From positions 327,532-391,531 of the forward strand of contig JBHLKM010000002.1 of assembly GCA_048886685.1 (NCBI GenBank): a stretch of 64,000 nucleotides of DNA, written 5' to 3'. The DNA comes from Candidatus Hodarchaeota archaeon (GTDB lineage Archaea > Asgardarchaeota > Lokiarchaeia > Sigyniarchaeales > SOKP01). A program made the position numbers and the translations under genes. The notes below the pieces were generated by a model. The model ran no database searches and was not told the DNA's origin. It saw only the letters and a list, made by a program, of their open reading frames with translations. Within the stretch, counting starts at the first letter, position 1. Each line of letters opens with the position of its first letter. Positions 1 through 64,000 of the stretch are shown piece by piece.

Positions 1-675
1 CTCTTCTGCAGTTATAGGTGTAGGAAGGTATTCCAACATTATTACTTCACTTCCAAAAGTCGCAAAAATATCTGCAAACTCACATCCAATTACTCCGGCT
101 CCAATTATCAATAATCGATTCGGGATAGTCTTGAAATTAGGATCTAAAATGTCATCACTAGTCAATATTCTCTTATGGTCTACATTAAAATTAGGAATTA
201 AAGCAGGAGATGATCCCGTAGCAATTATAACTCTTTTAGCAAGAATGGTTTCTTCAATATTTTCTCCTTGTATAAAAATTTGAAAACCTAATTCAGAATT
301 TCCTCCAAGAATTTTACCGTGACCCATATAAACATCATTTTTCCAAGATTTTAGAAGATTTGCAATTCCAATACCAAGTTCATTTACTATTTTATTTTTC
401 CTTTCAATAACTTTTTCAAAATTTACTTTAAAATCCTTAATTAAGATTCCAAATTCTTCTGCATCTTGAAGTTTTTCAAGATAATGAGCTGAAGCAAGTA
501 AAGTTTTTGTGGGAATACATCCCCTATTTAAACATGTTCCACCCAAACTATTTTTTTCTATTAATGCTACTTTGGCTCCATATTGTGCAGCTCTAATAGC
601 CGCATGATAACCTCCTGGACCCGCCCCTATTATCGCCAAATCATATTGCTTGTCTGAATTTTCTTCTTTCTGCAT
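1..675 (-). CDS. lpdA: Dihydrolipoamide dehydrogenase (3' end outside window)
   Basis: Manual translation from ATG at 675: MQKEENSDKQYDLAIIGAGPGGYHAAIRAAQ...GGTCLNRGCIPTK (FAD-binding motif and redox disulfide), later IIGAGVIGCEFA NAD-binding motif; open to window edge. Confidence 0.93.
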   Translation of the reverse strand, partial: MQKEENSDKQYDLAIIGAGPGGYHAAIRAAQYGAKVALIEKNSLGGTCLNRGCIPTKTLLASAHYLEKLQDAEEFGILIKDFKVNFEKVIERKNKIVNELGIGIANLLKSWKNDVYMGHGKILGGNSELGFQIFIQGENIEETILAKRVIIATGSSPALIPNFNVDHKRILTSDDILDPNFKTIPNRLLIIGAGVIGCEFADIFATFGSEVIMLEYLPTPITAEE

Positions 676-707
676 TATTAACCCTATAATTAATCGAGAA
701 GATGTTA

Positions 708-1322
708 TTAATTAAAAGAATGTAGAAATTTTGACTTTTGAATGAAAATTGCGTTAGATTTTACGTTAATTTCTTTTAATTGTTTCATTATTTCAACAAA
801 AGTGTTCTCCTTACCGAAATGTACAAATGTTAAATTTTTACTATCTCGATCCTTTATTACGCTCAAAATTTTCTCTACAATTGATTTAGCTCGTATTTGT
901 TGATTTAAATAATGGTTTAGATCCATTAATTCTTTTGAATAATAATCGATCAAATAACTAAGCTCTTGAGCACCTGAAGAATTTTTATCTTTTAATGAAT
1001 TATATGTAGTATTTAATTCATTGTACTTATTCTGAATCTCACTAATTTGACTTGCATAATGTCCTTTTACGTAATATGGTAATTCTATTGTAAAATAGGG
1101 AATTTCAAATTTCTTTAATACGTTTGCTAAATGAGTTCTATTAAATTCTCGTAAGTTCATTTTTCCTAAATCGATTGTAGCGAAATGTACGGGTATATGC
1201 TTAATTTTTCCAATCAATTCTTCAATATTCTCCTCTTTAAGTTTAACATCCAAATCTCTAATTGAATATACTGAAAAATTTTTATCTACTAAAGTTTCGA
1301 ACATTATATTTTTCATGATCAA
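708..1322 (-). CDS. Hypothetical protein
   Basis: 204-aa ORF co-oriented with lpdA, central coiled-coil-like segment; no motif recognised. Confidence 0.6.
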   Translation of the reverse strand: MIMKNIMFETLVDKNFSVYSIRDLDVKLKEENIEELIGKIKHIPVHFATIDLGKMNLREFNRTHLANVLKKFEIPYFTIELPYYVKGHYASQISEIQNKYNELNTTYNSLKDKNSSGAQELSYLIDYYSKELMDLNHYLNQQIRAKSIVEKILSVIKDRDSKNLTFVHFGKENTFVEIMKQLKEINVKSNAIFIQKSKFLHSFN

Positions 1323-1844
1323 TCCATTTTGATTTTTTAATTATTTTATATTTATTATCGAAAAGATCAATTTTTGATCTCTCTTTCAATTATCTTATAT
1401 GTGAATTTCAACAGTAACCCTTTCAATTCCTAATATATATTTGAGACTCGGAATAATAGAAATCAATGAAACTCGGAAAAATTGACCTTTCCAATAAATG
1501 AATATCGATTTACATATATAAATGTTACGAGAATCTGCATCATATTTATGATATCGCGAAGACAATATGATCAAAACTGAAATAGTCATATACGGAATAA
1601 ATCACAAATACCAAAAAATAGCAGGAATTAATAAATTTAATTATCCTCATATAATCATAATCTATAATATGATTCATTTTTCTCACGTTTTTAATTCAAA
1701 ATATAAAAAAAAGGATAACAAAATAGTTTCATTATTAAGAACAGGTGGGAAAAATCAATATACCACGGTAGACTCCTTAAAGAGGTACCTTTGGCACTAT
1801 TTTAGAAATATGTAGAGAACATTTAATTTTTCTACTTAATGACT

Positions 1845-1866
1845 TTTATGAATATATATTCATAAA
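1845..1866. promoter_or_regulatory. Palindromic operator TTTATGAAT-ATAT-ATTCATAAA (TGAAT-N4-ATTCA family)
   Basis: Perfect 22-bp palindrome upstream of the 1942 NifB/NifX gene; core recurs in other promoters of the cluster. Confidence 0.75.
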
Positions 1867-1941
1867 TTATAAATATAAGGAGCTATTTTAATTTAATAAT
1901 TCTTTATAAATGAATAATTATGAATAAAAATAAAGAGAAGT

Positions 1942-2331
1942 GTGAGAAAGATGAATAGGATTATAGGAATTCCTGCTGAAGGAAGAGAATTATCAGATAA
2001 TATATCACCTCACTTTGGGCATTGTCCCTACTTTGTGGGTGTTGAACTTATAGATAACAATAGTTTTAGGAAAATCTTCACCTTGGTTAATGAAGGACAT
2101 GTTGGGTGTATGGAACCTGTCATGAATTTAAAACAAAGAAATGTAACAGATATGATTCTGACAGGAATTGGAATGCGACCATTTTTAGGTTTTCAGCAAG
2201 TTCAAATAAATTTATTCCAAGGAGTAAACGGAAGCATCGAAATAAATTTGAAAATGCTAATCGATGGGCAATTAAAGGTATTAAATGGCGCTAGTTGTGG
2301 GAATCACTCTGAAAATGCTCACACTCATTAA
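1942..2331 (+). CDS. NifB/NifX (dinitrogenase FeMo-cofactor / Orange protein) family protein
   Basis: ISPHFGHCPYF and GIGMRP motifs; His-rich C-terminus. Confidence 0.85.
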   Translation: MRKMNRIIGIPAEGRELSDNISPHFGHCPYFVGVELIDNNSFRKIFTLVNEGHVGCMEPVMNLKQRNVTDMILTGIGMRPFLGFQQVQINLFQGVNGSIEINLKMLIDGQLKVLNGASCGNHSENAHTH

Positions 2332-2365
2332 AAAAATTGTTAGAACTAAAAGAGGATGAAGTTAT

Positions 2366-2875
2366 ATGCCAAGTTTTAAAGAAACATATGAAGCTATTAA
2401 GATAGATTGGAATGCTGGGGAGAAGAACTTTAATATCGAATGTGAAATGTTGCCAAAAGGTATGCAAGTTAAATGTACGATGGGTAATCCCGCAGGGGAT
2501 CCTTTTGAATTAATTATAGATGCCCCTGGTGGATTAGATGGATCAAATAAGGGACCATCACCTTTATTAGTGATTTTGTCTTCTATTGGTGCTTGTATCA
2601 TTGCCGTTACAAGATTTTGGGCAAAAATAATGGATATTAAACTAGAGGAAATGAAAGTTTTTTCACGTGGTCATATTAATTTAGGAGCTATCTTCGGAAT
2701 TGACGATTCAAAACTAGCAGGGTATGATAAACTTGAACCCGTAATAAGAATTAAAGCCAATGCCCCCGAAGAGAAAATTAATGAATTGATGGATAAAGTT
2801 TTCACTCATTGTCCTGTGATTACTAATTTTGGTGGAGCTTCCCCAATTACTCCTAAAGTACAAATAAGAAAATAA
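2366..2875 (+). CDS. OsmC/Ohr-like protein
   Basis: DAPGGLDGSNKGPSP...IGAC and HCPV cysteine pair typical of OsmC/YhfA. Confidence 0.8.
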   Translation: MPSFKETYEAIKIDWNAGEKNFNIECEMLPKGMQVKCTMGNPAGDPFELIIDAPGGLDGSNKGPSPLLVILSSIGACIIAVTRFWAKIMDIKLEEMKVFSRGHINLGAIFGIDDSKLAGYDKLEPVIRIKANAPEEKINELMDKVFTHCPVITNFGGASPITPKVQIRK

Positions 2876-2939
2876 TTTCTTTCAAACTTTTTTTTTTATA
2901 TTCTTATCAAAAAATTAAAGCCAAATATTATCTCTAAAA

Positions 2940-3148
2940 TTAAAATCCAAAAGAAAAACATGTAAATGGTATCAATTTTGTCTTATTAAATGCTTTGTTG
3001 ACCATGGCAAACTTGATCGAAAATGGGGTGAAAATTATTGTTTAGTGGGAAATAAAAATTGCATTAGATATCAAATGGAAGAAGGGGTCAACCCCATCCC
3101 GATAATCTGCTACCTAATGGTGAATTCAAGCGAGATCTTCATTACTAA
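2940..3148 (+). pseudogene. Frameshifted small Cys-rich protein (CKWY..C..KW.ENYC...C.RY.MEE.G..HPDNLLPNG type)
   Basis: Frame 1 TCKWYQFCLIKCFVDHGKLDRKWGENYCLVGNKNCIRYQMEE; shifted frame GQPHPDNLLPNGEFKRDLHY*; no canonical start codon. Confidence 0.6.
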
Positions 3149-3172
3149 CGAAATTATGTAAAAATGTAAATA

Positions 3173-3577
3173 TTAATGATGATGATGGTGCTTATATTCA
3201 TCATCTGCTTCAGTATGAATTTTTTCGACACCATAGCCTTTACCCCCTCCTGGAGAACAAAGACTTTCTCCTCCCTCTAAAGTACCTTCTATTATTTTTT
3301 TAATAACTTCATCAATTTCTCCAGCAACTCCCATAATAACTTCAATCCCATAATCATTAAAGAAACCTACAGCTCTGGGTCCCATACCTCCTGAAATCAT
3401 ATATTTTGCGCCATGTGTATTTACAAATTTAGGTATACTTCCTACAGTATGTCCAGGATTAGGAAAAACTTCTTTTTCTATTACCTCATTATTTTCAATC
3501 GTAATGAAAGTAAACTCTGGAGCTCTACCAAAATGCCCTGAAACTTTTCCTGAATCTGTACTAATACAAATTTTCAT
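3173..3577 (-). CDS. NifB/NifX family protein with C-terminal poly-His tail
   Basis: VSGHFGRAPEF, GGMGPRA; ends KHHHHH. Confidence 0.88.
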   Translation of the reverse strand: MKICISTDSGKVSGHFGRAPEFTFITIENNEVIEKEVFPNPGHTVGSIPKFVNTHGAKYMISGGMGPRAVGFFNDYGIEVIMGVAGEIDEVIKKIIEGTLEGGESLCSPGGGKGYGVEKIHTEADDEYKHHHHH

Positions 3578-3631
3578 TTTTAATCTTCTCCTTTTTTATT
3601 CCAACTCTTCAACGTTTATATTTAAATTTAA

Positions 3632-3645
3632 AGAATGATTATTCA
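3632..3645. promoter_or_regulatory. Operator variant AGAAT-GATT-ATTCA
   Basis: One mismatch to TGAAT-N4-ATTCA; lies in the divergent promoter between the NifX gene and DUF134. Confidence 0.6.
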
Positions 3646-3749
3646 AAAATATATCTATCTCTAGGATATGGCTCTTAATAATATATAAATATAGCTCTTA
3701 TCAATTTATATTATAAACATTAAGATTATAATTTGGTTGGTATTCTACC

Positions 3750-4166
3750 ATGGGAAGAAGAAGACATCGAAGATGGGTTACTCAAACACCTAATAATCTT
3801 TATTTTTCAAGTGAACCACCAACCGAAGATTCCATAACTTTAACTATTGCTGAATTTGAAGCTATGCGTCTTAAACATTATATTGGACTAAATCAGAGAG
3901 TAGCTGCAGAAAAAATGGGAATTAGTCAACCCACATTTTCTAGGATTCTTGAAAGCGCTCATCGTAAAAATACAATTGCCTTACTTGAAGGAAAATCGAT
4001 TAAAGTGTATGGTGGTAGTTTTGATATTAAACCAAAATTCGTAGGATACGAGTGTGTAGATTGTAAACATGAATGGGAAGATGAAGATGCCTCAAAAGAC
4101 AGAAAAGTTAATTGTGTTAAATGTAATTCAAAAAATGTTTACTTTCTTGTTAGAGAACTAATTTAA
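3750..4166 (+). CDS. DUF134 family HTH DNA-binding protein with C-terminal Zn ribbon
   Basis: EFEAMRLKH...QRVAAEKMGISQPTFSRILESAHRK HTH; CVDC...CVKC. Confidence 0.88.
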   Translation: MGRRRHRRWVTQTPNNLYFSSEPPTEDSITLTIAEFEAMRLKHYIGLNQRVAAEKMGISQPTFSRILESAHRKNTIALLEGKSIKVYGGSFDIKPKFVGYECVDCKHEWEDEDASKDRKVNCVKCNSKNVYFLVRELI

Positions 4167-5098
4167 ACTAAGTTAGAATGCCATAATTTTCTTTTTAAAT
4201 TTGAATAAATTTCTTTAATTGCCAGACTTGCTATTGAATCTGGTGCATATTGTACTACAGGTTTGGCAAAAGACATAGCTTTTGGGATTGATAAATCAAA
4301 GGGGATTTTTCCTAAAATTTCATAATTAGTGTCCCTCATGTGCTTACTAAAAGTTTCTTGAAAGGGACTCTTTAAATCTGATTTATTTATTAAGATCCCA
4401 AATGGAAGGTTAAATTGACGAATAACTTCGATTACTCTCAACAAATCATGTAATCCAGAAGGTGTAGGCTCACATATAGTAATAACATAATCTAAATTCG
4501 AAAGGGTTGCAATTACGGGACATCCAATTCCCGGAGGACCATCTATAAATATTAAATTACTTTCATTATATTCATTCAAATTTTTTACTTCTTCTTTAGA
4601 GTCTGAAACTAGTTTTCCAGAGGTCGTGCTTCCTAACTGGGTTTTGCCATATATTAATGGAAATCCCATTTTGCTCGTATAAGATATAATTTCACCACTT
4701 TTTACAGCAGTTATTTTAAAAGCATGCATAGGACATAAAACTTTACAAGATCCACACCCCTCACATTTCAAAAAATCAATTTTAGGTATTGAATTCTGAC
4801 TATCCCATCGTAAAGCATTAAATTCACAGAAATTTTTGTCAATACATTCCTTGCAATTATTACATAGATCTTCTAAAAATTCTGATTTTAGTGTAGTGAA
4901 AGTATCTTTTTGATCTATTTTTGAATCTTCAGCAGGAGGAAGAATTATTGCTAAGTTTGGAGCATCAACATCACAATCTAATACAATAACTTTCATAATT
5001 GAATCTTTTTTGGCGAGACTTGCTAAAGAAGCTGTAATTGAAGTTTTACCCACGCCTCCTTTCCCAGAAACAACCCCAACTATTTTTCTTTCCATCAA
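4163..5098 (-). CDS. MinD/ParA-superfamily ATPase with inserted 4Fe-4S ferredoxin domain
   Basis: SGKGGVGKT, DCDVDAPNL, CEGCGSCKVLCP, DGPPGIGCPV. Confidence 0.88.
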   Translation of the reverse strand: MMERKIVGVVSGKGGVGKTSITASLASLAKKDSIMKVIVLDCDVDAPNLAIILPPAEDSKIDQKDTFTTLKSEFLEDLCNNCKECIDKNFCEFNALRWDSQNSIPKIDFLKCEGCGSCKVLCPMHAFKITAVKSGEIISYTSKMGFPLIYGKTQLGSTTSGKLVSDSKEEVKNLNEYNESNLIFIDGPPGIGCPVIATLSNLDYVITICEPTPSGLHDLLRVIEVIRQFNLPFGILINKSDLKSPFQETFSKHMRDTNYEILGKIPFDLSIPKAMSFAKPVVQYAPDSIASLAIKEIYSNLKRKLWHSNLV

Positions 5099-5120
5099 TT
5101 TAAATCCTTTTTATCAATTA

Positions 5121-6041
5121 TTAATTTAAACTTAGCCACTTTTTTAAATTTTCAAAAATTTTTGTAAATGCTATGAATCCTGCTCCATTATTATCATAAC
5201 CACTATCAATTTCCATAATTGGTGTTCCTTGACAATAAGAATTCACAATATCTGCGTCCAAGGGGATATCACCTAAAATTATAATATTTTCTTTTCGTAA
5301 TTCTTCTAAAAATTGATTTCTAAACCCCAATAATGATGATCTATTTACTATTACCTTACACTCTTTCCCCAATATATTTATCAATTCCATTATTCTCGTT
5401 AAATCTAATTTACCAAATTTTGTAGGTTCTGTAATAGGAATAATTACATCCGCCACATTAATTAACAGTTCTACATCGCAATGTGCTCCTGGAGCAGTAT
5501 CTAAAATGATAACATCGAATTTATTTGGTTCATTTTTTATGAGATTCTCAAGATTTTCCAGAAGTGCTTCTACAATTCCAGCTGATCGAGCTTCTGTAGG
5601 TTTTAATTCTCCAACGAATAGGGTAAGTCCATGAATTTCAGTGGAGTATATCCAACCAAGTGTTTTAAAGTCTGCTTCAATCGCTTTTTCTGGGCATATT
5701 TTATAACATAATCTGCATCCGGAACAAAGTGATGACATTAAGATTGGAATCGAATCATCAATATATAACAAAGCATGATTTGCACAATTTTTAGCACATA
5801 TTCCACATCGAGAACATTTATCTTCATCAATTTTAGGCATGAAAAAAGGGACTTCTCTTTTATTTTCAAGTTTACCATTTAATAGAAGATAAGAATTAGG
5901 ATTTTCTACGTCCCCATCTATGAGAAGTACGTTATATCCTTCATTTTTAAACATTAATGCAATATTAACAGCACATAATGTTTTTCCTGTACCTCCTTTG
6001 CCCCCAGTTATACAGATTATCTTAGGCTTAATCTCAGTCAT
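5121..6041 (-). CDS. MinD/ParA-superfamily ATPase with inserted 2x4Fe-4S domain
   Basis: GGKGGTGKT, CSRCGICAKNC, CSGCRLCYKICP, DTAPGAHC. Confidence 0.88.
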   Translation of the reverse strand: MTEIKPKIICITGGKGGTGKTLCAVNIALMFKNEGYNVLLIDGDVENPNSYLLLNGKLENKREVPFFMPKIDEDKCSRCGICAKNCANHALLYIDDSIPILMSSLCSGCRLCYKICPEKAIEADFKTLGWIYSTEIHGLTLFVGELKPTEARSAGIVEALLENLENLIKNEPNKFDVIILDTAPGAHCDVELLINVADVIIPITEPTKFGKLDLTRIMELINILGKECKVIVNRSSLLGFRNQFLEELRKENIIILGDIPLDADIVNSYCQGTPIMEIDSGYDNNGAGFIAFTKIFENLKKWLSLN

Positions 6042-6081
6042 AAAACTTTCAAATTTAAATCATATTATCTTAAGAATTAGC

Positions 6082-6525
6082 TTATCTTTCTCGATATCCG
6101 CCGCCCATCCTACGACCTCCTCCCATGCCATGGTGAGGTGCTACATTTGCTGAAGTTAATTCCCGTAACTTATCTTCTATGAACAACTTCACGACCTCAT
6201 TTATAGTCATCTTTCTATCTGGAGCATGAAGGACCTTTATATTTAAGGCATTAAGTCCGTTGGCTGCATTTGGCCCTAAGAATCCAGCAATTACTATTTC
6301 AGCATTATTATTGCCAACTATTTGAGTTGCTTGCACACCAGCACCCCCCATAGTACTAGCAGCATGATTTGGAACAGTTTTAACCGCCCTTATTTCTTTA
6401 TCCTCTATTTCAACAAATGTAAAGCTAGCACATCTTCCAAAACGAGGACTCATATCGTCATTCAAACCTCCTTTTCCTATTGAAGGAATTGCTATAACAA
6501 CCATTAACATTTCGACCTTTTTCAT
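6082..6525 (-). CDS. NifB/NifX (Orange protein-like) family protein
   Basis: MSPRFGRCASF, GGAGVQA, GPNA; Gly/Arg-rich tail; true start may be a few codons downstream. Confidence 0.88.
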   Translation of the reverse strand: MKKVEMLMVVIAIPSIGKGGLNDDMSPRFGRCASFTFVEIEDKEIRAVKTVPNHAASTMGGAGVQATQIVGNNNAEIVIAGFLGPNAANGLNALNIKVLHAPDRKMTINEVVKLFIEDKLRELTSANVAPHHGMGGGRRMGGGYRER

Positions 6526-6551
6526 CTATTTTAATTTTAGTAACTTTTTTA

Positions 6552-6575
6552 AATTATGAATAAATATTCATAATT
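6552..6575. promoter_or_regulatory. Palindromic operator AATTATGAAT-AAAT-ATTCATAATT
   Basis: 10-bp inverted repeat in the divergent promoter between the NifX/ATPase operon and the Mrp operon. Confidence 0.78.
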
Positions 6576-6675
6576 ATATAACAATCGATGTTTTATAAAT
6601 TTAACCTATTTTGATTCAATTATTAATAATTGATATAATTAAACTAATTAAACTACCTATATAAAGAAGAAGAGG

Positions 6676-7563
6676 TTGATGTATATTCAAGAAAAAGAAG
6701 TTCCAGATATAGATTTAAAAGAAACCATCAAGGAAGGGAAGCAAAAACAATTAGATACCTTAATGGAATATATTAGTAAAAACATGGAAAAGATTAAATA
6801 TAAAATTGTAGTCATATCAGGCAAAGGTGGGGTAGGAAAAACTACAGTAGCAGTAAACCTTGCTATGAGTTTAGCTAGTATTGGTTTAAGAGTTGGAATT
6901 CTCGATGTAGATATTACAGGTCCAAATGTATTAAAAATGTTGGGAGTTCCTCCAGAGCTTAAACCCAGAGTTGATGCTGAAAAGAAAAGATTTTATCCAA
7001 TCAATGGGCCATTAAATATGAAAGTAATGAGTATGGGATCTCTCATAGAAAACTCAGATTCACCAGTTATATGGAGAGGTCCAATGAAAATGAGTGCTGT
7101 AAGGCAATTCTTAGGTGAAGCAATTTGGGGTGAATTAGACTATTTAATTTGTGATTTACCCCCAGGAACTTCAGATGAAACATTAGATATATTACAATTA
7201 ATCCCAGATGAAAATATAATCGTTGTATCAACTCCCCAAGAGGTGGCCCTTATGGATGCTCGAAAAACAATTAGTATGGCCAGAATCATGGAAAGAAATA
7301 TTTTAGGTATTATTGAAAATATGTCAGGATTTAAATGTCCTCATTGTGGGAAAAATATTGATCTCTATCCCCCTGGAGGTGTTGAAAAGGCTGTAAAAGA
7401 TTTCAACATACTCTTGTTAGGGAAAATTCCCTTTGAATTAGACGTAGGAATTCAGGGTGATAAAGGTTTACCTTTCGTGATAAAAAATTCAAGTAATGAA
7501 AGTGTTAAAGCATTCAAAGATATCGTAAATAATATACGTGGAATATTAGAAAAAAAAATTTAA
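6676..7563 (+). CDS. mrp: Mrp/NBP35 (ApbC) Fe-S cluster carrier ATPase
   Basis: SGKGGVGKT, VIWRGP, DLPPGTSD, ENMS..CPHC. Confidence 0.93.
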   Translation: MMYIQEKEVPDIDLKETIKEGKQKQLDTLMEYISKNMEKIKYKIVVISGKGGVGKTTVAVNLAMSLASIGLRVGILDVDITGPNVLKMLGVPPELKPRVDAEKKRFYPINGPLNMKVMSMGSLIENSDSPVIWRGPMKMSAVRQFLGEAIWGELDYLICDLPPGTSDETLDILQLIPDENIIVVSTPQEVALMDARKTISMARIMERNILGIIENMSGFKCPHCGKNIDLYPPGGVEKAVKDFNILLLGKIPFELDVGIQGDKGLPFVIKNSSNESVKAFKDIVNNIRGILEKKI

Positions 7564-7568
7564 AAAGA

Positions 7569-8036
7569 TTGAGTAAGCCTAAAATGACGCCAGAGGATCT
7601 AGATAAATGGATAGAGGAGCTTCAGAAAGAAATAATAGAAGAAGCAGTATTAAAATACAATGAATATATAGTTCAATTGCTTCAAAATCCAAGAAACTGG
7701 GGGAAACCAAAAAATTCTGAGATAAGCGTCTGGCATGCATACGAGGGTCCATGTGGCGATACCATGCAATTTTTTTTAAAAATTGAGAATAATGTAATTG
7801 AAAAAGCTCATTTTATAACTGACGGTTGCGGAGCGACTGTAGCAGCAGGTAGTCAAACGACAATGATGATAGAAGGAAAACCTTTGGAGTATATCGAAAG
7901 TTTAAAACCAATAGACATAGATAATGCTTTAGGAGGATTACCAAATGACCATAAACATTGTGCTGAATTAGCAATTAGAACGTTAACACGTGCAATTGAG
8001 AAATACAAGTTTCAAAACATCAAAAAGGATTCTTAA
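7569..8036 (+). CDS. NifU/IscU-like Fe-S scaffold
   Basis: Three conserved Cys: GPCGD, TDGCG, HKHCA. Confidence 0.87.
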   Translation: MSKPKMTPEDLDKWIEELQKEIIEEAVLKYNEYIVQLLQNPRNWGKPKNSEISVWHAYEGPCGDTMQFFLKIENNVIEKAHFITDGCGATVAAGSQTTMMIEGKPLEYIESLKPIDIDNALGGLPNDHKHCAELAIRTLTRAIEKYKFQNIKKDS

Positions 8037-8043
8037 GAATAAT

Positions 8044-8979
8044 ATGAAATATATATATGGTCCTGTACCTAGTAGGAGATTAGGGTATTCATTAGGAATT
8101 GATCCAATCCCTTCAAAAACATGTAATTACCAATGTATCTATTGTCAATTAGGAAGAACAACTAACTTTACTAATGTCAGAGAAAATTATTTTCCTAAGA
8201 AAGATATAATTGCTGAAATTGAACAAACTATTAATTCATTTGACGATGAGATAGATTATATAACATTTGTAGGAAGTGGCGAACCCACTCTATATAAAGA
8301 TTTAAAAGATTTAATTTTAAAGGTTAAAGAGCTATCAGAAAAGCCTGTATGTGTGATTACAAATGGAAGTTTGTTTTGTCAAAAAGAAGTTCAAAGAAGT
8401 TTAATGTATTCTGATCTTGTTCTTCCTAGTTTTGATGCTGGAGATGGCAAAACTTTCATAAAAATTAATCGTCCTCATCCCGCTATTCGTTTCGAAAATT
8501 TATTAAAAGGATTGATAAATTTTAGGAAAATTTTTAGGGGGAAGTTTTGGGTAGAAGTGATGTTATTGAAGGGGATGAATGATTCAAAAGAAGAATTATT
8601 AAAAATTAAAAGAAACTTGGACTTGATTAAACCAGATAGAATTGATATCAATGTTCCGATAAGACCTCCTACAGAGAAATGGGTAAGAATTCCTGATGAG
8701 AGTGTAATTTCGATTTTAAATGAAGTATTCGAAGATTATTCCAATATCAATTATCCTGAAAAAGGAAAATTCAGTATTCATTCAGCTAATTTCGAAAAAG
8801 AAATTATATCTATCTTAGAAAGGCATCCAATGAGACAGAATCAGATTATTGAAACCTTTTTATCCTCTAATTTCAACAAAGATAAAATTATCGCAGAGTT
8901 AGAAGCGCTTAAATCTAAAAAAAAAATAATAAAAATTATCTATAATAAAGAAATTTTTTGGAAAATAAAAATAGATTAG
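8044..8979 (+). CDS. Radical SAM Fe-S oxidoreductase (GPVPSRRLG family)
   Basis: MKYIYGPVPSRRLGYSLG, CNYQCIYC, GSGEPT; start placed at ATG 8044 rather than 7990. Confidence 0.88.
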   Translation: MKYIYGPVPSRRLGYSLGIDPIPSKTCNYQCIYCQLGRTTNFTNVRENYFPKKDIIAEIEQTINSFDDEIDYITFVGSGEPTLYKDLKDLILKVKELSEKPVCVITNGSLFCQKEVQRSLMYSDLVLPSFDAGDGKTFIKINRPHPAIRFENLLKGLINFRKIFRGKFWVEVMLLKGMNDSKEELLKIKRNLDLIKPDRIDINVPIRPPTEKWVRIPDESVISILNEVFEDYSNINYPEKGKFSIHSANFEKEIISILERHPMRQNQIIETFLSSNFNKDKIIAELEALKSKKKIIKIIYNKEIFWKIKID

Positions 8980-9014
8980 AAATTAAATTCAAAATTAAAA
9001 ATAATAGAAAGAGT

Positions 9015-9752
9015 ATGATAATATTATTAATCCTGCTTTTTAGCATTATAGGTAGTGTTGGAGCAATAATTACAGCTGGAATCTTTTTAATGCTTAAAAA
9101 TAAAATACAGGAGGCACTTATACCCTGCTTAATTTCTTATGCAATTGGTACTTTACTAACGGCAGCATTATTAGGGATGATACCAAAAGCTTTATCCAAT
9201 AGCAATCCTACATTAACTATGCTATTCGTTTTAATTGGGATTATTAGTTTCTTCCTTCTTGAAAAAACTGTGATTTGGCATCATTGTCATAATCGCGAAT
9301 GTGAATTACATAGCGCTCCAGGACCTATTCTTCTGATTGGAGATTCACTTCATAATTTTATGGATGGTGTCGTTATTGCAGCTAGTTTTTTAATTTCACC
9401 TTCTATTGGTGTGATTGTTGGTCTCTCAGTTGTAACTCATGAAATTCCTCAAGAAATTGGTGATTTTGCCATACTTCTTGATAGCGGTTATTCAAAAAAG
9501 AAAGCCTTTCTTTTTAATTCCTTATCCAGTTCAAGTACTATTCCCGCTGCACTTATTAGTTATTATATTTTAGATATTATTAGTACATTAATTCCCTTTT
9601 TCTTGGCAATTTCAGCAGCGAGTTTTATTTATATTGCTTTAACTGATCTGACACCAAATTTACATCGAAAAGTAGGATCGAAATATGCTATCACACAAAC
9701 TACCTTAATTATTGCTGGAATTGGAACAATTATTTTAATTCTTTCATTATAA
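9015..9752 (+). CDS. ZIP-family metal transporter
   Basis: HHCH loop, GDSLHNFMDG, HEIPQEIGDF; multiple TM helices; likely start ATG 9015. Confidence 0.9.
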   Translation: MIILLILLFSIIGSVGAIITAGIFLMLKNKIQEALIPCLISYAIGTLLTAALLGMIPKALSNSNPTLTMLFVLIGIISFFLLEKTVIWHHCHNRECELHSAPGPILLIGDSLHNFMDGVVIAASFLISPSIGVIVGLSVVTHEIPQEIGDFAILLDSGYSKKKAFLFNSLSSSSTIPAALISYYILDIISTLIPFFLAISAASFIYIALTDLTPNLHRKVGSKYAITQTTLIIAGIGTIILILSL

Positions 9753-9759
9753 TATTATT

Positions 9760-10157
9760 ATGTTTTGTTAATACCATAGGGATTATGAAATTGTAAGGAC
9801 ATTTGGAGACACAGTTTAAATAATTACAACATTGATTTATATTCTTTTTATTGAACTCAATTAACTTTTTATTATTTTTTAAGTTATAAGTAAGATAAAA
9901 TAAATTTTGAAAGTAAAAATCATTCTCTAAACATTTTTTACAAACATTATATCTTAACCTTCTACCAATGAAATTACTTCTATTGCCTTATTTTCTCAAA
10001 CACTAACACATTTCAGACAACCTTTGCATTTATTATAGTCTACATATCTTAAGGAATTTCTAAAAAATATTGCTTTCGAGGGGCAAGAATGTGAGTATTT
10101 TTGACAAAGAATACAAAATTGGGGATTAATATTTATAGGGAATAGTTTTTCCATCAT
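9760..10157 (-). pseudogene. Degraded (poly)ferredoxin gene
   Basis: MMEKLFPININPQFCILCQKYSHSCPSKAIF...CKGCLKCVSV*(TGA 9998-9996)ENKAI, then frameshifted remnants YNVCKKCLE and LNCVSKCPYN; 3' limit approximate. Confidence 0.7.
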
Positions 10158-10171
10158 TTATTTATAAATAA

Positions 10172-10555
10172 TCAAATATATGACTCATTGAGATTTTCTA
10201 GAGCGTTTGACACTTCTGGATTCATATGGTGCTCGATTTCACATGATAATTGCTGTACTAAATTCTTATTTTTCAATTTTAAAACACGAGAAAAGAAATT
10301 AATTAAGGAATTATAATTTTTGATGATATTCAGGGCAATTTCTTTGCCTTTTTTTGTTAATCTAATAGATTTTCTCGGTTTCCAATCTATATATTCATGT
10401 TCTCTCAGATTATATAACATATTAGTTACTGAGGATGGTTTAACATCTAAAAAATTTGAAATCTCCGAGTTAGAGGTCCACCCACCCTTATTATTTTTTG
10501 AAATCAAATAAATTGCTTTTAAATAATCTTCATAGCTTTTATGAATATTAGTCAT
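10172..10555 (-). CDS. DtxR/MntR family metal-dependent regulator
   Basis: EDYLKAIY, VKPSSVTNML, LTKKG, CEIEH. Confidence 0.9.
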   Translation of the reverse strand: MTNIHKSYEDYLKAIYLISKNNKGGWTSNSEISNFLDVKPSSVTNMLYNLREHEYIDWKPRKSIRLTKKGKEIALNIIKNYNSLINFFSRVLKLKNKNLVQQLSCEIEHHMNPEVSNALENLNESYI

Positions 10556-10604
10556 TTTTTGATAAAAACCTCTTTAAAATTATAAAAAATTAAAAAAAAT
10601 GTGA

Positions 10605-10949
10605 TTATTCTTCTTTTTCTAATTCAGTAATTCTTTTTGAGATATCATCTATTGTGCTTTTTATGGTATTCATCTCTGATTCTAGATAATCTTTCTGTTG
10701 TTTAAGCATACTTAATTGATTTTCTGGGATAATTCTTGACATGATTGGTGGTGCATATTGTGGATAAATTGGAACTCCATAACTTCTGCCCCAACCTCTA
10801 CCATATCCCATACCTCTTCCTCGCCACCATCCTCGACCCATTCCCGGACCTTTTGTATATCCTGGCGTATCATAACCTGCACAATATCCTAAACCTCTAC
10901 CTGTCATTGACCCTAATCCTCTAGGGCCAGTTCTATCTCCACTTGGCAT
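10605..10949 (-). CDS. DUF5320-type Gly/Arg-rich protein
   Basis: MPSGDRTGPRGLGSMTGRGLGYCAG, GRG repeats, C-terminal coiled coil; usual neighbour of NifX/ORP genes. Confidence 0.85.
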   Translation of the reverse strand: MPSGDRTGPRGLGSMTGRGLGYCAGYDTPGYTKGPGMGRGWWRGRGMGYGRGWGRSYGVPIYPQYAPPIMSRIIPENQLSMLKQQKDYLESEMNTIKSTIDDISKRITELEKEE

Positions 10950-11016
10950 TTTTTATTTTTCACCTCACTTATTTTTTTTCTAAGTTAATATAAGATATAC
11001 TCAAATATAAACTTAC

Positions 11017-11030
11017 TGAATGATTATTCA
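11017..11030. promoter_or_regulatory. Operator TGAAT-GATT-ATTCA
   Basis: Exact core upstream of the DUF5320-dtxR genes. Confidence 0.72.
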
Positions 11031-11076
11031 CAATAGCCTCTCATCATAAGGGAATACATTTATACCTAGGTTTTTT

Positions 11077-11092
11077 GTGAATGATAATTCAC
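11077..11092. promoter_or_regulatory. Operator GTGAAT-GATA-ATTCAC
   Basis: Second exact core, about 61 bp from the previous one. Confidence 0.72.
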
Positions 11093-11268
11093 TATAATTA
11101 TATGTAAAAATATGAAATTTTAAAATTTTTCACTTTTAATAGAATTATTCAAAAATTGATGCTTTTCTTTATTAGATAATCTTATTAATAAAATTTCTAC
11201 ATTTTGATTAACTTTATTTTCTTGAACTATGAATTCCTTTATTTTAATATCAGATAAATCTTTTTTTA

Positions 11269-11282
11269 TTAGGTACAACTAA
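11269..11282. promoter_or_regulatory. Putative DtxR/MntR box TTAGGTACAACTAA
   Basis: Imperfect palindrome resembling the DtxR-family TTAGGTTAACCTAA box; near-identical copy upstream of intact feoA. Confidence 0.6.
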
Positions 11283-11359
11283 TAATATTAAATATGAATA
11301 ATCAATATGCTTAATTAGGATTGAAGAATTAATCTTTGTTGAAATGAAATATCATAGAT

Positions 11360-11615
11360 ATGTTATTTAAAGGCAATTCTAACAAGCCCAAACATAAAAT
11401 TCCTATATTAGGTTCTTTAAATGAAATTCCAATAGGGAAAGAATTTACAATACTTCGAGTTAATGCCGGTTATTATGTTAAGGAAAAAATTGACTGTTTA
11501 GGAATTATTCTTGGTTGCTCCTTTTCGAGGACCAATCGAGATAGAAGTAAAGGGAAGTTCTTTAATACTTGGTAGGGGATTAACATCCAAAATTATTGTG
11601 CTTATTATTGATTAG
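11360..11615 (+). pseudogene. feoA: feoA pseudogene (internal ~23-nt deletion, frameshift)
   Basis: ...ILRVNAG...LGIILG then shifted frame APFRGPIEIEVKGSSLILGRGLTSKIIV*; matches 17723 FeoA lacking VKIIKKKA. Confidence 0.82.
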
Positions 11616-11693
11616 TTTTATTGGTTAATATAATCCATTTAGAAAGAAAATCAGAAAATTTGAAGTCTTTTTTCTTTTGCTGTAAATTTTTTA

Positions 11694-12221
11694 TTATTTT
11701 TCCTCATATCTTTTTTCCAACACTACCATAATTGGCCTGAATCCTGTACTCCCAAAGACTTTAAGCAATTTTTCTGGGGTTTTATAACCAAGATTAATTC
11801 TTATTAACTCACATCCCCAGGATCTTAATATTTGTGTAGCTTTATCTGCTAAGATTTTACCTATATTATTGCCTATAAATTCTTTTTTGATTGCCCAATT
11901 TTCCAAGTAACCAATGTATTGGCCTAATGTATTTTTTGAGGCTTCGATCATTCCCATACCTATGACTTCATTAGTTGATTTCAGTTCAGCAATCAAAGTT
12001 ATTCGTTTTAAATTAGGTTTAAATAGCCTTAAACCAGATGAGGGTCTCCATTGTGTTTTATTTAAACCAATGTTGTAAATATCGCTAAGCTGTATTAAGA
12101 TTTCTAAAGTGGCTTGATAATCAGTAGTTTTATAATTTCTAATTATAATCTGACTTTTGTTGAATTTCTTCTTAGGTATATATCTTTCTTTTTTCACTTC
12201 AAAATTCACTATAATTACCAC
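11694..12221 (-). CDS. GNAT-family acetyltransferase-like protein
   Basis: IRNY..D, GYLENWAIKKEFIGNNIGKIL motif A-like, GF. Confidence 0.7.
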   Translation of the reverse strand: MVIIVNFEVKKERYIPKKKFNKSQIIIRNYKTTDYQATLEILIQLSDIYNIGLNKTQWRPSSGLRLFKPNLKRITLIAELKSTNEVIGMGMIEASKNTLGQYIGYLENWAIKKEFIGNNIGKILADKATQILRSWGCELIRINLGYKTPEKLLKVFGSTGFRPIMVVLEKRYEEK

Positions 12222-12238
12222 ATTCTCTAAGTTTTTTC

Positions 12239-12252
12239 TGAATAAATATTCA
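12239..12252. promoter_or_regulatory. Operator TGAAT-AAAT-ATTCA
   Basis: Exact core 18 bp upstream of the GNAT start. Confidence 0.72.
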
Positions 12253-12454
12253 TAATATATAAAGAATCAATACTATATATATGTAAGCTTATCTCAAATT
12301 GCTCCAAACCTCAAATTTCATCAGATCTTAAGATTACAAAGTATAGATAAGATCTATCCTTTAGTTTTGTATCAAGACAAAATCAGATTTTGTTGAATAT
12401 TGTTTCGAGGATTTAGAGGGATAATTTTTAACTACAAATTAATTTTATATTTTC

Positions 12455-12468
12455 TGAATAATTATTCA
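12455..12468. promoter_or_regulatory. Operator TGAATAATTATTCA
   Basis: Perfect 14-bp palindrome upstream of cdhA. Confidence 0.72.
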
Positions 12469-12532
12469 TTAGATTTTTATAAGTTTGAATCATTTAATTA
12501 TTTAAATTAAAATAGAATTAAATTAAAATAAA

Positions 12533-12546
12533 TGAATAAACATTCA
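12533..12546. promoter_or_regulatory. Operator TGAAT-AAAC-ATTCA
   Basis: Exact core 35 bp upstream of the cdhA ATG, just downstream of a TTTAAATT TATA-like element. Confidence 0.72.
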
Positions 12547-12580
12547 AAAATTAAAATCCTAAAAATCGAATGAAAAACTT

Positions 12581-14929
12581 ATGAGTAGAAAAAGTGCGAG
12601 AATAAAGATTGATGAATATAAAGGTCCTATAGGCTTAATAAAAGGATTCGAATTAACAACAGGTAATATAAGTTTTGGTGATGAAACAGAATGGGAACCA
12701 ATGGGTCCGCATCCAATGCCACATATTCCAACTCTACGTAGCTGGTTTTTTAAGTTAATGGAACGATATAAACCATTTTATATGCCTATTTGCGATATGT
12801 GTTGTCTTTGTACTTATGGGAAATGCAATCTTTCAAAAGGACGAACTGGAGCCTGTGGAATTAACATGGAAACCCAACAAGCTAGAATAGTTGAAATAGC
12901 TTGTTGTATTGGCGCAGCATGTCACAGTGCTCATGGAGATCATTTATTACATTGGCTTAAGGAGAAGTATGGAAATGTCCCAATTAATTTTGGCAATAAT
13001 ATTGAGGTTGAAATGCCACATACTCGATTAGTAATAGGAATGAAACCAGAAACATTAGAAGACCTTGAAACTGCAATGGAATGGGTACATTTCACCATCA
13101 CTCATTTACTTGCAGCAGGACATACAGGACAAGAATCAAATTATCTAGATTTTGAATCAAAAAGTTTTCTAGCTGGTTTAGCAGATTCAGTTGGAATGGA
13201 AATCTCAGATGCGGCTCAAATCGCAGCATATGGTTTTCCTATGGGTGAACCTAATGTTCCTATTGTTGAATTAGGAATGGGTACAATGGATCCTGAAAAT
13301 AAGGCCACAATTCTAATGATTGGTCATAATGTAGCTCCAGGAGTAGAACTTGTTGATTATATGCGAGAAAAAAATCTTGAAGATAAAGTAGATGTTGGAG
13401 CAATTTGTTGTACTGCCTTAGATTTAACTCGTTACTATTCCGCTGCCAAAATTGTTGGCTCACTTTCTCGTCAGATATTTTATATTCGTTCTGGATTAGC
13501 GGATGTTGTAATGGTTGATGAACAATGTGTTAACCTACGTAGTTTTGAACAAGCAAAATTAGTAAATGCACCATTTATTGCTACAAATGAAAAAATAATG
13601 GGAGGATTACCCGATAGGACAAATGATTCTGCTGAAGAAATAATAGATGATTTAGTTAGTGGCAAAATGGATGGAGTACTAATTTTGGATCCCATAAAGG
13701 CAGGAAAGGTGGCTGTTGAAACTGCTATTAAAGTCAGACCTTTAAGAAAAGCCAAGAGTGGAATTCCCGATGAGCAGAGTTGTATCAATATGGCAATGAA
13801 CTGTAATGGTTGTGGTAATTGCCAGAGGAATTGTCCAAATGATTTACCTCTCGTTGCTGGTATAGAAGAGGTAAAAGATGGTGATTTTTCAATATTACTA
13901 GATGTGTTTGATTCTTGTTTAGATTGTGGTAGATGCGAGTCTGATTGTATGAAAGAAGTATCTCCTTTAACTTTAATCATGTATGCTGGAAGGGAAAAAA
14001 TACGGAATGAAAAATATAATTGTAGAGCTGGGAGAGGCCCGATTATGGATACAGAAATTAGGAATGTAGGTGCCCCAATCGTCTTAGGAGAAATTCCAGG
14101 TATTGTTGCGATAATTGGATGTGCAAATTACGCCAAAGATATTCAGGAATTATATCTAATGGCAGAAGAATTTTGTAAGAGAAATTATATTGTAGTAGTA
14201 TCTGGATGTGGAGCGATGGATATTGGTCTCGTAAAGGATGAGGAAGGAAAAACTTTGTATGATAGATTTCCTGGTGATTTTGACAGAGGGGGCTTAATAA
14301 ATGTAGGATCATGTGTTTCAAATCCTCATATTACTGGGGCAGCAATTAAAGTAGCAAATATATTCGCAAGACGTCCATTACGAGGAAATTTTGAAGAAAT
14401 TGCGGATTATATTTTAAACCGTGTTGGAGCCGTTGGTGTTGCATGGGGCGCAATGTCTCAGAAGGCAGCTAGTATCGCAAGTATGGCTAATAGTGCAGGT
14501 ATTCCCGCAGTTCTAGGTCCCCATTCTGCAGAATATAGGAGAATGTACATTGGTAGATCAGATGATGAAAACTCTTGGAAGGTCTTTAACGCTAGAGATG
14601 GGACACCAGATCATTTAATAGGTCCTGGTCCAGAACATTTGTTAACTACTGCTGAATCAATCGAACAAGCAATTTGTTTAGTTGCTAAAATGTGTTTAAG
14701 ACCAGCTGACAATTCCAAAGGGAGAATGATAAAATTATCTCACTGGATTGATTTAGAAAGAAAATATAAAGGTGTAGATTTTCCTAATGATTTAGAAAAA
14801 TTTATTCGTGTTGAGGCTGATATCCCGATTAATATAAAAACTGAAATCTTAGACTATTTAGAGGAGAAGGAGTGGACATCAAAAGATTTAATCGATCCTA
14901 CCCTGCTTAAGAGAATTTGCCGTGAATAA
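12581..14929 (+). CDS. cdhA: CO dehydrogenase alpha subunit (archaeal ACDS-type CdhA)
   Basis: CDMCCLCTYGKC, IGHNV, ICCT, CNGCGNCQRNCP / CLDCGRCESDC extra clusters, GCAN, SGCG, GSCVSN, SQKA. Confidence 0.95.
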   Translation: MSRKSARIKIDEYKGPIGLIKGFELTTGNISFGDETEWEPMGPHPMPHIPTLRSWFFKLMERYKPFYMPICDMCCLCTYGKCNLSKGRTGACGINMETQQARIVEIACCIGAACHSAHGDHLLHWLKEKYGNVPINFGNNIEVEMPHTRLVIGMKPETLEDLETAMEWVHFTITHLLAAGHTGQESNYLDFESKSFLAGLADSVGMEISDAAQIAAYGFPMGEPNVPIVELGMGTMDPENKATILMIGHNVAPGVELVDYMREKNLEDKVDVGAICCTALDLTRYYSAAKIVGSLSRQIFYIRSGLADVVMVDEQCVNLRSFEQAKLVNAPFIATNEKIMGGLPDRTNDSAEEIIDDLVSGKMDGVLILDPIKAGKVAVETAIKVRPLRKAKSGIPDEQSCINMAMNCNGCGNCQRNCPNDLPLVAGIEEVKDGDFSILLDVFDSCLDCGRCESDCMKEVSPLTLIMYAGREKIRNEKYNCRAGRGPIMDTEIRNVGAPIVLGEIPGIVAIIGCANYAKDIQELYLMAEEFCKRNYIVVVSGCGAMDIGLVKDEEGKTLYDRFPGDFDRGGLINVGSCVSNPHITGAAIKVANIFARRPLRGNFEEIADYILNRVGAVGVAWGAMSQKAASIASMANSAGIPAVLGPHSAEYRRMYIGRSDDENSWKVFNARDGTPDHLIGPGPEHLLTTAESIEQAICLVAKMCLRPADNSKGRMIKLSHWIDLERKYKGVDFPNDLEKFIRVEADIPINIKTEILDYLEEKEWTSKDLIDPTLLKRICRE

Positions 14930-15020
14930 TGTTGATAAACATTAAAAATATAAGAACAATTTAGAATATGAAATAAAAACCTCTTTATTTTTTATTAAAA
15001 AAAGATGGGTTGAATTTTTA

Positions 15021-16043
15021 GTGATTAAAACTGAAATTTCACTTCTAACAAATAATCACATCACGCCATTTCAAAATCTCTATAAAGAGCAAAGGATAAA
15101 ATGTGTTGAATTTAACAAATTGTTCGCAACACGCTCCCTAGCAGAACACGGATTAGGATTTTTAATTAATATTTATGGAATTGATAACAACAATGATCTA
15201 TATGAAAAGAAAATATTGTCAAAAATAATATTTGATACAGGGAGCTCTAATTTAACTTTTATACATAACTTAAATATTCGAGGTTATCAAATATATGATA
15301 TCAATAGCATTATTTTGTCTCATTGGCATTACGACCATACAGGAGGATTATATAGGATTTTACAAGGTATAGAAGACAAGATACCCGTAATCTGCCATGA
15401 ATCTGCTCAATTTGAAAGATTTTTTAGGAGAACGGATGATATTAAATTTAGAGATTTAATAGGGAAGACGAGGAGAGAAATTCTACCAATGTTATCAGCA
15501 TCTAAAATTATTAACCAAGAGCCTATAGATGTAAAAAAAATTAAAAATTTAGGTGGCAAAGTCATATTCTCTAAAAACAATTATGAACTTTTTAACTTCG
15601 ATGGCTTAAAAATAATTATTAGCGGTGAAATTCCTAGAAATTATGATATTGAAGATTTCAATTCCTTTTATTTGCTTCACGACAATATAATTAAAAATGA
15701 TAAGATATTAGATGACAAATGTCTAATATTTGAATATGAAAATAATATAGTCTTATTAACTGGTTGTTGTCATTCAGGGATAATGAATACACTTAATTAT
15801 ATAAAATCTATTACAGACAAACCGATTAGCCATATAATAGGAGGTTTTCATATGGCTTATGCTTCGAATCAGCGTATTAAAGAGACAATAAAATATTTAA
15901 AATCATTTCAAAAATATGAAAATCCTCTATATTTGTTCCCTCTTCATTGTTCTGGAGAAAAATTTCTATTTGAGTTAATAAAAGCGAATAATCCTAATTT
16001 AAAGGCATTCAATATGAGTGTAGGAACAGTTTTTAATTTTTAA
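15021..16043 (+). CDS. MBL-fold metallo-hydrolase (MJ0301/COG1237-like)
   Basis: AEHGLG, FDTG, SHWHYDHTGG, GCCHSG, GGFH, HCSG. Confidence 0.85.
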   Translation: MIKTEISLLTNNHITPFQNLYKEQRIKCVEFNKLFATRSLAEHGLGFLINIYGIDNNNDLYEKKILSKIIFDTGSSNLTFIHNLNIRGYQIYDINSIILSHWHYDHTGGLYRILQGIEDKIPVICHESAQFERFFRRTDDIKFRDLIGKTRREILPMLSASKIINQEPIDVKKIKNLGGKVIFSKNNYELFNFDGLKIIISGEIPRNYDIEDFNSFYLLHDNIIKNDKILDDKCLIFEYENNIVLLTGCCHSGIMNTLNYIKSITDKPISHIIGGFHMAYASNQRIKETIKYLKSFQKYENPLYLFPLHCSGEKFLFELIKANNPNLKAFNMSVGTVFNF

Positions 16044-16152
16044 AATAATTTAAAACTATTTTATCCTGATTTACACTAAATATCCAATTTACTTTGACTA
16101 GATATTAGATTAAAAAATACGTTTATTGTTTATGGAGATGAGGATTAGAGCA

Positions 16153-17181
16153 TTATATTTGGAAAAACATTAATTTTAAGATTACGTAAAATCCATAAAA
16201 ACCTATTAATAGTCCAGCTTCCCACTGTTTAAGCTTTTTTTGAGACCACAAGAACGAGATTGCAATTGATAGACCAACAAGAAGCAATGGTATATCGAAA
16301 AATAATAATATTGGAGTTACATTAAAATCAATAAATAATACACCTGATCCAGTTGCTAGTAGTATATCGCAGATATTAGAGCCCAAGATATCACCTATAG
16401 CAATTCCACACGATCTTCGTCGTAAAGCTGTTAAATCCGCTACAAGCTCGGGTAAGCTCGTACCTATTCCTACGATTAATAACCCAATTACATTTTCGGG
16501 AATATTTAATTCTGTTGCTAACCTATGCGCCGAGATAATCGTAAATTCTGCTCCAATCAACAAAATAAAGAGTCCAATTAATAAAATACCAATTTCTTTT
16601 AGGGTTGACGATGTTTTTATAGGATTCTCGATGATTTCAAAATCTTTAGTTTGTAATCTTTCTTCTTTCATATTGTGGATTTCTAATCCTGTTTTTATAA
16701 TTTTTTTTTCGCTCCAAATTATTATTAATAAGTATGCTATGTATGCAATTATCATTAAAATACCCTCAATGCGAGATAAAACACCATCAATAGCAAATAT
16801 CAAAAATATGAATATTGAAATAAATAACATTGGTCCTTCTCGTCTTAACTCCCATTTGCTAACCATAATGGATTGACTTATACCCAAAATCCCTAAAATA
16901 AGCGTAATTTGGGTAAGAAAAGAGCCAATTTTATTTCCGATTACAATTCCATCGATTGTTGTATCTATTCCTGTTAGTTTGTCGATACCTCCCATGATAC
17001 TTACTGTGATTTCAGGCAAACTAGTACCAATTGCTAAAATAGTGAGCCCCACTAATAAATGACTTATGCCTAAACGGTTAGCTATGCTTTCAAGCCCAAT
17101 TATGGCAAATTTAGCACCAAAATATAAACCGATAAAACCTAATAAAAGAAATCCAATAATTAAAGTTAATATTAATAACAT
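16153..17181 (-). CDS. Ca2+/Na+ antiporter (YrbG family)
   Basis: Two alpha repeats GTSLPE; GSNI; about 10 TM helices. Confidence 0.9.
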   Translation of the reverse strand: MLLILTLIIGFLLLGFIGLYFGAKFAIIGLESIANRLGISHLLVGLTILAIGTSLPEITVSIMGGIDKLTGIDTTIDGIVIGNKIGSFLTQITLILGILGISQSIMVSKWELRREGPMLFISIFIFLIFAIDGVLSRIEGILMIIAYIAYLLIIIWSEKKIIKTGLEIHNMKEERLQTKDFEIIENPIKTSSTLKEIGILLIGLFILLIGAEFTIISAHRLATELNIPENVIGLLIVGIGTSLPELVADLTALRRRSCGIAIGDILGSNICDILLATGSGVLFIDFNVTPILLFFDIPLLLVGLSIAISFLWSQKKLKQWEAGLLIGFYGFYVILKLMFFQI

Positions 17182-17629
17182 AGCTCCAATTATTTTTTTG
17201 AAAGGCCCCTATAAAGATAAAATTTTAATGACAACAATTTTAAGTTTAAATTTAATATAAAGTTATCCATTCTTTATCCAAAGATTATCCATATCTCGGA
17301 TATAACCCATCCATCTCTATTCGATAAAAAATACTTAATAGATTAAAGTCTTCTATAAATGCCATAAGATTTATTTCTAAATTTTTTAGAGAAAATTGGA
17401 TTTCTAGAATCCCTATAGTTTCTCATCCAAAAACTTCAAATACAATATCACCAACAGCAACAATATTCCAAAACTATTCAATTTGAAAACTATTTAATCA
17501 TGATTTGCACTAAATATCCAAATTATTTTTAGGAATTGGTGTACTAAAAAACATATTTATTGTTTGTGGCAGTGATTCTCTGTTTAATCAAAATTATTTA
17601 TAAAAAATAAAAGGAAATAAATTTTTATC

Positions 17630-17643
17630 TTAGGTGCAACTAA
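17630..17643. promoter_or_regulatory. Putative DtxR/MntR box TTAGGTGCAACTAA
   Basis: Upstream of feoAB, followed by TAATTTTAAATATGA (TATA-like), as at 11269. Confidence 0.62.
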
Positions 17644-17722
17644 TAATTTTAAATATGATTCATGATTTATAATATTATAGAAAGAAAAATTATATTAAAA
17701 AAAACCTCGATGGAATCAAAAA

Positions 17723-17992
17723 TTGGAAATTCATAAAGATATACCTTTAATAAAGTGTTTAATTGATTGCACAAAAGAAGAAGAACTTATAATATTAAGC
17801 GTAAATGCGGGTCATAATGCTAAAAGAAGACTTGCTAATTTAGGAATTATTCCCGGAGTTAAAATAATCAAGAAAAAAGCAGCTCCTTTTCGAGGTCCTA
17901 TTGAGATAATTGTGAAAGGATCATCACTAGTTATTGGTAGAGGTCTGGCAACAAAAATATTTGTAAAATGTGTTGGTCCTAAAACTTTTTAG
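17723..17992 (+). CDS. feoA: Ferrous iron transport protein A
   Basis: RRLANLGIIPG, APFRGPIEI, IGRGLA. Confidence 0.92.
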   Translation: MEIHKDIPLIKCLIDCTKEEELIILSVNAGHNAKRRLANLGIIPGVKIIKKKAAPFRGPIEIIVKGSSLVIGRGLATKIFVKCVGPKTF

Positions 17993-18094
17993 TCATTTAA
18001 GATTCGATCTTAAACATTTCTTTCTATAGTAAGTATAGTTTTCAGAAAAAGAAATACGTATCCATAAACCTATACAAAAGCAGAGTACAAGTAA

Positions 18095-20086
18095 ATGGAA
18101 AACACAAATACTATTATAAATATTGCTTTAATAGGTAATGCAAATGTTGGAAAATCAGTAATATTTAATCAACTTACAGGACTTTCGCAATCTATTGGAA
18201 ATTGGCCAGGAAAAACAGTAGAAAAAAAGGAAGGCCATCTTAATTTTTTGGGATATAGTTTTAATATTGTAGATTTACCTGGAATTTATTCTCTTTCAAC
18301 TTATTCCTTAGAAGAGATTGTAAGTAGAGAATATATAGTTTCTGATGAAGTTGATATAGTTATTAATGTAATTGATGCAACTAATTTTGAGCGTAATTTA
18401 TTTTTTACATTCCAGTTATTAGAGTTAAAAGTTCCCTTGATAATAGCTATTAATCAGATGGATATATTACGAAAAAGAGGTAGAGACATTAATTTCATAC
18501 TGCTACAAGAAATTTTTAAATTACCAGTCGTTCCTGTAGTAGCAATTCATGGAATTGGAGTTGATCAATTAATAAAAGAAGCTATAAAATTGGTCGAAAA
18601 ACCTTTTCAATATCCAGATTTACTCTCAATTTTATTTTATGGGAAAGAAGTTGAAATAAAAGTAAGAGATTTAATTAAAGAAATTGAAGCAAATTGGGAA
18701 ATCAATTATCGCTATACCTATCCTTCACGTTTTCTAGCAATTAAAATCTTGGAAAATGATGAGGAAATAAAAAAAGTTTTTGAGTTAAACCAAAATTCTT
18801 CTGTTATATTTAAATTAGCCAATGAATATCGCAAAGAATTAGAAGAATATCATGGTGAAGATATCGATACAATAATATCATCAGAGATTTACAATAATAT
18901 ACATAAAATTATTGAAAGAGTACTAATAGTCAAATCTCAGGAAACAAGGAAAAGAGCTTTAGCTGACAAGCTTGACCATTTAACAACTCATTCATTTTGG
19001 GGATATATATTTTTAGTACTAGTTCTCTTAGGAACATATTATTATATATTCCTTATTGGAGATTTATTAGGTGGGATAATTGAGACAATTTTTAGTATAT
19101 GGAGTAAGCACGTTTATGAAATTTATGGTGATCAAAATGTGTTTGTTTTAATATTATGGGATGGAGGTATGGGGGGATTTCTTGGGGCAATTGGAGGGGT
19201 TCTAGTATATGTTATCCCATTCTTCTTAATAATTGAGATTTTACAAGATTCGGGATATTTACCTCGAGCAGCATTTCTTATGGATAGATTCATGCATTTT
19301 TTGGGCGTGCATGGAAAAACTATAATTCCAATGATTCTGGGTTTTGGTTGTAATGTTCCAGCTTGTGCGGCTTGTAGAATAATGGAAACCCCACGAGAGA
19401 AAAAAATATCTGTTGCCTTAACCTCCCTTATTCCGTGTGCTGCAGTAATGGTAGTAGTATTAGGGTTGGTTGGGCGATATTTAGGACTCGGATGGGTTTT
19501 ATTTTTATTTGGAATAAATCTCTCTGTAATCATTCTTATTGGCAGGATATTAAATAAAGTAATGCCTGGAAAATGTACTGAATTAATTATGGAAATGCAT
19601 GAATATAGAATTCCAAATTATGGTGTTATTATGAAACAGACATGGATTAGAACGAAAGAATTTATTTATAAATCCTTACCTATAATTATATCTATTGGAA
19701 TTTTGTTGGAAGTGTTATTTATTTTTAAGCTTTTAGACCCAATTAACATTATTTTATCGCCAATAACAGTATTTTGGTTAGGACTTCCATTAATTACAGG
19801 AATTTTTTTAATTTATGGAATTTTGCGTAAGGAACTAACATTGATACTTCTTACAATTTTGGCAAGTTCAAAAGATCTGACTTTATTAGAACTACTAACA
19901 CCAATACAGATGATAATCTTTTGTATAGTAACTATGCTTTATATTCCATGTTTTGCAACGATAGTTTTAATTGCAAAGGAAACTAACTGGAAATATACTT
20001 TTCAAATAGCTGGTCTTGAAATTGGAATTGCTTTATTAGTAGGTGGCGTAATAAATTGGGGTTATTTTCTTTTTACAAGTCTTTAA
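18095..20086 (+). CDS. feoB: Ferrous iron transport protein B
   Basis: GNANVGKS, NWPGKTV, DLPG, GFGCNVPA; polytopic C-terminal half. Confidence 0.95.
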   Translation: MENTNTIINIALIGNANVGKSVIFNQLTGLSQSIGNWPGKTVEKKEGHLNFLGYSFNIVDLPGIYSLSTYSLEEIVSREYIVSDEVDIVINVIDATNFERNLFFTFQLLELKVPLIIAINQMDILRKRGRDINFILLQEIFKLPVVPVVAIHGIGVDQLIKEAIKLVEKPFQYPDLLSILFYGKEVEIKVRDLIKEIEANWEINYRYTYPSRFLAIKILENDEEIKKVFELNQNSSVIFKLANEYRKELEEYHGEDIDTIISSEIYNNIHKIIERVLIVKSQETRKRALADKLDHLTTHSFWGYIFLVLVLLGTYYYIFLIGDLLGGIIETIFSIWSKHVYEIYGDQNVFVLILWDGGMGGFLGAIGGVLVYVIPFFLIIEILQDSGYLPRAAFLMDRFMHFLGVHGKTIIPMILGFGCNVPACAACRIMETPREKKISVALTSLIPCAAVMVVVLGLVGRYLGLGWVLFLFGINLSVIILIGRILNKVMPGKCTELIMEMHEYRIPNYGVIMKQTWIRTKEFIYKSLPIIISIGILLEVLFIFKLLDPINIILSPITVFWLGLPLITGIFLIYGILRKELTLILLTILASSKDLTLLELLTPIQMIIFCIVTMLYIPCFATIVLIAKETNWKYTFQIAGLEIGIALLVGGVINWGYFLFTSL

Positions 20087-20251
20087 ATTAATATTATTAA
20101 GCTTTCTAATAAAAGATATAAAGATTTATTACGGAAAAGATTAAGATAATCGATGGAGTTGAGCCAAAGATAGACTTTTTGAGACATATGCAAAATATCT
20201 ATAAAACTTAAGAAAGCCAATTTCAATCTTGAAAAATAATACAAATTAAAC

Positions 20252-20710
20252 TTATTTAACAATCAAAACATTACATGGAGCTCTTTTAGCAACTTTAGTA
20301 GAAACTGTCCCTAATAAAGCCTGTTTTATTTTAGAATGTTGTCCTCTGCTACCTATAACGATAAGATCGAAATTTTCCTCTTTCGCAATTCTGACAATGT
20401 AATCTTCAGGTGTCTCATTTACAATTAAACGAGTTTCAACCAATTCCTTCTTTATCCCAAACATATTCCTTGCTTTTTCGAGTAAATTTTTTCCTGCCTC
20501 CTTATATACTCCTTCAAGAGTACTATGTTTTGAATATAGAGCTTCAGCATCAGCATAAATTTCTGATGGAATCCTATTGTCTTTGATTGAATGAATAATC
20601 ACAACTTTACAATTCCATATCTTTTGGAATTCAACTACTTGCTTAGCAGCATTAGTAGCATGGGCGGATCCGTCTGTCGCTAATAGAATTTTTTTATAAA
20701 TAATTTTCAC
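20252..20710 (-). CDS. Universal stress protein (UspA family)
   Basis: YKKILLATDGS, DLIVIGSRG, LLGTVS..V...APCNVLIVK. Confidence 0.92.
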   Translation of the reverse strand: MKIIYKKILLATDGSAHATNAAKQVVEFQKIWNCKVVIIHSIKDNRIPSEIYADAEALYSKHSTLEGVYKEAGKNLLEKARNMFGIKKELVETRLIVNETPEDYIVRIAKEENFDLIVIGSRGQHSKIKQALLGTVSTKVAKRAPCNVLIVK

Positions 20711-21026
20711 CTACAATTTACTAATATAATTTTCTATTTTATTCTTTTTGGCTTTAATCAATTTTTCACAAAAAAAATTGAATTCAATTCATATTAATAA
20801 ACTTATAGCACTCTAATTGTTATCATAAAGAATAGCTTTAGTTTTAATATTTTATAAACCAAACTAAAAATCTCTTATATCGCTTCTACAAAAGTTTACT
20901 TTTTTTTTTGAAACATAAAAGTTAGATTTAATAGTTCCTATTGGGCTTTGATTATAATGCTAATTTACTAAAAAAATTTTATATCTCATAAATTAAAAAT
21001 ATAAATAAAATGAGAGGTGGTCAATT

Positions 21027-21392
21027 ATAAGCGAAAATAAAAAATCTATCCTTTATGTTCAAACGAGTGACGATCCAGAAAGACAATATTCACCATTAGT
21101 ATTGGCTCAAACTGCTGCAGCTATGGACATAAAAGCAACTGTTTATTACTTAGGACAAGGTTTAAGGATTTTAAAACCTGGGGAAGCAGAAAGAATAAAA
21201 TTAGGTGCGTTTCCAAATGTAAAAGAAATGATTGAAAAAACCTTAGCAGATGGTGTTGAAATCCTAGTATGTGAAGCTTCAAAAAGAATGTTAGGATGGG
21301 AAAAAGTAGATTTGATTCCAGGCGTAAAAATTGTTGGAGCAGCAACATTAAATGATTTAGTTCTAGAAAATGATGCAACCCAATGGTTTTAA
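21027..21392 (+). CDS. DsrE/DsrF-like (peroxiredoxin-type) protein, apparent ATA start
   Basis: Frame open upstream of track start: (I)SENKKSILYVQTSDDPERQYSPLVLAQTA...VCEAS...IVGAATL; GAGGTG SD 7 nt before ATA 21027; in-frame TAA at 21006. Confidence 0.75.
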   Translation: MSENKKSILYVQTSDDPERQYSPLVLAQTAAAMDIKATVYYLGQGLRILKPGEAERIKLGAFPNVKEMIEKTLADGVEILVCEASKRMLGWEKVDLIPGVKIVGAATLNDLVLENDATQWF

Positions 21393-21435
21393 TTTTATAT
21401 TTTTATAACTCAAGTTAAAGAAGAATATTAAGAAT

Positions 21436-22038
21436 ATGAACAAATTTGAGAAATTAAAGCAAACATTAAAACTAACCTCAAATCCGATAGGAGTAAAACT
21501 TATTTACGATTATCATGAAGATACAGGGATAGATCCTATTTTTAAAGAATTAAATAGTATAGATGGGTATTGTGAATTTGTTAAGAGCGCATCTAAAGGA
21601 GAATTCTTGAAAATTAAGAAAGGTGATTTTTCCTGTAATAATGCAAATATTATGCTAAGTTTTCAAGAAACTGATAATATAGAATTGTCAATGAAATTGG
21701 ATATTAAAGGGCTTAAATATATTCTTCTTTTTCCAATTAATCAATATGAACTTGAGGATTACGATAGTATTATACTTGTCTTAAATCCTCGTAATTGTAT
21801 GAATATCATCCAAGCTTATGTTAGACTTCATAATAAACCGTTAAAAATAACATGCGGTATAATTAATGGTGTATGTAGTGAAGTAACTGCTTATGTTATA
21901 AAACGTAATGATGTGAATTTTTCATTCTTATGTACTGAATCTCGGAACGATGGTACTTTTAATGATTGCGAGTTATTATGTGGGATACCTGCTAAAATGA
22001 CAAAAGATCTGATTAATGAAATTATACAATCAAAATAA
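21436..22038 (+). CDS. DUF169-like protein
   Basis: LKL..NPIGVK, YCEFV..A..G, SC, GVCSE, SFLC..SR, ELLCGIP. Confidence 0.7.
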   Translation: MNKFEKLKQTLKLTSNPIGVKLIYDYHEDTGIDPIFKELNSIDGYCEFVKSASKGEFLKIKKGDFSCNNANIMLSFQETDNIELSMKLDIKGLKYILLFPINQYELEDYDSIILVLNPRNCMNIIQAYVRLHNKPLKITCGIINGVCSEVTAYVIKRNDVNFSFLCTESRNDGTFNDCELLCGIPAKMTKDLINEIIQSK

Positions 22039-22144
22039 CTTCGAAGGGTATCAATAGAGTTGTTTAACTCAATTTAAAAATTACAAATAATTTATTAAGA
22101 GATTTTAAAAAATTAGCAGGAGAAAAAATCCACTATTATTTAAG

Positions 22145-22647
22145 TCATGGTTTAAGATTTTTACATTTAATTTCAATTGGTTTAGAATTATTTTCAAAAG
22201 TAACGTAATTCATAAATAGTTTATTAACAGATCTGATGTAATCTGCACCGCGTCCAATTGCAATACCCCTTTCTTTATAAGTTAAAAAATATATCGCTAT
22301 TTCCCTCTTTCCTGAAAATCCATTTACTTCCAAAGAGATATTATAAACAAATAAATCTGGGAATAGACTGAATAAAAAATTGATTAGTACATTTTCAGCT
22401 CTAATAATTAAAAACTTTCTACCCTTCATTTCTCTCCTCACTGATCCTAAATATATTTTGGAATCAAAATAGTCTTCATTTTTTACAAAAAAAAAGATAT
22501 ACTGATCAACTACAGCAAGAAATTCAGGATATATCCCCTTTGTCTTTTATAGAAATATTTGTATAATTTAAGTTCAGAATTTGTGTATTTTCTGATGAAA
22601 TTTAAGATTTGATAAAGGATTAGATCATCAGATATTGTGTAGAACAT
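22145..22647 (-). pseudogene. NusA-like KH-domain protein with a one-base frameshift
   Basis: ATG 22647: ...YTNSELKLYKYFYK; -1 frame continues KTKGIYPEFLAVVDQYIFFFVK...ERGIAIGRGADYIRSV (KH GxxG-like). Confidence 0.55.
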
Positions 22648-22804
22648 ATTGTATTATCTAAATTCAGCAATTTAAACCAAACAGCTCTATAATTAATACA
22701 TATTATAATAATATTAACACAATATAGTTAGAGACTTACAATAAAGCTATAAAAGATCTTTAATTATTTAATATTAGCAACATTAAACCAATTTATTCTA
22801 ATAG

Positions 22805-24229
22805 ATGTTTGTTGAATTTTTTTATTACCTAAAAGAACGCTTACCCGTAAGCATCACAGAGTATATGACCTTAATCGAAGCTCTAAATAAAGGGCTTATT
22901 CATAACATGGTTGAGTTTTATTATACTTCACGCTCAATTCTCTGCAAAAATGAGCATCACTTCGACATTTTTGATATCTCATTTGCTAATTTCTTTAAAA
23001 ATGCTATGATACAATTCCCAGAAGATTTTAAACAAGAGATTTGGGAATGGCTCGAAAAACCTATCACCTTATCAGAATTAATCGAAGGATTAGAGCTATT
23101 ATTAAAAGAATATCAACAATATCTAACTGTAGTAGACTTACAAGAATTACTTCAAGATCTACTTGAGAAGTATGCAGACCAACTTGAAGGTAAACTACTT
23201 GCAAACGTACCCGATGATATTAAAGAAGAAATCTTTAAATGGCTTCAACAAAACATAAATATGTTAGCAACCGATGCTGCGTTTCAAGACATGGCAAGTC
23301 AATTCTCTAGTCTCGAGGACTTACAAAAAAGGCTTGAAGAATTAATGCAGGAACAAGACGAAGAACATAATTTCGGAGATCATTTTATTGGAACACAAGG
23401 TACCTCTCCATTTGGACATTCTGGGCAAAACCCAATGGGTATGAGAATTGGAGGTGGGGCTGGTATGCGAACTGCAGTACAAATTGCTGAAAAAAGAATT
23501 TTCAAGGATTATCGGAAGGATATCGTTTTGGATACGAGACAAATTAAAATAGCTCTAAAAAGACTCAAAAAACTTGAAGAGATTGGAAAACAAGACGAAT
23601 TAAACATCGATGAGACTATCGACAAGACAGCAAAGAATGGCGGAGAGATCGAAATTGTATTTGATAAACGAAGAAAAAACGATGTAAAGATATTACTCCT
23701 TATGGATGTAGGTGGTAGTATGACACCATATGCTCATCTCGTTAATCTACTTTTCTCTGCAGCTAATAATATGTCACATTGGAAAGATTTTAAATATTAT
23801 TACTTTCATAATTGCATTTACGAGACTTTGTATTTCAATGCTAAAAGGAATCCTAATGAAGCTATTGAATTTAACGATTTTATTCGAAAATATGATAGTA
23901 AATACAAAGTAGTGATCGTGGGTGACGCTGCTATGGCCAGCTGGGAATTAACAGAAAAATATGGATCGATATATTACTACCATCGAAATGAAATGCCCGG
24001 AATCTATTATATCAAAGAACTTGCTAATCATTTTAAAAATGGTATTGTATGGCTTAATCCAGAGCTAATAAGACCAGAATGGAGCCCATGGACACGAAAA
24101 ATTATTTCTAGTGTTATTCCTATGTTTGATCTCACTATTGATGGCATAGAAGAGGCTATGAATTATCTTAGAAAAGGCGGTAAGAATATGTTTACGACTG
24201 TCAATTACTTTAAGGGATTAAATTATTAA
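22805..24229 (+). CDS. VWA-domain CoxE-like protein
   Basis: IGTQGTSPFGHSG, LMDVGGSM (MIDAS-like), YYFHNCIY, VGDA.M, WLNP. Confidence 0.85.
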   Translation: MFVEFFYYLKERLPVSITEYMTLIEALNKGLIHNMVEFYYTSRSILCKNEHHFDIFDISFANFFKNAMIQFPEDFKQEIWEWLEKPITLSELIEGLELLLKEYQQYLTVVDLQELLQDLLEKYADQLEGKLLANVPDDIKEEIFKWLQQNINMLATDAAFQDMASQFSSLEDLQKRLEELMQEQDEEHNFGDHFIGTQGTSPFGHSGQNPMGMRIGGGAGMRTAVQIAEKRIFKDYRKDIVLDTRQIKIALKRLKKLEEIGKQDELNIDETIDKTAKNGGEIEIVFDKRRKNDVKILLLMDVGGSMTPYAHLVNLLFSAANNMSHWKDFKYYYFHNCIYETLYFNAKRNPNEAIEFNDFIRKYDSKYKVVIVGDAAMASWELTEKYGSIYYYHRNEMPGIYYIKELANHFKNGIVWLNPELIRPEWSPWTRKIISSVIPMFDLTIDGIEEAMNYLRKGGKNMFTTVNYFKGLNY

Positions 24230-24335
24230 AAAATTTTAAATTAGAGTTGCGTCTTTTTTCATTTAAATTTTGAGTTTTTCTAAAATATAAAATTCCCGAA
24301 CCTTAATATTTTATGTATGAATATCGAAGTTACAT

Positions 24336-24956
24336 ATGGATGAAAAAAGAAAGGAATCTTCAGATAAAAGAGAGACAATCCAGTATTTTGAGATTTTTTT
24401 TGGTTTGTTTAATTCTTTTGTTATGGGTTCTATGATTTGGATAGCACAGAACAACATACTTTTGGCTATTCCTGCTTATATTTTTACTTTGATAATGGTA
24501 ATTGGGATTATTCTTACTTTTAAAAAAAAAAATCCTTTTTTTACATATTTTACTATGGGTACTTTAGTTTGTGGTTCTTATTACGCTCTACCAGGACTAT
24601 TTTTGATACCATTAACTAGTTTTAAATATGGTATTTTTGATTACATTATATTTGGTCTTGCGATTCCCGAAATTTTTTATCTGATATTTCTTACTAAGGA
24701 CTTATCGTTTTTCAAAACCTGGGGTAAACAGGCTCTAATTTGGGGTAGAGATAAATTTGATTCCAGTCTTCCTTATGCTTTAATGGATCCTGAGACATTA
24801 AGCTTGCAACAACAACGGATTGACGAAGCTATACTAAAACAAAAACAGGAAAGAAATAAATATAACAAAAAATATCATAAATCCTTAATCCTTTCCGTAT
24901 GCATTATTTCGGTATTAGGATTTTATTCCTTTTTTTTTTCTAGTATGGGATTATGA
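24336..24956 (+). CDS. Hypothetical membrane protein
   Basis: About 5 hydrophobic segments. Confidence 0.65.
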   Translation: MDEKRKESSDKRETIQYFEIFFGLFNSFVMGSMIWIAQNNILLAIPAYIFTLIMVIGIILTFKKKNPFFTYFTMGTLVCGSYYALPGLFLIPLTSFKYGIFDYIIFGLAIPEIFYLIFLTKDLSFFKTWGKQALIWGRDKFDSSLPYALMDPETLSLQQQRIDEAILKQKQERNKYNKKYHKSLILSVCIISVLGFYSFFFSSMGL

Positions 24957-24974
24957 GACAACTAACTGAATTCA

Positions 24975-25610
24975 TTAACTTTCAATTAGCTTTTTAATAT
25001 GTTCAATACCATATATCGCGTCATCAGCATAATCATCAGCTCCAAATTGTTTTGCCAGTTCTATATTTAAAGGGGCCCCTCCAACAATCAATTTTACCTT
25101 ATCTCGCAGTCCGGCATCTTGTAGTGCTTGATGAACAACTCCAATTTGATCCACAGTCATAGATAATAACGTACTCAATGCTACAACTGATGCTCCAGTT
25201 TCTTTAACTTTTTCAACGATTGCTTCAGCTTCCACATCTCTTCCAAGATCGAAAACTTCAAAATTTGCGCTTAATAACAACGTCCCTAGTATATTCTTTC
25301 CTAAATCATGTTGGTCTCCTTTAACGGTTGCTATAACCACTTTTGCTTTCTCCTGCCCGTTATCTGATACAGCCAGAGCAGGCTTTAATACCTCAAGTCC
25401 TGCTTTCATTGTATCTCCTGCCAATACAAGCTCACCTAAAAAATACTCATATTCTTCATATCGCCGACTAACTTCATCCATACCCCTTGTAAGGGCATTT
25501 AAAATTTCAAAAGGGTCTTTCCCATCTTCTTCAAGAGCAATTCTAACTGCATCTTCTATATCATCCAACTCCAATTCGACGATAAGTTCAGTTAATTCTT
25601 CAAAATCCAT
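24975..25610 (-). CDS. Methyltransferase cognate corrinoid protein (MtaC/MttC-like)
   Basis: GDQHDLGKNI B12 motif, DLGRDV, VGGAP. Confidence 0.93.
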   Translation of the reverse strand: MDFEELTELIVELELDDIEDAVRIALEEDGKDPFEILNALTRGMDEVSRRYEEYEYFLGELVLAGDTMKAGLEVLKPALAVSDNGQEKAKVVIATVKGDQHDLGKNILGTLLLSANFEVFDLGRDVEAEAIVEKVKETGASVVALSTLLSMTVDQIGVVHQALQDAGLRDKVKLIVGGAPLNIELAKQFGADDYADDAIYGIEHIKKLIES

Positions 25611-25735
25611 AATAGTCGACCATTAATTAAAAAAAAAAAACTAATTTTCCCTAATTTCATTTCAATGAATAATAATAATTACTACTATACTTCTAATAAA
25701 AATTTTTTTTAATTAGGCAAAATATTTTTTTTATT

Positions 25736-26905
25736 ATGGTACTTTCAAAACGAGAAAGAGTAATTAGAGCCTTAGAACGCGACGATGAACCAGATATGAT
25801 TCCAATCCATTATCTAGGATTTGAAAGAACTGGTATTGCCTATCAACAATTTCTAAAATCAAATGATTTTAAAGAAAATAAGACTTATATTGAAAACACA
25901 TTTTCAAGAGAGGATTATCGCTGGGCTGGAGATATAACTGAGTGGCGTTTTTGGAATGTTGATTGTCAATCAATAGATCCTTGGAGGCATCGAATGAAGA
26001 CTAAAATTGCCGAGGGACCACCCGAATATCCAGGAAGTTACTTAATTCCAACATCTGGGAGAATATTTAAGCGAGTGGAACAAATTAAGACTGGTTTAAC
26101 TTATGCTTGGTATATAGATGGCTATTTCAGAACACCTGAAATATTACACGCCTATTGGGATGAATATGGAAAACCTTCTGAATGTATTAATAATGAGGTT
26201 AATTATTCCCCCAAAATCTGGGAAAAGTTTGTAGAAAGCCTCTCTCCATACCTATATCCAATGGCTAGATTAATGATTGCCATGAATGAGGCTCTATTCG
26301 AAGGAATGACAGTAAGTAGAGTTACTTATCATATGAGAAAAAATCCAGAATTCATCCACGAAGTTATGGAGGAATATACTAAAGTAAATCTAGAATTTGT
26401 AAAACGTTATGCAGAAGCAGGAATAGATATTGTTTTTTATTATGATGATTTAGGGTATAAAGGACGATCTATGTTTTCTCTTGAGAATTTTCGTACATTT
26501 ATACTTCCATACTATAAAAAAATATATCAAGAATGTAAGAAACATGGAATGTTCGTAATTCAGCATTCATGTGGTTATATTGATAAATTACTCCCGGATA
26601 TGGTTAATGCGGGACTAGATTGTATTCAAGCGCTAGAGCCTGCTGCAGGTGTTGATTTAGCACATTTAAAGGAAACATTAGGAGACCAATTGAGTTTTAT
26701 GGGGGGAATGGATGCAACGAGAGTATTAAGTTTCGGAACTCCCAAAGAAGTTGAAGAAGAAGTAAAAAGATGTATTAAAGCTGCCGCTTATGGTGGAGGT
26801 TACTTTGCAGGTCCGAGTCACAATATCTTAAACGTTCCCTGGGAGAATATTCTAGCCTTCAGAGCAGCTATTGAGAAATATAGGAAATATCCATTGAAAT
26901 TCTAG
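25736..26905 (+). CDS. Uroporphyrinogen decarboxylase / MtaA-CmuA family methyltransferase
   Basis: ERV..AL...EPD.IP, DDLG, QHSCG, GGMD, GGGY..GPSH; divergent from the corrinoid gene. Confidence 0.85.
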   Translation: MVLSKRERVIRALERDDEPDMIPIHYLGFERTGIAYQQFLKSNDFKENKTYIENTFSREDYRWAGDITEWRFWNVDCQSIDPWRHRMKTKIAEGPPEYPGSYLIPTSGRIFKRVEQIKTGLTYAWYIDGYFRTPEILHAYWDEYGKPSECINNEVNYSPKIWEKFVESLSPYLYPMARLMIAMNEALFEGMTVSRVTYHMRKNPEFIHEVMEEYTKVNLEFVKRYAEAGIDIVFYYDDLGYKGRSMFSLENFRTFILPYYKKIYQECKKHGMFVIQHSCGYIDKLLPDMVNAGLDCIQALEPAAGVDLAHLKETLGDQLSFMGGMDATRVLSFGTPKEVEEEVKRCIKAAAYGGGYFAGPSHNILNVPWENILAFRAAIEKYRKYPLKF

Positions 26906-27105
26906 TTTCTTACAATTTAGTTTAACCCATTAATTTCCCCGAATTTCCTTATCTATCTTGTTCGGACTATAGGAACAAAAATTTGATATATCAGATGTAA
27001 ATATATTGATTAATAATCTCTATAATTATATATTTCAAGCTTTAATTAGAAAATTTCGCTTAGAAATTTAATTGGGGTTTTATTTAAAGCCACTGTCTTC
27101 TAATT

Positions 27106-28653
27106 TTGACATATTCATCCAAAATGAATTTAAATGGAGTTTCCTTTATGAGTAGGTGTGATAATAAACCAGTAGAACCCGAAATGAGATATTTTAATCT
27201 AATTAATAGCATTTTGGATGTTTTAATTGAATTTAATCTAGATTTTACTATTACATATATTAATCCCCAAGTTTACGATGTATTTGGTTATCATTCTGAG
27301 GAAGTAATTGAAAGAAAAACCGTGGATTTTATTCATCCTGATGATGTATCAAAAATTGTTGAAATAATTAAGAGGACAATAAAAACAAGAGAAGTAATCT
27401 CAATAGAACTAAGAATTCGGCATAAAAAAGGATACTTTGTTCCAACGTATACGAAAGGACGTTTAGTGGTTTTAGATAATCAAAAAAAGATTGTTGGAGT
27501 CTTAAGAGACATAACAGAAATTACGGAAGCTCAACGAAAATTAAATAATTCAGATCAAAGATATAGGGAAATCATTGAAAATATTGAGGATGGATATTTT
27601 GAAGTAGATCTACAGGGAAATTATACTTATATAAATGATTATACTTGTAAGTATTTGGGATTTTCGAAAAATAAATTAATAGGTAAGAGTTATACTTCTA
27701 TATTAGACAAGAAAACTCATAAAGAAGTATATGAAATCTTTAATCTTGTTTACAAAAATAATCTTTCAAAAGGAACTTTTGAAAGTAAAGTAATCAGAAA
27801 TGATGGACAAGAACGTACTTTTGAGGGAACATTTTATTTAAGATATGATACGAATGGAAAAAAAATTGGGTTTTATGGATTTACTCATGATATATCAGAG
27901 AAAAAAATAATTGAAGAAAAGACCAAAGAATCTGAAAAAAAATATCGTAAAGCTTTCGACAGAGCTGAACTTTATAAGAATTTATTTTATCATGACATCA
28001 ACAACATCCTTTCTAATATAAAATTATCAATAGATATTAGTGAGAAATATCTTGCTGAGTTCAATAAGGAAAAAGAAATTAAAGATCTTTATGAATTAAT
28101 TAAACAACAATTTGAAAGAGGAACAAAACTAATTTCTAATATTCGCAAATTATCAAATCTTGAAAATTTGGAGAAATCATTAAAATCATTTGAGGTGATT
28201 AAAACATTAGAGGAAGCAATAAAATATGTTCAGAACAGTATAGTATCAGAAGATATTAACATAAGAATTAAATCATCTGAAAAGAAAATTATGATTCAAG
28301 CCAATGAGTTTTTAATAGATATATTCGATAACTTATTAATTAACGCCATTAATTACAATGATAATCCCAAAAAGGAGATCCTCATTAAGATTTCAAAGGT
28401 TTCTAAAGAAAATGTCAATTATGTGAAATTTGAATTCATTGATAATGGTATTGGAATTTCTGACAACAGGAAAGAAGTAATCTTTCAAGAGGGATTCAGT
28501 AAAGAAAAAGGATCAAAGGGTATGGGCTTTGGTCTAACTCTCGTCAAAAAAATCATAAGAAGTTATAGGGGTGAAATCTGGATTGAAGATAGCGTTAAGG
28601 GTGATTATTCACAGGGAAGCAATTTTGTTTTCTTAATCCCTGAAGCAACATAA
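27106..28653 (+). CDS. PAS-PAS sensor histidine kinase (soluble)
   Basis: Two PAS domains (FIHPDD; EIIENIEDGYFEVD), HDINN H-box, NLLINAINY, DNGIGI, GMGFGL. Confidence 0.9.
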   Translation: MTYSSKMNLNGVSFMSRCDNKPVEPEMRYFNLINSILDVLIEFNLDFTITYINPQVYDVFGYHSEEVIERKTVDFIHPDDVSKIVEIIKRTIKTREVISIELRIRHKKGYFVPTYTKGRLVVLDNQKKIVGVLRDITEITEAQRKLNNSDQRYREIIENIEDGYFEVDLQGNYTYINDYTCKYLGFSKNKLIGKSYTSILDKKTHKEVYEIFNLVYKNNLSKGTFESKVIRNDGQERTFEGTFYLRYDTNGKKIGFYGFTHDISEKKIIEEKTKESEKKYRKAFDRAELYKNLFYHDINNILSNIKLSIDISEKYLAEFNKEKEIKDLYELIKQQFERGTKLISNIRKLSNLENLEKSLKSFEVIKTLEEAIKYVQNSIVSEDINIRIKSSEKKIMIQANEFLIDIFDNLLINAINYNDNPKKEILIKISKVSKENVNYVKFEFIDNGIGISDNRKEVIFQEGFSKEKGSKGMGFGLTLVKKIIRSYRGEIWIEDSVKGDYSQGSNFVFLIPEAT

Positions 28654-28788
28654 TAAATTTTTTTGCCAAAATTATGAGTTCTCTTTTTAATTCATTACTT
28701 TCCTTCGTTGCTAATGAGAGAAATTTCTTATATCTCTCTTGATTATATTCCACTAATTTAGTACACAAGAATTCTACTCTTTCAGGAT

Positions 28789-30471
28789 CTAATCTATCTC
28801 TCGTAGAATATCTTGATTCAAAGAGGTTTTATAGGAATCATAAAAGATCGAAGCATATTTTTTATAGAACTCTTCCTTTTTAGAAAGAACTAAGTTTTTA
28901 GCTTCAAAATCAGCTTTACCTTTTGACCAGAATATCGAACCTTGAGTATTAAAATTAAAGTTCTCTTGCTTTTTAATTATCTCTCCTGATTTAATTACAT
29001 ATTCAATGTCGGATAATCCTCTTTTAAAATCTTCATACTGCTTAGATATGTCTATTTCTAAAATATTTATATCCAAAATATTAATGTCTGCATCTGTTTC
29101 GACACTAAGATTGCCTTTAATGCTTCCAAGACCCAACGATCTTGCAGGACCAGCTCTTGTTAGGGTGATAAAATCAGAAAAACTAAGGGAGGTGTTTTCA
29201 TCATTTAATGAATTGTCTTTAAGAAAATCTTCATTCATACCTTTCATAAAATTGTCTCTAGCTTTTTTACTTATTAGCCAAGATGCGATTTCTGGTATAT
29301 TACTTATGTTAGCGTAATTAGGGTAATTTAATGAAAAACATATTTGAGATTTATCTTTAACTTTAAGAGCTAGATCCAATGCGTTTCCCCATAGTATACA
29401 ATCGTGATAATTCTTCTTATCTAAAGTTCTCATTGAAACAAATGAATCTCCTTCAAATTCAACTGCTGAGCTTATTAATTTATACTGCTTTTCGAATGCA
29501 TCCATAGTTAACATAGAATTTATCAGTCGCCTATCTGAAGTGATAAGAGGATTTATTTCATTAAAGGCAACAAAACCTAAACCTATACTGAAATTTGGAT
29601 TATTATTTAGAAAATTAATTAAATCTTCATTACTTCCATCATAGGCATAAGAATTCGCGTGAGCTATATGGAAAATTTGATTACGCTTGATATCTGAATT
29701 GGTTTGTTGATTTGCTTTTAAATTTAATGATTTTATTCTTTCTAGAATTATGAAGAGATTTTTCTTACCAATTTCGTTTTCATATCCATCAATATGAGCA
29801 TGAACCGAATGTGGTAAACCCATTGATTCTACACATCTCACCACATTTTCATAGACATCTAAAACAGAATAATTGTATAATCTACCTTGTTTGGATAAAT
29901 CTTCTCTTAATTCTTTAAAATCCCATGTCTCACATTCAAAAGGATTATAGACTTTAAATCCAAATCCATATGTTTTAGATAAGAGATCCGAGAGAAAAAT
30001 TGCCATATCCTTAATTTTTCCCCTTTGAAACTCTAGTTCAAGAGGCCAGAAATTACTGATATTTAATAACATTGCCTTATCTAATACTGGTAATTGTTGA
30101 AAGTTGAAAATTGTCTGTTTTGCTAATGATGGAAATACATTGGCTTCAAGTATAAAAGTGTAACCCATCGAAATATATTCTTTAGCAATATTTTCTAATG
30201 TTAATCCCTGCCACAGTTCTTTAAATGAATTATTTTTAGATCCTAATAATCTTGCCCAATTAACTTGCTGAGAAGCAACATGGGTATGAATATCGATAGC
30301 TGAAGGAATGACTGTTTTCCCAGTTGCATCGATTTCTTTTACATCTTTATTATTGGTAAATTTATCTACAATTTTGCCTGATTCTACCAAGATATCTTTC
30401 TTTTCACCCTCAATCTCATTGATGGGGTCATAAATTAGTCCATTTTTAATTATGAGTTTATTTGCTTCCAT
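28789..30471 (-). CDS. fwdA: Formylmethanofuran dehydrogenase subunit A-like amidohydrolase (divergent)
   Basis: IKNG..YDP.N.I.GE, DIHTH, FKVYNP, PHSVHAH, TRAGPA..LG. Confidence 0.8.
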   Translation of the reverse strand: MEANKLIIKNGLIYDPINEIEGEKKDILVESGKIVDKFTNNKDVKEIDATGKTVIPSAIDIHTHVASQQVNWARLLGSKNNSFKELWQGLTLENIAKEYISMGYTFILEANVFPSLAKQTIFNFQQLPVLDKAMLLNISNFWPLELEFQRGKIKDMAIFLSDLLSKTYGFGFKVYNPFECETWDFKELREDLSKQGRLYNYSVLDVYENVVRCVESMGLPHSVHAHIDGYENEIGKKNLFIILERIKSLNLKANQQTNSDIKRNQIFHIAHANSYAYDGSNEDLINFLNNNPNFSIGLGFVAFNEINPLITSDRRLINSMLTMDAFEKQYKLISSAVEFEGDSFVSMRTLDKKNYHDCILWGNALDLALKVKDKSQICFSLNYPNYANISNIPEIASWLISKKARDNFMKGMNEDFLKDNSLNDENTSLSFSDFITLTRAGPARSLGLGSIKGNLSVETDADINILDINILEIDISKQYEDFKRGLSDIEYVIKSGEIIKKQENFNFNTQGSIFWSKGKADFEAKNLVLSKKEEFYKKYASIFYDSYKTSLNQDILREID

Positions 30472-30484
30472 ATTATTTATGATA

Positions 30485-30874
30485 TTATTTTTTTATAATG
30501 GTTTTTAACAAGTCTTTTATATCTAAAACAGTTTCTCTGGTTGCCTCAGCGTTAGTTTTAAGGTTTTTTAATATTAATATTTCATTATTGATTCCTGTTA
30601 GTTGGTTTGCCCAAATTGAAACAGGCATTACTACTGTCCCCAATGGAATTCTTTCATCTTGTTTTACTTTAACTATCGCTTCTCCATTCTCATTTGATAA
30701 TTTTAAGTTCGAGTCTGAGGTTAACTTGAGCTTATTGAAATCTTTGGGATTTATGATACCAATTGCGAGATTTTCTTTTAGTGAATTATCATCCCCAAAA
30801 GAATATTCTTTTACTTGATCATAGTCAACCATTCTCACAGTATTTAATATCATTTCCATTTTTCTAACCTCCAT
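30485..30874 (-). CDS. fwdD: Formylmethanofuran dehydrogenase subunit D-like
   Basis: LNTVR, INPKD...L, GTVVMP.SIWAN; operon position. Confidence 0.75.
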   Translation of the reverse strand: MEVRKMEMILNTVRMVDYDQVKEYSFGDDNSLKENLAIGIINPKDFNKLKLTSDSNLKLSNENGEAIVKVKQDERIPLGTVVMPVSIWANQLTGINNEILILKNLKTNAEATRETVLDIKDLLKTIIKK

Positions 30875-32168
30875 TTAAGCCTTCAATCAACTTAGAAAGA
30901 ATCTCTTCGTCAGAGATTATATTATTTGGTGGATTTATTATCTGTTTTAATTCTATTGGCACATGGTCTAACCGATAAGCTAATCCTCCACATTCAATAC
31001 CAGTAACAGCTGAAGGAATGCTTACTTCAGCTACATTCAGGGTTGCTGACTTCTTATTATCAATAAGAATTATTGGTTTTGAAGCCAATTTCTTGCTAAG
31101 TTTCCATGGTAGATGTGAAATAGGGTCTGATCCAACAATTATAGAACAATCAAATTCGTTGTTATTAATTTTTGAGATTATTGTATTTGATGTGTCAACC
31201 AATTGATTATCAGAAAATTGTAAACTATGGTTTTTTCCTAATAAGGCTAAAGCAACATGGTCAAAACCAGTCATATTATAATGCCCTCCTAACATCATAA
31301 CTGCCATTCGACCTTTTTTTTGTTTCACATTTATCATTTGAACTAGTTCAAGTAATTCTTGTATTACATCAGGCTCTTTTGATGAACCTAAAATTCCTTG
31401 ACCAATGAAAATTATCCCATATTCAGTGTTTGTTAACTGAATTAATAACCTCCTTAAATCATCTTTGTCGATACCAGCAACACCAGATGATGGAATACTA
31501 TCAGTTGTACAACATTCTTCCTTTAAAGCCCGTATTAGCTCAATATCTTTTCCAGAATCAACTTTTAAAGCAATATCACGAACACCCATAACTCCAAAAG
31601 ATGCGGTTTTAACAGGATCTATAATAATTACTGTTTTTATTTCTCGTCCAGTCATTCTGAATTTTCCCCGTGAAAAAAGTACTTTATTTAATAAACGAGG
31701 TATTGATTCTGCTACATTAGCACCCCAAAATATCAATAAATCTGCTTTATTAATTGCTTCTGAAATTGTCGTCAATGTTATTCCTGTTTGTTTTGTAGCA
31801 TTAAGAACCTTACCTTGGCAAATTATGGAATTAGAATCAATAAATCCATTAATTAATTTAGCTAATTCAATTCCTTTTAACTGGGCCTGAGAACTGACAG
31901 TAGAAAAACCATATAACAACGGTTTAGATGAACTTTTTATGATTTCAATTGCTTTTCTCAAAGCTTTTTCAAGTGAAACCTTGGCCGTTTCACCGTTGTT
32001 CCGAATAAACGGAGATACTAGACGATTTTTGCTAGTAATAAGATCGTACTTTTCTTTCCCTTTTAAACAGGCACCTATAATTTCGTGAATATATAAACCA
32101 TCAGTTTGAACAATTATGTCATCGCAAAGGAGTGAACACCCGGTGCATGTGGTTCTTTTACCTACCAA
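30864..32168 (-). CDS. fwdB: Formylmethanofuran dehydrogenase subunit B-like (divergent)
   Basis: CTGCSLLCDDI...C, ADLLIFWGAN, GHYNMTG, GSDPISH, GIECGG.AYRLD.VPI. Confidence 0.82.
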   Translation of the reverse strand: MVGKRTTCTGCSLLCDDIIVQTDGLYIHEIIGACLKGKEKYDLITSKNRLVSPFIRNNGETAKVSLEKALRKAIEIIKSSSKPLLYGFSTVSSQAQLKGIELAKLINGFIDSNSIICQGKVLNATKQTGITLTTISEAINKADLLIFWGANVAESIPRLLNKVLFSRGKFRMTGREIKTVIIIDPVKTASFGVMGVRDIALKVDSGKDIELIRALKEECCTTDSIPSSGVAGIDKDDLRRLLIQLTNTEYGIIFIGQGILGSSKEPDVIQELLELVQMINVKQKKGRMAVMMLGGHYNMTGFDHVALALLGKNHSLQFSDNQLVDTSNTIISKINNNEFDCSIIVGSDPISHLPWKLSKKLASKPIILIDNKKSATLNVAEVSIPSAVTGIECGGLAYRLDHVPIELKQIINPPNNIISDEEILSKLIEGLNGG

Positions 32169-32197
32169 TTTTCAAACACCATCATAGAGGTATAGAA

Positions 32198-32665
32198 TTA
32201 AATATAGTCTATTTTCACAGCTTCTCGTGGACAATAGGATTCACAAACACGACACTCTCTCGCTTGTCCCTCACCTTCTATTCTTCTACAATATTTAAGT
32301 TCTAATAATTCACATTTTCCGTTTTTAACCTGAAATAATTGATGGCTTTCAGGAGGGTAATCTGGAGCTTTACCACTTAAAGACGGAGGGCAATATCTTG
32401 CATTTACCGGGCAAACAGTCACGCAAATTCCACAACCATCACATAGATCCTCATCCACATCTATTCTTAGTTCTTTTTCTTTACCTTCCTCGGAACCGAG
32501 AAGTTCTTTTAAGCTATCATAATTCTTCTTATATTTGGGTTCTAAGAGTGGTGAACAATCATCAACTTTCACCTTACCTTGTAATAAATCTAGTGCAAAA
32601 GCCATACATGTTGGTTTCCCACATTTCTTGCAATTTGTCTTAGGTAAAAATTTGTAAAGATCCAT
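32198..32665 (-). CDS. FwdH-like ferredoxin (N-terminal CdhE/RnfB-type FeS domain + 2x4Fe-4S)
   Basis: LPKTNCKKCGKPTCMAFA...C; CDGCGICVTVCP; CRVCESYCP; first gene of the fwd-like operon. Confidence 0.78.
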   Translation of the reverse strand: MDLYKFLPKTNCKKCGKPTCMAFALDLLQGKVKVDDCSPLLEPKYKKNYDSLKELLGSEEGKEKELRIDVDEDLCDGCGICVTVCPVNARYCPPSLSGKAPDYPPESHQLFQVKNGKCELLELKYCRRIEGEGQARECRVCESYCPREAVKIDYI

Positions 32666-32892
32666 GAAATTATTTACTGGAATTTGCTAACACCTTGTAA
32701 ATTTTTTTTTCTAATACTTTCAGTAAAGAATAATATACTGAAATTTATTAATTTCTTTAGTTTATACAAAATAAATATCTGATTATAGGAATTGAATTAT
32801 AATCAAAAATAACGAGATTTATATAAATTATTAACAAAAAAATTAAAGCAATCTCTTAATTTCATACCATAAAAAAAGAGTGATTCAAGAAT

Positions 32893-33744
32893 ATGTCTGA
32901 AGAAGAGATTCCAGATATCGATTTAAAAGAAATGATGATGAATGAGAGAGAGAAGAGCATAAAGACAAATATGGAAAAAATCAAAAATAAAATTGTTATC
33001 ATTTCTGGTAAAGGTGGTGTTGGTAAAACTACTATTGCGGTTAATCTTGCTATGAGTTTAGCCAGTATTGGGCTAAGAGTGGGGATTCTTGATGTAGATA
33101 TAACAGGTCCAAATGTGCTTAAAATGCTAGGTGTAGACCCAGAACTAAAACCAAGAGTTGACGTAGAAGCTAAAAAATTTTATCCTATTAATGGCCCCCT
33201 AAACATGAAAGTAATGAGTATGGCATTTTTAACATTAACCCCTGATGATCCTGTTATCTGGAGAGGTCCAATGAAAATGAGTGCTGTTAGACAATTTTTA
33301 GGGGACGCTATGTGGGGGGAACTTGATTATTTAATATGTGATTTACCACCAGGTACTTCTGATGAGACTCTCGATATACTACAACTAATTCCAGATGAAA
33401 ATGTTGTAATTGTTACAACTCCACAACAAGTAGCCTTAATGGATGCAAGGAAAACAATAAAAATGGCAATGGTAATGCAAAGAGAAATCCTTGGAATCAT
33501 TGAAAATCATTCAGGCTTCAATTGTCCTCATTGTGGTAAATACATAGATTTATATCCTCCTGGTGGAGCAGAACAAGCAGCTATTGACTTTAATATTCCA
33601 TTATTAGGAAAAATACCTTTTGAAGTAGAAATAAGTCAACAAGGAGATCAAGGATTACCCTTCGTTTTAAAATATCCTGATAATAAAGCTACAAAGGCAT
33701 TTAAAGGTATAGTAAATAAAATGAGAGAGATTTTAGAGAAGTAG
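32893..33744 (+). CDS. mrp: Mrp/NBP35 Fe-S carrier ATPase, second paralog
   Basis: Same motifs as 6676 with long identical stretches. Confidence 0.93.
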   Translation: MSEEEIPDIDLKEMMMNEREKSIKTNMEKIKNKIVIISGKGGVGKTTIAVNLAMSLASIGLRVGILDVDITGPNVLKMLGVDPELKPRVDVEAKKFYPINGPLNMKVMSMAFLTLTPDDPVIWRGPMKMSAVRQFLGDAMWGELDYLICDLPPGTSDETLDILQLIPDENVVIVTTPQQVALMDARKTIKMAMVMQREILGIIENHSGFNCPHCGKYIDLYPPGGAEQAAIDFNIPLLGKIPFEVEISQQGDQGLPFVLKYPDNKATKAFKGIVNKMREILEK

Positions 33745-33907
33745 TTTGATATTTTTTATATATTTTTTTAATTAACTTTACTTATAACATGAGAATTTGT
33801 AGTATTCATTCTCTACCTATTTCACAGATAATACATCGAATTTTAAACTAAAATTTAAAAGATTTTATTAGACATTATTAACTTTATACAATTAGGTAGC
33901 AATAAAA

Positions 33908-34411
33908 TTGATAACAGGGATAAAAATTACTACTGAAGACTATAAGCTAATTAAGGGTATTGTTATTTGTAAAGAGTCGGGAGAATATTTGCTTGATCTT
34001 ATTTTAGATACAAAAATCGATCCTGTTTTATTATCCTCTTTTGTTGGTGCACTACGTCTATTTGGAAATAACTTGGGAGAATTAAAAGAGATTAACATCA
34101 AAGGACTTGATGTAGATATGATTATTGTATATAAATACAATCTCATTTTCGTAGCAATTCTTGCCAAAGAATTTCTAAAGCATGATATAAGAGATCAAGC
34201 AGAAAAAAGTTTAGACATGTTTTATACTCTATATCGGGTTGAAATCAATAATGATAATTTTGAGATAAGTCAATTTGAGTCTTTTAAAAATATTCTGGCT
34301 AAGCAAATTAAAGAATATTTCAATAAATTAAAAAATGAAGAAGAAGCCGAAATAGGAAATTTTGGGTTCTTCACGGAAGCAATTAAAAAATTGAGAACAA
34401 ATGGTTCATAG
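33908..34411 (+). CDS. Longin/roadblock-like small protein (Asgard-type)
   Basis: IVICKESGEYLL...IDPVLLSSFVGALRLFG...L.EI; same pattern as the C-terminal domain of 50255. Confidence 0.6.
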   Translation: MITGIKITTEDYKLIKGIVICKESGEYLLDLILDTKIDPVLLSSFVGALRLFGNNLGELKEINIKGLDVDMIIVYKYNLIFVAILAKEFLKHDIRDQAEKSLDMFYTLYRVEINNDNFEISQFESFKNILAKQIKEYFNKLKNEEEAEIGNFGFFTEAIKKLRTNGS

Positions 34412-34475
34412 TTAAATTTGTTCTATTTATGTTTAGGTTAACCGTTCTTAAGGTTTAAATTAAAAAATAAAAAAT

Positions 34476-34628
34476 TTATAGCTTGATTTCAATATTTATT
34501 GTTTCAATATTTTCAGGAACTGCTTTGGTGGATTTCAGGTAACCCAGAATTATGTTTGTTAGCATTTCTTGCATGAAATCCTTTAAAGGGATCTGTTTTT
34601 CATTAACTGTAAGTATTGCTTTTAACAT
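34476..34628 (-). CDS. 50-aa protein resembling the C-terminal extension of MobB-FeS fusion proteins
   Basis: MLKAILTVNEKQIPLKDFMQEMLTNIILGYLKSTKAVPENIETINIEIKL*; below the ORF-track cutoff. Confidence 0.65.
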   Translation of the reverse strand: MLKAILTVNEKQIPLKDFMQEMLTNIILGYLKSTKAVPENIETINIEIKL

Positions 34629-34714
34629 AATTATCCCTAAACATACTGATTTTTTAAAATTTTACCTAATAATAAATAGTAATTTTATAAAAAACACCGA
34701 AACCTTTGCTAGGT

Positions 34715-34756
34715 TTGTCCTCTTACAACCATCATTTTCTTGTAAAAGTCATCCAA
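34715..34756 (-). promoter_or_regulatory. Eukaryote/Lokiarchaeota-type SECIS element (K-turn)
   Basis: RNA UUG-GAU-GA-CUUUUACAA-GAAAAUGAUGG-UUGUAAGAG-GA-CAA: AUGA/GA core, 9-bp helix (8 WC + 1 GU), AAAA in loop; in the 3' UTR of the UGA-containing ORF. Confidence 0.75.
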
Positions 34757-34770
34757 CTCGCTTTTTAATT

Positions 34771-34998
34771 TTACAATAAAAGCCCAACATTTATTTGTGC
34801 TATATAATTTCTCAATAGTTCTAATAATGGAAGATTTATAATTGCACAAACTCAACCACCACCATTACTAGTTTCGTTTTGTAAAGTAAAGATTAAAATT
34901 ATTGTGATTGCTGTTGCTATAGCGACTATTCCTAATATCAGCATAAGTATCCTATTGGACTTTCTTTTTCCTAAATCTTGTATTTCAGAATCTATCAT
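34771..34998 (-). CDS. Candidate small single-pass membrane selenoprotein (75 aa, Sec49)
   Basis: MIDSEIQDLGKRKSNRILMLILGIVAIATAITIILIFTLQNETSNGGG-U(TGA 34854-34852)-VCAIINLPLLELLRNYIAQINVGLLL*; SECIS-like hairpin downstream. Confidence 0.7.
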
Positions 34999-35135
34999 CG
35001 TCAATGATCATCAAAAGCTTAATTCTAATTATATTTTATATAAATTTCCATATATATTATTATTTAATAACTAACTATACTTATTTAATTTTTGAACTTG
35101 AGATTTAGAAATTTAGAAATTAAAAGGTTAAAATT

Positions 35136-36032
35136 ATGAAATTATTACGTACTCCAGATGAAAGATTCGAAAATATTCCTGATTTTCCATATGAGCCACA
35201 TTATTTAGAAGTTGACGAGATTCGAATACATTACTTAGACGAGGGTCCCAAAGACGCAGAAGTTATCTTACTCATGCATGGTGAACCCTCATGGAGCTTT
35301 TTATATAGGCATATGATTCCAATTCTAGTGAAAGCTGGATTTAGAACTGTTGCCCCAGATTTAGTAGGTTTTGGACGTTCCGATAAACCAACAGAAAAGG
35401 AAGACCATACTTATGCAAAACACGTAGAATGGATGACAAAATTGGTTAAATCGCTTGACCTTAAAAGAATAACCCTTTTTTGTCAAGATTGGGGATCTCT
35501 GATAGGTTTAAGAGTCGCTATTGAGAATCAAGATCGATTTAGTCGAATAGTGTTATCAAATGGAGGATTACCCACTGGTGAACAATCTATGACAGAAGCA
35601 TTTTTGACCTGGAGGAAATTTTCTAGAGAAATTCCTACCTTTCCTGTTGGACGATTAATTCAAGCTGGAACAACAACTAAACTATCAAGAGAAGTGAGAA
35701 ACGCTTATGATGCCCCATTTCCTGATGACACATATAAAGCAGGCGCACGAATATTACCTTCTTTAGTACCAATTAGTACTGATGATCCAGAACATAAAGC
35801 GAACAAGAAAGCATTCGAAGAATTTGGAAAGTGGGAAAAACCATTCCTAACAGCCTTTTCTGATAGTGATCCTGTAACTCGTGGTGGGGATAGATTCTGG
35901 CAACAATATATTCCTGGTGCTCAAGGACAAAAACATACAACAATTAAGGATGCAGCGCATTTTGTCCAAGAAGATAAAGGTCCAGAATTAGCAAATCTAA
36001 TAATTGAGTTTATAAAGGATAATCCTTTATAA
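35136..36032 (+). CDS. Haloalkane dehalogenase (DhmA/HLD-I type)
   Basis: LRTPDERF, HGEPSWS, QDWG nucleophile elbow, AYDAPFP, HFVQED. Confidence 0.92.
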   Translation: MKLLRTPDERFENIPDFPYEPHYLEVDEIRIHYLDEGPKDAEVILLMHGEPSWSFLYRHMIPILVKAGFRTVAPDLVGFGRSDKPTEKEDHTYAKHVEWMTKLVKSLDLKRITLFCQDWGSLIGLRVAIENQDRFSRIVLSNGGLPTGEQSMTEAFLTWRKFSREIPTFPVGRLIQAGTTTKLSREVRNAYDAPFPDDTYKAGARILPSLVPISTDDPEHKANKKAFEEFGKWEKPFLTAFSDSDPVTRGGDRFWQQYIPGAQGQKHTTIKDAAHFVQEDKGPELANLIIEFIKDNPL

Positions 36033-36044
36033 ATAATCCTTTTT

Positions 36045-37562
36045 TTATCCTTTATTACGCCTGAATCTCCAATCAGTTTCAAAAGGCACTACATCGCAAG
36101 TTTCCACATACCACGTAAGCATTCTTTCTCTCAAACTGATTAGTATATCCTTATATTTAGAATCATCAATGACATTAATTTGTTCTTCTGGATCACTCCT
36201 CAAATCATATAATTCATCTTCTTCATAAAGCCGTCTAATATACTTGAAGTCTTTCGTTCTACACATAACAGCTTTACCATGGTAAGGTCCATCATCTGTA
36301 ATTTGGAGACTCACTCGTGGCCAATAGAGCCCACCTGGGATAAGAGCAGATGTAGATTCCAGTTCCATGGCATGCTTTTCGCCATACAATCTTCCCCCCT
36401 CGCAGAAAACCGCATCTCTATGATTTTCAGTCTCCCCTTGGAGTAATGGTACTAGACTTTTCCCATAACGAGAATAATTCGGATTTATTCCTGCTAAATC
36501 AAAAACTGTTTCAGAGAAATCCAGTAATTCAACTAACGCATCAGAAACTCTAGGTTTAACATCAATATTATCCGGAGGTTTAATAATAAAAGGTACATTA
36601 GTCAGGCAATCTTCAAAGGTATTTTGAGTTTTCTCGACTAATCCATAATCTCCAGTAAAGTCACCATGATCAGAGAAAATGAAGATTCCGCTGTTATTAT
36701 AAAAACCTCTTTTTTTAAGTTCCTCAATTAACAATCCAAATTGGTGATCAACACGAGTACACATCCCATAATATGTCGCTCGTAGCTCATTCCATCGATC
36801 TTTAGTCCAATCTTGAAGTTTTTGTCGTTCATAAATTCCCTTTAAGAGTGAAGGTTTACCAAACCAATCCCTCGGTGGGTTTTTTCGGGCTGGGAGTTTA
36901 TTTCGATCAATAAGACTAAACCATGGCTCTTCAATACCATATGGAGGATGTGGGTTAACTAGTGCAATATACATACAAAAAGGTTTCTCTTTATCATAAT
37001 CTTTAATAAAATCTATTGCTCCTAATATAACTCCCCAATCTATGTCAAAATATATATCCTTATTCTGTGTATCTAATTTCCCTGCAAAAAAACTATAATA
37101 ATCGTCACTCTCAGGTTTTCCTCTCCAACTATCTGATTGATGTAAATTTGGCATCCAATCATATCCCCAGCGTTCACGATGTTCTCTAGAGGGCCAAAAG
37201 TAAATATCACAATGTTCTCTCAAATCTTCCTTAGCTGAAATCAGATCATTTCTTCCTGCCCACCATACAAAATATCCATTATCCTTAAGAATTTTAAGTA
37301 AGTTAGGCTCATCCCTATCCAAATGGAGCATATGATACATAGTTCGGTGCCCTCTTACATGAGGATACCATCCCGTCATGAAACTACATCGGCTAGGTGT
37401 ACACACGGGATTCTGACAAAATGCATTACTAAATGAAACAGCGTCTTGTTCAACAATTTTATCTAAATTGGGCGTTTCTGCGGCAGGATTTCCCACATGT
37501 CCTAACACATCTCCCCTCCATTGATCAACATTGAATATGATAATAGGCGGTTTCTTATTCAT
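36045..37562 (-). CDS. Sulfatase (Cys-type, choline sulfatase-like)
   Basis: DQWR, CTPSRCSFMTG, PHPPY, SDHGD. Confidence 0.9.
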   Translation of the reverse strand: MNKKPPIIIFNVDQWRGDVLGHVGNPAAETPNLDKIVEQDAVSFSNAFCQNPVCTPSRCSFMTGWYPHVRGHRTMYHMLHLDRDEPNLLKILKDNGYFVWWAGRNDLISAKEDLREHCDIYFWPSREHRERWGYDWMPNLHQSDSWRGKPESDDYYSFFAGKLDTQNKDIYFDIDWGVILGAIDFIKDYDKEKPFCMYIALVNPHPPYGIEEPWFSLIDRNKLPARKNPPRDWFGKPSLLKGIYERQKLQDWTKDRWNELRATYYGMCTRVDHQFGLLIEELKKRGFYNNSGIFIFSDHGDFTGDYGLVEKTQNTFEDCLTNVPFIIKPPDNIDVKPRVSDALVELLDFSETVFDLAGINPNYSRYGKSLVPLLQGETENHRDAVFCEGGRLYGEKHAMELESTSALIPGGLYWPRVSLQITDDGPYHGKAVMCRTKDFKYIRRLYEEDELYDLRSDPEEQINVIDDSKYKDILISLRERMLTWYVETCDVVPFETDWRFRRNKG

Positions 37563-37689
37563 GATATAATATTCACCTATATAGAGAATTTATAACGAAA
37601 TATTGTATTAAATTGGATGAGGTAAAATAGAATCTTCATAAGATTTCATAATTTAATAATTGAAAAAAAAGTTGATAAAAATAAAGAAA

Positions 37690-38091
37690 TTACCATGGTA
37701 AAACGATAAGAGTAATATCAATAATCGCACTAATAATAATAGCCACAATCACATAAATTAAGAATGCTAACACTGTAATTACAATTGCACTTAGAAATCC
37801 GACATTATGACGAAAGCTTATAATTATCCATGTGATAACTAATGCTATTATCCATGCTACTATTCCTCCAAAAAATAGAAAGACTATAGCAAAAGCGATG
37901 GTTATAAGAAAAGAAGTGAAAAAAACTTGTCCAAAATCGGTGTGTGACGCTTTACTGAAAAATCCTAATGCGATTTTCAAGAAGATTGCCATAACAAGGA
38001 GTAAAATCAAATATAGCAGCAAAAACCACATTATTTCTTCAAATGTATCTAAAGATTCCAACCATTCTTCATTAAATATTTGAAACATCAT
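37690..38091 (-). CDS. Hypothetical membrane protein
   Basis: Four strongly hydrophobic segments. Confidence 0.65.
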   Translation of the reverse strand: MMFQIFNEEWLESLDTFEEIMWFLLLYLILLLVMAIFLKIALGFFSKASHTDFGQVFFTSFLITIAFAIVFLFFGGIVAWIIALVITWIIISFRHNVGFLSAIVITVLAFLIYVIVAIIISAIIDITLIVLPW

Positions 38092-38118
38092 GTCTATTGT
38101 TCACATCTCCTTAATTTG

Positions 38119-39138
38119 TTATTCTTCCACTAAATCAATATACAACAAATCTGAAAAAGTTTTGCGTTCTTCTTCCGTAGGTACCTCTCCGAGTTCCATA
38201 TGAAACCCTAATTTATCTAATATATTCATCATATATACTGGTTTTGTTTTAGATTTCATGTTTTCATTTAACCTCTCCCACGGTGGATTGAAAGTGAATA
38301 GAGGCTCTATTCCTTCATTCTTGAATTTTTCGACAACATCATCAAGATCATCTACAACAAAAGTAATATTATGTACATAAACACCATTTTTTTCTAAAAG
38401 GTTATACCAACTGCCCATTGGTGATTTAACTTTAACCTTAGGCTGACAATACTGTAGGACAACATTACTCAAATTTACATGTATAATAGGCATAAACGGT
38501 GTACTTAAAAAATTTGCAAACTCGATTTCCACTTTTTCAGAGCCAAAAACTTTGTTTAGAAGTTCATATGTCTTATTTAAATCAGGTGTAACTAATTCAA
38601 TATGCAACATTGGGGATACACTTCCAATTAATTCATCACGACCTGTAGCATATCGACTTTGGGGAAATACGTTAAACCCTTCTTTCACAGGATTATCACC
38701 AAATTCCAAGTGAAATCCAAGTTTTTCCATAGAATCCATCATAAAAACTTTCTTTACACCAGGTTTTAGGAACTGAGTTGGAATCATCTTGCCCCATTCT
38801 AAATCAAATGTAAAAAGAGGTTTTATACCTCCCAATTTTTCCATTTCCTTTGCGGTTTCTTCAGCACTTTCTACTCCAAAAGTTAAATTATGAACACCAG
38901 CACCCTTGGTTTTAAGTTGATTATACCAGGAGCCTTCTTCAACGCGGGGTTCGATGAATTGTAAAACTACATCACCAAGACCAACATGAATCACTTTATT
39001 ATATTCTCCATCTAAAAAGCCTGCAAATTCTTCCTGTACTTTCTCAGCCCCAAAGACATTATGAAGAATTTGATATGCTTTTTCAGCATCAGGAACCGTT
39101 ATTTCAATATGTATTAAATCATTAAATTTTACAGTCAT
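38119..39138 (-). CDS. Tandem VOC-family (methylmalonyl-CoA epimerase-like) protein
   Basis: Internal duplication HIEITVPD/HIELVTPD, GVHNLTF/YVHNITF, LGFHLEFG/LGFHMELG. Confidence 0.8.
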   Translation of the reverse strand: MTVKFNDLIHIEITVPDAEKAYQILHNVFGAEKVQEEFAGFLDGEYNKVIHVGLGDVVLQFIEPRVEEGSWYNQLKTKGAGVHNLTFGVESAEETAKEMEKLGGIKPLFTFDLEWGKMIPTQFLKPGVKKVFMMDSMEKLGFHLEFGDNPVKEGFNVFPQSRYATGRDELIGSVSPMLHIELVTPDLNKTYELLNKVFGSEKVEIEFANFLSTPFMPIIHVNLSNVVLQYCQPKVKVKSPMGSWYNLLEKNGVYVHNITFVVDDLDDVVEKFKNEGIEPLFTFNPPWERLNENMKSKTKPVYMMNILDKLGFHMELGEVPTEEERKTFSDLLYIDLVEE

Positions 39139-39366
39139 ATATATCTATCTCGATCTAACAAAATTTTGAAATTATAATTCTTAATTCCTCTGTATTTTTT
39201 AATTTTTTGGAAAAGGAATAATGAAGTAAATAGTAAGTCTTCACTTCTAAGAATTGTATGAATTGTATCATGAAAGAACTTTAAACTGTAATATTTAAAT
39301 AAGAAGTAAATAAAATTATCCTTGCTCTAAAATCCAATTAAATTAATATAGAAAGAGGCTAAAATT

Positions 39367-39687
39367 ATGCCGTATGTGTTAATAAAAACTTGGTTTCCAC
39401 CTCATAAAGCAGAAGAAGTTGCTGGTGTCTATACAGAAGAATTGAAAAATTATCCTCCTGATAGATCTTTGGGAAAATCTTTAGCTACTGCTATAAGATC
39501 AGATGAAAATGGTCTAGTATCTATTGAAATATTTGAAGCAAAAGAAGGGAAACTTGAAGACTCTCTAAACCACTACCAAAATGTTCAAATTATGTACCAC
39601 AAAATCGAAGGATTTAAATATGAGATAGATGTTTGGCGCACACCTGTCGAAGCAATGGCATTGCTTGGAATGAAATTACCTGAATAG
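39367..39687 (+). CDS. Hypothetical protein (small alpha/beta fold)
   Basis: 106-aa ORF with GAGG SD-like site. Confidence 0.65.
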   Translation: MPYVLIKTWFPPHKAEEVAGVYTEELKNYPPDRSLGKSLATAIRSDENGLVSIEIFEAKEGKLEDSLNHYQNVQIMYHKIEGFKYEIDVWRTPVEAMALLGMKLPE

Positions 39688-39722
39688 AAATGGATGAGAG
39701 ATTCTTTCAAACACTCCAAATT

Positions 39723-40928
39723 TTAATCTTTTTTTTTTATATTAAATATTGCTTCTGAAATTCTATTAAGGGCTACTTCTAAGATTGATTTTGGGCATGC
39801 AATATTGATCCTTTCAAAACCTTCCCCGCCTTGACCAAAAATATAGCCTTCATCTAGTGCCACTTTTGCTTTACCACGCATAAATTTTTCTAATTCTTTG
39901 TGCTCTAAACCCAATTCTCTACAGTCAAGCCAAATAAGATAAGTTCCCTCTGGTTCTATAACTTTTATTTGAGGAAGTTTTTTTTTGATATAAGTCTTTA
40001 AAAAATCCAGGTTTCCTTTAAGGTATTTTAGTAGAGCGTCTAACCAATTCTCACAGATTTCATGGCTATACGCAGTTTCCATTGCTGCTATAGCAAAAAG
40101 GTTAGGTCCACCAACACCCAGATTTGCTTGTGTATTTACAAATGTTTGACGAATTTTATGGTTTGGAATTATAATATTTGATATTCTTAGGCCAGCTAAA
40201 TTAAATGTTTTGCTAGTAGAAGTACATGTAACTGAATTTTGAGCGAATTTATCATTTATAGTGGCAAAATTAGTATGCTTATATTCTGGAAAAATTAAAT
40301 CACAGTGAATCTCGTCTGAGACAACTAAAATTTCATTTTTAATACAAATTTCCCCAAGTTGCGTCAACTCTTCTTTAGTCCATACACGCCCAATCGGATT
40401 GTGTGGATTGCATATGATTATCATTTTAGCCCTTGGATCTTGGGCTTTTTTCTCCAAATCTTCAAAATCCATTTGATAATGGTTGTTAGACAACTTTAAT
40501 GAATTTAAAAGGATTCTACACCCATTATTTTCAATAACAGGATAAAAAGGATAATATACAGGATTTTGTACAATTACTTTATCCCCAGGATTACAAAAAG
40601 CATTAACTGCAACATCTAAAGCTGGAATTACACCAGGAGTTTGACTTAGCCATTTTTTATCAATATCCCATCCATATCGTCTCTTGAACCAGCTTAGAAC
40701 AGACTTAAAAAATGAAGGAGGAATAGTTGAATAACCATATATTCCATATTCAGCTGTTTGAACTAACTTTTCGATAATAGGTTGTGGAGCTTTAAAGTCC
40801 ATGTCGGCAACCCATAAGGGTATTAAATCAGGATCACCAAAACGTTTTTCTAATACTTCCTTATCCCATTTTGCGGAATTAGATTTGGTACGATCAATAA
40901 CCTGATCGAAATTAAAATCAGTAGGCAT
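39723..40928 (-). CDS. MalY/PatB family PLP-dependent C-S lyase
   Basis: SAKWD, PLWVADMDF, CNPHNPIGRVW, SDEIH, SKTFNLAGL. Confidence 0.92.
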   Translation of the reverse strand: MPTDFNFDQVIDRTKSNSAKWDKEVLEKRFGDPDLIPLWVADMDFKAPQPIIEKLVQTAEYGIYGYSTIPPSFFKSVLSWFKRRYGWDIDKKWLSQTPGVIPALDVAVNAFCNPGDKVIVQNPVYYPFYPVIENNGCRILLNSLKLSNNHYQMDFEDLEKKAQDPRAKMIIICNPHNPIGRVWTKEELTQLGEICIKNEILVVSDEIHCDLIFPEYKHTNFATINDKFAQNSVTCTSTSKTFNLAGLRISNIIIPNHKIRQTFVNTQANLGVGGPNLFAIAAMETAYSHEICENWLDALLKYLKGNLDFLKTYIKKKLPQIKVIEPEGTYLIWLDCRELGLEHKELEKFMRGKAKVALDEGYIFGQGGEGFERINIACPKSILEVALNRISEAIFNIKKKD

Positions 40929-40930
40929 TT

Positions 40931-41845
40931 TTATAACCCTCGAAGATATTCTGGTCGACGTAGGTTTGGATATTTAATAGCTCCTTCAATAACCTTTAGG
41001 AAGGTTTCTTTATCTTCGGCTAATTCTCCTTTTAAGCTAACATAATTTGATGCATGGTTTGAGTTAAAGACGCACTTCTGTAAATCATCAGACGTATATT
41101 CTATCATTGTATATAATTCTTGAAGAATTTCGGTACTGGTACAAGGTTTGAATTCACCCATTGATTTCTGCTCCCATAATTCAGTTCCAGGAGTAACTCC
41201 TAATGTCAAGGGGGATATATACCACTCAATTGGAGTTGGTGGAGCCATTCTATTAATCAATTTAGCAGATTCAATTGCATGTTTTCTACTTTTTTCAGGA
41301 TCATTACCTGCAAGTCCTAATAAAAAAATTCCAGACCATGCTATTCCAGCTTTATAACATTTTTGAGCCGCAAGAGCAAAATCATCCTGAGTGGCTCCCT
41401 TTTTACAAGTTTTTAGAACCTCATCATCTCCACTTTCAATGCCCACATAAACCATTGTAAATCCGCTATCTGCTAGTCTCTTTAAGTCTTCATCGGATTT
41501 ACTCAGGATATCTTTCGCATGAGCATACGCACTAACTTTTCTGAGATTTGGATGAATTTTATGCGCATACTCAGTTAACTTAATAAGGATTTCAGGTTTA
41601 ACAACAAAAGCATTTCCATCTTCGAAAAATATTTTCCGTATTCGATTTCCATAATAAGCCCCTGCTCTCTTAATATCCTTTTTGATTTCTTCAATATCTT
41701 TACGAATAGAAAATGTTTTTGATCTATACATAGAGCAGAATGTGCATTTACGAGTGCATCCATTTGTTACTGCAATCAATAACGCATCCCACTCAGAAGG
41801 AGGTCTAAATACAGGATCGACCAGATTACCAACTACATAATTCAT
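40931..41845 (-). CDS. Radical SAM protein (RPPSE family)
   Basis: FRPPSE, CTRKCTFCSMY, GIESG, SNHASNY. Confidence 0.88.
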   Translation of the reverse strand: MNYVVGNLVDPVFRPPSEWDALLIAVTNGCTRKCTFCSMYRSKTFSIRKDIEEIKKDIKRAGAYYGNRIRKIFFEDGNAFVVKPEILIKLTEYAHKIHPNLRKVSAYAHAKDILSKSDEDLKRLADSGFTMVYVGIESGDDEVLKTCKKGATQDDFALAAQKCYKAGIAWSGIFLLGLAGNDPEKSRKHAIESAKLINRMAPPTPIEWYISPLTLGVTPGTELWEQKSMGEFKPCTSTEILQELYTMIEYTSDDLQKCVFNSNHASNYVSLKGELAEDKETFLKVIEGAIKYPNLRRPEYLRGL

Positions 41846-42039
41846 GGCTTACTCTATTTATAATATGTTTTTTTTTACTTTAACTTTTTGATTATACTTA
41901 CTATCCTCTTGAGAAAACTTTTTCTAAATTAGTAAGCTCTGCTTTTTTTTATAAATAATTTAAATACACTTTTGTTTCATGATCTTAATATACTAAAAAA
42001 GTAAAACAAATAATTCTAAAAAAAAGGATTGATAGACAT

Positions 42040-43530
42040 ATGAAAAAAATAGTTATAATCGGTGGAGGAATAGCGGGACTATCTGCTGGTTGTTATGCTA
42101 AAATGAATAGTTATGATGCCCATATATTCGAGATGCATAATCTTCCTGGAGGCCTTTGCACTTCTTGGAAGAGAAAGGGATATACTTTTGATAATTGTAT
42201 TCACTGGTTGACAGGTACTTCGCCCAATTCACCTTTTCATAGAATTTTTCTGGAACTGGGGGCTCTTCAGGGTAAGAAAATTTATTACAAGGAAATGAGT
42301 ATAAAATTATTCTTAAAAGACCAAATTATCAATCTCTATAATGATCCTGATAAATTAGGAAAGCAACTTAAAGAGATTGCTCCAGAAGACGGTGACATGA
42401 TAGATGAATTAGTAGATTCGTTAAGAAAGTTTTATCTACTGGATAAGATGCCTTTAACAAAACCTAAAGAACTTTTTACCATACTTGATATGATCAAAAT
42501 GATAAAGAGCTTCTGGCCCTTTATGAAGTTTTTTAGGAAATATATGAAAATTTCTGTAGATGAATTTGCAGATCAGTTTAAGAATCCTGTAATGAAGCAA
42601 ATTATACGATCTATGAAGGCTATTGCTACTTATAATGATAGTTATATTATCCCTTTTTTATTATCATCCAAGAATTCTGGTTTTCCTCAAGGCGGTTCTC
42701 TGAGTTTCGCAAAGAGTATAGAACAGAGATATAATAGCTTGGGCGGTAAAATACATTATGGTGCAAAAGTGAAAAAGATATTGGTAACAAATAATAAAGC
42801 TGTGGGCATACAATTAGAGGATGGCAAAGAGGTAAAAGCTGATATTGTTATTTCTGCTGCGGATGGTTATAGCACTATCTTTGAAATGTTAGCGGGCAAA
42901 TTTATAAATAAAAAAATTAGACATCTTTATGAAAATGTGCCTGTTGTCCCATCCAATTTGCACGTATCTGTTGGTGTAAATATGGATTTATCAGGTGATT
43001 CCAATCTCAACTCTATTTATTATTTATATGAACTTGACAAACCAATTATGATTGGAGGAGAAGAAAAGAAATATATCAGTATTAAAAACTATACTTTTGA
43101 TCCGACATTTGCTCCCAAAGGTAAAAGCACTCTTGTGGTTGCTTTCATTAGTGAATCTGCATACTCATATTGGGAAAAAATCTATCAGGATAAAGAAAAA
43201 TATAAACAGGAAAAGAAAAATGTGGAGATAGTAGTTATCTCCAGCCTGGAAAAGATAATACCTGGTATCAAAGAAAAAATTGAAACAATCGATGTGGCCA
43301 CACCTATGACCATAATTCGCTATACAAATAACTGGAAAGGCTCTATCATGGGTTTTACTAACCCTTTTTTGCTGAATATACCCAGAACATTACCTAAACT
43401 GAAAAACTTTTTTATGGTTGGTCACTGGGTAGGTGATGCAGGTTTACCAGGGGCAGCTCTAGGAGGTAGAGATTGCTTGGAGTATATATGCAAAAAAGAC
43501 AAAAAAAAGTTTGAAACTACTAAACCATGA
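42040..43530 (+). CDS. Phytoene-desaturase-like FAD-dependent oxidoreductase
   Basis: GGGIAGL, PGGLCTSW.RKGY.FD, DVATP.T. Confidence 0.85.
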   Translation: MKKIVIIGGGIAGLSAGCYAKMNSYDAHIFEMHNLPGGLCTSWKRKGYTFDNCIHWLTGTSPNSPFHRIFLELGALQGKKIYYKEMSIKLFLKDQIINLYNDPDKLGKQLKEIAPEDGDMIDELVDSLRKFYLLDKMPLTKPKELFTILDMIKMIKSFWPFMKFFRKYMKISVDEFADQFKNPVMKQIIRSMKAIATYNDSYIIPFLLSSKNSGFPQGGSLSFAKSIEQRYNSLGGKIHYGAKVKKILVTNNKAVGIQLEDGKEVKADIVISAADGYSTIFEMLAGKFINKKIRHLYENVPVVPSNLHVSVGVNMDLSGDSNLNSIYYLYELDKPIMIGGEEKKYISIKNYTFDPTFAPKGKSTLVVAFISESAYSYWEKIYQDKEKYKQEKKNVEIVVISSLEKIIPGIKEKIETIDVATPMTIIRYTNNWKGSIMGFTNPFLLNIPRTLPKLKNFFMVGHWVGDAGLPGAALGGRDCLEYICKKDKKKFETTKP

Positions 43531-43641
43531 TATCTTTTTAGATAGGAAATTGAATTTTACCTCTTCAATCAAATTTTTAAGTGTTCTAAAAGTAAAGTAC
43601 TTATTATCAAATTATGAAATAGTATAAACATTTATGTATAG

Positions 43642-44577
43642 GTGAGTAATATTCCTGAGAAATTAATGAGTATGAAAAAAGCAGTAAGTAAGTTTGTTCA
43701 CAATGATGATTTTGTATTTTTTGGTGGATTTGGGAACGGTATGACCTTTTCTGCCGCTCACGAAATTATTAGACAAAATTTAAGAAATCTTAAGGTAACC
43801 AAATGTGGGGGTGGTATAATGTTTGATCAATTAATAGGTGCAGGTGTCACCAATCATATCGTCACTTCACATTGCTGGAATGGCACCGGACCTCAACCAG
43901 CGTATAATCTAAGGCGAGCGACAGAAGAAGGAATACCTCAAAAGATAATTTATAATGAGCAGTCTCTTTTTATGATCAATATGTCTTTCTTTGCTGGTTA
44001 TATGGGAATTCCATTTGTCCCTATTCGTTCAGTAGTTGGAACTGGAATTTATGATCACCCTAAAGAAGTTGGATTAAAGGCAGCAAGAGTAAAATGTCCA
44101 TTTACTGGAGAAGAAATATGTGTTGTTCCAGCAATAAATCCTGATGTTGGATTTATTCAAGTTCAACGCGCAGATAGTGAAGGTAATGCACAATTGTGGG
44201 GATTAGTTGGAGATACTAAATATGGAATAAATGCATGTAAGAAGATTATTGTCGCAACAGAAGAAATTGTAGATAAAAAGGTTATTATGGAATCACCAGA
44301 ACGAACGATAGTGGGAGCGCATAAAGTTGATGCTGTTGTAAATGAACCATGGGGAGCTCATCCAAGTAGTATGCAAGGTCATTACTATACGGATTTAGAA
44401 TATAGATTTAACTATGCAAAAGAAACAAAGACTATAGAAGACTGGGAAAACTGGCTCGAAAAGTGGATAACCGGTGTCAATGACCGAGAGGAATACCTGA
44501 AAGTTTTAGGAAAGGATAAAATAAAGTTCTTAAAAGCTAAAAAAATAATACAAGGAGCGGTGAATTATGGTTACTGA
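43642..44577 (+). CDS. Family I CoA-transferase subunit A (glutaconate CoA-transferase-like)
   Basis: DQLIGAG, CPFTGE, QRAD.EGNAQ, EPWGAHPS. Confidence 0.88.
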   Translation: MSNIPEKLMSMKKAVSKFVHNDDFVFFGGFGNGMTFSAAHEIIRQNLRNLKVTKCGGGIMFDQLIGAGVTNHIVTSHCWNGTGPQPAYNLRRATEEGIPQKIIYNEQSLFMINMSFFAGYMGIPFVPIRSVVGTGIYDHPKEVGLKAARVKCPFTGEEICVVPAINPDVGFIQVQRADSEGNAQLWGLVGDTKYGINACKKIIVATEEIVDKKVIMESPERTIVGAHKVDAVVNEPWGAHPSSMQGHYYTDLEYRFNYAKETKTIEDWENWLEKWITGVNDREEYLKVLGKDKIKFLKAKKIIQGAVNYGY

Positions 44578-45394
44578 GAGGGAGTTTTGTACAGAATATA
44601 CTGGTTTTGAGATGATGCTAGTGTCTGCGTGTAGACAGATTAAAAATGATGACATTGTATTTAATGCCTTTCACTGGCCCTTTCTCGCTGTTCACATGGC
44701 GAAATTACTCCATTGTCCTGATCTTTTTTCAGTGTTAGAGGTTGGGTTATTTCAAGACGAACTTCCGAGACCAATTAAAATGCCCTACTCAATTAGCGAC
44801 CCCGTGTTAGTGCCTAATTCATTATTCGTTGGTGACTCGATTGATGCATTGTCAATTCTTCAAAGGGGTGAAATAACCGTAGCACTGTTAAGTACTTCCA
44901 TGGTTGATAAGTATGGAAATTGTAATACTACAGTAGTTGGTCCATATGAAAAACCAATTTATCGTTTACCCGGTGGAGGGGGTGCTACTGAGATTGCGGG
45001 CATGGCAAAAAGATTAATCTGGCTAATTGATGACCATACAAAACGTAGATTACCCGAAAAATTAGATTTTATAACTGATCCTGGATACTTAGAAGGATTT
45101 GATAGTAGGACTAAAGCGGGTTATCCTCCTGATACAGGTCCAGAAGTAATAATTACACCATTTTGTATAATGAAATTTGATCCAGAATCAAAAGAAGCCT
45201 ATTTAGATGCTTTACATCCAAATATTTCAATAGAACGAGTCAAGGAAAATACCGGCTGGGATCTAAAGGTTGCTAAAGAAGTTAAACAAATAGCTCCACC
45301 AACTCTGAAAGAAATAAAAGTATGCCGACAAACAATGAGAGATGCAGTTGATCAATATTTTGTATTAAAACCTGAATGGACTATATATCTCTAG
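44567..45394 (+). CDS. Family I CoA-transferase subunit B
   Basis: Catalytic Glu region VLEVG, DKYGN.N.T, RLPGGGGA, DFITDPG, ENTGW. Confidence 0.88.
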   Translation: MVTEREFCTEYTGFEMMLVSACRQIKNDDIVFNAFHWPFLAVHMAKLLHCPDLFSVLEVGLFQDELPRPIKMPYSISDPVLVPNSLFVGDSIDALSILQRGEITVALLSTSMVDKYGNCNTTVVGPYEKPIYRLPGGGGATEIAGMAKRLIWLIDDHTKRRLPEKLDFITDPGYLEGFDSRTKAGYPPDTGPEVIITPFCIMKFDPESKEAYLDALHPNISIERVKENTGWDLKVAKEVKQIAPPTLKEIKVCRQTMRDAVDQYFVLKPEWTIYL

Positions 45395-45487
45395 TTAATT
45401 ATATAACTAGCTTTCCCTTATTTTTATAAATTTTTAAGAGATTCAATATTGTTTAATTTAATAAATTAGAATTGAGGAGAATTAGAT

Positions 45488-46276
45488 ATGGAAAAAATTG
45501 AAGTAGTTAAGAAAGAGAAAATTGCGATCATTAAATTAATTGATGCTGAAAAGCTTAATCCCTTAAATATGGAAACTGCCAAAGAATTAACGGAATCATT
45601 AGAATCGCTGAAAAATGATACTGACATAAGATGTGTAATAATTACTGGTTCAGGAAGAGCTTTTTCTGCAGGTGGGGATTTAAGAAAATTTAAATCAAGT
45701 ATAGAAACTGGAACCTCTGGTAAAGAAATGGATGACCTATTAAAAAATCTTTATACGATTGCTTTAACATTACGTCTCTATCCTAAACCTGTTATTGCTG
45801 CCGTGAATGGATGGGCTGTAGGAGCGGGTATGAATCTCGCATTATCATGTGATTTCATAATTGCCTCAGAAAAAGCTCGGTTTAGACAATCATTCTCGAA
45901 GCTTGGATTAATTCCCGGATTTGCGGGAACAGTATTATTAAGTCGCCAACTTACTTGGCAACAAGCTACAGAAATGTCGTTTTTTGGAGATACCTATTCA
46001 GCAGAGGACTTAGCTAAACTTGGGTTGGTTAATGAAATTGCTCCTCCAGAAAAACTTGATGAAGTGACTTTACAATGGGCTCAAAGACTTGCGAATGGAC
46101 CAACACTGGCTTATGCTAGAACCAAAAAACTATTCTTCGATGCGTTGAGCGTCCCGTTGAGAGAACATCTTGAAAATGAGCGCCAAATGCAAATAAAATC
46201 AGCTGAAACTGAGGATTATAAAAGAGGAGTATTTGCCCTTATCGATAAAAAGGAACCGGAATTTGTTGGAAAGTAA
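45488..46276 (+). CDS. Enoyl-CoA hydratase/isomerase
   Basis: GRAFSAGGDL, KPVIAAVNG.AVGAG..LALSCD. Confidence 0.92.
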   Translation: MEKIEVVKKEKIAIIKLIDAEKLNPLNMETAKELTESLESLKNDTDIRCVIITGSGRAFSAGGDLRKFKSSIETGTSGKEMDDLLKNLYTIALTLRLYPKPVIAAVNGWAVGAGMNLALSCDFIIASEKARFRQSFSKLGLIPGFAGTVLLSRQLTWQQATEMSFFGDTYSAEDLAKLGLVNEIAPPEKLDEVTLQWAQRLANGPTLAYARTKKLFFDALSVPLREHLENERQMQIKSAETEDYKRGVFALIDKKEPEFVGK

Positions 46277-46292
46277 AAGAATCTCTTTGTCT

Positions 46293-46781
46293 TTATTTTT
46301 TAGCAGAATAAAACCTTGATAGTTTTGAAGCGGCAAAACAAGGTTTTGTTTCCCCCTCAACATAGATTTTAAAGTCAAATTCGACATCGTACGCGTCATC
46401 ACCAATCTCTTTAACATTTACTACTGATCCTACTAACCTAATACGCTTTCCTACTGGTGTTGGTGCTGGAAAACGAATCTTGTTCCAACCATAGTTTACT
46501 GTCATCCTAGTATTCACAGTTGTATATAACTGCGAAAAAAGCTTTGAAAAAGCAATAGAAAGCACCCAGTTACCATGTGCTACCGTTACCCCATAAGGAG
46601 ACTCCCTTTTAGCTCGTTCTGGATCAGTGTGGATCCATTGCATATCTCCAACAACCTTCCCATATGCATTTATTTCGTCTTGAGTAACTAAATACCAATC
46701 CGAGGTCCCAAGCTCTTTTCCAACATAATTCTTCCAATCTGATGGACTAATTTTTAACTGGTTCATAATCATTTTCCCCAC
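46293..46781 (-). CDS. MaoC-like (R)-specific dehydratase
   Basis: GDMQWIHTDPERA, VAHG, NYG.NKIRFPAP. Confidence 0.9.
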   Translation of the reverse strand: MGKMIMNQLKISPSDWKNYVGKELGTSDWYLVTQDEINAYGKVVGDMQWIHTDPERAKRESPYGVTVAHGNWVLSIAFSKLFSQLYTTVNTRMTVNYGWNKIRFPAPTPVGKRIRLVGSVVNVKEIGDDAYDVEFDFKIYVEGETKPCFAASKLSRFYSAKK

Positions 46782-47935
46782 ATTCGTATCATTTCTCTTG
46801 AAATTAGAAATCTCATAATTTCCGCTGATCCAGCACTTATTTGTCCTATTTTTGCATCTCGATAAAAACGTTCTACTGGATATTCTTCGGAGTATCCTAA
46901 TCCCCCGATAACTTGGACTGCTTCTTTGGTTATGTTGACAGCTGAATCGGCGATTCTAGCCTTAATCGCTGCTACTGTAGCTCTAACATAATGACCTTCG
47001 TCAAGCATTCGAGCTATTTGTGCTGTAGCGATTCTATTTAATTCTAAATCCATAAACATTTCACTTAATTTAAATGATACTCCTTCAAATGAATAGATTG
47101 TCTTCCCAAATTGTTCACGTTTGTGAGCATATTTATATGCTACTTCAAAAGCACTCCTTGCTAAACCAAGATATTGAGAAGCTGTAAAGGTTCTTTCCCC
47201 ATCGAGACCAAACATTAAAACTTCAACTCCCTCGTTTTCTTTATGAAGTAAATTCTCAGCAGGAACCCTACAATTATTGAATCTTAGATGAGAATTGGGC
47301 ATTCCTCTACGTCCCATATAGGTATAATCTTTTAAAACTTCAAATCCGGGCGTATCTGTTTCAAAAATAAATGCTGATATACCTTGTTGTCTCCTTACCT
47401 GATCGTTGGTGACGGCATATAAAACAAGATAATCGGCAACACTTCCATTAGTAATAAAACATTTTTCACCATTTAATATATAATAATCCCCATCTCTCCT
47501 AGCTCTTAAATTCATTCCACCTACAGCATCAGATCCACCTGTCGGTTCAGTTATACCTATTGCTCCAATTTTAGAACCATCAGCGATACCCGATAAATAC
47601 TTTTCCTTTTGTTCAGGTGTCCCATATTCAATAATAGGAGCAGCAAATAAGCATGATGATGCTCCAAATATAGTTGCGATAGCATAATTAAAAGCAGTTA
47701 ACTCTTCACCAAAAATAACACGATATAAGACTCCTTTCCCTAAACCCCCTATTTCTTCAGGAATCAAAATATTCAAATAGAGTTTCATTTTCCTTAACGT
47801 TTCAACTGCCAACTCTGTATTTCGTTCTTTATCTATCTTATCTGCTACAGGGTCGATATTATTTTGACACCACTCACGAACTTCCATTCTAAAATCGTTT
47901 TCTTCCTTGGTGAAATAATGTAATCTGTCAGGCAT
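46769..47935 (-). CDS. Acyl-CoA dehydrogenase
   Basis: ITEPTGGSD, LNGEKCFITNG, REQFGK, GGLGY, ERFYRDAKI; start placed at MPDRL (47935). Confidence 0.93.
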   Translation of the reverse strand: MPDRLHYFTKEENDFRMEVREWCQNNIDPVADKIDKERNTELAVETLRKMKLYLNILIPEEIGGLGKGVLYRVIFGEELTAFNYAIATIFGASSCLFAAPIIEYGTPEQKEKYLSGIADGSKIGAIGITEPTGGSDAVGGMNLRARRDGDYYILNGEKCFITNGSVADYLVLYAVTNDQVRRQQGISAFIFETDTPGFEVLKDYTYMGRRGMPNSHLRFNNCRVPAENLLHKENEGVEVLMFGLDGERTFTASQYLGLARSAFEVAYKYAHKREQFGKTIYSFEGVSFKLSEMFMDLELNRIATAQIARMLDEGHYVRATVAAIKARIADSAVNITKEAVQVIGGLGYSEEYPVERFYRDAKIGQISAGSAEIMRFLISREMIRMWGK

Positions 47936-48121
47936 GCATGAATATCCATATTTTAAATCTAAATCTTTAAAAAGTACTTGTCCTTGCATTTCAATCATTA
48001 ATAAATGTGACAATCTATTAAAATCTAAAATTAAGGATGTTTAATTAATTTTTTTTAACATTAAACTATAAAACCTATGTTTCAATTTCCATTTATATAA
48101 AAAAAATGAAATAGAATTAAT

Positions 48122-49054
48122 ATGGAGTATACTACTCTTGGACGTACGGGACTAAAAGTAAGCGTTATGGGATTAGGATGCGGAGGACCCAGTCGTATAG
48201 GACAAAGTACAGGAAATAGTGAAGAAGAATCGATACAAATAGTTAAAAATGCTTTAAAATCCGGGATTAACTTTATTGATACCGCCGAGGTTTACCAGAC
48301 AGAACGCATTGTGGGTAAAGGTATACAAGATTTCAATCGTGAAGATATTATAATCTCAACTAAAAAATCAACGTGGGGAACTCTTACACATAAGGATGTA
48401 ATGAAGAGCTTTGAAAGAAGCTTGAAAAACCTTGGAACAGAATATATTGATCTTTATCATTTACACGGTGTAATTCTGCAAGATTATGATCACCTATATT
48501 CAGAAATAGTGCCTACGCTTCTTGAATTGAAAGATCAGGGTAAAATACGTTTTATTGGTATCACAGAACGATTTAATCCTGATCCCAGTCATACAATGTT
48601 ACAAAGAGCATTGCAAGATGATGTTTGGGATGTAATGATGGTGGGATTTAACATTTTAAATCAATCTGCTCGCGATCTCGTCTTTGCAGACGCAATGAAT
48701 AAGAATATTGGTATTTTGATTATGTTTGCTGTTCGCCTTGCTCTTAGTAGACCTAAACGGCTTAGAGAATGTATTAATAAATTGATTGAAAAGAACCAGA
48801 TTGATCGCTCCGAGATTAATATAGAAGATCCACTCGAATTTCTAATACATGAGGGAGGAGCAGAAAATTTAGTGGACGCCGCATACCGTTTCTGTCGTTA
48901 TGAACCGGGAACTCATGTAATTCTTTCTGGTACAGGGAATCTCAGTCACTTGAAGGACAATCTTGACTCAATTTTAAGACCTCCACTTCCAGAAAAAGAT
49001 ATGATCAGACTTAAGAAGATTTTTAAAAATGTTGATTCAATTTCAGGTCAATAG
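48122..49054 (+). CDS. Aldo/keto reductase
   Basis: LGRTGLKVS, FIDTAEVY, STK, YIDLYHLH. Confidence 0.92.
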   Translation: MEYTTLGRTGLKVSVMGLGCGGPSRIGQSTGNSEEESIQIVKNALKSGINFIDTAEVYQTERIVGKGIQDFNREDIIISTKKSTWGTLTHKDVMKSFERSLKNLGTEYIDLYHLHGVILQDYDHLYSEIVPTLLELKDQGKIRFIGITERFNPDPSHTMLQRALQDDVWDVMMVGFNILNQSARDLVFADAMNKNIGILIMFAVRLALSRPKRLRECINKLIEKNQIDRSEINIEDPLEFLIHEGGAENLVDAAYRFCRYEPGTHVILSGTGNLSHLKDNLDSILRPPLPEKDMIRLKKIFKNVDSISGQ

Positions 49055-49117
49055 CAAAATATTTCATATAGAATAAAAAATTATCATCACTAATATATAA
49101 AAAAATTATATTTTACC

Positions 49118-50011
49118 TTGATAAAAATGATTTGGAATACAAGAATAACCAAAATGACGAATACGCAATACCCAATCATAATGGGGGCTTTTGCAATAAT
49201 AGGAAGGGCTGAGTTTGCTGCTGCATTCTCTAATGCTGGTGGATTGGGCATTATTACCGCGTTAAATTTTAGGACAAATGAAGAATTTCAAGCAGAAATC
49301 GAAAAAATGAAAAAATTAACAAATAAACCATTCGGTGTTAATTTCACTGTTTGGCCCCCCCAAGTTAGGCAGAGGAGCGCACGAGCTCAATCTGAAGAAT
49401 CCTATTTTGATTTTGTAGATATTGCCTTAGACGCAGGTGTTAAAGTCATTACTACCTCCGCTTATAAAGCAGCGGAAATTGGAAAGAAAGTACATGATGC
49501 GGGAGGTGTTTGGTTCCATAAAAGTGCTACAGTGAAACATGCTATGTCAGCAGAAAAACATGGTGCCGATGCTGTTACTATTGTAGGTCTTGAAGGTACT
49601 GGATTTAAAAACCCAAATCAAAACACTACCCTTGTTAATATGACTATGGCAAGGAAGTTATTAAAGATTCCCTTAATTGCAGCAGGCGGGATTGGGGATG
49701 CGAGAGGTTTTCTCGCAGCTTTGGCAATGGGTGCCGATGCGGTATGTTTTGGAAGTGCAATTATGGCAACAAAGGAAAGCCCCGCACCAGATGCATGGAA
49801 AAGGCAAGTACTGACCCAAGATATATTTGATGAAAAATTTTACAGAAAGATTTTCCACCTTGAGTTAAGAGATTCTGCAATTGGTTCAATGGCAGTTGGA
49901 CACGTGGATGAGGAAACTACGATTAACGAGTTCATACAGGGTATTGTAACAAATGCCGAAAAAATGCTTAGAAGTTGGGGTGTTGAAGGAGATCGATTTA
50001 GCACTATATAA
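49118..50011 (+). CDS. FabK/nitronate monooxygenase-family flavoprotein (no catalytic His)
   Basis: SNAGGLG, KPFGVN, IAAGGIGDARG; EGTGF at the EGGGH position. Confidence 0.85.
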   Translation: MIKMIWNTRITKMTNTQYPIIMGAFAIIGRAEFAAAFSNAGGLGIITALNFRTNEEFQAEIEKMKKLTNKPFGVNFTVWPPQVRQRSARAQSEESYFDFVDIALDAGVKVITTSAYKAAEIGKKVHDAGGVWFHKSATVKHAMSAEKHGADAVTIVGLEGTGFKNPNQNTTLVNMTMARKLLKIPLIAAGGIGDARGFLAALAMGADAVCFGSAIMATKESPAPDAWKRQVLTQDIFDEKFYRKIFHLELRDSAIGSMAVGHVDEETTINEFIQGIVTNAEKMLRSWGVEGDRFSTI

Positions 50012-50254
50012 AACCAGTACTAAAAAAAGTTAGTTTTCTATAATTATTGTACGTTACACTACTCAATTTCTTAAAAATTAATAGTATTCCTGCAAAAATT
50101 AAAGGCTAGCAAAATATTTTATATAGAGGTAAACATCAAGACCCAAAACGTACAAGAATGTAAGCTCTATTATAAACATATTAATAAAGTAAAATCAAAA
50201 CATTTTTTAATTAACGTATTAGTAATTCAATAAGAACCCAATAAATAAATTAAT

Positions 50255-52537
50255 ATGAATCCAGTATCTAATTCGAGAAAAGTATTGTTTATATGTCTAT
50301 TTTCAATGTTATTCCTATTTTTAACTCAAAATACTCAAACTGTGTCATCGTCAAATAATGATGTTCCTTTCCGTATTGATACTAAATTTGAAATGATTGA
50401 ATATTCAACTATAAAAGGCATCTATTCCAATACAAATACTATAAACCTTGAATTACCTTCACCTACATGGGAAATCGACGATATAGAGTTAAATTTTACA
50501 AACGTAGAATTTGGAATTGAAGTGAAAACAATTGAAGATAATATAAATGATAGCTTTGTTATACAAAAATTTGAAAATAATTATGGTTATGGTGTTCAAA
50601 TCGTTATTGATGATCCAACTGTTATTTATGGGGCATTAATATATGGAAACAATATATCAACTGAAAATAAACCTCTTTATGTTCAAATAAATGGATATAA
50701 TAATATTAGCAACTCTCCTAATAATATAGTATATGGAACGCCCAGTTTATTAAACATGTCTTATTCTTTAGCTCCATCATGGCACATACAGACTTTTCTT
50801 GAGCCAATTTTCCTTTCTGAAGGAAATTATTATCTTTTAATAGATGGTTCTGCTATAGGTGAAAGTCCTAAATCAAAGTATTATTGGTATTATAATAATG
50901 CCAATCCAAATTATCCTGAGCTAAATATATCTGAATATAATGGTGTGTCATGGACTGAAGGCGTACAAGGAACTCCTTTTCTTCATAAATTAATTCAAAA
51001 AGTGAATTATTCCTTTTTTCCTGAGGAAATTAAAATGACTGCTGAATTCGATGGCAACTCATTTGAAATATCGAATGGAGAACATCCAGGAAAAGGCTAT
51101 CTGAAGAAATCAAATATAAATTATCACCCAAAAAAAAAAAATGTTAAAATTGAAATAAAAAATAATAAGACAGAAAGCATAGATTTCAATCTAAATTATA
51201 ATCTTAATATCATCAACGAATTCTTGGCATCTAGCTTCCTAGAAATTAGATACAATACGAGCAATAATTGGTCAATTTTTCCTACCATAGAAAGATTTTC
51301 AGATAACCATTCTGTTAGATTTGATTATCCACATAACTGGTATGGTATAACAGTATTAAAAGATCAAAAAGATATAACTTCAGATGTTGTTATTGATTAT
51401 CAAAATAATAGTATTTTCATTACAAATACTACAATTGAGAATGGCGCTGAATGGGAAATACAAGCAAATTCTCCAAGTGTTGATTTTCAACTCAATACAA
51501 TAAAAACTAAGTTCATAGGAGGACAAAAACTACAATTTTCAATAGCAGCTCCAATTCTTGACGGGATTTATCATTTTATTTTATTAGATCTGTTGGGAAA
51601 TGAGATGAACCATTCAATAGTTATCATTCCTATAGATAATAATAAATTTTCATATGAAATCCCTCCCAATATACTTGAAGGAGATTATATAGCATATGTC
51701 TACTGGTATAATCAAACTGATGCTGGGGCTCAAACACAGGTGTTTTCTCTATCTCCATCATCCTCTCCTCAAGATTTTCCAATTTTCTTTATATTAGGAA
51801 TTGTATTAATTGGGGGATCAGTGATAGGAGGAGCTAGTTATTTTACAATTGTTGCAATTAAAAAAGTGCAAACTAAACATATTGATAAATTAAGGCTTGT
51901 TGTAGAAAAATGTAATGATATAATGAATCTAGAATACATTATCGTTTTAGATAAGAAATCTGGAATTGATGTGTATTCTGAAGCCTTTGTAGAAAAAGAA
52001 ATAGATCCTACCTTAATCTCAGGTTTCCTTCAGGCAATACAAAACTTTGGCAGTGAGGTACTTGGTGGGGCTAAAGATTCTCGCACTTTTAAAGTCGAAT
52101 ATCATAAATCAATAATTATAATGACCGAATTCGTTAACCTTAGATTAATTGTTATTTTGAAAGAAAGTCCGTCAAGGAATTTTATATATACAATTGAATC
52201 ATTAGCTTATGATATTTATAAAGATTATGGGGCATTATTTGAGAAATTTGATGGAGCTCTTAAAGAATTTCAAGGAATAAAAAAGTTGCTTGATCAACAT
52301 TTAAATATTTCATTTCTTTATCCGTTATCGATTGATTATTCAATGAAAATGAAAATAAGTCAAGCAGAAAAAGAAATGATTCAGAAAGCTCAAAAAATTA
52401 TGCATGAGAATAATTTGAATTTCTTTTATGCTCATCAACTCCTTCCTAAAAAAGCTTGTTCTCCAAAAGATTATGAGACAATCCTCCAACTAATACAGAA
52501 GCAAATTTTTCGCCCAATTGACGATGCTTCTAATTAA
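50255..52537 (+). CDS. Type I membrane protein: signal peptide, large extracellular region, one TM, cytoplasmic longin-like domain
   Basis: N-terminal hydrophobic signal; Asn/Ser-rich beta region; TM FPIFFILGIVLIGG; IIVLDKKSGIDVY...DPTLISGFLQAIQNFG. Confidence 0.7.
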   Translation: MNPVSNSRKVLFICLFSMLFLFLTQNTQTVSSSNNDVPFRIDTKFEMIEYSTIKGIYSNTNTINLELPSPTWEIDDIELNFTNVEFGIEVKTIEDNINDSFVIQKFENNYGYGVQIVIDDPTVIYGALIYGNNISTENKPLYVQINGYNNISNSPNNIVYGTPSLLNMSYSLAPSWHIQTFLEPIFLSEGNYYLLIDGSAIGESPKSKYYWYYNNANPNYPELNISEYNGVSWTEGVQGTPFLHKLIQKVNYSFFPEEIKMTAEFDGNSFEISNGEHPGKGYLKKSNINYHPKKKNVKIEIKNNKTESIDFNLNYNLNIINEFLASSFLEIRYNTSNNWSIFPTIERFSDNHSVRFDYPHNWYGITVLKDQKDITSDVVIDYQNNSIFITNTTIENGAEWEIQANSPSVDFQLNTIKTKFIGGQKLQFSIAAPILDGIYHFILLDLLGNEMNHSIVIIPIDNNKFSYEIPPNILEGDYIAYVYWYNQTDAGAQTQVFSLSPSSSPQDFPIFFILGIVLIGGSVIGGASYFTIVAIKKVQTKHIDKLRLVVEKCNDIMNLEYIIVLDKKSGIDVYSEAFVEKEIDPTLISGFLQAIQNFGSEVLGGAKDSRTFKVEYHKSIIIMTEFVNLRLIVILKESPSRNFIYTIESLAYDIYKDYGALFEKFDGALKEFQGIKKLLDQHLNISFLYPLSIDYSMKMKISQAEKEMIQKAQKIMHENNLNFFYAHQLLPKKACSPKDYETILQLIQKQIFRPIDDASN

Positions 52538-52734
52538 ATCTATCGTCTTATTTTTTTGATTTAAATTGTTTAACTGTTTACGTTCCTACTATGCATATTC
52601 CATTTCGGTGTAAATCTATTTATTATAATTATAAAATCCTAATAATTTGAAATTTAAATGAAGATATATTTTTATAATAGAATATAAATCGAAATATATA
52701 AGATAATAATTGACTTCTATTAAGTGAAAAAATT

Positions 52735-53706
52735 ATGATTAAGACGAAAGTAACTGAAATGTTAGGATGCAAATATCCTATAATTGCAGGGACCATGGCA
52801 AATATCTCTAATCCTGAATTTGTAGCAGCAGTAAGCAATGCTGGAGCTTGTGCTGTATTAGCAAGTGCAAATTACCAATCCCCAGAAGAACTTCGAGAAG
52901 CGATCAGAAAAACACAATCTTTAACTGATCAGCCATTTGCTGTAAATATAAACCTATTTCCTGCTATGATGCCACAAGAGAAATTGGAATTATATGTAGA
53001 AGCTACTCTTGATGAAGGTGTAAAAATAATCGAAACAAGTGGTCATAAGGCTCCAGCAGATCTGGTTCCAAAATTCAAAGAAGGGGGTGCTATTTGGATA
53101 CACAAGTGTGCTGGTGTCAGATATGCTAAAACAGGCGCAAGATTAGGTGCTGATATGATTACAGTTGTGGGATATGAAAACGGTGGTGCAACTGGAACTT
53201 TGGATATTGGTACTCTTGTAATGACTCCGTCGGTTGTGGATGCAATAGATGTACCAGTAATAGCAGGAGGTGGGGTGACAGATGGACGGGGACTTGCTGC
53301 GGTTCTTGCACTTGGTGCTGAAGGAGCTATCATGGGGACAAGAATGATGGCCACAAAAGAATGTCCACTCCATGATAATTTAAAACAAGCTTTTGTTCAA
53401 GCAGCTGAAACTGATACTCACTTAGTTATGCGCTCAATACGCAATACTCATAGAGTCTGGAGGAATAAAGCAGCAGAAAAAATAATTGAATTAGAATCTA
53501 AAAAGGCATCCCTTCAAGAAATTATACAAGTAGCATCTGGTCAGAATGCTTTAAAAATGTATAGAGAAGGAGATATAGATGCAGGTATGGTAAGTTGTGG
53601 TCAAGGTGTAGGATTAGTTAAGGATATCCCAACTGTAAAAGAATTACTTGATAGGATAATGCAAGAAGCAGAAGAAGTTATCCAAAGACTAAAAAAAATT
53701 TTCTAA
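52735..53706 (+). CDS. FabK/nitronate monooxygenase-family flavoprotein (no catalytic His)
   Basis: AAVSNAG, VIAGGGVTDGRG, GTR; ENGGA at the EGGGH position. Confidence 0.88.
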   Translation: MIKTKVTEMLGCKYPIIAGTMANISNPEFVAAVSNAGACAVLASANYQSPEELREAIRKTQSLTDQPFAVNINLFPAMMPQEKLELYVEATLDEGVKIIETSGHKAPADLVPKFKEGGAIWIHKCAGVRYAKTGARLGADMITVVGYENGGATGTLDIGTLVMTPSVVDAIDVPVIAGGGVTDGRGLAAVLALGAEGAIMGTRMMATKECPLHDNLKQAFVQAAETDTHLVMRSIRNTHRVWRNKAAEKIIELESKKASLQEIIQVASGQNALKMYREGDIDAGMVSCGQGVGLVKDIPTVKELLDRIMQEAEEVIQRLKKIF

Positions 53707-53793
53707 TACGTTCTTTTTTTTTAATTATTTTTAAATTTTACATTTAATGAATTTCAAGGTTATTAAGAATACATCTAAATTTGGAACGAAAAT

Positions 53794-54219
53794 ATGAATG
53801 AGAAATTAAAGGATTTTCACGTTGTAGTCGAGATGCCTGTACGATGGGGTGATATGGATGCAAGGGGTCATGTAAATAATACAATATATTACCGTTATTT
53901 TGAAAGTACAAGGATAGCTTTATTTCAATCATTGAATGTTTATGAAGAACCTACAACAGTACGTATAGGCCCAATCCTAGCTTATCAAGATTGTTATTAT
54001 AAAGCGCCATTGACGTATCCTGATACACTCTATATAGGGGCAAGAATAGTAAAATTAGAAGAATCAAAAATGATAATTAAACATACCATAATGAGTGAAA
54101 AATTAGGTAGGAAGGCCGCTGAGGGGGAAGCTCATATAGTTTGGTATGATTATGAAAATCAAAATAAAGCAATTATCCCAGAAGATTTAAAAGATAAAAT
54201 ATCAAAATTAAGGATTTGA
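53794..54219 (+). CDS. Acyl-CoA thioesterase (4HBT/YbgC-like)
   Basis: VRWGDMDARGHVNNTIYYRYFE. Confidence 0.92.
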   Translation: MNEKLKDFHVVVEMPVRWGDMDARGHVNNTIYYRYFESTRIALFQSLNVYEEPTTVRIGPILAYQDCYYKAPLTYPDTLYIGARIVKLEESKMIIKHTIMSEKLGRKAAEGEAHIVWYDYENQNKAIIPEDLKDKISKLRI

Positions 54220-54280
54220 AAATATATTAAAAAAAGAGAAATAATAAAGAAAAAAAAAAGACTTAAAACTCTTCACTTTA

Positions 54281-55324
54281 CTATTTTAGCATAGAGTTGT
54301 TTCTTTTAATTGCAGCTTCTGCTTCCTTGACTACTCTTGAAATAATATCGTCAACATCGTCAATACTATCAATAATACCTATTGATTGCCCAAGTAATAC
54401 GGCACCAGTTTCAGTATCTCCTTTATAAACCCTATCATAGGCACCAGCATCCTTTGCCATTTGCTCAAGAGTTAAAGACTTTTCATATGCAATCATTTCT
54501 TCTTTAGATTGAGGTGCAGGATGTTCTAAGGCATATTGATTTTTATATAAACGAATTGGACCAAATGAACCCGTGAAAAGTCCTGTATCTTGTGGTTTGC
54601 CCGGTGGTATTAATGCTTTATACTTCTCATGAAACTCACTTTGCTTGGAAGCGATAAAACGTGAACCCATAGCTATAGCTCCTGCGCCTAGCGATAAAGC
54701 TGCAGCTAACCCTTCTCCACTAGCAAAACCTCCACACGCAATTTTAGGTAAATCTGGAAAGAGCTTATTAATCTGTTGCAGTAATACAAGGGTACTTACT
54801 CTCTCGTAGGACTGATGACCTCCTCCTTCAGTACCAGTACACACTATTCCGTCTACCTTGGAATCTACGCATTTTTGGGCTAACCATACGGCTGGTGCGA
54901 CATGAAAGTGTTTTACCCCCGATTTTTCCCGTAATTCTTGAAAATTTTTTGATTCAGGTAAAATCCTTGAAGAACCAGCGGATGTTAACCAATAAATACA
55001 TTGTTCTCTCATTTTAGGATTGTTCATAACCATTTTAGGTACATCTGTACACATTTCTTTAACGCCGCGATTATTTCTTGAGGTAAGAAAATTAAGACCA
55101 AATGGCTTATCTGTATGTTCAACCATATATTCCAAGCTAGCTTTATGCTCTTTTACTGGATCTGTTCCTACTATATTAACATTTGACAATACTCCCAGAC
55201 CACCAGCTTCACTAACCGCTAAAGCCAAATCCCGGGTGTAGAAGGGTCCCATTGGAGCACTGAAAATTGGATGTTTTATCCCAAACATTTTTGTTATGTT
55301 AGTTTCGATCATTTTAAAAATCAC
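54281..55324 (-). CDS. FabK/nitronate monooxygenase-family flavoprotein
   Basis: HPIFSAPMG, AVSEAGGLG, EGGGH catalytic His, MGSRF. Confidence 0.88.
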   Translation of the reverse strand: MIFKMIETNITKMFGIKHPIFSAPMGPFYTRDLALAVSEAGGLGVLSNVNIVGTDPVKEHKASLEYMVEHTDKPFGLNFLTSRNNRGVKEMCTDVPKMVMNNPKMREQCIYWLTSAGSSRILPESKNFQELREKSGVKHFHVAPAVWLAQKCVDSKVDGIVCTGTEGGGHQSYERVSTLVLLQQINKLFPDLPKIACGGFASGEGLAAALSLGAGAIAMGSRFIASKQSEFHEKYKALIPPGKPQDTGLFTGSFGPIRLYKNQYALEHPAPQSKEEMIAYEKSLTLEQMAKDAGAYDRVYKGDTETGAVLLGQSIGIIDSIDDVDDIISRVVKEAEAAIKRNNSMLK

Positions 55325-55477
55325 CTTTACATGGAAAAATATTTAGAATTTTTAAAAGTTTATTATAATAGAAACGAAATCTATTGAAAAGAAAACAAAT
55401 TTTTTATCAAAATTTATTCAAGGATGCCTCTCTATTTATAATAGACTAAAAAATATTCTAGCTTACTTCAAAAAGAA

Positions 55478-56338
55478 TTGAAATTTATGGAATCTTATAC
55501 AATTAAAGAACCAGCAAGAGAGGAAATTATTAAAACTATTAAAGTAATGCTTTTATCATTTGGTAGACCACTTCTTAATAAATATGAGGAAGAAAGAAGG
55601 GTATGGACTAATTTAATTGATAATGAAATCGCAAAATTCCTTATTGCTGTAAAAGATGGAAATATAATTGGTTTAGGGGGCATTTTTTTATTTCAGAAAG
55701 TTGCAAGTATTGGCTATATGGGAGTATTACCGGAGCATAGAGATCAAGGTGTCGGAACAAAAATCTTTAAGAAATTGATGGAAATCGCTATGAATTCGGG
55801 ATACAAAACAATAAATCTTTACGCGTCGAAATTAGGTGAACCAATTTATAGAAAATATGGCTTTCAAGGGAGCTTTTCAGCTAATTTATACCTTTTGCCA
55901 AAAAAGGCACCCAAATTACAAATTAAGCATAAAACTATAAAGTATGTCTCGATATTTCCAGATTGGGCTTTAAAACTTGATTATAAAGCAATAGGATTTG
56001 ATAGATCTAATTATTTAAAGCTCAGAACTGCTCTTGGTTCGAAACTTTTAATCGTTGAAAATGAAGGTTATGGATTGATATCTAATGTATTATCTACTAT
56101 AAGGTTGGGACCTCTTATATCAACCAATGTAGAAACAGCAGCACACCTCGTTAGAGAGAGTTTACTCTTAGGTGCTGAAAGTATGATCATACTTCATCAT
56201 CCTTTATTTCATAATGACCTTATATCACTCATGAATCTAACTAAACATGGCGAACCGAATCTGAAAATGACTTATGGAGAAAGTCTTTCAAGGAAATTAG
56301 AATATCTCTATGCAATTGGCTCTTATTCAAAAGGATGA
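55478..56338 (+). CDS. GNAT acetyltransferase with C-terminal extension (YitH-like)
   Basis: MGVLPEHRDQGVG, GEPIYRKYGF, LD..AIGFDRS, RLGPL. Confidence 0.82.
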   Translation: MKFMESYTIKEPAREEIIKTIKVMLLSFGRPLLNKYEEERRVWTNLIDNEIAKFLIAVKDGNIIGLGGIFLFQKVASIGYMGVLPEHRDQGVGTKIFKKLMEIAMNSGYKTINLYASKLGEPIYRKYGFQGSFSANLYLLPKKAPKLQIKHKTIKYVSIFPDWALKLDYKAIGFDRSNYLKLRTALGSKLLIVENEGYGLISNVLSTIRLGPLISTNVETAAHLVRESLLLGAESMIILHHPLFHNDLISLMNLTKHGEPNLKMTYGESLSRKLEYLYAIGSYSKG

Positions 56339-56457
56339 AAATATCTCAAAAATTTATATTGAATAGATTGTTCAAGATTATAAAAAGAAATTTTGCTTTT
56401 TTTGTTGTGAGTTATATAGGAAATTAGTAAGTTTAATTAAAATTTAGTTATGAACTG

Positions 56458-57441
56458 ATGATCTGGCTAGGTGCATTATTCAGCTTTTTAGCAGTTTTAG
56501 CATGGGTAATAAGTACATTAGTTGTAAGCAAAGGAATAAAAGAATTAAAGGAAGGGTATAAAGATATTTTTAGTAAGTTTAAAGATTATTCAATTAAAAT
56601 AGAAATTATCTTTACTTATCTAGGAATTACTTTAATGACTGGCACTATACTTCTATCTATTACATTTATTCCATTGTTTATTCAATACAATTATGTATTC
56701 TCTGGATATTTGATTTTAGCTGGAATTTTTTCATTCAGTGCAGGTACTGGATTATATTATTTTTGCACTTTAGTTTATGAAAAAGCAGAGATTGCTTCAC
56801 AATTCTCTAGAGTTGGACCTTTCTTTAGCATAATTTTTGGAGTTTATATTTTTGGTGAGTTATTTAGTGTATTTGATTTGGTATCCCTAATTTTATTAGG
56901 TATTGGGATAGCTCTATTTTTTATATTCACCTGGACAGGAAAATTTGGGTTAATTGGTTTTTTCTTGGGAATTTTAACATCGTTGAGCTGGACTTCAGGC
57001 GGTATATTCATGAATCTTGCTTATTTAACAACCCCTTCAATTCAATTTAAACCCTTAGCTTATACACTAATCAGCCTTTTTTTCGGTTATATCTCATTGC
57101 TAATATTTAATTTGATAATTATGCTAATAAATAGAAAAAAGAAGAACAACGAGCGAATAGAGTTTCACCTTTTTAAAATTGAAAAATCTGTTGCTAAATA
57201 TTTTGTTCTCCATGGGATTTTAAGCACGTCAATTGGATTTACTCTGAATTTTTTTGGTATTTTTTATTTGGGTGTATCTGGGGCAGCCTTCATTATGAGT
57301 CTTTGGCCAATTCTTTCTTTACTAGTTGGATATTTATTATTTTCATCTTCTCCCGATTATTTAAGATATAAAAAACATTTAAAATGGTTATTCTTAATTG
57401 CTGTAATTTTATTAGGCGCTTCAATTATTTCAATTTTTTAA
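56458..57441 (+). CDS. DMT/EamA family transporter
   Basis: About 10 TM helices in two repeats; P.FS.IFG..IFGE. Confidence 0.75.
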   Translation: MIWLGALFSFLAVLAWVISTLVVSKGIKELKEGYKDIFSKFKDYSIKIEIIFTYLGITLMTGTILLSITFIPLFIQYNYVFSGYLILAGIFSFSAGTGLYYFCTLVYEKAEIASQFSRVGPFFSIIFGVYIFGELFSVFDLVSLILLGIGIALFFIFTWTGKFGLIGFFLGILTSLSWTSGGIFMNLAYLTTPSIQFKPLAYTLISLFFGYISLLIFNLIIMLINRKKKNNERIEFHLFKIEKSVAKYFVLHGILSTSIGFTLNFFGIFYLGVSGAAFIMSLWPILSLLVGYLLFSSSPDYLRYKKHLKWLFLIAVILLGASIISIF

Positions 57442-57503
57442 TGATATTGAAAAAAAAAAAGAGAGTAAGAATTAAGTTTTAATGAAATAAAATATATAAC
57501 TTT

Positions 57504-58604
57504 CTAATTTTTACTCGTAACAATAATTTCGAACATATCTTCTCCAGTTTTTGGGGGAACTACTTCTTTATCCTTTTTTCGAAGTCCAATTGCTTCACTT
57601 GGGCAAGATGGTATACAATTACCACATCCGAGACATCTTGTTAAATCTACTGTAGAAATTTCTTTTTCCTCATCAAGAATCATCGCATTAGTTTGACATT
57701 GTTCTACACAAGTTCCACATCCCTCACATAATTCAGTATCTATTACTGCATAATAATTACTAGCCCAAAAACTCACAGGATTCGGAACTGCTTGATGCAA
57801 TCTCAATATTCCACAACAACACTTACAACATGAACAGATAAAATCTGGATCCTGTGCGTTTGAGGGTTGCAATACAAGTCCTTCTTCTTCATTTTTACGC
57901 AGAATCTCAAGTGCTTCCTCCTTTGTAATCGCTCGACCAGATAATCGGCTAAGATTTCCACCTTCTACAAGATTTTTTGCACCATCACGTAAAGCCATAC
58001 ATGTTTCCGTTCTATCTGTCTTCTTACATGGTTCTCCCCGATTTTTAGCTCCCATTCTACAAACACAAGGAATTATTACAATTGGGTCAGTTGTAGTTTT
58101 AATGATATTTTCAATTTCATCATAGGTACCAATATGATGTTCTGGAACAATACTTTGTTCAATAGGAATAGTACGCATCTGAGGGACTTTTGATTTTATA
58201 AAAGACATCCAAAATAATCCATCGTTAGAGTATTCTTCCATAGCTTCGAGGAGCTCCCGAGAAGGATTAAAAGCTGCAGCTTCACCCATTCCGACAATAT
58301 AAGGAATATTGCGATATTGTTTTACACCATTTTTATTTCTATAACCAATAATCCCTCGACTTGCCGTAGCATCAAGAATCCTTTCTACATCTTCGATAGA
58401 ATAACCAAGGTCTTTCGCACGATCATGGATCTCTGAGAGAGATTCATACTTATAAGTTAATATCATCGCCATTTTAGCTTGTTCGGGTGGAAAGAGTTGT
58501 TTGAGTAAACGGATGTCAGAACCTGATTTTGTGGCAGGGAAGCCTACTGTCTGTTTATCAAGATGAATTTGTAGATTCCGGTAAATATCTTCACTTTCAC
58601 TCAT
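57504..58604 (-). CDS. 4Fe-4S dicluster protein with N-terminal HTH-like region
   Basis: PCVCR, ICSCCKCCCG, CEGCGTCVEQC, CLGCGNCIPSCP. Confidence 0.85.
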   Translation of the reverse strand: MSESEDIYRNLQIHLDKQTVGFPATKSGSDIRLLKQLFPPEQAKMAMILTYKYESLSEIHDRAKDLGYSIEDVERILDATASRGIIGYRNKNGVKQYRNIPYIVGMGEAAAFNPSRELLEAMEEYSNDGLFWMSFIKSKVPQMRTIPIEQSIVPEHHIGTYDEIENIIKTTTDPIVIIPCVCRMGAKNRGEPCKKTDRTETCMALRDGAKNLVEGGNLSRLSGRAITKEEALEILRKNEEEGLVLQPSNAQDPDFICSCCKCCCGILRLHQAVPNPVSFWASNYYAVIDTELCEGCGTCVEQCQTNAMILDEEKEISTVDLTRCLGCGNCIPSCPSEAIGLRKKDKEVVPPKTGEDMFEIIVTSKN

Positions 58605-58873
58605 TTTAAATATCTCTAAATTATTATAAATTCCTCTAATGATTATTTAAATACTATAGAGCAATCGTTTTTCAAGGATTAAAGATATAATTAATTTCTT
58701 AGATTATAAATTTGATCATTCCTATAGTTCCTTTACAGAATTGTCCAATTTCAACTCTTGACATATTAATATGACATATGAATTATATTCCAACTCCAAA
58801 TTTTTTCTTTATATTGATTTATAAACAGATTAACTTATAGATCTTTTAGGAATCAAATTAGTTAATATAGCAA

Positions 58874-59070
58874 ATGGATTATTCAGCAACTTTTTTTGAG
58901 ATGCTTAAGGTTCTTCAGCGAACTTACAGAAAATTCCCTAAATTTATGATTGAAATTATGGCATTCCTATTAAAGAAGTTAAGCCATTGCTAAACAAATT
59001 CAGGAAAGAAGGGATTTTGCTTATAATGAAAGATGAAGGGTATACTTTTACTCTGAATAAGAATATATAG
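58874..59070 (+). pseudogene. Frameshifted small winged-helix-like protein
   Basis: MDYSATFFEMLKVLQRTYRKFPKFMIEIM / shifted YGIPIKEVKPLLNKFRKEGILLIMKDEGYTFTLNKNI*. Confidence 0.45.
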
Positions 59071-59110
59071 ATTTTTTAATCTTAGAGAATATTTGAAAAA
59101 AAAAATTTTG

Positions 59111-62100
59111 TTATGTATTTGGACTTTCAGTATCTTCTTCAGAATCATCTATAAAGGAAATTTTTCTTATTGCCTGTTTCGATTTATCAACTAAGCCCTT
59201 ATGAGAATTTCTTTTTTTATTTTCAAACTTTTTGTAAAGTATCGAAGCTACACTTGCAATACCAATCGAAAAACCTACAATCATTCCAATTATGAGATAA
59301 GGAATGAGCTCGTAAGCACGGATTTTTATTGACAAATTATTAGAAGTTTTAATATTCCCATACACATCATAAACCTCTACTATAACCTCTATATTTGAAT
59401 CAATATTGGCAAAATCAGTAAGCACAATAGAAAAATCTTCTTGATCTTGCATAGAATATAAGGTTTGGGCCCTCCATTCAGAGTTTTGAGCAAAAATTAT
59501 CCGAATCCTATAAATATCATTATTATCTGTTGCTTTAAAACTAATAAAGAGTTTTATATTTGGAGTGTCTTTATTTCTCGTAATATTAACATTTGAGAGA
59601 ATAGGCTGCTTCAAATCTCGGTAAACTGAATGATTTGCATAGTATTTCCTTGGAATATTTTCTAATATAACAGATTGCGAGATTATACATATATTATCAT
59701 ACATACCCCAAAGTTTACACTGTCCTGAATAAGAGTTCTTAATTCTATTAATTTGAAGTTGATAAGTTATCTCTGTAATTCCAGAGGCTAACATCGGAAA
59801 AAAGAAATGAATACCTAAGGTTGATTGATCATAAGTAATTTCAGAACTTTCATAATCTCCTGCAATTATAACGGAATCAGTTAAAAATATCGTACCTGTA
59901 GGAATTTCATCATCAATAACATAAAATGGGCGAGGATCTCCATCATTCGAGACTTTTAACTTAATAGTTATTATTTCTCCAGGATAGAGAAAATTTCTTT
60001 TAGAAACTATCTTTAAAAGACTTAAAGATTCATCAACACTTATTGTTGAATTGTTATTTGGGAGATTTAATGGATAAGATGAATAAGATTGTGATCCTAC
60101 TTTAATAATGATTGGACCTACTGTACGATCGAAAATTTGATACCTTGTTATATTGTTTATGGCATCGAAATATCGTATAAATCCTAAAACAGAAAGACCT
60201 TCAATAATAAAATTCCCTGTATAGTCGGCTGCAATTAAAGAATATAAAATAACACTTCCATTAATAAGGATTGGAGCAAATTTGGTGTAGTTTTCTTCAG
60301 GATCATGCAATTCATTAGGAACACGAAGTAATGATATATTAGAATCTACTAATGGCATTCTATTATCAATATCTGTAAACCTTACGCTTAAGTTAAAATA
60401 CTCATTAGTTTTAACTTCAATTATATTTGGAATCTCTATTATTGGATTTGATCGCAAAATCTGTACAGTTTCAAAAATATAACAGATTTGACCTGAACCA
60501 CTTAAAGAAATATTTATTGTATTGCTATTTTCAGTTAGATAATTATCAAGATTTAATAAAATTTCATTTGGCTTATTGCTAGAGTCCGTGAAATTCAAAG
60601 TAAATTGGGGATGAATATTGTTATTAATTTGTACAAAAATTGTTCCATTGAATTCTATGAGTCCACCTGTAATTAAAATTTCTTTAATTGCAGTTAAAGC
60701 TGTTATTGCGGCACAGGTATCAGCAGTCGATCCCCATCCCCAGCGATTACGCCTATTCAACAAAAATTGGACTGATTTCTGGATTAAAGCATAGTTATTA
60801 AGGTAATCGTCAAGAGCAAGAGCCCAGATAGCATAAGATGTAATTTCCACTATATTTCCTAACTTTCGCCAATACCAATTGCTGCTTGTATCACTGTCCC
60901 AATAAATCGTATTTTCCTCTACTTTTTTGTGATCTTTGATAAATTGAATTAGAATATTATTAAATGTAGTATTTTCATAAATAGTACCTAAGGTTGCAAT
61001 ATAAAATAATGAGGATGAATAAGTACTCTGCATATCTCCAGTGTACCATAAATTGCTAAACTCATTAACAGCAAGGTTAATTGCAGTTTCTATTTGGGAT
61101 GTTTTATTTTTATAGTTCATTATTGCTTTTAGAATAAAAGCTGTAGCTTCTAATGTATTTGAAGAATATTCTTGGAAATCCCAAACACCACTAGGATGCT
61201 GGTGAGAAATCAAATAGCCTATACCTTTTTCCAAAGTTATAGGATTAATCCGAAAACCAACCTCTTCAATTTGATTTAGTGCAGATACAACTATAGAGGT
61301 CATTATTACCTTTGATGAATCATCTCTCCACCATCCCCAACCCCCATCACTATGTTGGAAATTATAAATTCTGTTAAGACCTTCTAAAATCATCATTGTT
61401 ATTTCTTTTTCTAAACTTGGAGTAAGCTGTCCTGTTTTATTTAAATAATTGAATATAAGAGCGGTTGGAAGTACTTTTGATATTGTCTGCTCTATGCACC
61501 CATAGGGATAACCAATTAATGACTGCCAGCTATCAATTGAGATATCCATTAAATCGGTATATAATGCTAGCGTCTCTTTATGATAAATTGCTAAAGGCTC
61601 TAAAGTATGATTGAGGATCCAGGATCCCTCGGTGGCATTTAAAAATCCAATAGTTCTATTTGTAATTTCTATACCATTCGGTTTTATATATACTGTTAAT
61701 TGTTTGGCATCTGAATATTTATTTCCAGAAACTTCAGTAGCTGCTAATAATGTGATATTATGAAAAAAAGGTTCAATACAATAGACGGAAAATTCAACTT
61801 CAGAAACAAAACCATCAGGGATAAATATTTCTTGCACATCCTTATTTAATATTATAAGATCAGGGGTGTCAACGGCAACAAACGCATGCACATCTGTTCC
61901 TAAATAGTTATAAACGTATGCGTTAATACTTAAGATATCATCTTGAAAAATTGGCTGAGAGACCTCAAATTCGATAAAAAATGGTAGAAATACTTTAATT
62001 TGAATTGTTTCAACGGCACCCCATAACACAATATCATTTGAATCCTCAAAAATATTATTGATTACTGCTCGAATTGTCCATTCACCAATATTGTCTGGTA

Positions 62101-64000
62101 ATTTGAAACTGATGGTAGTTGGCTCTGAAATTATTAATTTTGGTTTCCAGTTTGCCGATTCTGTAATATTTTTTCTTATTTCTGTATCAAAACTAGTGAG
62201 TAATTCATCATAAGAAGGCGCGTTTAATCTGTTCGGACCTACTCCAAAAGTATATTTTGTATAATCTAAAGGAGTAAATATTGGGTCTTCAATTGCTAAA
62301 GAATAAAATCCTCCTATAGGTCTTCCATAACCATACCACCAATAACTAATAATATCAAATCCTGTACCCCATGAACTTCCTGAACTAATATATGCGGAAT
62401 ATTTGTTCATTGTAAAGTAAGCCAATTCTGAATCATCCTCTGGTTCTACATCTAATACAGCACTATCAATAAAAGAGAGTGCTAACATTGAAGTTGTATT
62501 CTCAGGTGGCGTAATAGTTAAAGTTACTAAATCACCAGGTTCATAGATTTCCTTATCGGTTGATAGTTTAAGACTATAAGAAAAATCGATATTTACTACA
62601 AGTATATATTCATAAAGCTTTCCCTGATCAGAAATCGTATAAACCATTATTGTAAAATCAGGCGCAAAACTTGCTTTAACCTTTAGAAAGTAAGTAAAGG
62701 TATCATCTGTAATCGTTATCGGTTCTGAAAAAAGTAAGCCCCGTTTATAAATTTCAAGATAATGTGGAAGATTTGTCGATACATTTGAGAATCCGCTAAT
62801 TTCAATGATATCACCAATTTGAACAATAATTTTTTCATAATATCTCCCAACATTGGTAAAATTGGATGTGAATGATAATGATTGAAAACTACCCACCCTA
62901 AAGGACTTATAAGCAGAATGATAACAAAATCCACCATAATACTGGTTTGAGCGAGAATATACGTAAGAATATATAAAGTATTTACCTTCAGGGTAAGAAT
63001 TTGGAATGTAGAAGTGATATATTTGACTTCCTGAAATTATATCAGTAACTCGACCAATAAGTTGATGATTGGTGTCATAAATATAAATCCTACCTTCCCC
63101 AATACACGGAGTATCTTTTAAAACGTCTTTAAAGGTTACTTCAAATTCAAGAGTCTGGCCTAGATCTAAAGCAGAATCCACAATATTGATATCCAAACTA
63201 TATTTCTTATAACGGAAATAATAAGAAGAAGTTGTCGATCTACCATCCTCAAGATCTACTGATATTCGGATTTCAAAAAAGTTGTAATCTTTAATTTGTT
63301 CTATAGGTATTTTAAACTCTAAAATGCCTGCTCCAAATTTATTTGTTAATTTAGAGTAGGTTGCGATTAAGTCTCGAGAATTTATTTCCCATGAATAAAT
63401 TTGATAGTCTTCAATTCCATAAATATCAATATTAACTAAAACATTAGATAATGGATTATAATACCAATTCCAATATTCATAATCATAAGATAACACATAT
63501 TGATATACATAAAAATAATACTCTAAAGTATCGTCTGGGTGTGGTGCCCAATCAGTTAAATATCCATATGCGAGTAATTCTTCGATACGAGTATAGATTT
63601 TTTCATATGAAGCACTCCTACCATAGATATCCGTTGCTTCAGTTTGTACTTTAAAGGAATAATCTAAGTCTTCAATGGATTGTAGATTTATTGAAAAATA
63701 ATATCGTCCCTCACTATTAGTAACCCCTTCCTTAGAATATTTGACTTCTCCCCAATAATTTAGAATTGAGAGTTCTACAGTTGCTCCTACCACTACTTGG
63801 CCAAAATAATACGATACCTCAACATATCCATCAAATAACTTTTCATTAATAGGATAGAAATCTTTCCCATTTGTATCAATTTCTACTCTAAAAACAGGTT
63901 TAGTGTAGTAATCAACCCTAACATTATATCTGTAACTATGTTCAAATTGACTAAACTCAAATCCATAATGTCCTAATTCACAATCTTCATCTAAAGGAAA
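59111..64000 (-). CDS. Alpha-2-macroglobulin-like thioester protein with C-terminal TM anchor (5' end outside window)
   Basis: Frame open to window edge; TDKEIYEPGD, IRKN..ESANW.P, LPDNIGEW, YPYGCIEQ thioester, QHSDGGWGWW, WGSTADT; C-terminal TM. Confidence 0.9.
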   Translation of the reverse strand, partial: FPLDEDCELGHYGFEFSQFEHSYRYNVRVDYYTKPVFRVEIDTNGKDFYPINEKLFDGYVEVSYYFGQVVVGATVELSILNYWGEVKYSKEGVTNSEGRYYFSINLQSIEDLDYSFKVQTEATDIYGRSASYEKIYTRIEELLAYGYLTDWAPHPDDTLEYYFYVYQYVLSYDYEYWNWYYNPLSNVLVNIDIYGIEDYQIYSWEINSRDLIATYSKLTNKFGAGILEFKIPIEQIKDYNFFEIRISVDLEDGRSTTSSYYFRYKKYSLDINIVDSALDLGQTLEFEVTFKDVLKDTPCIGEGRIYIYDTNHQLIGRVTDIISGSQIYHFYIPNSYPEGKYFIYSYVYSRSNQYYGGFCYHSAYKSFRVGSFQSLSFTSNFTNVGRYYEKIIVQIGDIIEISGFSNVSTNLPHYLEIYKRGLLFSEPITITDDTFTYFLKVKASFAPDFTIMVYTISDQGKLYEYILVVNIDFSYSLKLSTDKEIYEPGDLVTLTITPPENTTSMLALSFIDSAVLDVEPEDDSELAYFTMNKYSAYISSGSSWGTGFDIISYWWYGYGRPIGGFYSLAIEDPIFTPLDYTKYTFGVGPNRLNAPSYDELLTSFDTEIRKNITESANWKPKLIISEPTTISFKLPDNIGEWTIRAVINNIFEDSNDIVLWGAVETIQIKVFLPFFIEFEVSQPIFQDDILSINAYVYNYLGTDVHAFVAVDTPDLIILNKDVQEIFIPDGFVSEVEFSVYCIEPFFHNITLLAATEVSGNKYSDAKQLTVYIKPNGIEITNRTIGFLNATEGSWILNHTLEPLAIYHKETLALYTDLMDISIDSWQSLIGYPYGCIEQTISKVLPTALIFNYLNKTGQLTPSLEKEITMMILEGLNRIYNFQHSDGGWGWWRDDSSKVIMTSIVVSALNQIEEVGFRINPITLEKGIGYLISHQHPSGVWDFQEYSSNTLEATAFILKAIMNYKNKTSQIETAINLAVNEFSNLWYTGDMQSTYSSSLFYIATLGTIYENTTFNNILIQFIKDHKKVEENTIYWDSDTSSNWYWRKLGNIVEITSYAIWALALDDYLNNYALIQKSVQFLLNRRNRWGWGSTADTCAAITALTAIKEILITGGLIEFNGTIFVQINNNIHPQFTLNFTDSSNKPNEILLNLDNYLTENSNTINISLSGSGQICYIFETVQILRSNPIIEIPNIIEVKTNEYFNLSVRFTDIDNRMPLVDSNISLLRVPNELHDPEENYTKFAPILINGSVILYSLIAADYTGNFIIEGLSVLGFIRYFDAINNITRYQIFDRTVGPIIIKVGSQSYSSYPLNLPNNNSTISVDESLSLLKIVSKRNFLYPGEIITIKLKVSNDGDPRPFYVIDDEIPTGTIFLTDSVIIAGDYESSEITYDQSTLGIHFFFPMLASGITEITYQLQINRIKNSYSGQCKLWGMYDNICIISQSVILENIPRKYYANHSVYRDLKQPILSNVNITRNKDTPNIKLFISFKATDNNDIYRIRIIFAQNSEWRAQTLYSMQDQEDFSIVLTDFANIDSNIEVIVEVYDVYGNIKTSNNLSIKIRAYELIPYLIIGMIVGFSIGIASVASILYKKFENKKRNSHKGLVDKSKQAIRKISFIDDSEEDTESPNT

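Follow-up and report, generated by a model that had tools for sequence, protein, structure and literature searches.

A lokiSECIS element with a three-way junction downstream of a candidate membrane selenoprotein gene in Candidatus Hodarchaeota archaeon

An earlier note on a 64,000-nucleotide stretch of DNA from Candidatus Hodarchaeota archaeon (the window, contig JBHLKM010000002.1) described a SECIS-like hairpin with a kink-turn (K-turn), eukaryotic in type, in an archaeal intergenic region. It named no gene that such an element would serve. The locus raises three questions: what kind of RNA element this is, on which codon it would act, and whether a second hairpin beside it turns it into a switch. 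Every part of the hairpin that had been listed is found where it had been placed, on the minus strand, and the fold drawn from those parts stands except that a lower helix, formed by 34760-34757 and 34701-34698, had been overlooked. The location reads differently: the site belongs to a hidden gene of 75 aa, as its 3' UTR, and the SECIS starts 18 nt past the TAA of that reading frame (Table 1). From sequence comparison we conclude that the RNA is very probably a type I lokiSECIS with one fold, comprising a lower helix (P1), a three-way junction with a side hairpin (P3), a C-stem, an AUGA/GA kink-turn, and a 9-bp upper stem, and that it directs the reading of UGA codon 49 as selenocysteine (Sec, U).

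Table 1. Features of the SECIS element and neighboring genes, in window coordinates.
Feature	Positions	Strand	Remarks
Candidate hidden selenoprotein gene, 75 aa	34771..34998	minus	ATG 34998, UGA codon 49, TAA 34773-34771
Predicted single transmembrane helix (about residues 18-39), after Lys/Arg-rich patch	34882..34947	minus	hydropathy (mean 2.96)
Putative Sec codon UGA in GGG-U-V-C	34852..34854	minus	99 nt before SECIS AUGA
Lower helix P1, 5' arm	34757..34760	minus	pairs with 34701-34698; covariation
K-turn 5' side: C-stem UUG, 3-nt bulge GAU, tandem GA	34749..34756	minus	UUG 34756-34754 pairs with CAA 34717-34715; bulge 34753-34751; G.A pairs 34750-34749 and 34719-34718
AUGA core of SECIS	34752-34749	minus	
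Upper stem, 9 bp, with 11-nt A-rich apical loop, last base G	34720..34748	minus	helix 34748-34740 with 34728-34720; loop 34739-34729, starting GAAAA
K-turn 3' side: GA and C-stem CAA	34715..34719	minus	GA 34719-34718 directly 3' of upper stem
Side hairpin P3 of 4 bp; GC conserved in its 5-nt loop	34702..34714	minus	third arm of junction
Lower helix P1, 3' arm	34698..34701	minus	covariation
U-run	34689..34694	minus	possible transcript end in window copy; not conserved in family
Downstream 50-aa gene, no UGA	34476..34628	minus	resembles C-terminal domain of archaeal MobB/FeS proteins

The element and its relation to known SECIS types

Eukaryote-like SECIS elements of the K-turn type have been published for Lokiarchaeota since 2016 (PMC4989117). 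In the lokiSECIS of Mariotti et al. (2016, PMC4989117), AUGA precedes a stem of 9 bp capped by an 11-nt loop that has adenines on its 5' side and G as its last base; GA follows, and the whole lies near the stop codon. This element is known from HdrA-VhuD, VhuU, and PrxL (PMC4989117) and is the Asgard type I eSECIS-like element of Huang et al. (2024, PMC11227280). All published features that we compared, namely AUGA before the stem, stem and loop size, adenines among the first five loop positions, the last G, GA (or AA; here GA) after the stem, a 3' UTR position near the stop codon, and Sec machinery in the genome, are found here, as are short conserved pairs below the core, and the element type is therefore already known. 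What differs is the lower helix and the 3' side hairpin, which do not appear in the available text of either paper (PMC4989117, PMC11227280). The three-way fold thus apparently represents a fuller, so far undescribed structure of the lokiSECIS.

The earlier note had preferred a eukaryote-like K-turn element over the methanococcal type, and the covarying structure bears this out: it lacks the methanococcal arrangement, in which a GAA/A bulge separates the GC-rich lower stem from a short upper stem made entirely of GC pairs. With the eukaryotic type I SECIS the element shares the AUGA/GA kink-turn core, unpaired apical adenines, a 3' UTR location, and an apparent minimum distance to the Sec codon, but its upper stem is shorter, and a 3-bp C-stem plus three-way junction replace the internal loop and helix I. 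The k-junction of the TPP riboswitch (Wang et al. 2014, PMC4005666) likewise combines a K-turn with a three-way helical junction; there, however, the K-turn loop is itself the junction, whereas here a covarying 3-bp C-stem separates a complete K-turn from it.

The host genome (4.4 Mb, 31% GC) encodes a tRNA-Sec, two selD genes with in-frame UGA, SepSecS scoring over its cut-off, and two genes with L7Ae domains; the scores of PSTK-like and EFSec-like genes fall short of the curated cut-offs, narrowly or by a wide margin. In its set of selenoproteins (HdrA, VhuD, VhuU, SelD) and in its SECIS type the genome matches Lokiarchaeia.

Covariation and the other SECIS elements of the genome

Single-sequence folding of the region gives an energy unremarkable against shuffles (z = 0.29), and Rfam yields no match to the element at the gathering threshold. 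The case therefore rests on rarity of the pattern and on comparison. We aligned 41 homologous elements over four helices (P1, the 3-bp C-stem, the 9-bp upper stem, and P3). In this alignment 87% of cells are paired and 19 of 22 pairs change on both sides, including all nine pairs of the upper stem; none of 500 shuffles scored as high, and alignments slid out of register were 33-54% paired. The check across orthologs that the earlier note had called for thus gives strong support. RNAalifold, run unguided, predicts the upper stem as well as P1. Another 32 elements, from outside the training set and fitted to the model, are 88.5% paired, with 20 of 22 pairs changing on both sides and P3 92.6% paired. 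The two central C-G pairs of P3 are nearly invariant, so that covariation support for this helix rests on its outer pairs. Invariant in all 41 elements are the UGA of AUGA and, in the apical loop, three As and the last G.

Loose AUGA...GA patterns are common by chance (414 matches), and a strict pattern, built from the published lokiSECIS features, and a covariance model were therefore used instead. The strict pattern has six sites in the 4.4-Mb genome and 0, 0, 0, and 0 in four Markov-simulated genomes; genes with in-frame UGA precede five of these sites, and the sixth, inside a coding region, is probably a chance match. A covariance model trained solely on elements of the selenoprotein family described below found, across the whole genome, the SECIS elements of three hdrA-vhuD pairs, one hdrA, and vhuU. 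The three-way fold with P1 and P3 is common to the hdrA, vhuD, and vhuU elements, each with P1 and P3 sequences of its own. Nine of ten genomes outside the genus of the window, all nine from other families, gave no match to the model, which may reflect the specificity of the model or the effect of a first-look filter; we therefore claim the junction only for family f1 and for three loci from another family of the class (L108-L110), in which its presence was judged by eye.

Several further elements of the genome came to light. A reading frame of about 155 aa (C14:111739-112209, minus strand; L086 / L120) contains a tandem UGA-UGA (H-A-D-U-U) and has a lokiSECIS 14 nt past its stop that adopts this three-way fold as well. 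It sits downstream of what we read as an ACR3-like transporter gene, has no NCBIfam match, and keeps both TGA codons in all 31 matches, found in 28 of 30 genomes of the genus; it is probably another unlisted selenoprotein family. A SECIS-like element with a longer apical region lies 15 nt after a 286-aa reading frame of unknown family (C20:64955-65034, minus strand; L087). In vhuU (C-U-L-S-C; C4:102247-102322, plus strand; L088), the stop codon UGA doubles as the AUGA core of the gene's own SECIS, an arrangement already published for Loki VhuU.1. Two tandem selD genes (C13:56676-58803, plus strand; L090 and L091), each with an in-frame UGA, carry a similar AA-variant core motif (ACGAUG...) directly after the stop, to which the type I model gives no match. 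Finally, an AUGA...GA hairpin at C1:145760-145850 (minus strand), with an A-rich loop and a longer apical part, was not scored by the model, and no UGA-containing reading frame was seen upstream of it.

A candidate membrane selenoprotein family

In the window, the neighbor upstream of the 75-aa reading frame is divergent, on the plus strand, and the gene downstream has no UGA, which leaves the 75-aa frame as the only plausible target of the SECIS. GGG-U-V-C occupies residues 46-51 of its product, with a 26-aa tail after U. A low-confidence AlphaFold model (pLDDT 68, pTM 0.38) has a helix over residues 11-42 and places Sec in a loop between two helices. Searches of 44 members against Pfam and NCBIfam brought up no family that passed its cut-off, just a scatter of weak matches to membrane helices, and no homology was found to the known Asgard families SelD, FrhA/VhuU, HdrA, FrhD/VhuD, PrxL, AhpF-N, and DsbA-like. 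Huang et al. (PMC11227280) list seven Asgard families, and this one is not among them, nor among the 11 archaeal families to the extent that these are named in the available text of a 2026 review (PMC13188914); a targeted literature search, whose coverage of subscription papers is thin, returned no description of it. On sequence grounds, the protein therefore appears to represent an unannotated, apparently undescribed membrane selenoprotein family.

When every stop was read through, profile searches accepting E-values up to 0.001 gave matches in 96 of the 159 genomes of the class, the majority of them from the family to which the window belongs; a few are weak and confined to the helix. Identity to the protein in the window is often only 15-40%. 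Seventy homologous loci were extracted, from related genomes, so that the counts that follow are not independent and overstate independence. All 70 have UGA at the same site, compared with 14.5% UGA among the stops of long reading frames in the host genome, and none of the 70 has Cys there. A SECIS is detectable in 68 of 70; in L077 the UGA is present and the SECIS was not resolved, and in L109 the SECIS was not matched. Past the UGA, 34 of 43 loci keep the frame open as far as the SECIS; the other two frames do so in 2 and 13, and the shuffle expectation is 4.8. In close pairs the tail has a dN/dS of 0.45 and the body one of 0.36. As judged from these sequence comparisons, the reading frame past the UGA is under coding selection. 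Public gene calls for the family are mostly fragments of 43-54 aa that end at the UGA, or else read-throughs with Trp.

New selenoproteins are usually checked further against a Cys-containing ortholog; the homolog searches yielded none that we accepted. Two Cys-containing candidates, P0046 and P0048 (E about 3e-4), were not counted as orthologs because one contig carries a bacterial smpB and the other is a short gut-metagenome contig.

The tail is poorly conserved in sequence and ranges from 1 to about 40 aa, with 26-33 aa in most members. Cys stands two residues past U in 28 of 48 members, against 0.9% Cys in the rest of the tail, and within four residues of U in 41 of 50, leaving nine of 50 without a nearby Cys; with the variable tail, this means there is no universal single redox motif. 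The distance from UGA to AUGA is 44-118 nt across the family, mostly near 90-118 nt even where the tail has been lost, in line with the minimum-distance idea of PMC4989117. Between helix and U lies a non-basic linker with a median of about 11 aa. Lys and Arg together average 4.9 residues ahead of the helix and 0.26 in the stretch from helix to U, from which the positive-inside rule predicts an N-terminus inside and Sec outside.

Some members are built differently. In L021, L067, L068, L071, L072, L106, L111, and L112, a stop follows one or two residues past Sec with the downstream SECIS kept (GGGG-U-C-stop and GTG-U-GG-stop are examples); these are the most SELENOK/S-like forms of the family. 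Of the pair L037 and L079, one has a second in-frame UGA (U-P-C-U), and the other has C-K-R-U, an acidic linker, and a frame that continues through its SECIS. In many relatives an uncharacterized multi-pass membrane protein of about 340 aa (L033:375-1394, plus strand, and homologs; end near HKEG) is encoded on the same strand about 95 nt upstream of the selenoprotein gene. It has no NCBIfam match, is not found at the corresponding position in the window, and is a possible partner of the selenoprotein.

The layout recalls the SELENOK/S group, defined by an N-terminal helix, a Gly-rich stretch, and U near the C-terminus (PMC10650576). Both are small, with one N-terminal membrane helix and a Gly-rich segment before Sec. 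Sec is second or third from the C-terminus in a minority of members, four of 50 in one set and more in other sets, although not in the window protein with its 26-aa tail. The differences are the lack of a sequence match, the predicted N-in/Sec-out topology, the short non-basic linker, the tail usually present, and the frequent U-x-C.

Alternative readings and proposed function

The earlier note had also proposed that a second hairpin (34716-34700), with the U-run that follows it to 34689, could compete with the K-turn and tie Sec decoding to termination or to read-through into the gene starting at 34628. A hairpin overlapping the 3' arm of the K-turn is indeed present, but its core is the third arm of the junction, and the overlapping pairs are not conserved. 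The longer hairpin shares two bases with the C-stem and two with P1 in the window copy, where it lies 1.6 kcal/mol below the three-way fold by nearest-neighbor energies that ignore K-turn stabilization, a gap that makes breathing between two registers possible; a U6 run follows it, and in each of the 27 loci with sufficient flank the 50-aa gene lies downstream in the same orientation. The overlap, however, is limited to 2 bp, and neither the upper stem nor the P3 core is affected by it. Of 41 homologs, 31 break the outermost pair of the longer hairpin, whereas 32 hold the rival C-stem pair at the same base, with 14 compensatory changes. A T5 run occurs within 16 nt in only 17 of 47 homologs, the 50-aa gene lies anywhere from about 70 to 650 nt beyond the SECIS, two loci have a gene on the opposite strand in between, and the same P3 is found on the SECIS elements of hdrA, vhuD, and vhuU, genes that do not adjoin the one at 34628. 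Nor is there the GC-rich hairpin with conserved U-run of an intrinsic terminator or attenuator; a bacterial-type scan found 0 terminator-like sites. With the extra pairs unconserved, the U-run infrequent, and opposite-strand genes inserted, a termination or read-through switch is unsupported. We reject a conserved switch, and coupling of this kind is highly improbable; the U-run may end the transcript in the window copy. A separate switch candidate, in which P3 would invade the upper stem, was also discarded, having no covariation and 370 of 500 shuffles scoring as high.

For the protein, the reading we prefer, a UGA decoded as Sec in a membrane selenoprotein, has to be weighed against three others. 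Were translation to end at the UGA, giving a membrane peptide of 48 aa, and the SECIS an orphan or meant for another gene, the annotation of the family as 43-54-aa peptides and the weak conservation of the tail would be explained; the invariance of UGA in 70 loci against 14.5% usage in the genome, the selection on the tail frame, and the lack of another target on either side (a divergent plus-strand gene upstream, a gene without UGA downstream) make this highly improbable. True ancestry or orthology to eukaryotic SELENOK/SELENOS would account for the single N-terminal helix, the Gly-rich stretch before U, and the U second or third from the C-terminus in several members. Yet no member matches the SelK or SelS Pfam models at E 0.1 (among the matches listed, covering 25 of 31 families), the charge bias predicts the opposite topology to the cytosolic C-terminus of K and S, the linker of about 11 aa is not basic, and most members have a tail of 26-33 aa. 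The failed profile match, the linker, and the predicted topology mark the protein as a SELENOK/S look-alike and not a member, and we consider such descent improbable. A further alternative accepts SECIS and recoding as real and sees the protein mainly as a selenium gauge or sink, in which passage of the UGA (48-aa versus 75-aa product) or membrane-parked selenium matters, and not catalysis. The lack of any Cys version in the 70 loci, the variable tail, the members that end one or two residues past U, and the spacing from UGA to SECIS, mostly near 90-118 nt even without a tail, all fit that idea. The enrichment of Cys near U and the conserved Gly-rich exposure of U do not, and no consistent downstream target gene was found; we hold a gauge or sink to be unlikely.

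The 50-aa gene itself is probably not a SECIS target. Its product matches NF011062 with E 7e-5, far below cut-off. The protein is stand-alone and highly conserved in the genus, a conserved neighbor of the selenoprotein gene, and no longer forms of it were found, which is weak evidence. Its gene lies a few kb from genes that we read as fwdB/D/A-like (28789-32168) and from one for an Mrp/NBP35 ATPase (32893-33744).

If the preferred reading of a lokiSECIS serving a membrane selenoprotein holds, the K-turn core would be bound by a protein with an L7Ae domain, a binder of this type being suggested because no SBP2 has been reported in Asgard archaea (PMC11227280). By analogy with SECIS biology, that protein would help to deliver EFSec with Sec-tRNA, which would decode the UGA 99 nt upstream of the AUGA. 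P1 and P3 may serve as a clamp or binding platform, not a switch. The product would be a 75-aa single-helix membrane protein with a cytoplasmic N-terminus and Sec on a Gly-rich loop at the outer face.

A Cys next to U and Gly-rich exposure of U are typical of a reactive Sec. A U-x-C selenylsulfide, or an intermolecular Se-Se or Se-S bond, might exchange with thiols of envelope proteins or remove peroxide or soft metals. We infer redox chemistry at the cell surface as the most likely job of the protein and give it roughly an even chance. A bolder proposal is that this is an Asgard-specific, obligately Sec family (no Cys version) of surface-display membrane selenoproteins, the first in archaea and an analog or forerunner of SELENOK/S, with the junction as recognition site for an Asgard SECIS-binding factor that replaces SBP2; this is possible, and we think it rather doubtful.

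How archaea recognize a SECIS in the 3' UTR without SBP2 is an open question (PMC4989117). An RNA made for pull-down or probing needs to contain the full structure backed by covariation (P1, P3, C-stem, and K-turn); constructs limited to the published core of 9 bp and 11 nt would lose two helices. The 75-aa gene shows that lineage-specific Asgard selenoproteins escape surveys based on homology, and the family-trained SECIS model points to at least one further unlisted family in the host genome, that with the tandem UGA-UGA.

Follow-up and report, generated by a model that had tools for sequence, protein, structure and literature searches.

Seven selenoprotein families have been described from Asgard archaea (Huang et al. 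2024, PMC11227280). For archaea as a whole, a review of May 2026 arrives at eleven families, none of them membrane-bound, and a SECIS-first search reported no additional family (Mariotti et al. 2016, PMC4989117). All of the published archaeal families consist of enzymes, or subunits of enzymes, that are soluble and have Cys homologues. For the Asgard genes HdrA-VhuD, VhuU and PrxL, decoding of UGA as Sec depends on lokiSECIS, i.e., Asgard type I eSECIS-like elements (PMC4989117, PMC11227280), the published features of which are an AUGA, a 9-bp stem, an 11-nt loop with an A-rich start and a final G, a GA (rarely AA) and a location in the 3' UTR. Beyond the archaea, the closest layouts are those of the eukaryotic ER-membrane proteins SelK and SelS, in which the Sec lies on the cytosolic side and the C-terminus is of the GGUG type; cycling through a diselenide or an outside thiol has been reported for both in vitro.

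The locus described here comes from Candidatus Hodarchaeota archaeon (GCA_048886685.1, contig JBHLKM010000002.1, positions 327,532 to 391,531); this whole stretch of 64,000 nt is referred to below as the window. On its minus strand lies a gene that very likely encodes a genuine Sec-decoded membrane protein of a new, unannotated family in a Loki-type Asgard archaeon, a conclusion resting on comparative evidence, without 75Se, MS or ribosome profiling data. Compared with the lokiSECIS-served genes, the decoding system is the same: the hairpin behind the gene meets every published lokiSECIS feature listed above, and its distance from the UGA (~100 nt) is similar to that in VhuU of the same genome (84 nt). 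The protein itself, in contrast, is unrelated to the known products of such genes, being tiny, membrane-anchored and without Cys homologues, with a Sec that is predicted to be extracytoplasmic.

An ordinary ORF listing of the window gives the gene as two halves only, split at the UGA; its full extent is given in Table 1. The product opens with M-I-D-S-E-I-Q-D-L-G, followed by KRKSNR, the codons flanking the Sec read GGT GGT GGT TGA GTT TGT, and the C-terminal tryptic peptide of the post-UGA tail is NYIAQINVGLLL. From UGA through SECIS, the whole forms a compact unit of ~190 nt. The original prediction, made from sequence alone, had claimed a TGA-split ORF with this anatomy, and it held on reading of the sequence, the strand being minus: the KRKSNR stretch, the GGG-U-V-C motif, the 26 sense codons after the TGA and the TAA end were all as claimed. 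Other parts held less exactly; i.e., the TM helix, put at ~21 residues, is of 23, the AUGA, put at 100 nt from the UGA, starts 102 nt past the first UGA base (and 21 nt past the TAA stop), and the amphipathic helix claimed after the TGA was found as a moderately hydrophobic helix in a low-confidence AF2 model.

Table 1. Positions, within the window, of the selenoprotein gene, its SECIS element and the adjacent small ORF
Feature	Position	Strand	Basis or remark
Start codon ATG	34998-34996	minus	
Selenoprotein CDS, 75 codons including the putative UGA-Sec49, plus TAA	34771..34998	minus	TGA=U translation; end-to-end orthologue alignment
Basic stretch KRKSNR, predicted cytoplasmic, residues 11-16, immediately ahead of the TM helix	34951..34968	minus	
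Single TM helix, residues 17-39 (23 aa)	34882..34950	minus	Sequence; AF2 helix 3-42, pLDDT 74-84 here
Polar Gly-rich linker QNETSNGGG, residues 40-48, predicted extramembrane	34855..34881	minus	Gly-rich run ahead of Sec in nearly all members
UGA codon 49, very likely read as Sec	34852..34854	minus	In-frame TGA kept at the same alignment column
Cys51 codon TGT, proposed partner of Sec49 (U-V-C)	34846..34848	minus	Cys spacing in 49 members; L056/L025 exchange
Post-UGA tail, residues 50-75 (26 sense codons after the UGA as counted), moderately hydrophobic helix	34774..34851	minus	AF2, pN/pS, hydropathy
Stop TAA	34773-34771	minus	
SECIS, full match to family model R1, 82.4 bits	34681..34766 (= G000:C2:362212-362297)	minus	Covariance model search
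Outer helix, 5' strand	34757..34764	minus	Pairs with 34701-34694 region
AUGA, 5' half of kink-turn core	34749..34752	minus	19 aligned elements: U, G and A invariant; first base A in 18/19, G in 1
9-bp upper helix, 34748-34740 with 34728-34720	34720..34748	minus	Compensatory changes in 7/9 pairs; 94% of cells paired
11-nt apical loop GAAAAUGAUGG	34739-34729	minus	Three invariant loop A's
GA, 3' half of kink-turn core	34718..34719	minus	Invariant in 19/19 aligned elements
Small 3' hairpin ACC-UAGCAAA-GGU between core and outer helix	34702..34714	minus	Sequence kept, 91% of cells paired, zero covariation: pairing unproven
Outer helix, 3' strand	34694..34701	minus	Pairs with 34764-34757; compensatory changes in 6/8 pairs across species
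Run of five T immediately 3' of SECIS, possible archaeal transcription stop	34689..34693	minus	Inferred from the sequence
Conserved 50-aa ORF, downstream; possible partner of unknown function	34476..34628	minus	Follows the selenoprotein gene in every g1 locus with enough sequence

The SECIS element and Sec decoding in the genome

The consensus element consists, in order, of an outer helix (CCGAA/UUCGG), UGGA, AUGA, the 9-bp helix, the 11-nt loop, GA, a mini-hairpin (ACC, 7-8 nt, GGU) and the return strand. In the window the strands of the 9-bp upper helix are CUUUUACAA and UUGUAAGAG, and the apical loop opens with GAAAA (consensus AAAAA); the loop ends in G in 18 of the 19 aligned elements. 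Pairing in the outer helix of the window's own SECIS is less complete than in the consensus. It is covariation, and not the folding of a single sequence, that supports this structure. RNAalifold recovers both long helices unaided, with compensatory changes in 13 of the 17 pairs; 91.8% of cells pair in the specified structure, as opposed to 37-50% after a shift of the 3' partners by 1-3 columns; and none of 500 shuffled controls matched the observed values on any of five measures. Folded singly, the 3' UTR is not significant by itself (z = -0.97). An Rfam scan of the region returned no SECIS family and only chance matches (E >= 0.3), as is to be expected because standard SECIS models miss lokiSECIS (Mariotti et al. 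2016, PMC4989117).

Placement of the element is kept across the family. Inspection by eye together with a script placed a SECIS downstream of the gene in 19 of the first 25 loci. The covariance model R1, built from 19 elements of the small-membrane-protein family alone, matched immediately 3' of the gene, at 36-90 bits, in 33 of another 36 family loci, distant genera included. Members from family f6 carry a weaker version in the correct placement. The UGA-to-AUGA spacing ranges from 47 to 125 nt (median 97).

Two features of these elements stand as observations in their own right. First, the mini-hairpin (ACC/GGU or CCC/GGG) is kept in all SECIS elements of the family as well as in the HdrA-VhuD SECIS of the window's genome; it would make a three-armed fold that is absent from the published lokiSECIS description of a 9-bp stem and 11-nt loop, but its three pairs never covary and the pairing remains unproven. 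Second, certain members from genus g28 (L079, L080, L082, L087) have a UGA-to-SECIS spacing of just 56-60 nt, and in some g28 members the UGA within the AUGA core of the SECIS is the stop codon of the gene, an arrangement already published for vhuD.

Applied to the whole 4.4-Mb genome, R1 returned seven sites at 39-82 bits, the next best scoring 17 bits. The six sites other than that of the window gene are found at the 3' ends of HdrA-VhuD (three sites), HdrA, VhuU (a VhuU-type hydrogenase C-terminus, D-C-U-L-S-C) and one further UGA-containing ORF; scores at the HdrA-VhuD, HdrA and VhuU ends were 39-60 bits, against a background of 17 bits or less. A model built from the new family alone thus finds the SECIS elements of known selenoprotein genes, and the hairpin is therefore of the organism's working SECIS type.

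The means to use such an element are encoded in the genome. Components detected include a tRNA-Sec (63 bits, above the Rfam cut-off), an adjoining SepSecS (388 bits), a full-length PSTK-like gene (136 bits, below the strict cut-off), a SelB-like GTPase ~4 kb from the tRNA-Sec (237 bits vs a bacterial cut-off of 242) and two tandem SelD genes with one TGA each. In the mechanism that we propose, UGA49 would be read as Sec under the direction of the 3'-UTR lokiSECIS 102 nt on, the same type of signal as for HdrA-VhuD and VhuU; on comparative grounds, we regard this step as very likely.

General reassignment of TGA was considered separately. Among frames of at least 250 codons in this genome, TGA closes 14% and TAA 71%; TGA is therefore an ordinary stop here, and reassignment is ruled out.

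Side observations were also made elsewhere in the genome. SepSecS, tRNA-Sec and the SelB-like GTPase form a Sec gene cluster within ~7 kb (G000:C1:219573-226340). Outside the window, the further UGA-containing ORF picked up by R1 (L039, G000:C14:111660-112239) is 167 aa long, contains two adjacent in-frame TGAs (...H-A-D-U-U-A-D-V...), is directly followed by an R1 SECIS match of 40 bits and adjoins an ACR3-like membrane carrier; it may be a second unlisted selenoprotein.

Conservation of the gene and of the reading frame beyond the UGA

When 60 relatives were searched in six frames for the read-through protein, ~25 same-genus matches were obtained, each with exactly one in-frame TGA. A profile from 22 members was then run over all 159 sampled genomes of class Promethearchaeia (Lokiarchaeia), by which the family was found in 44 of 51 genomes of genus g1, 32 of 42 of g28, 4 of 7 of g29, 2 of 10 of g27 and all 3 of family f6. 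In all, members occur in ~90 related genomes of this class, almost always with one in-frame TGA at the homologous position; no TGA-bearing member was found outside the class among the 398 sampled Asgard phylum genomes searched. The members share one architecture, i.e., a basic N-terminus (consensus E-L-R-K-x-K-I-K-K), one TM, a Gly-rich run, U, usually G/A/P-C, and a variable tail, with a linker of 8-12 residues. These counts have to be read with the limit that MAG relatives are non-independent samples and that all of the evidence is comparative.

Under the least favorable of the rival explanations, the gene would be a chance ORF or an assembly artefact. It is indeed very short, the genome is AT-rich and the TM segment is of low complexity; however, the same architecture and the same signal recur in dozens of independently assembled MAGs from several studies, and this explanation is all but excluded.

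In protein databases the family is present without being recognized. A search of 5.8 billion clusters returned 16 proteins and an exhaustive HMM search of 1.84 billion representatives returned 41, these being either fragments of 39-62 residues cut at the UGA ("hypothetical protein, Promethearchaeota") or full-length table-4 calls with W. Across 22 members, Pfam and NCBIfam gave no consistent family, nor any match to the domains of known Asgard selenoprotein families (SelD, FrhA/VhuU, HdrA, FrhD/VhuD, Prx-like, AhpF-N-like and DsbA-like). A full-text literature search with "selenoprotein" and "Promethearchae" returned nothing, and the small-membrane-protein family is absent from the published selenoprotein surveys searched, to May 2026.

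No Cys homologue at the primary Sec position was found in the 5.8 billion clusters or the 1.84 billion representatives. Without one, the classic Sec/Cys test cannot be applied at the primary Sec; that criterion is supportive, not obligatory. The entries P0002, P0005 and P0068-P0071 were considered as Cys homologues and ruled out, each being a table-4 call with W at the UGA.

Several lines of evidence bear on whether translation continues past the UGA. Beyond the UGA, no stop interrupts the frame for at least 16 codons in 40 of 49 distinct members, vs 24% of random genomic TGAs, and for at least 26 codons in 26 of the 49, vs 12%. Pooled over six close orthologue pairs, pN/pS of the tail is 0.43, with differences concentrated at third positions; between the window gene and its nearest orthologue it is 0.40. 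A Cys lies within 2-4 residues of the Sec, on either side, in ~88% of members: the spacing is U-x-C in 35 of the 49, C-G-U in 6 and U-x-x(-x)-C (+3/+4) in 2, with none in the remaining 6 (L013 also contains U-P-S-A-C and was left out of the +3/+4 tally). One member, L056 (G098:C124, minus strand), has two Sec codons, its U-P-C-U-I-G-Y-F aligning with U-T-S-C-I-G-Y-F of its closest relative, L025, such that the second UGA falls at the partner-Cys site while the conserved tail continues beyond; we infer from the sequences that this pair represents a Sec/Cys exchange at the partner site. Taken together, the open tails, the pN/pS values, the Cys spacing and the second UGA of L056 are hard to square with termination at the first UGA.

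The tail itself varies. Most members have a hydrophobic tail of 16-33 residues past the Sec, several others have 7-11, and 4 of the 49 have only 1-2; the tail is only moderately constrained, and much of it may therefore be dispensable.

An alternative to Sec decoding is that the UGA is a true stop. The product would then be a membrane peptide of 48 residues with Gly-Gly-Gly at its end, and the hairpin would act in some other way, e.g., as a terminator, as a K-turn bound by L7Ae or in regulating the downstream ORF. In its favor, (i) databases annotate exactly such a product, of 39-54 aa, (ii) a few paralogues (L180, L181) lack Sec and terminate at a TAA after a run of Gly, and (iii) four members have only 1-2 codons past the UGA. 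However, this reading leaves unexplained why TGA is kept in ~90 species when TAA closes 71% of long frames, as well as the downstream Gly/Ala/Pro-Cys and an open frame with pN/pS below 1. It also does not account for a hairpin type that is, as argued above, otherwise found only behind known selenoprotein genes of the genome, nor for the short-tail members, which still keep their SECIS 74-95 nt past the UGA. We consider termination at the UGA very unlikely.

Against this record, the further claims of the original prediction fared as follows. A SECIS-like K-turn hairpin 3' of the gene had been claimed, and it held through covariation, the lokiSECIS features and the family covariance model. The checks that had been proposed alongside came out favorably: (i) the codon homologous to codon 49 is TGA in orthologues, (ii) a coding signal is present past the TGA (open frames and the pooled pN/pS), (iii) TGA-containing orthologues have a SECIS, and (iv) the genome has Sec machinery (tRNA-Sec, SepSecS, a PSTK-like and a SelB-like gene, and Sec-SelD). 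That the selenoprotein was previously undescribed is supported by the lack of a match to any known selenoprotein or other curated family. The proposed UxC redox motif is still an inference, with ~12% of members having no nearby Cys.

Divergent relatives of the gene were also encountered. A paralogue in one genome that has the normal form as well (L091, G023:C63:87700-89000) keeps the basic N-terminus and the TM; its linker, however, is charged and its Sec motif is C-K-R-U, with an R1 SECIS (53 bits) 102 nt past the UGA. Genus g28 contains a paralogue without Sec or Cys (L180, L181) that ends ...GGGGGGGTIFG and then TAA, and at least one genome (G119) has both this Sec-less type and the TGA form. 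In other Asgard classes, L177 and L178 (family f13) and L179 (family f18) share the N-terminal motif D-P-E-L-K-K-K-R-K and the TM, after which Cys-rich C-x3-C repeats replace the Gly-Sec segment; these may be distant Cys-based relatives, a kinship resting on the N-terminal half only.

Predicted topology and putative function at the membrane

Across the 49 members, the 12 residues ahead of the TM contain 4.47 K+R on average, vs 0.10 after it; given this bias, the N-terminus is predicted to lie inside and the Gly loop, Sec and tail outside. AF2, run on the family alignment, gave a helix at residues 3-42, a loop at 43-50 and a second helix at 51-74, with modest confidence overall (pLDDT 66) and low confidence in the tail helix. 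The hydropathy of the tail is intermediate, and in most members it is too short or too polar for a membrane span; it is therefore read, by inference, as an interfacial helix that would hold the Sec close to the membrane surface. Topology and function, like the role of the tail, are predictions, made without expression or selenium data.

In the proposed mechanism, the product would insert as a single membrane-spanning helix, the basic N-terminus remaining in the cytoplasm, which would place the Gly-rich loop, Sec49-Val-Cys51 and the hydrophobic tail helix at the outer membrane face; both steps are inferred from sequence alone. Sec49 would then present a reactive selenol at the membrane surface, cycling with Cys51 through a selenenylsulfide, while Cys-less members may instead use an intermolecular diselenide or an outside thiol. 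Targets of such a selenol, by reduction or exchange, would be oxidants, disulfides or soft metal(loid)s, located either outside the cytoplasm or in the membrane. Since 6 of the 49 members have no nearby Cys, among them the closest relative of the window gene (with U-P-G), a Sec-Cys couple cannot be the universal mechanism. A redox function for Sec49 by way of a selenenylsulfide cycle at the membrane surface is an inference drawn from the sequence, and on balance we would stop just short of favoring it.

The main functional rival keeps the selenoprotein and assigns it another job, in which the selenol, with or without Cys, would serve as a soft metal or metalloid ligand (Hg, As, Cu, Ni) or as a Se/S carrier at the membrane. 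In support of such a role, members without any Cys exist, the C-x3-C tails in other Asgard classes look more metal-binding, one member has a weak match (E 0.11) to Pfam FeoB_associated, a Cys-rich membrane protein, and another SECIS-served ORF of the genome adjoins an ACR3-like arsenite carrier. FeoB_associated-type proteins and L177-L179 also resemble the new family in having one TM followed by a short Gly/Cys-rich segment, and L177-L179 have the basic N-terminus and TM in common with it; unlike the selenoprotein family, however, these proteins have many Cys, no Sec and no SECIS. Against a ligand or carrier role, the conserved neighbours of the family in g1 and g28 include no metal transporter and no resistance gene, and both the fixed two-residue spacing of the Cys from the Sec, on either side, and the L056 swap also fit a redox couple. 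This alternative remains possible.

For the redox reading, too, gene neighbourhoods offer no help: no redox gene is a conserved neighbour in g1 or g28, and neither the 50-aa ORF that follows the gene in g1 nor the FGGY kinase and TrmB regulator found on either side of it in g28 gives a redox or other functional clue. The 50-aa ORF has relatives that are 68-92% identical and confined to Asgard archaea (Promethearchaeota, Hermodarchaeota), and its AF2 model, a beta-hairpin plus helix, is confident (pLDDT 87.6); no match to it was found in Pfam, a PDB sequence search, Atlas or Foldseek. It is more widespread than the selenoprotein; in sister genera the two genes are not linked, and in g28 the ORF is found on contigs other than that of the selenoprotein gene. 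A functional pairing of the two is a possible lead and no more.

A two-component system comprising the selenoprotein and this ORF is not claimed, since the distributions do not track each other outside g1.

On the other side of the selenoprotein gene, a divergently transcribed alpha/beta hydrolase (window positions 35136-36032, plus strand) is 57-64% identical to proteins of Woeseiaceae, other Gammaproteobacteria and many other bacteria, beside Asgard orthologues, a pattern that may reflect gene transfer between domains. Among its relatives are genes of MAGs classed as Promethearchaeia or Promethearchaeota.

The layout of the protein also raises the possibility of an archaeal homologue or forerunner of SelK/SelS. 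Like SelK and SelS, the proteins are small and cross the membrane once, have a flexible segment rich in Gly and could form a selenenylsulfide or diselenide; in short-tail members the Sec is also near the C-terminus. The hosts are Asgard archaea, and short-tail members end ...G-U-G or ...G-U-P-G, recalling the GGUG-type C-termini of SelS and SelK. However, (i) searches with 22 members gave no hit to Pfam SelK_SelG or Selenoprotein_S, even with E allowed up to 10, and no sequence similarity was found, (ii) the charge bias predicts a Sec outside the cell, opposite to that of SelK/SelS, (iii) the linker is of 8-12 residues, not ~50, and most members have a tail of 16-33 residues past the Sec, and (iv) the family is confined to one class, with no TGA members elsewhere among the 398 Asgard genomes. 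Homology is thus very unlikely.

Membership in the SelK/SelS families proper is ruled out by the absent profile match, and the cytosolic placement of the Sec would, by prediction, also be unmet.

A bolder reading would see in these proteins a Sec-obligate family without a Cys version anywhere, the first membrane-anchored and the first extracytoplasmic archaeal selenoprotein: a "selenol on a stalk" at the outer face, possibly a diselenide dimer, that would be a functional analogue, and conceivably an ancestor in kind, of SelK/SelS. We consider this reading unlikely in its full extent.

Returning to the reading that we do prefer, that of a Sec-decoded membrane protein, the new family would differ from the published archaeal ones in being very small, membrane-bound and Sec-only. 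It would have escaped notice because homology pipelines depend on a relative with Cys or Sec, while gene callers end the frame at the UGA; ~100 genome annotations consequently carry a truncated "hypothetical protein" that is to be extended. With its UGA and SECIS so close together, the gene offers a natural test case for lokiSECIS. Ultimately, the family raises the question of what role a lone selenol may play at the anaerobic Asgard cell surface.
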